From: a virus
Taxonomy: Duplodnaviria; Heunggongvirae; Uroviricota; Caudoviricetes
Length of the DNA: 5,875 nt
IMG/VR virus record: IMGVR_UViG_2778261251_000017
Direction: 5' to 3' (one strand)
Part shown: positions 1 through 5,875 of the stretch, piece after piece
How the letters are laid out: each line of letters begins with the position of its first letter
How positions within the stretch are numbered: position 1 is the stretch's first letter
The notes under the pieces: model-generated
Database searches by the model: none
Seen by the model: only the letters and a program-made list of their open reading frames with translations
What the model was told of the DNA's origin: nothing
Position numbers and translations under genes: made by a program

Positions 1-23
1 GAAAAACGAGTATTTTTAGTCAT
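1..23 (-). CDS. IS3-family transposase OrfA, first 7 codons only (5-prime partial; continues beyond window)
   Basis: ATG at 23..21 on the minus strand, preceded by GAAAGAGG with 8-nt spacing. Translation MTKNTRF is the N-terminus I associate with IS629/IS1203 OrfA. Confidence 0.6.
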
Positions 24-77
24 CCTGTTTACCTCTTTCTCAGGGAGTTTAGTCTCCAGGATTTCCGGGGCGGTTCA
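1..77 (-). mobile_element. Terminal 77 bp of an IS3-family insertion sequence (IS629/IS1203/IS3411-like end); the body of the element lies beyond the window start
   Basis: The minus strand from 77 downward reads TGAACCGCCCCGGAAATCCTGGAGACTAAACTCCCTGAGAAAGAGGTAAACAGG followed by ATG ACT AAA AAT ACT CGT TTT. This is a TGA-initiated terminal inverted repeat, then an SD (AGAGG), then an orfA start encoding MTKNTRF, which matches my recollection of the IS629-group left end. Not verified against ISfinder. Confidence 0.7.
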
Positions 78-132
78 CTCAGATTAATGTTAAGCGTCTT
101 GCAGGACGCGTAATGTTAACTGGGGCTTTTCT

Positions 133-168
133 CTATCTGCCTTTGGTGTTCATGCCCGAGGCAGATAG
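133..168. repeat. Perfect 9-bp inverted repeat CTATCTGCC / GGCAGATAG separated by 18 nt
   Basis: Seen directly in the sequence (133-141 and 160-168). No U-tract follows on either strand, so it is not an intrinsic terminator. Possibly a protein-binding or recombination site at the cargo boundary. Confidence 0.5.
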
Positions 169-283
169 CCTCAAGCACCCGCAGCCATTCTACTTAACTA
201 CCTTTACCTCGCCAATATGAAATCAGTCAGAAAGACGATCCATAAGAACAATAGCAAGATTTCTTAATGGAGATGGATGTAAG

Positions 284-1771
284 CTAAATATTTTGGCTCG
301 GTCTGCTTTCTATTAAATGCAACCTGTATTTTAAAGCATGATGTGTCCTAAACTCATTTTGTAGATTAATTTTTAAGTTAGGCAAACTACTTACGTATTC
401 CCATCTACCTTGTTTTTTTTGTCCGATAAGTGAGTTATCAAACAGGAAGTTGATATATTGACGTATCACCCCATCAGAAATACCTGCAAATTCATTACGG
501 CACTTCTCGGAGAAATCATTAAAATCGAATGTTTCTACTTGGATAGTTTGAAGAACAGTTAGTAAGTTCTCAATTTCAGGGAATTGGTTGGACCATTCAT
601 CAATCACCTCATTGTACACACTTATAGATGCTTCACGGTCAGCTTCATAAAGCTCATTGGAAGTGTAAAGACCTGAGACATTATTTTTATGACATGCCCT
701 AATTTTGTTGAAGTAGACAATAATATCCCTAGGCCTAAAGAAAGAACGGCGACATATATATTTAAATGGAGGAGTCCCCTGCCTAACGAATGAAACCTCA
801 AATACTTTCCCAGATCTGTCCTTTTCGTCATCTAATATGAGATCATTAGGTTTGTATTTCTTTATCCTCTCATAATACATATCGTTTAGATTATTTTCAT
901 TCCATGAGATTATGATAGCACTATCTTGCAATAATTTGTTTTTATCATTGAATTTCAAAGAATGATAAATATCCGTTCGTAGGAAGGGAATGACTTTTAA
1001 TTTATCATTGAGGCGTTCATCAGATGCTATGTTTCTACAGACATTTAGCAGATTTATTAAAACCTTACTATATTCTTCAATTTGCCCCTCTAGCCAGTTT
1101 TCGTCTAATTGGTCAAGGGCGATAATTATTTTTTCATTACCAATGTTATCTTTAAAAATTTTTTCAAAATACGTAAGCAATGTGAAAGCATTAGCTCTTA
1201 GCTTTTGCTTTAGCTGAGCATTCTCAGCAACTTCCTCTAACGAAATTTCACCTGCGTCCAATGATACTTCATTAAGACCAGCACTGGGCCCTTTTATGGT
1301 TTTTAATCTGGTTATTTTTGAAAACAAAACCTCCCTAAGAGTTGGGTCGGGACTACCAAAGATAGTTTTGATATAATTATGTGCCCACGTTAGATCTTTG
1401 TTTAAAGTCTCTCCAGCATCATTTTTTATTTCAATAAGTTTAGATAATGCCTTAATATAAAAAAGATACATCCAACTTTTTTGATAAGCGGAAAGTTCTC
1501 CAGCCATTGCATCCTTGTAAAGTTGATGGGCTGGCCATGGATAGTCACTAAAATTTAGACATACTGAGTAAAACCCGTTGAGATTGGCTGGTTTTCCTCT
1601 TCTAAGGTGTTCATAAATGGCTGTTTTACCAGTACCTTTTCTTCCAAGAACCAACCAAGCCCTACTTTCAATAATATCCTTTATCGCCGGTAGCTTAAAA
1701 AAATAGGTCTGTAAGTCCCGATCTGTTTCTGCTGAAACTTGAAATTCTGGTAGCCAGTCTCTAATGTCCAC
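284..1771 (-). CDS. P-loop NTPase, 495 aa, family unassigned (Walker A near N-terminus, Walker B about 170 residues later); candidate anti-phage or abortive-infection cargo gene
   Basis: Long ORF with a GTG start at 1771..1769 and an AAGAGGA SD 5 nt upstream. The ATG two nt upstream is out of frame. Walker A LVLGRKGTGKT is encoded at about 1622-1648 and the Walker B-like IIIALDQLDE at about 1100-1129. The gene and its upstream region are markedly AT-rich compared with the neighbouring phage genes (judged by eye, not computed). Stop TAG at 286..284. Confidence 0.8.
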   Translation of the reverse strand: MDIRDWLPEFQVSAETDRDLQTYFFKLPAIKDIIESRAWLVLGRKGTGKTAIYEHLRRGKPANLNGFYSVCLNFSDYPWPAHQLYKDAMAGELSAYQKSWMYLFYIKALSKLIEIKNDAGETLNKDLTWAHNYIKTIFGSPDPTLREVLFSKITRLKTIKGPSAGLNEVSLDAGEISLEEVAENAQLKQKLRANAFTLLTYFEKIFKDNIGNEKIIIALDQLDENWLEGQIEEYSKVLINLLNVCRNIASDERLNDKLKVIPFLRTDIYHSLKFNDKNKLLQDSAIIISWNENNLNDMYYERIKKYKPNDLILDDEKDRSGKVFEVSFVRQGTPPFKYICRRSFFRPRDIIVYFNKIRACHKNNVSGLYTSNELYEADREASISVYNEVIDEWSNQFPEIENLLTVLQTIQVETFDFNDFSEKCRNEFAGISDGVIRQYINFLFDNSLIGQKKQGRWEYVSSLPNLKINLQNEFRTHHALKYRLHLIESRPSQNI

Positions 1772-2113
1772 ATTTTCCTCTTTACATTACATTACCTTTA
1801 TATTTTCCCAAAATAAATCAAAGTCATATGGCGTATCAAGTTTTTTTGATTATTTATGAGCTCATACTCAAAAAAACTAAATCTAATTTATCTTACGTTA
1901 ACTAAAGATTTCATATGTTAGTATGCTCAAGCAATGCTACTGCTGGAGTCTGATGATATCCGTTATACACTAATTGCCACGCACACAAGCGACATCAGTT
2001 CATGGCACAAAGCAGACAACCACGCTACCTCTACCCTATGCCATGAAAATGTCAATTTACATCTTAACTAATGCACTTTAATCTCGTCACTTAAATAGAT
2101 ACCGAACATTTCC

Positions 2114-2509
2114 CTAATAAAACGACAATATGCGCTGCATAACTTCGCTCTTCCGGCACTCGCGACAGATTATGTTTAGACGACTGTCGTAGCGACGTAT
2201 TTCTCCATCAGGTAGTGACCAGATAAGGTCCGGATCAACCACAGCGGGTTTCTTCACCTTCGCCCTAGAGAGTTTTTTGCGGGCATTTTGCCAGTCCTTT
2301 CGTGCCTGTTCAGACGGGAATAACCCGTAGCCGGAGTTGTATACATAACCACTGGCAACCAGCTCTCTGGCAAGAATGCTCATCAGATATCTTGTCGCAC
2401 CTGTTTTAGCTTCCAACTGTCGTAATGTCTCGCGACCGCTCTGGCGCACAAGTTCGACCACCTGCTCTTTAATTTTTTCCCGCTCTTCCTGTGTAAAAAC
2501 TTTTGCCAC
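2114..2509 (-). CDS. Hypothetical phage protein, 131 aa, with a possible helix-turn-helix segment (TGATRYLMSILARELVASG); sits where a helicase loader would be expected
   Basis: ORF with a GTG start at 2509..2507 preceded by AAGGAGG (4-nt spacer). Codon composition is like the neighbouring phage genes. I do not recognise the family. Confidence 0.6.
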   Translation of the reverse strand: MAKVFTQEEREKIKEQVVELVRQSGRETLRQLEAKTGATRYLMSILARELVASGYVYNSGYGLFPSEQARKDWQNARKKLSRAKVKKPAVVDPDLIWSLPDGEIRRYDSRLNIICRECRKSEVMQRILSFY

Positions 2510-2549
2510 AAGTCCTCCTTAAAATTACCTCATGACCTGAAATCAACAC

Positions 2550-3515
2550 TTATCCCCTGAAACCAGGCGGAATTTCTGTATCCGGTTCAGAAATATGATT
2601 CACACAACGCTGTACAGGTGAACGTCCCAAGCGGATGACCAGTTCGTCCCATTTTTCGCGGAGTTTTGACGGGCTCATGATGTTTTTTACCCAGAATGGA
2701 TCTCGCTGTACCCGACCAAACATTTCGCAAATTTGTCTGTGGCTTCTGCCATCCAGCATCCGCATTGTGCGCACGTCATTGGCCCAGGCTGTCCAGTTAG
2801 GCTCTTTTGGTCGCATGATCTCTCCATCGTCGCTGGCAGCCTGTTCGTAAAGGTTCACGATCCGCCCCCAAATCCACTGCGCACACGCCAAATCCTCCCT
2901 GCTACCCCACTGGCGTTTTTTCGCACTAAACACAACCGCGTCGGGGTTCCGGGTTAAAAAATCCTGTTCAGCGGTCTGCGGGTCCGGTTGCGAAGCTTCC
3001 GGACGAAAAGTGTTTTTATTCTCTGTAGTAATCTCTGTTGTATTCTCTGTAAGATCATCAGGCCATTTTGACCCGATGACATTGGGTCGTTTTGAACCAA
3101 TGGAGCGTTTCATTTTGACCTCTTCCATCGTGTCATTTTGACCTGATGGAGCGGCGCATTTTGAACCGATGGATTCGTTCAATTTGCCACCATCTAAAAG
3201 CTCGCTCCCATAGTTGATCGTGTAGAAATTGGTCATATCGCGCTTTGATTTATTGAGCTTTTCACAACGCAAAAGCCCCAGCGTTTTCAGACTTGCAAAC
3301 GCGCGCTTTAACGTTGACTCTGGCCAGAATGGGAACTGTTCCAGCCATTGTTCCGTTGTGTTGTAAATCCAGCGAACACCATCACATTCCATGCCGGAAT
3401 TGGTATCTCTCAACCAGTAATGCAGTTGCTGCAACACAATGGCTTCGTTTAAGCCAATCTTCATCGCAAGCTGTGTGTTTATAACCAGTGGGCGTTCAGC
3501 AAAAAGAAGGCTCAT
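2550..3515 (-). CDS. Phage replication initiator (lambda O-like replisome organiser) with iterons embedded in the coding sequence
   Basis: ORF on the minus strand. The preferred start is ATG at 3515..3513 (MSLLFAERPLV...). The ORF track extends to a TTG at 3569, which I consider less likely. The N-terminal region looks like a winged-HTH DNA-binding domain. The central region is encoded by a direct-repeat array (protein repeats IGSK match DNA repeats GGTTCAAAATG), as with lambda ori inside the O gene. Position is downstream of cro. Confidence 0.7.
   Translation of the reverse strand: MSLLFAERPLVINTQLAMKIGLNEAIVLQQLHYWLRDTNSGMECDGVRWIYNTTEQWLEQFPFWPESTLKRAFASLKTLGLLRCEKLNKSKRDMTNFYTINYGSELLDGGKLNESIGSKCAAPSGQNDTMEEVKMKRSIGSKRPNVIGSKWPDDLTENTTEITTENKNTFRPEASQPDPQTAEQDFLTRNPDAVVFSAKKRQWGSREDLACAQWIWGRIVNLYEQAASDDGEIMRPKEPNWTAWANDVRTMRMLDGRSHRQICEMFGRVQRDPFWVKNIMSPSKLREKWDELVIRLGRSPVQRCVNHISEPDTEIPPGFRG
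3004..3055. repeat. AT-rich tract with three tandem TCTCTGT(A/T)GTA-type repeats adjacent to the iterons; putative DNA-unwinding element of the origin
   Basis: GAAAAGTGTTTTTAT is followed by TTCTCTGTAGTAA, TCTCTGTTGTA and TTCTCTGTAAGA (about 3019-3054), immediately on the C-terminal side of the iteron array. The layout resembles the lambda ori (iterons followed by an AT-rich region). Confidence 0.5.
3064..3190. repeat. Iteron array: six direct repeats of core CATTTTGA(A)CC at 23-24 bp spacing; putative phage origin of replication
   Basis: Copies start at 3064, 3088, 3111, 3134, 3157 and 3180 (the last is degenerate, CAATTTGCC). Each is followed by a (G)ATGG-like tail. The array lies inside the replication-initiator ORF. 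Confidence 0.75.
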
Positions 3516-4017
3516 AATTCCATCCAGCTTTTTGTTGGTATTGCAGTCGATACGCAAGTTTGAAAGCAATTGCTTTTTCTATAAGTTCGTCAGTTTCACG
3601 ATCCACTACGGCAGGATCAGCAAAAAGCAGTCCGGACTCCACCACATCGCCATATTCTTTGTTTAACCCGGCGATCATGTACGTGATGCTTTTTCCGTCA
3701 CTAATTTCACGATACAACCTGAAATCATTAATCCGGATAGCCTCCATAATTGCAGGCACTAGCGCCGTGAACTTTTCACGCTTATCCCTAGTGTCGATAG
3801 CCTTCCAGCGTTCGAATATCTTCACTCGATTAACGCCAAGCGCTCGCTGATCAACCGCGCCACCTTCATCTGTGACACGCTGAACATCGATGTTCGGGCG
3901 CTCTTTCAAAGCCCAGAATGCTTCAGTGATTAATATCGTCGCCTGCTCCTGTGTCATTCCTGGTCGACATATCCAGGCATCCAGAGCCTCACGAGCCTGT
4001 TCAGGAGTGATTTTCAT
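3496..4017 (-). CDS. Hypothetical phage early protein, 173 aa, in the position occupied by CII in lambda; family not recognised
   Basis: ATG at 4017..4015 overlaps the cro stop (TGA at 4003..4001) by 17 bp. Its 3-prime end overlaps the preferred rep start by 20 bp. This suggests a translationally coupled cro-orf173-rep operon. Confidence 0.65.
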   Translation of the reverse strand: MKITPEQAREALDAWICRPGMTQEQATILITEAFWALKERPNIDVQRVTDEGGAVDQRALGVNRVKIFERWKAIDTRDKREKFTALVPAIMEAIRINDFRLYREISDGKSITYMIAGLNKEYGDVVESGLLFADPAVVDRETDELIEKAIAFKLAYRLQYQQKAGWNYEPSFC

Positions 4018-4228
4018 TGTTCAACCGCCCCGCCCGCTTCGTCTTACGATATTCGTCATAAACTTTGGGATCATACTGAAGCTCCCCGCCAGATGCCTCC
4101 TGTAGACGCATCGCGCGACCTTCAGGAACCAGTATCCCCCAAGCAGCAACACTTGCCAGTCTCACTCCTGCGGCATTGGCAAGCTTTGTTTTGCTGCCAA
4201 AAAAAGTAATTGCGTCAGCTTTAAGCAT
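4001..4228 (-). CDS. dicC: Cro-like regulator of the DicC/YdaS family, 75 aa
   Basis: ATG at 4228..4226 with a strong SD AGGAGG 5 nt upstream. The track start at 4231 is TTG and too close to the SD. It contains the FGSKTKLA...GV...VxxW motif typical of YdaS/DicC-type Cro proteins. It is divergent from the repressor gene with an operator palindrome between them. Assignment from memory; size matches DicC. Confidence 0.65.
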   Translation of the reverse strand: MLKADAITFFGSKTKLANAAGVRLASVAAWGILVPEGRAMRLQEASGGELQYDPKVYDEYRKTKRAGRLNNENHS

Positions 4229-4241
4229 CAAAGCCTCCTAT

Positions 4242-4259
4242 TGTTAGACTTTTCTAACA
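4242..4259. promoter_or_regulatory. Operator palindrome TGTTAGA-CTTT-TCTAACA in the cro/repressor intergenic region (OR-like)
   Basis: Perfect 7-bp arms with a 4-bp spacer, seen directly. It overlaps the predicted -10 and transcription start of the cro promoter. Confidence 0.65.
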
Positions 4260-4286
4260 TTATTGTGCGCGGGATACCTAAGTCAA
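4257..4286 (-). promoter_or_regulatory. Putative sigma70 promoter for the cro operon (PR-like)
   Basis: On the minus strand: -35 TTGACT (plus-strand 4281-4286), 18-nt spacer, -10 TAATGT (plus-strand 4257-4262). The predicted start lies inside the operator palindrome, about 20 nt upstream of the cro ATG. Pattern match only. Confidence 0.45.
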
Positions 4287-4308
4287 GAAAAATTAGAATT
4301 ACCTAACT

Positions 4309-4716
4309 ATGGATACAAGAACCCTAGGCCAGCGAGTTCTGGCGCGACGAAAAGAATTACGCTTAACACAACGAGAAGCTGCGCGCCTCGCTGGGGTTGC
4401 TCACGTCACAATTTCACAATGGGAAAGAGACGAAACCCAGCCAGTCGGAAAACGATTGTTTGCTTTAGCGGATGCTCTGAAGTGCTCACCTACATGGCTA
4501 ATGTTTGGTGACGAAGACAAGGCACCAGTGCCGGCACAAGAACTTCATGTGGAAACAGAGCTAACTCCCAACCACAAAGAATTGATCGAATTATTCGATG
4601 CTCTTCCATCTTCCGAGCAGGAAGCCTTGCTGTCTGAAATGCGCGCAAGAGTAGAAAACTTCAACAAACTCTTCGAAGAAATGCTTAAAGCGCGTAAAAA
4701 TAAATCAATAAAATAA
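4309..4716 (+). CDS. dicA: XRE-family HTH repressor, DicA-like (CI-type immunity repressor without a peptidase domain), 135 aa
   Basis: N-terminal HTH (LRLTQREAARLAGVAHVTISQWE) and a C-terminal helical region with SPTWLMFGDED and NFNKLFEEMLKAR motifs that I recall from E. coli DicA. Same length as DicA (135 aa). Divergent from a DicC-like cro and flanked by matching palindromic operators. No SD upstream of the ATG. Confidence 0.75.
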   Translation: MDTRTLGQRVLARRKELRLTQREAARLAGVAHVTISQWERDETQPVGKRLFALADALKCSPTWLMFGDEDKAPVPAQELHVETELTPNHKELIELFDALPSSEQEALLSEMRARVENFNKLFEEMLKARKNKSIK

Positions 4717-4751
4717 CATTCTTTTCAAGTGATTAGTTGCGCCCACTCTTT

Positions 4752-4771
4752 TTGTTAGACTAATCTAACAA
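4752..4771. promoter_or_regulatory. Operator palindrome TTGTTAGA-CTAA-TCTAACAA downstream of the repressor gene (OL-like)
   Basis: Perfect 8-bp arms with a 4-bp spacer. Same half-site as the operator at 4242-4259. Confidence 0.65.
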
Positions 4772-4778
4772 AAAACAC

Positions 4779-4807
4779 TTGCCTCTTATGTTAGGTTATT
4801 CTAAATT
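4779..4807 (+). promoter_or_regulatory. Putative sigma70 promoter of the early-left (dicB-type) operon
   Basis: -35 TTGCCT (4779-4784), 17-nt spacer, -10 TAAATT (4802-4807), bracketed by the operator copies. An alternative is TTGCGC (4737-4742) with TAATCT (4761-4766). Pattern match only. Confidence 0.4.
4789..4806. promoter_or_regulatory. Degenerate third operator copy TGTTAGg-TTAT-TCTAAat
   Basis: Matches 6/7 and 5/7 positions of the half-sites, with the same 4-bp spacer. It lies 36 bp from the 4752-4771 site and overlaps the spacer and -10 of the predicted early-left promoter. Confidence 0.4.
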
Positions 4808-4884
4808 ACTTTCCATCAAGACACCGCACGGTGTTCTCAGCAAACAGTTCCGCTACCCCGGCGTTAAGGGGAAATGAGGTCAGC

Positions 4885-5037
4885 ATGGATACTATCGATC
4901 TTGGCAACAGCGAATCTCTGGTATGTGGCGTGTTCCCCAACCAGGACGGCACGTTCACCGCGATGACGTATACCAAAAGCAAAACGTTTAAAACCGAATC
5001 TGGCGCGCGTTGCTGGTTAGCCAGAAACACTGACTGA
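4885..5037 (+). CDS. ydfA: Small prophage protein, 50 aa, YdfA/YdaF-like (first gene of the dicB-type operon)
   Basis: ATG at 4885 with SD GAGG 5 nt upstream. The track start at 4831 is not ATG and lacks an SD. The size and position immediately downstream of the dicA-like gene match ydfA of Qin and ydaF of Rac. Sequence identity is not verified. Confidence 0.55.
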   Translation: MDTIDLGNSESLVCGVFPNQDGTFTAMTYTKSKTFKTESGARCWLARNTD

Positions 5038-5048
5038 TGAGGCTGACG

Positions 5049-5414
5049 ATGGAATTTAAAGATTTACCGTCTGATGTACAGAAAACAGCAGCTCATACAT
5101 TGCATTCTGTGCTGCGAGAAATCGGGAAAGATATTGCAAGCGAGCCAGCAAAAGATCTGGCCCGGAAAATCAAGACCGCTTTCGTTGAGCTTTATAATGT
5201 TGGCACTGACTCTGAAACTGTCGAGACCAAGACCGTAAGTTCACCAATATTCTCACTTGAGCCAGGCGTATTATCAGGTGAAATATGCACCGAGATTTCC
5301 AGCGAACTGCTTCCGGTAATACGAGAAGCAATTTGCCGTCGCGGTTTGGATGGAAGTTACGATCATGACGTCCTGCAAGTTCTCAGGACAATGGTGACTT
5401 CACTGGGGATTTGA
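5049..5414 (+). CDS. Hypothetical protein, 121 aa, family not recognised
   Basis: ATG at 5049 with SD GAGG 6 nt upstream. An alternative ATG at 5037 overlaps the preceding stop (TGATGA). It follows the ydfA-like gene in the same operon, where Qin carries ydfB and ydfC. Confidence 0.6.
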   Translation: MEFKDLPSDVQKTAAHTLHSVLREIGKDIASEPAKDLARKIKTAFVELYNVGTDSETVETKTVSSPIFSLEPGVLSGEICTEISSELLPVIREAICRRGLDGSYDHDVLQVLRTMVTSLGI

Positions 5415-5583
5415 TCCCTGCGTCCTCTAACCTTTTGATATAGCGGTCCTCCAAGAAGCGGTAAATTTTGTCGAAATCATCTTTCCCCTCTGGTTTATTC
5501 AGAGGATTACAGGACCCGTAAGTAGCGGCATACATTTCAACCTTTTTATCAAAAATATAAGAGACAAATTCTTCTTTAGTCAT
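5383..5583 (-). CDS. Hypothetical small protein, 66 aa, convergent with and overlapping the 3-prime end of the 121-aa gene
   Basis: ATG at 5583..5581 with SD AAGGA about 8 nt upstream. The track 95-aa version starts at a GTG with no SD. The 3-prime end overlaps the plus-strand gene by 32 bp. Highly charged protein (MTKEEFVSYIFDKK...DRYIKRLEDAGIK). Confidence 0.5.
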   Translation of the reverse strand: MTKEEFVSYIFDKKVEMYAATYGSCNPLNKPEGKDDFDKIYRFLEDRYIKRLEDAGIKSPVKSPLS

Positions 5584-5858
5584 ATAGATTTCCTTCTTGG
5601 TTATTCGGGATAAGAAGGATACCACCTCGCCTGACGTGGTTAAAAGCAGGCACACAACACGAAAGCGCACGGCGAAGTTCGTCTCACTGTACGGTGTCGT
5701 TAAATTTAATTCGACCGTGCGCTTCCGGTTGTGGCAACCCGCGAAATGGCGCGGCGGTAAGTATGGCGGGGTTATTCCTTCCCCGTTGAGGACACCGAGT
5801 TGTCAGGTTGACCATACGCTTAAGTGACAACCCCGCTGCAACGCCCTCTGTTATCAAT

Positions 5859-5875
5859 TTTCTGGTGACGTTTGG
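5859..5875 (+). ncRNA. dicF: 5-prime end of a DicF-like sRNA (first 17 nt only; continues beyond window end)
   Basis: TTTCTGGTGACGTTTGG matches the 5-prime end of E. coli DicF as I recall it (UUUCUGGUGACGUUUGGCGGUAUCAG...). The position downstream of a dicA / ydfA-type operon is as in Qin. It is preceded by a GC-rich, hairpin-rich leader. Confidence 0.5.

Follow-up and report, generated by a model that had tools for sequence, protein, structure and literature searches.

A Sll1717-family P-loop ATPase carried in a variable slot of a lambdoid prophage is a candidate single-protein defence determinant

The ATPase gene and its prophage setting

The window analysed here is the whole stretch of 5,875 nucleotides taken from IMG/VR record IMGVR_UViG_2778261251_000017, and its host element is a Qin/DicB-type lambdoid prophage of E. 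coli. The list of open reading frames (ORFs) contained a coding sequence for a 495-aa P-loop ATPase at window positions 284-1771, which lies within an AT-rich cassette next to the replication genes of the prophage. The features of the cassette and of its downstream flank are as follows.

1-77, no strand assigned: end of IS1203, an IS3-family element that has inserted within the hok/sok region; 100% identical to annotated IS1203 copies
21-180, minus strand: match to the sok antitoxin RNA (Rfam RF01794; 62.3 bits, gathering score 59)
260-1991, no strand assigned: AT-rich cargo cassette of 1.73 kb (gene and its own upstream region), swapped relative to sister phages
284-1771, minus strand: coding sequence of the Sll1717-family P-loop ATPase, with its stop codon at 284-286 and a GTG start at 1769-1771
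1772-1991, minus strand: upstream non-coding part of the cassette, with a ribosome-binding site, a sigma-70-like promoter candidate and an inverted repeat
about 1776-1782, minus strand: ribosome-binding site AAGAGGA, read from the sequence
1839-1810, minus strand: sigma-70-like element TTGATA-18-TATTTT from the promoter scan, within shuffle expectation
1839-1853 and 1864-1878: 15-nt inverted repeat in the upstream part of the cassette

The ORF and its P-loop product, with conserved motifs, were found as originally predicted, and the strand is minus. The GTG start codon is preceded, about 8 nt upstream, by the ribosome-binding site AAGAGGA, and the N-terminus MDI..W is kept in homologues, the Proteus copy having ATG at the same codon. 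The existence of hundreds of homologues and dN/dS ratios of 0.02-0.07 show that the ORF is a genuine gene, more than a chance reading frame. RefSeq holds the identical protein as WP_000354584.1, already under the name 'P-loop ATPase, Sll1717 family'.

The contrast between an AT-rich gene with its flanks and a backbone of balanced composition, also part of the original prediction, was borne out by a GC content of 34.5% for the cassette (260-1991) against 46.9% for window positions 1992-5875, and GC3 was 0.31 in the ATPase gene and 0.39-0.51 in the neighbouring genes. Window positions 78-259 and 1992-4132 are 96-98% identical to phage mEp460_ev081, whereas 260-1991 has no match there. Because the flanks match at this level while the cassette is replaced, sequence comparison supports the view that the ATPase gene is horizontally acquired cargo in a variable prophage slot.

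The gene borders O-like and DUF977 replication genes on the same strand, so that its position just beyond the replication genes had been correctly described, and the slot itself has the DUF977/LygF gene on one side and hok on the other. In mEp460_ev081 the same slot is filled by PD-T7-1 (E 4e-157), and in phage Tritos by an FRG/PDC-S15 gene. The anti-phage activity of PD-T7-1 has been validated (Vassallo et al. 2022). Since the occupant in mEp460_ev081 is this validated system, the interpretation of the lambdoid slot between DUF977/LygF and hok as a defence slot is supported; the classic moron or defence position that had been proposed for the gene corresponds to a variable cargo slot. Nucleotide identity to the Proteus copy is 83.5% and reaches window position 1911, with the last 50 nt or so near-identical. 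Promoter and terminator scans of the cassette region gave no convincing candidate and none above chance.

The sok match is what remains of the hok/sok module, which in intact relatives comes after the cassette; in strain NRG 857C, for instance, hokD lies directly downstream of it. The match is context and stands outside the ATPase system. The gene had been described as abutted by an IS element, and the end of IS1203 is indeed present at 1-77, but it lies 206 bp from the ATPase stop codon with the sok RNA remnant between them. Of 5426 E. coli genomes, 3566 have a match to this IS end; at this locus, neither NRG 857C nor the IMG/VR copies contain the element. Because NRG 857C carries the same gene and no IS, IS1203 is regarded as incidental to the ATPase.

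Family, conserved motifs and predicted fold

The protein had been called unclassified, which did not hold: the NCBIfam model NF047389 ('P-loop ATPase, Sll1717 family') matched it with 250.4 bits (E 3.8e-74) against a curated whole-protein cut-off of 75 bits, aligning residues 13-484 to profile positions 5-454 of 454. PHROG 13260, annotated as of unknown function, matched as well (E 7.6e-34; residues 14-485 aligned to positions 14-490 of the 497 in the profile). By these profile comparisons the protein is a full-length member of NF047389, with the same length and architecture. NF047389 supplies a name only, and literature searches for Sll1717 and WP_000354584 found no assigned function or paper. 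Nothing in Pfam exceeded threshold for the query, sequence searches of the PDB, with a close and with a broad profile, gave no more than a local resemblance at the P-loop to LRRK2 Roc and ABC-F proteins, and the BFVD library of viral folds had no match at E<=1e-3.

Conservation was computed over 101 family members of 21-55% identity, and secondary structure was taken from an AlphaFold (AF2) model of the monomer. The features of the protein are listed below with their window coordinates.

1622-1645, minus strand: Walker A (P-loop) GRKGTGKT, residues 43-50
1145-1537, minus strand: helical insert after strand 2, residues 79-209, from AF2 secondary structure and the conservation profile
1100-1129, minus strand: Walker B strand IIIALDQLDE, residues 215-224
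977-979, minus strand: invariant R265 directly after strand 4 (AF2 strand 258-264)
725-736, minus strand: R346-P347-R348-D349 motif at the start of the lid helix (AF2 helix 347-360), a sensor-2 or GxP-like position
287-481, minus strand: basic C-terminal winged-helix-like domain, residues 431-495, including H477

The Walker A motif and its lysine, K49, had been correctly recognized, although the motif had been placed at residues 42-50 and occupies 43-50; G43, K45, G46, G48 and K49 are invariant among the 101 members, and R44 is conserved in at least 90%. The Walker B-like segment was confirmed at residues 215-224, with D220 invariant and D223 99% conserved. The FRPRDII segment that had looked conserved proved to be so: it covers residues 345-351, and its core, RPRD 346-349, is 94-100% conserved, with P347 and R348 invariant and R346 and D349 at 90% or above. 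R265 (100%, with D267 at 99%) probably occupies the sensor-1 position in the predicted structure, and K279 (99%), before strand 285-287, and invariant R302, after it, are candidate trans-acting residues, as judged on the monomer model. Taken together, Walker A, D220/D223, R265, K279, R302, RPRD 346-349 and H477 are 93-100% conserved across the 101 members.

The insert of about 130 residues is predicted to consist of helices flanked by strand 67-73 on one side and strand 214-220 on the other, and pLDDT is low at residues 165-175. It begins with a conserved YPW..H motif and the invariant W100, and residues 106-200 form the most variable part of the family. The long spacing between Walker A and Walker B, on which the exclusion of a compact NACHT core had been based, is accounted for by this family-wide insert, and that exclusion stands. 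The winged-helix-like domain is predicted to contain a helix (433-445) and strands 449-453, 456-458 and 474-476; it has a pI of 9.9, its H477 is 93% conserved, and the lid is basic as well. NTPase, lid and winged helix fill the 495 residues, and no effector domain was found, there being no additional Pfam or AF2 domain.

The predicted fold is thus an AAA+ NTPase core with a helical insert, a lid and a C-terminal winged helix. In a Foldseek search with the AlphaFold model the best match was Orc1/Cdc6 (2qby_A, E 6e-6), followed by ORC subunits, BrxC, RdrA and NRC3, so that STAND proteins too are among the closest folds; DnaA, clamp-loader and TnsC/MuB structures were also among the matches, and the full-length alignment to Orc1/Cdc6 covers the C-terminal winged-helix region. 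Sub-threshold Pfam matches in the 101 relatives were to AAA_16 (56), ORC-CDC6-like (50), nSTAND3 (10), NPHP3_N (7), nSTAND1 (4), NACHT (1) and KAP (1). The best explanation of the sequence and of the model is that the protein is an NTPase, predicted to be catalytically competent, of the ORC/Cdc6-STAND branch of AAA+.

Distribution, genomic contexts and selection

The gene is patchily distributed, being present in 43 of 5426 E. coli genomes, and homologues 61-71% identical are found across phyla, from Enterobacteria to Bacteroidota and Patescibacteria. In metagenomes the family forms 1373 clusters at 50% identity, with members in many phyla. Among sequenced phage isolates it is near-absent, the sole match being 24% identical. 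Synonymous sites were saturated in the dN/dS comparisons, and the gene is under strong purifying selection.

The recurrence of homologues in defence islands or prophage hotspots, which the original prediction had proposed to check, was seen in part. In Serratia the gene is found between P2 gpA and Ogr/portal, the site of the P2 old/tin hotspot, and in Klebsiella at a P2-like tail-module junction. The Tenacibaculum copy has GmrSD, RT, methylases and ATPases as neighbours, which make up a defence island, and the Arcobacteraceae copy adjoins AbiTii on an ICE-like element. The Proteus copy adjoins an integrase, the Vibrio copy stands beside a filamentous prophage, and a homologue in Lactococcus phage CAP directly follows the lysin. 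The Shewanella copy is a single-gene insertion between pstS and phoR. About nine of 14 distinct contexts were cargo slots of mobile elements or defence islands and about five, roughly a third, were plain chromosome.

The gene travels alone, as a solitary module: in 26 loci no Pfam family occurred in more than three of the 131 neighbouring ORFs, with integrases in three and Y2_Tnp in one. Matches to DolB and PDC-M37B in a PADLOC scan of the neighbours, which had no background control and thus was no test of enrichment, were discounted, ClpB being their source, and so was a match to SspA/DndA, which probably reflects a single Aminotran_5 (cysteine-desulfurase-type) neighbour. Relatives of the protein carry additional domains: one (P0164) is fused to GT4-conflict, another (P0170) carries two inserted copies of EAD7, and two more (P0249 and P0253) carry cold-shock domains. 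According to the literature, GT4 occurs in fusion with STAND NTPases and is a predicted effector, and EADs serve as adaptors for the recruitment of effectors.

Proposed function and alternative explanations

Our best reading, of moderate confidence, is that the protein is a stand-alone nucleotide-switch moron protein, most likely one that protects the lysogen by phage exclusion or abortive infection. Residence in hotspots, solitary mobility, the conflict-system fusions of relatives, homology to the PADLOC candidate PDC-M28C, the patchy distribution and purifying selection all count for a defence role. Counted against it are the ordinary chromosomal neighbourhoods in about five of the 14 contexts, the lack of a convincing PADLOC match for the query itself, the near-absence of the gene from phage isolates, promoter and terminator scans that stayed within chance, and a conservation so strong and uniform that it would be atypical for an arms-race sensor. 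No experimental evidence for phage protection by any family member was found in the literature searched, and earlier published testing or classification is possible. The family has already been named; as a new single-protein defence against phage the gene is a good candidate.

We infer the defence activity, its trigger, oligomerisation and output as follows. The resting protein would be held in a nucleotide-bound off state and would sense a conserved feature of the infecting phage via the helical insert, the winged helix or both. A conserved target is favoured because dN/dS is so low while dS is saturated; the trigger might be a nucleic-acid structure or a replication intermediate, in preference to a fast-evolving phage protein. 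Sensing would be followed by ATP-dependent oligomerisation, and the assembled ATPase might itself be the effector, coating or clamping DNA and so blocking replication or packaging, or else engaging a host factor. This output step is speculative because the protein carries no effector domain.

In a bolder version, which we put forward tentatively and consider improbable as a whole, an effector-less minimal ORC/Cdc6-STAND NTPase would be a complete single-protein immunity that senses phage nucleic acid, polymerises, and blocks replication or packaging directly. Such 'origin-recognition-like' immunity would recognise its target through the winged helix and the giant insert and would need no nuclease, NADase or pore. 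It would explain both the identity of about 60-70% between Enterobacteria and Bacteroidota or Patescibacteria and the ability of the gene to function wherever it lands.

Alternatively, the gene may be an accessory gene with a role outside defence, which we think unlikely; its product might regulate host physiology or the stress response in a nucleotide-dependent way, or be a lysogenic-conversion factor. In several cases, Shewanella among them, the gene has been inserted alone between housekeeping genes, the uniformity of the conservation would suit such a role, and winged-helix NTPases can act as transcription regulators. Moreover, the founding member, Sll1717 of Synechocystis, has reportedly been connected with plastoquinone redox state, which mutation of sll1717 is said to affect, a non-defence phenotype. 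These points have to be weighed against the finding that the gene repeatedly occupies slots used elsewhere by validated or candidate defence genes, and against the conflict-system fusions, the homology to a PADLOC candidate and the strain-level patchiness already described. It is also possible, though again rather unlikely, that the protein is a defence ATPase that cannot act on its own. It would then serve a split system as sensor or switch, with a host nuclease, protease or membrane protein encoded elsewhere as the effector, or would depend on a partner, like the multi-gene candidate PDC-M28. That the protein has no effector domain would fit this, as would the multi-component candidate to which the related PDC-M28C model belongs by its name, the EAD7 adaptors of relatives, which recruit other proteins, and the sharing of the fold by BrxC and BrxD, which act inside multi-protein systems; yet no neighbour was conserved in the 26 loci, and movement of the gene alone across elements and phyla is hard to fit unless an unlinked partner is universal. 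A counter-defence or inter-element competition factor, which would shield the element from host immunity or hinder rival elements, seems very unlikely. The diversity of the mobile elements, including the surroundings of a filamentous phage and an ICE-like element, speaks for it, and hotspots hold both defence and anti-defence cargo, but small size and early expression are typical of known anti-defence proteins, the solitary chromosomal and defence-island copies fit a host-side function better, and the homology is to a defence candidate.

The remaining explanations follow from the fold and from the neighbourhood. That the protein is a prophage replication protein, an initiator or an AAA+ ATPase of the helicase-loader type, is suggested by Orc1/Cdc6 as the nearest fold, by the DnaA, clamp-loader and TnsC/MuB matches, and by the adjoining replication genes on the same strand. 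However, mEp460_ev081, PhiR42_1 and HannyBb share a 96%-identical replication module and do not have the gene, their slot being occupied by unrelated genes, and Tritos, with another replication gene and the same DUF977-type/hok slot, also does not have it. Homologues in tail modules, beside integrases and in phage-free chromosome, the foreign GC content of the gene, and the absence of any Pfam match to DnaC/IstB (IstB_IS21), DnaA or Bac_DnaA, with only 11 bits against 181 for TIGR02928, further oppose a replication role. The helicase-loader or initiator reading is largely refuted by the lack of a model match and by the phages that share the module without the gene, and is extremely improbable. 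Least probable of all is a transposition or target-selection ATPase (TnsC/MuB/IstB-like) serving the adjacent IS or another mobile element, given that IS1203 is missing from other genomes with the identical gene, that no transposase is a conserved neighbour in the 131 ORFs, that Pfam IstB and TniB did not match, and that neither terminal repeats nor a conserved transposase partner was seen across loci.

If the gene does protect, a very compact single-protein system, a switch module with no attached effector, would join the NTPase-based immune repertoire, which would bear directly on how nucleotide switches can be effectors themselves. It would also provide a function for NF047389/PHROG 13260, a large family that is catalogued and yet uncharacterised, and would strengthen the case that the DUF977/LygF-hok lambdoid slot is a defence hotspot like the P2 old/tin locus. 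Should defence not be the role of the gene, it would still have to be explained why it is so strongly conserved and so promiscuously transferred.

Comparison with known systems

The original prediction had set the protein apart from ABC-type and OLD-type ATPases, and this was upheld by the lack of Pfam and PADLOC matches. The ABC-type defence ATPases (OLD, GajA, AriA, Septu and WonA) were rejected on the AAA+ fold and on the absence of an AAA_15, AAA_21 or PADLOC match. WonAB of V. cholerae WASA-1, considered for the Vibrio homologue near a prophage, was rejected as an unrelated ABC ATPase with a nuclease. The KAP exclusion NTPases (PifA, Tmn, Reve) are alike in being single-gene P-loop NTPases on mobile elements with an insertion in the NTPase domain. 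The query differs from them in having no transmembrane helices, its best 19-residue Kyte-Doolittle mean being 0.83, and it has no KAP_NTPase match at E<=1, with one of the 101 relatives matching at E 0.0086; the KAP reading was rejected on these two grounds, as had been foreseen from the lack of a transmembrane insertion. Reve (2026) is a validated single-gene ATPase/KAP defence from the P4 satellite hotspot. The query shows no KAP signal at all, so that Reve is probably a different family, a distinction drawn from its description only.

PD-T7-1 occupies the identical slot in a sister phage and is likewise a single gene, of about 450 aa, but it is an unrelated protein, annotated as a nuclease, on the opposite strand, and the likeness is positional only. 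PDC-M28C was the sole PADLOC match of the query, a partial one (E 4e-5, residues 212-304), and its profile, which at 480 positions is close to the protein in length, was matched by 72 of the 101 relatives (best E 6.8e-15). Judged by these alignments, the relation is one of remote homology, not of membership; the name of PDC-M28 marks it as a multi-gene candidate, whereas the query gene is solitary, and PDC systems are themselves unvalidated.

Walker A, a Walker B with additional acidic residues, an Arg at sensor 1, a Pro in the helical domain and a His in the winged helix make up the NOD signature of STAND NTPases. In the query, K49, D220/D223/E224, R265, P347 and H477, which are 93-100% conserved, follow one another in what we take to be the order expected of these Apaf-1-type motifs, the agreement being one of order along the chain and not of superposed sites. 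STAND NTPases are built in three parts, of which the N-terminal one is an effector and the C-terminal one is made of sensor or repeat domains (PMC13581612). Unlike the Avs, bNACHT and NLR-like members, the query has neither the N-terminal effector nor the C-terminal repeat or sensor domains, is with its 495 aa far shorter than typical members, and has a large internal insert; it reached none of the Pfam STAND models (NACHT, NB-ARC, nSTAND1-4, NPHP3_N).

BrxC and BrxD of BREX resemble the query in the order of an ORC/Cdc6-clade ATPase followed by a winged helix, and BrxD has been described in the literature as a stand-alone ATPase of the ORC/Cdc6 clade. Sequence similarity of either to the query was undetectable, and BREX ATPases act in conserved multi-gene loci (PglZ, PglX and others), whereas the query gene has no conserved neighbours.

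Archaeal Orc1/Cdc6, SSO1545 (2fna) and PABY2304 (2qen) were the best structural matches, at 9-17% identity and TM-scores of 0.37-0.47. The sequence models for this group were not reached: TIGR02928 (orc1/cdc6) gave 11.2 bits for the query against a cut-off of 181, and PF24389 (ORC-CDC6-like) had no match to it at E<=1, its matches being the sub-threshold ones in 50 of the 101 relatives (best E 1.3e-7). A helical insert after strand 2, at the HEH or initiator-specific-motif position, is a hallmark of ORC/Cdc6 (PMC12839542). The query differs in that its insert has about 130 residues where the canonical one is a short helix-extension-helix, in the invariant Arg at its putative sensor-1 position, and in a context that is not replication-related. 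In conclusion, the likeness to Orc1/Cdc6, SSO1545 and PABY2304 extends over the predicted AAA+ core, the insertion after strand 2, the helical lid and the C-terminal winged helix.

Location and boundaries of the ATPase cassette

The window, which is 99.9% identical to strain ETEC1738 across 78-5875, derives from an E. coli Qin/DicB-type lambdoid prophage located beside rspB. Read from right to left along the minus strand, the gene order is a cI-like repressor (on the plus strand), Cro-like, YdaT-family, O-like replication and DUF977/LygF genes, and the ATPase gene.

Features of the ATPase gene and its downstream flank
284..1771, minus: ATPase coding sequence, an open reading frame of 495 aa with a GTG start
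~8 nt upstream of the GTG start, minus: ribosome-binding site AAGAGGA, read from the sequence
1-77: end of IS1203 (IS3-family), inserted into the hok/sok module
21-180, minus: sok antitoxin RNA match (Rfam RF01794, 62.3 bits)

Two observations support the GTG start: the N-terminus is conserved among homologues, and the Proteus copy begins with ATG at this codon. Elsewhere in the window, the longest open reading frame of the O-like gene (2550-3569, minus; TTG at 3569, 339 aa) runs 74 nt into the YdaT-family gene upstream of it (3496-4017, minus), and the RefSeq product has 321 aa with a start at about window position 3515; the real start is therefore probably internal to the longest frame.

The AT-richness of the gene and its flanks that had been noticed by eye was borne out (34.5% GC for 260-1991 versus 46.9% for 1992-5875), and GC3 of the ATPase gene was 0.31 versus 0.39-0.51 for adjoining genes. 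Local BLAST showed that the sister phage mEp460_ev081 shares window 78-259 at 97.8% and 1992-4132 at 96.3%, with 260-1991 swapped for an unrelated 2.16-kb segment. Because only this interval is replaced between conserved flanks, the mobile unit is ~1.73 kb, comprising the gene, 24 bp downstream and 220 bp upstream. In mEp460_ev081 its place is taken by an oppositely oriented gene for 449 aa, which matches the PADLOC model PD-T7-1 from end to end (E 4e-157); PD-T7-1 is among 21 systems that were experimentally selected (Vassallo et al. 2022). The same slot holds an FRG-domain protein matching candidate PDC-S15 in Tritos (L039:2236-3570 (+)), a QueH-like gene (epoxyqueuosine-reductase homologue; L038:2047-2733 (-)) and a methyltransferase in HannyBb, and a methyltransferase and small ORFs in PhiR42_1; the E. 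coli copies of the ATPase gene in IMG/VR all lie in it. Since sister phages fill the DUF977/LygF-hok interval with different genes, including PD-T7-1, it behaves as an exchangeable cargo slot able to hold defence genes, and as far as could be seen it is a lambdoid hotspot for defence or cargo genes that has not been described. The PD-T7-1 gene (L002:3678-5027 (+)) is annotated merely as "hypothetical protein" in mEp460_ev081.

Nucleotide similarity with the Proteus copy continues for 140 bp beyond the start on the upstream side, with near-identity over the last ~50 nt. A 15-nt A/T-rich inverted repeat (window 1839-1878, 93% complementary, 10-nt spacer) overlaps a sigma-70-like -35 candidate, and a diverged palindrome occupies the corresponding position in the Proteus copy; the repeat may serve as an operator, or may stop transcription that reads through from the replication operon. 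The promoter scan upstream of the ATPase gene was by itself no better than chance. The gene probably has a control region of its own.

The original prediction described the gene as abutted by an IS element. The IS1203 end is indeed present, but it is incidental to the ATPase gene because NRG 857C has an identical gene followed directly by hokD, without an IS. As the sok match is interrupted by the IS1203 end and hokD is intact in NRG 857C, the hok/sok addiction module of the window appears to have been disrupted by the insertion.

Family, distribution and selection

The protein had been regarded as unclassified, a view that was abandoned because both gene and family already have catalogue entries: the protein matches NCBIfam NF047389, "P-loop ATPase, Sll1717 family", over its whole length (250 bits versus a cut-off of 75), the identical RefSeq protein WP_000354584.1 bears the same name, and PHROG 13260 (function not given) matches end to end. 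No paper was found in a literature search on the Sll1717 family. The Pfam search of the window protein gave none above threshold, and the sole PADLOC match was partial, to the phage-defence-candidate model PDC-M28C (E 4e-5).

An exhaustive search placed 1373 clusters at 50% identity in the family (E<=1e-3), mostly of 470-520 aa. The close subfamily (61-72% identical) occurs in Gammaproteobacteria, Campylobacterota, Bacteroidota, Bdellovibrionota and even Patescibacteria. Copies in Patescibacteria/Magasanikbacteria MAGs (L021, L031) are 62-63% identical to the E. coli protein, an unusually wide horizontal spread given that the protein has 495 aa and its synonymous divergence is saturated. The gene is uncommon and almost clonal in E. 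coli: 43 of 5426 complete genomes have it, every copy is chromosomal and >=99% identical, and the median number of places per genome is one. Incomplete copies spanning 38-61% of the gene in STEC313, STEC367, EA2 and GPEC1405 (genome hits H67-H70) suggest that the cassette has been deleted or is decaying in some lineages. In EA2 the remnant is covered by a "Zn-dependent oxidoreductase" annotation of rspB type.

The dN/dS of the window gene was 0.07 versus the Proteus copy and 0.02 versus a P2-borne copy; synonymous sites were saturated versus the Klebsiella, Serratia, Vibrio and Tenacibaculum copies, with dN of 0.07-0.28. Low dN/dS with saturated synonymous sites indicates a functional protein under tight constraint from end to end, and the saturation with low dN dismisses very recent transfer as the source of the cross-phylum similarity. 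A sensor tracking fast-evolving phage proteins is not usually constrained so evenly, and the pattern favours a conserved target, e.g. a nucleic-acid structure or host machine, over a fast-evolving phage protein.

Genomic settings of homologues

Outside E. coli, the gene is always alone and is found in many different settings.

Settings of homologues
Serratia: in the old/tin hotspot of a P2-like prophage, with gpA on one side and Ogr/portal on the other
IMG/VR contig L045 (92% identical): downstream of terminase, on a contig carrying P2-like genes (gpA, portal, terminase)
Klebsiella: within a P2-like prophage's tail module, where genes converge
Proteus: in a lambdoid prophage, immediately following the integrase
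V. cholerae: beside a filamentous prophage, adjoining rtxA
IMG/VR contigs L051-L053 (45-46% identical): ~900 bp downstream of integrase
Tenacibaculum: island with GmrSD, reverse transcriptase, methylases and other ATPases
Arcobacteraceae: ICE-like element, with AbiTii as the neighbour
Lactococcus phage CAP: right after lysin
Shewanella, Methylococcaceae, Enterobacter and two metagenomic contigs: ordinary chromosomal surroundings

The P2 old/tin hotspot was described by Rousset 2022 and Vassallo 2022. Recurrence in prophage hotspots and a defence island was found alongside the plain chromosomal copies of the last line, and statistical enrichment is not claimed.

Single-component matches in the batch PADLOC scan are easily misread as defence neighbours. 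DolB and PDC-M37B were rejected because both came from a ClpB chaperone gene (L019:7011-9608 (+); 1.7e-32 and 8e-41, respectively), and an SspA/DndA match probably reflects one Aminotran_5 (cysteine-desulfurase-type) neighbour. In V. cholerae, a 97-aa ORF precedes the homologue in independent contigs (L003:9573-9866 (+), L005:270-563 (+)); it had no Pfam or PADLOC match and was absent beside the other homologues examined, so it is probably not a partner.

Predicted fold and conserved residues

The motifs named in the original prediction were recovered, with IIIALDQLDE at residues 215-224, FRPRDII at 345-351 and the Walker A GRKGTGKT at 43-50 rather than 42-50; no transmembrane segment was found in the window protein, as had been stated. 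An AlphaFold2 model built from 42 homologues (pLDDT 77, pTM 0.74) gave the following elements.

Elements predicted by AlphaFold2
Residues 40-42, 67-73, 214-220, 258-264, 285-287: strands
Residues 79-209: all-helical insert between strand 2 and the Walker B strand
Residues 292-360: helical lid, with further helices
Residues 433-476: C-terminal helix-plus-hairpin unit with a winged-helix look

The long Walker A-Walker B spacing remarked upon earlier is real and is due to this insert. Sub-threshold Pfam matches among 101 relatives (21-55% identical) point the same way as the predicted fold: AAA_16 in 56, ORC-CDC6-like in 50, nSTAND3 in 10, NPHP3_N in 7, nSTAND1 in 4 and KAP_NTPase in just 1. PDB sequence searches and a BFVD search were uninformative.

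Walker A, D220, D223, R265 (directly following strand 4), D276, K279, R302 and R346-P-R-D349 are conserved among these relatives, as are H477 in the C-terminal domain and W100 in the insert, whereas insert residues 106-200 and three short loops are variable. On sequence grounds, the conserved positions are those expected of a working nucleotide site. The order K49 / D220-D223-E224 / R265 / P347 / H477 mirrors the STAND signature of Apaf-1-type proteins, an equivalence that we infer from motif order rather than from superposed nucleotide sites.

Longer relatives carry fusion domains typical of prokaryotic conflict systems: a C-terminal GT4-conflict glycosyltransferase in P0164 (E 8e-128), two EAD7 adaptor domains in P0170, inserted just past the Walker A helix inside the NTPase domain with the family insert kept, and N-terminal cold-shock (nucleic-acid-binding) domains in P0249 and P0253. 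GT4 domains are predicted effectors fused to STAND NTPases, and EADs are homotypic adaptors recruiting effectors (Kaur et al.). PDC-M28C was matched by 72 of the 101 family members (best E 6.8e-15). These fusions and matches tie the family to immunity-type systems, the window protein itself being a bare NTPase module.

Proposed role

The best-supported reading, which we consider somewhat probable, is that the protein is an ORC/Cdc6-STAND-type NTPase that is carried by the prophage, works alone and mediates phage exclusion or abortive infection. The analysis establishes the anatomy of the gene, its family, its setting and the selection on it; defence, trigger, oligomerisation and output are proposals. 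The ATPase would be a nucleotide-dependent switch; an infection cue would be sensed through the insert and the basic winged helix, and the ATPase would then oligomerise and itself be the effector, with DNA or a host factor as its target.

A non-defence accessory or regulatory role is unlikely; the founding Synechocystis gene, sll1717, is reportedly tied to the redox state of the plastoquinone pool. Slightly more doubtful is a split system needing an unlinked partner; the batch scan of 131 neighbour ORFs at 26 loci yielded no conserved partner, the commonest family being phage integrase (3 times). A counter-defence role seems very improbable. A part in prophage replication is harder still to credit, as sister phages have the same replication module without the ATPase gene, and a transposition ATPase is the least plausible, given that no transposase is conserved among the neighbours and that IS1203 is incidental.

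ORC/Cdc6-clade ATPases are recognised by an insertion following strand 2, a finger close to strand 5 and a helical bundle (PMC12839542); in the predicted model each of these has a modified counterpart, a putative one in the case of the finger. A function for the family and the idea of an effector-less minimal switch acting alone would be new. Immune STANDs are defined by effector and sensor domains (PMC13581612); the window protein has neither.

Follow-up and report, generated by a model that had tools for sequence, protein, structure and literature searches.

Within a 5,875-nucleotide stretch of viral DNA (the window), positions 2982–3191 very probably serve a Qin/DicA-type lambdoid (pro)phage as its vegetative replication origin. 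The putative origin lies inside the gene for an O-like replication initiator (rep), in the part of the gene that encodes a disordered linker between two domains. In the direction of the gene, it would consist of six iterons, three tandem 12-bp repeats (12-mers), and a palindrome.

The rep gene and its product

The window corresponds to the early region of a Qin/DicA-type lambdoid E. coli prophage and is 99.9% identical to E. coli ETEC1738. Its replication part is also 96–98% identical to that of mEp460_ev081, HannyBb, and PhiR42_1, which are isolated, viable phages that carry this replication module. The rep gene (2550–3515, minus strand) encodes a protein of 321 amino acids (Rep). Its 966-nucleotide ORF begins with an ATG, and PGAP places the start of its CDS at the same ATG in the E. 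coli locus with 99.9% identity. Upstream of rep are a YdaT/cII-like gene (3496–4017, minus strand), which overlaps rep by 20 nucleotides, a DicC/Cro-like gene (4001–4231, minus strand), and the gene for a DicA-like repressor (4309–4716), which is divergent from the minus-strand genes. The next gene downstream of rep is DUF977/Ren-like (2114–2509, minus strand; “Ren-like” in PHROG), and it is followed by a gene for a Sll1717-family ATPase (284–1771, minus strand). No P- or DnaC-type helicase loader gene is annotated in the window or in those parts of the prophage that flank it and carry annotation (a 17.8-kb locus).

Rep matches PHROG 391 (“replication initiation O-like,” E = 5e-92). PGAP labels it a “hypothetical protein,” and some phage records name it “Primosomal protein I,” which is DnaT. 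We rejected the DnaT label because Pfam and NCBIfam give a match to the 20-residue tail only: the similarity is confined to the last 20–21 residues of Rep instead of running the full length, and the score against the NCBIfam model for DnaT is 16.3 bits (the cutoff is 201), with model positions 160–179 matched. Apart from this tail match, Pfam and NCBIfam returned no family for Rep, and there was no Pfam match even at E ≤ 10.

The AlphaFold 2 (AF2) model of Rep has three parts: a winged-helix N-terminal domain, a disordered stretch (residues 110–180), and a helical C-terminal domain. The N-terminal domain (approximately residues 1–108; 3192–3515, minus strand) is presumed to bind the iterons, and residues 11–105 are modeled with a pLDDT of 80–92. 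In the linker, pLDDT is below 40, so that it is predicted to be disordered. The iterons encode residues 109–152, at the start of this linker, and the iterons and 12-mers together encode residues 109–171. The C-terminal domain (approximately residues 183–298; 2622–2969, minus strand) is homologous to the C-terminal domains of lambda O and phi80 gp15, as judged by BLASTP, by tblastn against phages, and by the AF2 model. BLASTP aligns residues 147–294 of Rep to residues 135–270 of lambda O (34% identity over 148 amino acids, E = 5e-28), and Rep is 36% identical to phi80 gp15 (E = 5e-26). The alignment to lambda O spans the last iteron, the A-rich tract, and the C-terminal domain.

The N-terminal domain of Rep had no BLASTP match to the N-terminal domain of lambda O and no match to Pfam's Phage_rep_O. 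Given this and the similarity of the C-terminal side to lambda O and phi80 gp15, rep is a mosaic, in which an N-terminal domain from another family and its cognate iterons are joined to a lambda-O-type right half. A sequence search of the PDB gave no match to this domain. Its best structural matches in the PDB, according to Foldseek, are the N-terminal domain of RepA_N from staphylococcal plasmids, alone (4PQL) and with iteron DNA (5KBJ), with a TM score of 0.55. These matches are weak (18–20% identity, an rmsd of about 3 Å, and E = 4.7e-3 for 4PQL_B), and other winged-helix regulators score almost as well. A protein search with the N-terminal domain alone returned mostly fragments, which served solely to enlarge the alignment behind the structure prediction.

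The last 21 residues of Rep (VQRCVNHISEPDTEIPPGFRG; 2553–2615, minus strand) resemble the extreme C terminus of E. coli DnaT (PDB entries 2RU8, 6AEP, and 9ZBT, with E = 0.013–0.04). Rep could use this tail as a handle on the host replisome. An excerpt of the preprimosome paper PMC13377028 does not state a role for the C-terminal tail of DnaT.

Iterons, 12-mers, and a palindrome within rep

The six iterons occupy 3059–3191 and lie entirely within the minus-strand rep ORF (nucleotides 324–456 of 966). In the direction of the gene, the core of the iteron is a dyad, GGTCA-AAA-TGACC. On the plus strand, the motif CRTTTTGAMC occurs five times (at 3064, 3088, 3111, 3134, and 3157); 0.05 occurrences are expected, and none of 200 shuffled sequences reached five. 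The sixth copy, at 3180, is degenerate (CAATTTGCCACC). The start-to-start spacings are 24, 23, 23, 23, and 23. TRF reports a period of 23 with 3.7 copies and a score of 70, and a separate search for repeat families agrees.

Numbered in the direction of the gene, and all on the minus strand, the copies are iteron 1 (GGTGGCAAATTGAACGA, 3175–3191), iteron 2 (CGGTTCAAAATGCGCCG, 3152–3168), iteron 3 (CAGGTCAAAATGACACG, 3129–3145), iteron 4 (GAGGTCAAAATGAAACG, 3106–3122), iteron 5 (TGGTTCAAAACGACCCA, 3083–3099), and iteron 6 (CGGGTCAAAATGGCCTG, 3059–3075). Iteron 3 has the best dyad (GGTCA-AAA-TGAC). Iteron 1 is the degenerate copy; at its position, homologues from enterobacteria carry the complete dyad (GAGGTCAAAGTGACC). 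The copies that deviate from the iteron consensus are 1 and 5, and variants with just two iterons are retained in genomes; both facts speak against the reading as an origin. A period of 23 bp is not a whole number of codons, so the copies fall into three different reading frames, and this mixed reading was the first sign of a signal in the DNA. The peptides encoded by iterons 1–6 are GGKL, IGSK, SGQN, EVKM, IGSK, and IGSK; in longer form, iterons 2–6 are read as I-G-S-K-C, S-G-Q-N-D, E-V-K-M-K (in a different frame), I-G-S-K-R, and I-G-S-K-W. Judging from the sequence, these repeats are real DNA signals and not protein repeats. The initial annotation had described repeats with a regular period of 23–24 bp inside rep, and both their number (six, far above what shuffling gives) and their regularity hold up. 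It had also described the repeats as mirrored by IGSK in the protein, which is true of three iterons but not of the other three.

After the iterons come three 12-bp repeats at 3017–3052 (TATTCTCTGTAG, TAATCTCTGTTG, and TATTCTCTGTAA). In the direction of the gene, their consensus is (T/A)ACAGAGA(A/T)TAC. These 12-mers (TACAGAGAATAC, AACAGAGATTAC, and TACAGAGAATAA) and an A-rich tail form a proposed unwinding or loading element (3005–3053, minus strand). TCTCTGT occurs three times, versus 0.69 times expected, and 6 of 200 shuffled sequences reached three, so the count alone is marginal. We nevertheless consider the 12-mers to be real because of their exact 12-bp tandem spacing and because they are conserved in the family. 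As had been proposed, they are also mirrored in the protein: the 12-mers are in frame and encode TENT-TEIT-TENK. The 12-mer tract is 72% A+T, versus 51% for the rep ORF, and it contains the gene's least stable 40-mer (-44.3 kcal/mol, versus a mean of -52.3 for the window). Across the whole window, the tract's stability ranks 324th of 5,836, so it is not the least stable site there.

Directly after the 12-mer tract lies an inverted repeat, GTCCGG-(11)-CCGGAC (2982–3004), and homologues have a co-varying palindrome at the same place. A search of Rfam with the origin region found no RNA family.

Comparison across homologous rep genes

To compare these features across homologous rep genes, we used 80 loci that encode relatives of Rep, which were found by scanning a single genome for each GTDB species. 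They range from Enterobacterales, Pantoea, Pseudomonas, Acinetobacter, and Photobacterium to Staphylococcus, Bacillus, lactobacilli, and Clostridia. (A scan of viral contigs for relatives of Rep yielded only near-identical copies.) Whether homologues retain the periodicity had been set in advance as a test that could refute the origin, and we found that periodicity, dyad iterons, 12-mers, and the palindrome all recur across phyla. For 62 of 77 linkers (the 220 nucleotides after the N-terminal domain), the best autocorrelation was at a lag of 22–24 (and at exactly 23 for 44 of them), versus 5 of 77 for controls from the N-terminal domain. Similarly, 53 of 81 linkers had at least three phased CA-N3-TG cores, while four control regions of equal size had them in 0, 0, 2, and 0 of 81 cases.

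At each locus, the iteron consensus is palindromic around CA-AWW-TG, but the arms vary. The arms are GGTCA/TGACC in E. coli and Staphylococcus caprae; GGACA/TGTCC in Pantoea and Mixta; GGGCA/TGCMC in Pantoea, Pseudomonas, and Acinetobacter; GGATCA/TGATCC in Limosilactobacillus; TTGCTCA/TGAGCAA in Cellulosilyticum; and TTACCCA/TGGGTA in Moraxella. The base that adjoins the core in one arm is complementary to that in the other arm at 40 of 48 distinct consensus sites (17.9 ± 2.9 expected), with four types of pairs.

The identity of this base is associated with residue 67 of Rep (1.42 bits of information). In the Rep of the window, S67 is located where the predicted recognition helix (residues 66–78) begins and directly precedes the invariant T68. 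Among 25 clusters of Rep proteins that are below 70% identity to each other, serine goes with T (8 of 8), aspartate with G (7 of 8), lysine with A (3 of 3), and alanine or proline with T (4 of 4); asparagine pairs with C or T. The mutual information over these clusters is 1.28 bits, which was not reached in any of 10,000 permutations, although the loci's shared ancestry inflates these statistics to some degree. The pairings are the same in distant phyla. We consider this co-variation to be the best available computational evidence that the N-terminal domain reads the iterons.

The 12-mers are also widespread. CAGAGA occurs 170 times in the 261 nucleotides after the iterons (in 81 ORFs) and just 8 times in the remaining 46 kb of these ORFs. 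Across the family, the spacing between copies is 12 (88 times) or, with a change of frame, 11 (6 times). Most of the copies are in one frame (148 of 161), and 13 copies are kept in other frames. Codon usage within the T-E-x-T repeats is strongly biased. Glutamate is encoded by GAG 150 times and by GAA 20 times, versus 630 and 829 times elsewhere, and this bias persists in A+T-rich genomes (31 and 6 times, versus 136 and 303 elsewhere). Threonine is encoded by ACA in 116 of 121 cases, versus 282 of 1,186 elsewhere. Furthermore, among eight enterobacterial homologues, the conservation of third codon positions is 0.96 in the 12-mers and 0.88 in the iterons, as compared to 0.71 in the N-terminal domain and 0.62 downstream. 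Together, the codon bias and the conservation of third positions in the 12-mers imply that selection acts on the nucleotide sequence.

The palindrome recurs as well. Within 60 nucleotides past the 12-mers, 64% of 50 loci have a perfect inverted repeat of at least 6 bp, versus 11% of 464 control windows. The arms of the palindrome co-vary (GGTTGC/GCAACC, GGTTTC/GAAACC, GGTTCC/GGAACC, and GCAGAA/TTCTGC).

In the homologues from A+T-rich Firmicutes, the 12-mer tract is no richer in A+T than its surroundings, which implies that a simple reading as an “AT-rich DUE” is incomplete. The AT-rich tract with three repeats that was initially reported is thus present in the window, but what is conserved across the family is the sequence of the CAGAGA 12-mers rather than the composition.

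The N-terminal domain is also found on other kinds of replicons. It occurs on phage-plasmid-like replicons of roughly 40 kb and on a 16.4-kb plasmid of Bacillus weihaiensis, where its gene is the only recognisable replication gene. The plasmid gene has three GGACAAATTGACC-type sites with a spacing of 22 bp, followed by CAGAGA/CAAAGA 12-mers. (These diverged iterons were found by eye and with a pattern; a repeat search with a seed of 7 missed them.)

More tentatively, these observations raise the possibility that the (T/A)ACAGAGAnTAC 12-mers are more than a tract that melts easily: they might be a sequence-specific origin element that is common to a very wide family of initiators from phages, prophages, and plasmids, whose members range from those of Enterobacterales to those of Staphylococcus, of Clostridia, and of plasmids in cyanobacteria. 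The element might be read by the conserved N-terminal domain, perhaps as single-stranded DNA, and the iterons might follow a reprogrammable code of one residue to one base (serine, alanine, or proline to T; aspartate to G; lysine to A; asparagine to C). The conserved N-terminal domain is the only part of the protein that is common to all of these initiators.

Alternative explanations, proposed mechanism, and related origins

Of the alternatives that we considered, the strongest is that the repeats are binding sites through which Rep regulates its own expression, controls copy number (handcuffing), or excludes related phages, with the true origin elsewhere. We think that this is unlikely. The iterons of plasmids do also serve in copy control, related phages are inhibited by cloned iterons from lambda ori (according to excerpts of PMC3349717 and PMC4488673), and the co-variation of residue 67 speaks for binding rather than for firing. 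But the iterons always precede the conserved 12-mers and the palindrome, in the same order as in the lambda and phi80 origins. Also, TRF found no array in the window other than the iterons, the 12-mers, and a short 6-bp array at 1187–1215. The equivalent intragenic sites in lambda and in pSK41 are the origin (lambda annotation; PMC5703833). And on the 16.4-kb plasmid, the homologue of rep is the only recognisable replication function.

Another explanation is that the repeats are sites for some other factor (YdaT/cII-like, DicA/DicC, or a host protein), or that they are recombination-prone repeats that vary the length of Rep. Genes for regulators do adjoin rep, and there is a natural Rep variant of 290 amino acids with a clean in-frame deletion of 93 bp (4 units, or 31 amino acids), between iterons 2 and 6. 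However, a deletion of this kind is an expected by-product of direct repeats in the DNA. The arrays accompany the N-terminal domain of Rep in Firmicutes, on cyanobacterial plasmids, and in other settings where these regulators are missing; the arm of the iteron tracks a residue of Rep; and DicA-type operators are a different palindrome and are located elsewhere. We rejected the neighboring regulators as the explanation because the arrays occur without them and because of the link between arm and residue, and we consider this whole class of explanations to be quite improbable.

Finally, that the repeats are merely a low-complexity linker at the protein level, as the three IGSK peptides, the tandem TENT/TEIT/TENK, and the predominance of one frame among the 12-mers (148 of 161) might hint, is hardly credible, and we rejected it: with a period of 23 bp, DNA repeats cannot give rise to a repeated peptide, three of the six iterons yield other peptides, the arms of the iterons co-vary as a palindrome, 13 copies of CAGAGA are kept in other frames, the ACA-GAG choice of codons is fixed even in A+T-rich genomes, and synonymous sites are more conserved in the repeats than in the folded N-terminal domain.

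If 2982–3191 is the origin, then dimers of Rep would bind the six dyad iterons via the N-terminal winged helix, with residue 67 reading the arm base that adjoins the CA/TG core. The 23-bp spacing, or about 2.2 helical turns, would set successive dimers on a superhelical path, and because of this phasing, the DNA would wrap into an O-some-like complex. The resulting strain could be released in the adjacent 12-mer tract (ACAGAGAATAC, three times), the part of the gene with the lowest stability. The conservation of the tract's sequence suggests that the tract is specifically recognized as well, perhaps in single-stranded form. Since the module has no gene for a P- or DnaC-type loader, we conjecture that the lambda-O-like C-terminal domain and the DnaT-like tail recruit the host's DnaB-DnaC directly.

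The proposed origin resembles those of lambda and phi80 in its layout. In lambda, the annotated iterons are at nucleotides 349–433 of O, at the junction of the N- and C-terminal domains, and their position within rep is similar (324–456). The iterons of lambda are spaced by 20, 24, and 23 bp, and those in gene 15 of phi80 by 21 bp. Like the rep iteron, the lambda iteron is a dyad around an A-tract (TCCCTCAAAACGAGGGA). In both phages, as in rep, a purine- or A-rich tract and then a palindrome follow the iterons in the direction of the gene; the palindrome of phi80 is TTCGTC-10-GACGAA, and its counterpart in rep takes the place of the palindrome that lies to the right of the A/T-rich region in the lambda and phi80 origins. 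The initiators share a homologous C-terminal domain. However, the N-terminal domain of Rep is not of the lambda O type, and rep has six iterons instead of lambda's four. What follows the iterons is a strict 12-bp repeat of CAGAGA, unlike in lambda or phi80; Rep ends in a DnaT-like tail, unlike lambda O or phi80 gp15; and rep is followed by the DUF977/Ren-like gene instead of a gene for a loader (P or gp14). The lambda-like ori-in-O arrangement that was originally suggested is supported by comparison, in the layout, the dyads, and the homology of the C-terminal domain; it needs refinement as to the type of N-terminal domain and the lack of a P-type loader gene. Stx phages, as described in an excerpt of PMC7466680, provide another lambdoid origin of E. 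coli that lies inside O and has six iterons rather than four, but they differ from rep in having true lambda-O N-terminal domains, lambda-type iterons, and a P gene.

There are also parallels to the RepA_N theta plasmids of Firmicutes. RepA of pSK41 (319 amino acids) has an N-terminal domain that binds four Rep boxes in the center of its own gene, a linker that is encoded by the origin and is dispensable, and a host-specific C-terminal domain (PMC5703833). Rep and the RepA proteins of pSK41 and pTZ2162 are three-part initiators of nearly the same length (321 versus 319 amino acids). RepA has a winged-helix N-terminal domain of about 120 amino acids, and that of Rep is predicted to be a winged helix, with only the weak structural match described above. 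In RepA, the origin is central in the gene and encodes the interdomain linker, and the putative origin in rep is placed likewise. But Rep does not match Pfam's RepA_N (PF06970) and is not a member of that family at the sequence level. Its C-terminal domain is lambda-O-like, in contrast to the DnaD-like domain of RepA_N, and rep belongs to a phage while the RepA_N elements are plasmids.

In the basal unwinding system of chromosomal origins, DnaA-trios and the DnaD recognition element are short, phased, sequence-specific repeats in the unwinding region that are read as single strands and that lie directly after the initiator's double-stranded sites, the DnaA boxes (PMC10201434). The CAGAGA 12-mers are in the equivalent place. 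This is only an analogy: the chromosomal system involves other proteins, another motif, and a period of 3 nucleotides rather than 12 bp.

Searching the literature for the iteron and 12-mer sequences turned up unrelated material such as primers, and nothing in the context of replication. Keyword searches found work on lambda, Stx phages, and RepA_N, and nothing on this family of Rep proteins. That an origin can lie within the gene for its initiator is textbook knowledge and is not new. Our results support the view that the element belongs to a known class, the iteron origins embedded in initiator genes, and had gone unannotated. They address a gap in annotation, as the wrong or uninformative names for rep are accompanied by records in which no origin is marked. 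A putative origin and an initiator can now be assigned to a module that is widespread among E. coli prophages and isolated phages. This raises the question of how an O-like initiator loads DnaB without a P protein. The more interesting by-products may be the architecture shared across the family, the CAGAGA 12-mers, and the recognition rule that involves a single residue. Because the three-part origin (phased palindromic iterons, CAGAGA 12-mers, and a palindrome) recurs with relatives of Rep from many phyla, it should be possible to predict the origins of many phages and phage-plasmids.

Variation in iteron sequence and number

The arm base of the palindromic iterons within rep, which adjoins the CA/TG core, is predicted across phyla by one residue of the initiator. 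This is Rep residue 67 (window 3315–3317), which lies directly before the invariant T68 and which we compared in loci L083–L162, a set of loci with rep relatives. Serine, alanine, or proline at this position goes with T as the arm base, aspartate with G, lysine with A, and asparagine with C. The number of iterons varies as well. Natural prophage Rep variants of 290 amino acids (proteins P0016–P0022; locus L165, nucleotides 1786–1950) carry a clean in-frame deletion of 93 bp that runs from iteron 2 to iteron 6, and two iterons remain.

The ends of Rep

The final 21 residues of Rep (residues 301–321; window 2553–2615, minus strand), VQRCVNHISEPDTEIPPGFRG, are similar to the very C-terminal end of DnaT from E. 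coli (PDB 2RU8, 6AEP, and 9ZBT) and match positions 160–179 of the NCBIfam DnaT model. Among Rep homologues of 68–80% identity, IPxGFRG is conserved, although the residues before this motif diverge. The tail's match to DnaT is probably the source of the label “Primosomal protein I” in phage records. A P/DnaC-like gene, which would encode a helicase loader, is absent from the replication module. At the other end of the protein, the 3' end of the upstream ydaT/cII-like gene overlaps the start of rep, whose ATG lies 20 nt inside it (window 3496–3515), and this arrangement suggests that the two genes are translationally coupled. An alternative TTG start at 3569, which would give a longer open reading frame, is probably not used.

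Candidate operators and the left end of the window

The palindrome TGTTAG-N6-CTAACA, which is separate from the rep iterons, has four matches in total, versus 0.18 expected. Copies at window 4242–4259, 4753–4770, and 4789–4806 (two perfect and one with two mismatches) are likely repressor operators. One copy is in the gap that separates the DicC-like gene from the DicA-like gene, which diverge from each other, and two are upstream of the DUF1391 gene. At the left end, a full-length match to the sok antitoxin RNA (window 21–180, minus strand; Rfam RF01794, 62.3 bits) indicates a hok/sok-type toxin-antitoxin locus. Between this region and the DUF977 gene, within markedly A+T-rich DNA, is a gene for a 495-amino-acid P-loop ATPase of the Sll1717 family (window 284–1771, minus strand; NCBIfam E = 3.8e-74). 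Because another gene occupies this position in phage mEp460_ev081, the site looks like a swappable slot for a moron or defence cargo.

Relatives on plasmids

A 16.4-kb plasmid of Bacillus weihaiensis (NZ_CP016021.1) encodes a rep homologue (nucleotides 2492–3322) with three iterons at 22-bp spacing and CAGAGA/CAAAGA 12-mers. Other genes of this plasmid code for a tyrosine recombinase and for a protein of the FtsK/SpoIIIE type, and its annotation includes no replication gene besides the rep homologue. The N-terminal domain of Rep is also found on many 40–60-kb “plasmids” of Bacillus, Levilactobacillus, and Clostridium, which may be phage-plasmids.

Follow-up and report, generated by a model that had tools for sequence, protein, structure and literature searches.

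The locus that holds sieB in phages lambda and P22 is, as far as sequence comparison can tell, a widespread and hypervariable cargo slot, and the pair of overlapping, convergent genes described here, coding for proteins of 121 and 66 amino acids, is one allele of that slot. The comparisons presented below identify this cassette as a new allele of the sieB locus with a co-evolving partner: the 66-aa gene appears as the cargo, and the C-terminal domain of the facing 121-aa gene has apparently been inherited and has diverged along with it in each of the three contexts in which the two were found.

The window, by which we mean the whole stretch of 5,875 nucleotides that was analysed (IMG/VR record IMGVR_UViG_2778261251_000017), comes from a Qin-like lambdoid prophage of Escherichia coli, of which it spans the immunity and early region. 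Positions 4700-5875 are 100% identical in ETEC1738 and 99.4% identical in BL21(DE3) and REL606, and mEp460_ev081, a functional temperate phage of the infant gut that has dicB, dicF, dicAC and rem (PMC10448788), carries the cassette at 99.7% identity. The features of the window are collected in Table 1. The ydfA-like gene, which follows dicA, opens the early-left operon, and the dicF fragment at the other end, clipped by the window end, gives a partial match to the Rfam DicF family (E = 3.1); in BL21(DE3) the sequence beyond dicF goes on to dicB, ydfD, a truncated exonuclease VIII gene, xis and int. When K-12 Qin is aligned with the window the flanks are near-identical, and about 615 nt alone (~5038-5655) are swapped for the segment with ydfB and ydfC. 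An earlier note, made from the letters of the sequence, had called the pair non-canonical cargo in the place of ydfB/ydfC, and this alignment bears it out; its placing of the 66-aa gene on the strand opposite to the operon that leads to dicF agrees with strand and gene order. Both reading frames, their start signals (SD and ATG in the case of the 66-aa gene) and the 32-nt overlap are as that note gave them, and the conservation across related prophages that it asked for is found for both.

Table 1. Features of the 5,875-nt window (positions counted from its first letter; features listed by position).
Feature	Position	Strand	Remarks
hok/sok	21-180		first in the gene order of the window
495-aa ORF, DUF977 gene, 339-aa ORF, YdaT-like gene			in this order after hok/sok
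DicC/Cro-like gene	4001-4231	-	
DicA-like repressor gene	4309-4716	+	
ydfA-like gene (DUF1391)	4885-5037	+	Pfam DUF1391, E = 4e-27; near-identical to K-12 ydfA
121-aa gene	5049-5414	+	ATG 5049, TGA 5412-5414; GAGG 6 nt 5' of ATG
N-terminal module of 121-aa gene	5049-5198	+	aa 1-50; two-helix domain
Linker of 121-aa gene	5199-5270	+	aa ~51-74; pLDDT <50, predicted disordered
C-terminal domain of 121-aa gene	5271-5414	+	aa ~75-121 and stop codon
3' overlap of the convergent 121-aa and 66-aa genes	5383-5414		32 nt, read from the sequence
66-aa gene	5383-5583	-	ATG 5583-5581, TGA 5385-5383; AAGGA 7 nt 5' of ATG
Hairpin CCTTCTT/AAGAAGG	5591-5619		pairs the SD of the 66-aa gene (5591-5595, AAGGA on the minus strand) with the 3' half of the -10-like hexamer
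Extended -10-like motif TGGTATCCT	5616-5624	-	candidate promoter of the 66-aa gene
Core element, 31 nt	5621-5651		minus strand GCCTG-CTTTTA-ACCAC-GT-CAGGC-GAG-GTGGT; outer boundary of the slot
-35-like TTAACC	5638-5643	-	16 nt upstream of the -10-like motif
dicF 5' end, 17 nt	5859-5875	+	identical to K-12; cut at the window end

Both reading frames can be taken, on several lines of sequence evidence, as protein-coding genes under purifying selection, since they are called in RefSeq and among the PHROGs, their geometry is conserved and their Nei-Gojobori dN/dS ratios are low. RefSeq annotates the two in BL21(DE3) as the hypothetical proteins WP_001320327.1 and WP_000159335.1, and each protein matches a PHROG of its own from end to end (33007 and 34441). 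A search of 5.8 billion proteins found close relatives only, 17 of the 66-aa protein and 22 of the 121-aa protein, all of them in Enterobacteriaceae. In genomes and viral contigs more than 60 loci were retrieved, and the geometry and spacing of the pair are constant among them except in one copy interrupted by IS1; a few copies run off a contig end or have an altered start. An apparent remote homologue was rejected as being this same gene with its IS1 interruption. The 121-aa gene has a second possible ATG at 5037, which overlaps the ydfA stop codon (TGATG), and the conservation of its family begins at MEFK, not at that ATG. The overlap between the genes has the same length in every E. coli-type copy, and 25 of its 32 nt are retained in Cedecea.

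Among informative pairs dN/dS is 0.14-0.52 for the 121-aa gene and, by the NG86 method, 0.11-0.30 for the frame of the 66-aa gene; most other frames of the latter region give about 1, except for the antisense frame whose third codon positions coincide with those of the gene, and small counts make the ratio low in some close pairs. Compared with Cedecea, the 66-aa gene has a saturated pS of ~0.8 and a dN of 0.18, and it is intact across genera with its SD and ATG conserved. In the E. coli-type copies dS falls to ~0.09 in the centre of the cassette, against 0.3-1.5 in the flanks. The 66-aa frame is short, antisense within an operon and has no known domain, as would be expected of a chance open reading frame that is no gene, but the constraint on precisely this frame, its intact state in more than 60 loci and across genera, and a remote homologue of the protein at an equivalent site leave that explanation exceedingly improbable.

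In the 121-aa protein a small and common module is fused to a rare C-terminal domain (hereafter N-module and C-domain), as follows from the wide distribution of the first, the rarity of the second and the layout of the AF2 model. PHROGs 9419, 1363, 2151 and 6937 match only residues 1-55, and their members diverge after residue ~55. A HMMER search of 1.84 billion representative proteins placed the N-module in 92 clusters at 50% identity, with lengths from 40 to 204 aa, in nearly all of which it lies at the N-terminus, standing alone or fused to varied C-termini. Its two predicted helices span residues 8-25 and 32-51 (pLDDT ~75), and its dN/dS is 0.07-0.43 in pairs with enough synonymous changes. 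The linker, where homology to other N-module proteins stops, has the highest ratios of the gene (0.18-0.50 in informative pairs). For the C-domain the same HMMER search found a single other cluster, a protein from Cedecea, compared with which pN is ~0.2 and pS is saturated; AF2 predicts two helices at low confidence. The 66-aa protein is predicted to be a helical hairpin (AF2 helices 3-21 and 31-54, pLDDT 69) and soluble, without a hydrophobic segment: its maximum 19-residue Kyte-Doolittle mean is 0.14, compared with 2.19 for Rac SieB.

The earlier note had recognised neither protein, and homology and fold searches likewise gave no function. Pfam, NCBIfam, PADLOC and PDB sequences returned only sub-threshold noise for both; in a Foldseek search of PDB and BFVD no match had an E-value under 0.08 except a 52-aa homologue of the N-module from phage phi191, and no papers were found by accession, locus tag or PHROG identifier. 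The 66-aa protein has no Pfam match and no BLASTP alignment to Rac SieB, which itself matches PF14163 at 1.5e-31, and it is thus not a member of the SieB family. YdfB and YdfC show no homology to either protein of the pair, and homology of the N-module to YdaG, YdfB, YdfC, YmfJ or SfV orf33 was considered and rejected by sequence comparison. Nor do the genes look like a toxin-antitoxin locus of either familiar kind, the convergent arrangement and the lack of a toxin or antitoxin match in Pfam, NCBIfam and PADLOC speaking against type II, and protein-level purifying selection on both frames against type I or a cis-antisense RNA.

The key to the slot was found in prophages of K-12, and lambda and P22 share their layout. 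In lambda the order is cI-rexAB, pL, nutL and N, followed by sieB on the opposite strand and abutting N (0 nt); in P22 it is c2, pL and gene 24, then opposite-strand sieB after a gap of 20 nt, with promoter and RNA start annotated in the record; in Rac it is racR, ydaG and ydaF, then opposite-strand sieB with a 4-nt overlap; and in e14 it is ymfK and ymfJ, then opposite-strand ymfI with a 63-nt overlap. Rac ydaF belongs to the DUF1391 family, as does ydfA of the window, and the kilS sRNA and kilR of Rac occupy the place of dicF and dicB. The 66-aa gene lies in the interior of the early-left operon, on the opposite strand, convergent with the first genes and with the core element upstream, and we therefore identify it, on this positional evidence, as the cargo of a sieB-type accessory slot, with the position and orientation of sieB and ymfI. 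Since tight convergent 3' junctions are usual for the slot, the 32-nt overlap is unremarkable in itself. The earlier note suggested that early-left accessory genes are often host-takeover, exclusion or anti-defence factors, and the idea of an accessory or exclusion gene fits the exact position and orientation of sieB and the shared core, exclusion itself being argued by analogy. Host takeover, anti-defence activity and interference between convergent transcripts, which that note also names, may play a part as well. To what that note had seen we add four points: a hypervariable slot with a conserved flank, the tight junction as its usual state, the two-module fusion, and a tie to the cargo that involves the C-domain only.

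The conserved flank is the 31-nt core element, which alignment shows to be common to the window, lambda, P22, Rac, e14 and SfV. It lies upstream of sieB in lambda and P22 and, with one mismatch, upstream of ymfI in e14. It is made of two interleaved inverted repeats, and in Rac the repeat GCCTG/CAGGC is replaced by CCCGG/CCGGG, a change of two compensatory pairs that fits an RNA helix or a symmetric protein-binding site. The fold energies of the core are ordinary (z-scores unremarkable), and it has no Rfam match. The core may correspond to the lambda tL1 terminator. For core and hairpin a put-type antiterminator was also considered, in HK022 a two-stem RNA of ~70 nt close behind an early promoter with an action on RNA polymerase; no HK022 record was among the blastn matches of the core neighbourhood. 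The core occurs in 2068 of 5426 complete E. coli genomes (~38%), with up to four per genome, and among the matches listed no annotated feature lies beneath any site.

Fused to the core is a candidate promoter for the 66-aa gene at 5616-5624, which we propose because the conservation of its hexamer is as expected of an extended -10 element. Cargos with a short leader have TATCCT, TATGCT, TATTCT, TATCTT or TATACT at this site, so that positions 1, 2, 3 and 6 of the hexamer are constant and 4-5 are free, and TG precedes; e14 ymfI has a TATGCT motif with the core directly upstream. A scan for promoters and terminators found no promoter 5' of the 66-aa gene and no terminator between the genes; TATCCT and its -35 make 8 of 12 matches, a score that explains why the scan did not report the motif. 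The adjacent hairpin covaries among cargos (CCTTCTT/AAGAAGG, CCTTAAAA/TTTTAAGG, CCTTTTA/TAAAAGG, CCTTGC/GCAAGG and CCTTCA/TGAAGG). Since its 5' arm overlaps the -10-like motif, a cargo mRNA with its start ~7 nt downstream is not expected to include it, and among leader variants the plus strand folds better in 20 of 34 and the minus strand in 10. The hairpin may have a role in RNA of the early-left direction, such as a sas-like antisense RNA, or transcription may start further upstream.

The diversity of genes that follow the core is what leads us to regard the locus as a slot. Blastn found the core neighbourhood in SfII, SfV, phiES15, PPompW, Stx2a phages and others, and in SfV the hairpin, which lies 5' of an unannotated 81-aa antisense ORF, carries an annotation as a putative terminator. 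An initial scan of viral contigs, with a pattern that included the -10-like motif, found at least 120 stretches, nearly all with a minus-strand ATG 30-35 nt past the pattern, which opens ORFs of at least 10 families unrelated to one another. When the scan was repeated with only the core as query, and so without bias towards the -10-like motif, it gave 109 distinct contexts in two classes. In class I the letters after GGTGGT are TCTCGT, the ATG comes 56-75 nt further along, and the ORFs are mostly of the SieB family. P22 belongs here, and its core, at -79 to -42, is not the core promoter, since the annotated promoter and RNA start lie in the longer leader. In class II, to which the window belongs, GGTGG is followed by TATNCT (TGnTATNCT in full), the distance from GGTGGT to the ATG is 33-40 nt with few exceptions, and the small ORFs, of which there are about 30 different ones, fall into some 20-30 families unrelated by BLAST. 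Comparison of 17 cargo representatives gave 14 such families. None of the 10 cargo proteins scanned against the PHROGs has a known function and two have no PHROG match at all, and cargo proteins searched against PADLOC gave no match at a convincing level.

What deserves notice in the pair is less the overlap than which of its parts are inherited together. The E. coli-type cassette always has both genes, next to at least three repressor types (DicA-type, other HTH-type and S24-type) and varied downstream modules. In Cedecea the 66-aa gene (71% identity) is part of the early-right operon, with cro on one side and a cII-like gene on the other, and the ORF that faces it, in the sense of the operon and with an SD and ATG of its own, codes for the C-domain without the N-module; there the stop codon of the C-domain has been lost, giving an ORF of 109 aa. 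A third context is provided by a class II cargo of 59-63 aa that begins MTKEEK and is remotely related to the 66-aa protein (BLASTP 9e-06); this cargo faces a stand-alone remote relative of the C-domain of 64-68 aa (E = 0.002; shared pattern ISSELL..V....G....L..V...I..SL) with an overlap of 27-39 nt. Purifying selection acts on both members of this pair, with pS 0.80 and pN 0.21 for the cargo and pS 0.64 and pN 0.36 for the C-domain relative. The C-domain is thus, to judge from these sequences, co-inherited and co-diverging with the 66-aa gene in three contexts.

A similar arrangement is found in an unrelated cargo family (65-72 aa, ...ITVGEL...FSGLDFYRLK...), which always faces one C-terminal domain of ~60 aa (...QGFQPPR...), and this domain stands behind three kinds of N-terminus: the N-module, a ClpX-type zinc finger (PF06689), or none. 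Other facing genes are also family-specific, as in the 81-aa ORF of SfV and orf33, a 77-aa family and a protein of ~85 aa, a 79-aa ORF and a 146-aa N-module protein, and a 74-aa ORF and a 120-aa ClpX-finger protein. There are also cargos without a credible partner, namely SieB, whose neighbours differ among lambda, P22 and Rac, a 106-aa membrane protein, zinc-ribbon proteins and proteins of 147-163 aa. Recombination breakpoints separate the N-module from the C-domain but leave the C-domain joined to the cargo, which speaks for selection acting on co-inheritance; physical overlap also contributes, overlapping genes tending to travel together without any functional link.

The mechanism that we tentatively favour, at somewhat less than even likelihood and by analogy with sieB/esc/sas, is that of an accessory or exclusion protein of 66 aa made in the lysogen and a cognate C-domain made early, with convergent early-left transcription serving as an antisense brake. 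We infer for it a promoter of the cargo, expression in the lysogen, a contact between the two proteins, a direction of neutralisation and an exclusion phenotype. The 66-aa gene has its own start signals and is oriented against the early-left promoter, and for these reasons it is probably expressed in the lysogen, where its product would be made independently of the operon under repressor control and would most likely serve to exclude other phages or to abort their infection. The 121-aa gene, by its membership of the early-left operon, would be expressed only upon derepression or infection. The 50 N-terminal residues of its product would be an exchangeable, generic module and the ~47 C-terminal residues the cognate partner of the 66-aa protein. 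At the lytic switch the early-made C-domain would neutralise the 66-aa protein, a direction that is a guess on our part, and early-left transcription through the 66-aa gene would silence it by collision and by pairing of RNA 3' ends. Against this model stand several observations: the 66-aa protein is unrelated to SieB and has no membrane segment, no match was found in PADLOC, NCBIfam, PDB sequences or the fold libraries, the -10-like motif is weak, and the self-immunity of P22 comes from within sieB (Esc), not from a gene next to it. A broader form of the proposal, in which C-domain and 66-aa protein make up a cognate module and the sieB locus carries polymorphic cassettes whose neutraliser is swapped between carriers (N-module, ClpX-type zinc finger) and which are exchanged at the conserved flank, is conceivable and for the present doubtful.

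The co-inheritance and co-divergence of the pair would also be accounted for if its polarity were reversed, with the early C-domain protein as a harmful or host-takeover effector and the 66-aa protein of the lysogen as an antidote to leaky expression of the early-left operon. The operon is toxic on derepression (PMC5069750), proteins like Kil and DicB are found further along operons of this kind, and the low AF2 confidence of the C-domain on its own also agrees with this reading. We nevertheless consider it unlikely: known type II pairs are co-directional and neither protein matches a toxin or antitoxin family, SieB, one of the other occupants of the antisense position, is an effector and not an antidote, and in the remote MTKEEK pair it is the side of the 66-aa protein that is the more conserved, as its lower pN indicates. 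The two genes might also be neighbours without functional relation, the 66-aa gene being a stand-alone moron and the 121-aa gene an ordinary early gene, joined only by their overlap and by the 3' end of the 66-aa transcript, which would lie inside the coding region of the C-domain. The varied neighbours of SieB and the several slot cargos without a credible sense partner speak for this. An overlap of 32 nt, however, is a small part of a domain of ~47 aa that is under protein-level selection over its whole length in three contexts, and the breakpoints lie inside the 121-aa gene with none between the genes, a pattern repeated in an unrelated pair family; we judge this reading, too, unlikely.

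Less probable again is a function at the level of RNA with the peptide of minor importance, whereby antisense transcription of the 66-aa gene would brake read-through into dicF and dicB or destabilise the mRNA of the 121-aa gene in the manner of OOP. The convergent arrangement with no terminator found by the scan between the genes, the low dS of the cassette centre relative to its flanks, and the precedents of sas and OOP are all in its favour, but it leaves unaccounted for both the protein-level purifying selection that the 66-aa frame shows at saturated synonymous distance and the many unrelated ORFs of the slot, all of which retain an SD and an ATG at constant spacing.

SieB itself has been known since the 1970s-90s, and we found no earlier description in the literature of the sieB locus as a general cargo slot. 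In practical terms, the 31-nt core is a sequence handle for accessory and defence genes of prophages that are too small for current defence-finder pipelines. The analysis also supplies functional hypotheses for ymfI and ymfJ of K-12 and for two hypothetical genes of BL21(DE3), where the pair, immediately 5' of the toxic dicF-dicB module, might influence how far that module leaks. If the model of the pair is true, defence with cognate self-immunity would extend to a modular and polymorphic family, and if the reading as exchangeable cognate modules is also true, the slot would hold a large unexplored reservoir of small self-immune systems of phage exclusion, one of them in BL21(DE3).

Comparison with known systems shows where the cassette agrees with them and where it departs. 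Like the 66-aa gene, sieB of lambda, P22 and Rac is the first convergent gene in the early-left operon, antisense and with the same core. SieB proteins, in contrast, have 162-192 aa and membrane segments, and P22 sieB has a mapped promoter, PsieB, ~40 nt further on, whereas the 66-aa gene has a short leader and a -10-like motif fused to the core. In P22 SieB is an effector made by the prophage, and an inhibitor, Esc, and the antisense RNA sas permit self-escape (PMC12197685, PMC7067206). Esc is an internal translation product, unlike the antidote proposed here, which would be a separate domain coded on the sense strand.

The pair ymfI/ymfJ of e14 is like that of the window in being convergent and overlapping (by 63 nt), in adjoining the repressor gene, in having the core upstream of ymfI and in being uncharacterised; the protein sequences are unrelated. 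In the SOS response of e14 the sense gene ymfJ is strongly up-regulated late (log2 fold change ~4-4.8) and its protein is detected, and ymfI is little changed until the last time point (log2 ~2) (PMC11002266), a time course compatible with a partner that belongs to the early operon and a cargo that is expressed independently of it. For the 5' ends of K-12 ymfI nothing was obtained from public Cappable-seq supplements. The genes ydfB and ydfC of K-12 Qin occupy the same interval as the window pair, from ydfA to the dicF leader, but both are on the sense strand and non-homologous to the pair, and the core element is absent.

Phage blockers that are expressed in the lysogen from near the repressor gene, and for which the prophage has a cognate escape function, are known in BstA with aba and in lambda Rex with ren; their genes are co-directional with the repressor, and the proteins and mechanisms are unrelated to those of the window pair. 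Convergent transcription with complementary 3' ends, as would be expected here inside the early operon, is a property of cII/OOP and of type I toxin-antitoxin loci with 3' overlap, and unlike these the pair in the window codes for conserved proteins on both strands.

The slot studied here, the sieB position of the early-left operon, is occupied in the window by the antisense 66-aa gene, and it is preceded by a 31-nt core element that lambda, P22, Rac, e14 and SfV also have, in conserved form, 5' of their slot genes. Two inverted repeats, GCCTG/CAGGC and ACCAC/GTGGT, are interleaved within the core, and in Rac one of the repeats carries two compensatory pairs. It was found in 2068 of 5426 complete E. 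coli genomes, and no annotated feature lay beneath any of the matches listed. In P22 the element is not the core promoter of sieB. Between the core and the gene lies a leader hairpin that joins a -10-like motif to the Shine-Dalgarno region and shows extensive covariation across cargo types, as seen by comparing the window with the equivalent leaders of loci L142 (SfV), L145, L148, L150, L168, L205, L226 and others.

The genes at this slot are diverse: in viral contigs (loci L144-L370) they comprise SieB-family ORFs and about 30 distinct small ORFs, 55-165 aa long, among them multi-pass membrane, zinc-ribbon and helical proteins; hardly any of these has a known function. On the sense side, several early-left genes at the slot locus begin with a ClpX-type C4 zinc finger (PF06689); in some the finger is joined to the domain that faces the cargo, in others it forms a small gene of its own.

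Features of the window and of the retrieved loci (window coordinates or positions within the locus)
Feature	Locus	Position	Strand	Basis or remark
sok antitoxin RNA of hok/sok	window	21-180	minus	Rfam RF01794, 62.3 bits, E = 1.7e-12
495-aa ORF	window	284-1771	minus	between hok/sok and DUF977 gene
Leader hairpin, -10-like motif to Shine-Dalgarno region	window	5591-5619		covariation between cargo types
Core element	window	5621-5651		sequence conservation
Core element, lambda	L268	~590-636		sequence conservation
Core element, P22	L267	2149-2186		sequence conservation
Core element, Rac	L264	5560-5605		sequence conservation
Core element, e14	L265	5426-5456		pattern match plus a few nt each side
ymfI and ymfJ, K-12 e14	L265	5498-6085		convergent overlapping pair, same slot
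81-aa ORF, phage SfV, unannotated	L142	2261-2506	minus (in locus)	phrog_3311
76-aa ORF	L073	3239-3469	minus	missed by gene finders
Stand-alone C-domain gene, Cedecea (P0111)	L004	3568-3897	minus	
66-aa gene copy split by IS1	L072	3972-4100		break after codon ~16
PF06689 finger genes	L184, L150			sense genes opposite cargo
PF06689 finger gene	L314	457-678		

Among E. coli-type copies, a central stretch of about 200 nt (window 5271-5500), made up of the latter half of the 66-aa gene and the C-domain of the 121-aa protein, has a much reduced dS, ~0.09 vs 0.3-1.5 in the flanks, owing either to recent recombination or to constraint at the RNA level. In the Cedecea C-domain gene the stop codon has been lost, and the frame runs on for 55 extra codons antisense across the entire 66-aa gene, giving a 109-aa ORF whose tail looks like the translation of non-coding DNA.

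Elsewhere in the window, the sok RNA corresponds to hokD of BL21(DE3), in which no annotation is present at the position equivalent to the 495-aa ORF. This ORF has no Pfam domain and, in PADLOC, no more than a weak match to PDC-M28C (E = 4e-05); it may be a further accessory or defence gene.

Overlapping genes are also seen at other loci. In L073 the 76-aa ORF overlaps the 3' end of an N-module gene by 131 nt, and it is probably a real gene, since a 75-aa homologue (MTDTTKF...) sits behind the core element elsewhere. The SfV 81-aa ORF converges on orf33 with an 83-nt overlap, and the hairpin immediately 5' of it, labelled a putative rho-independent terminator in the SfV record, has no U-tract on either strand. 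In e14 the core element lies upstream of ymfI, and the convergent partner YmfJ looks modular too, because its N-terminal ~45 aa are found again in L201 as a separate 47-aa ORF.
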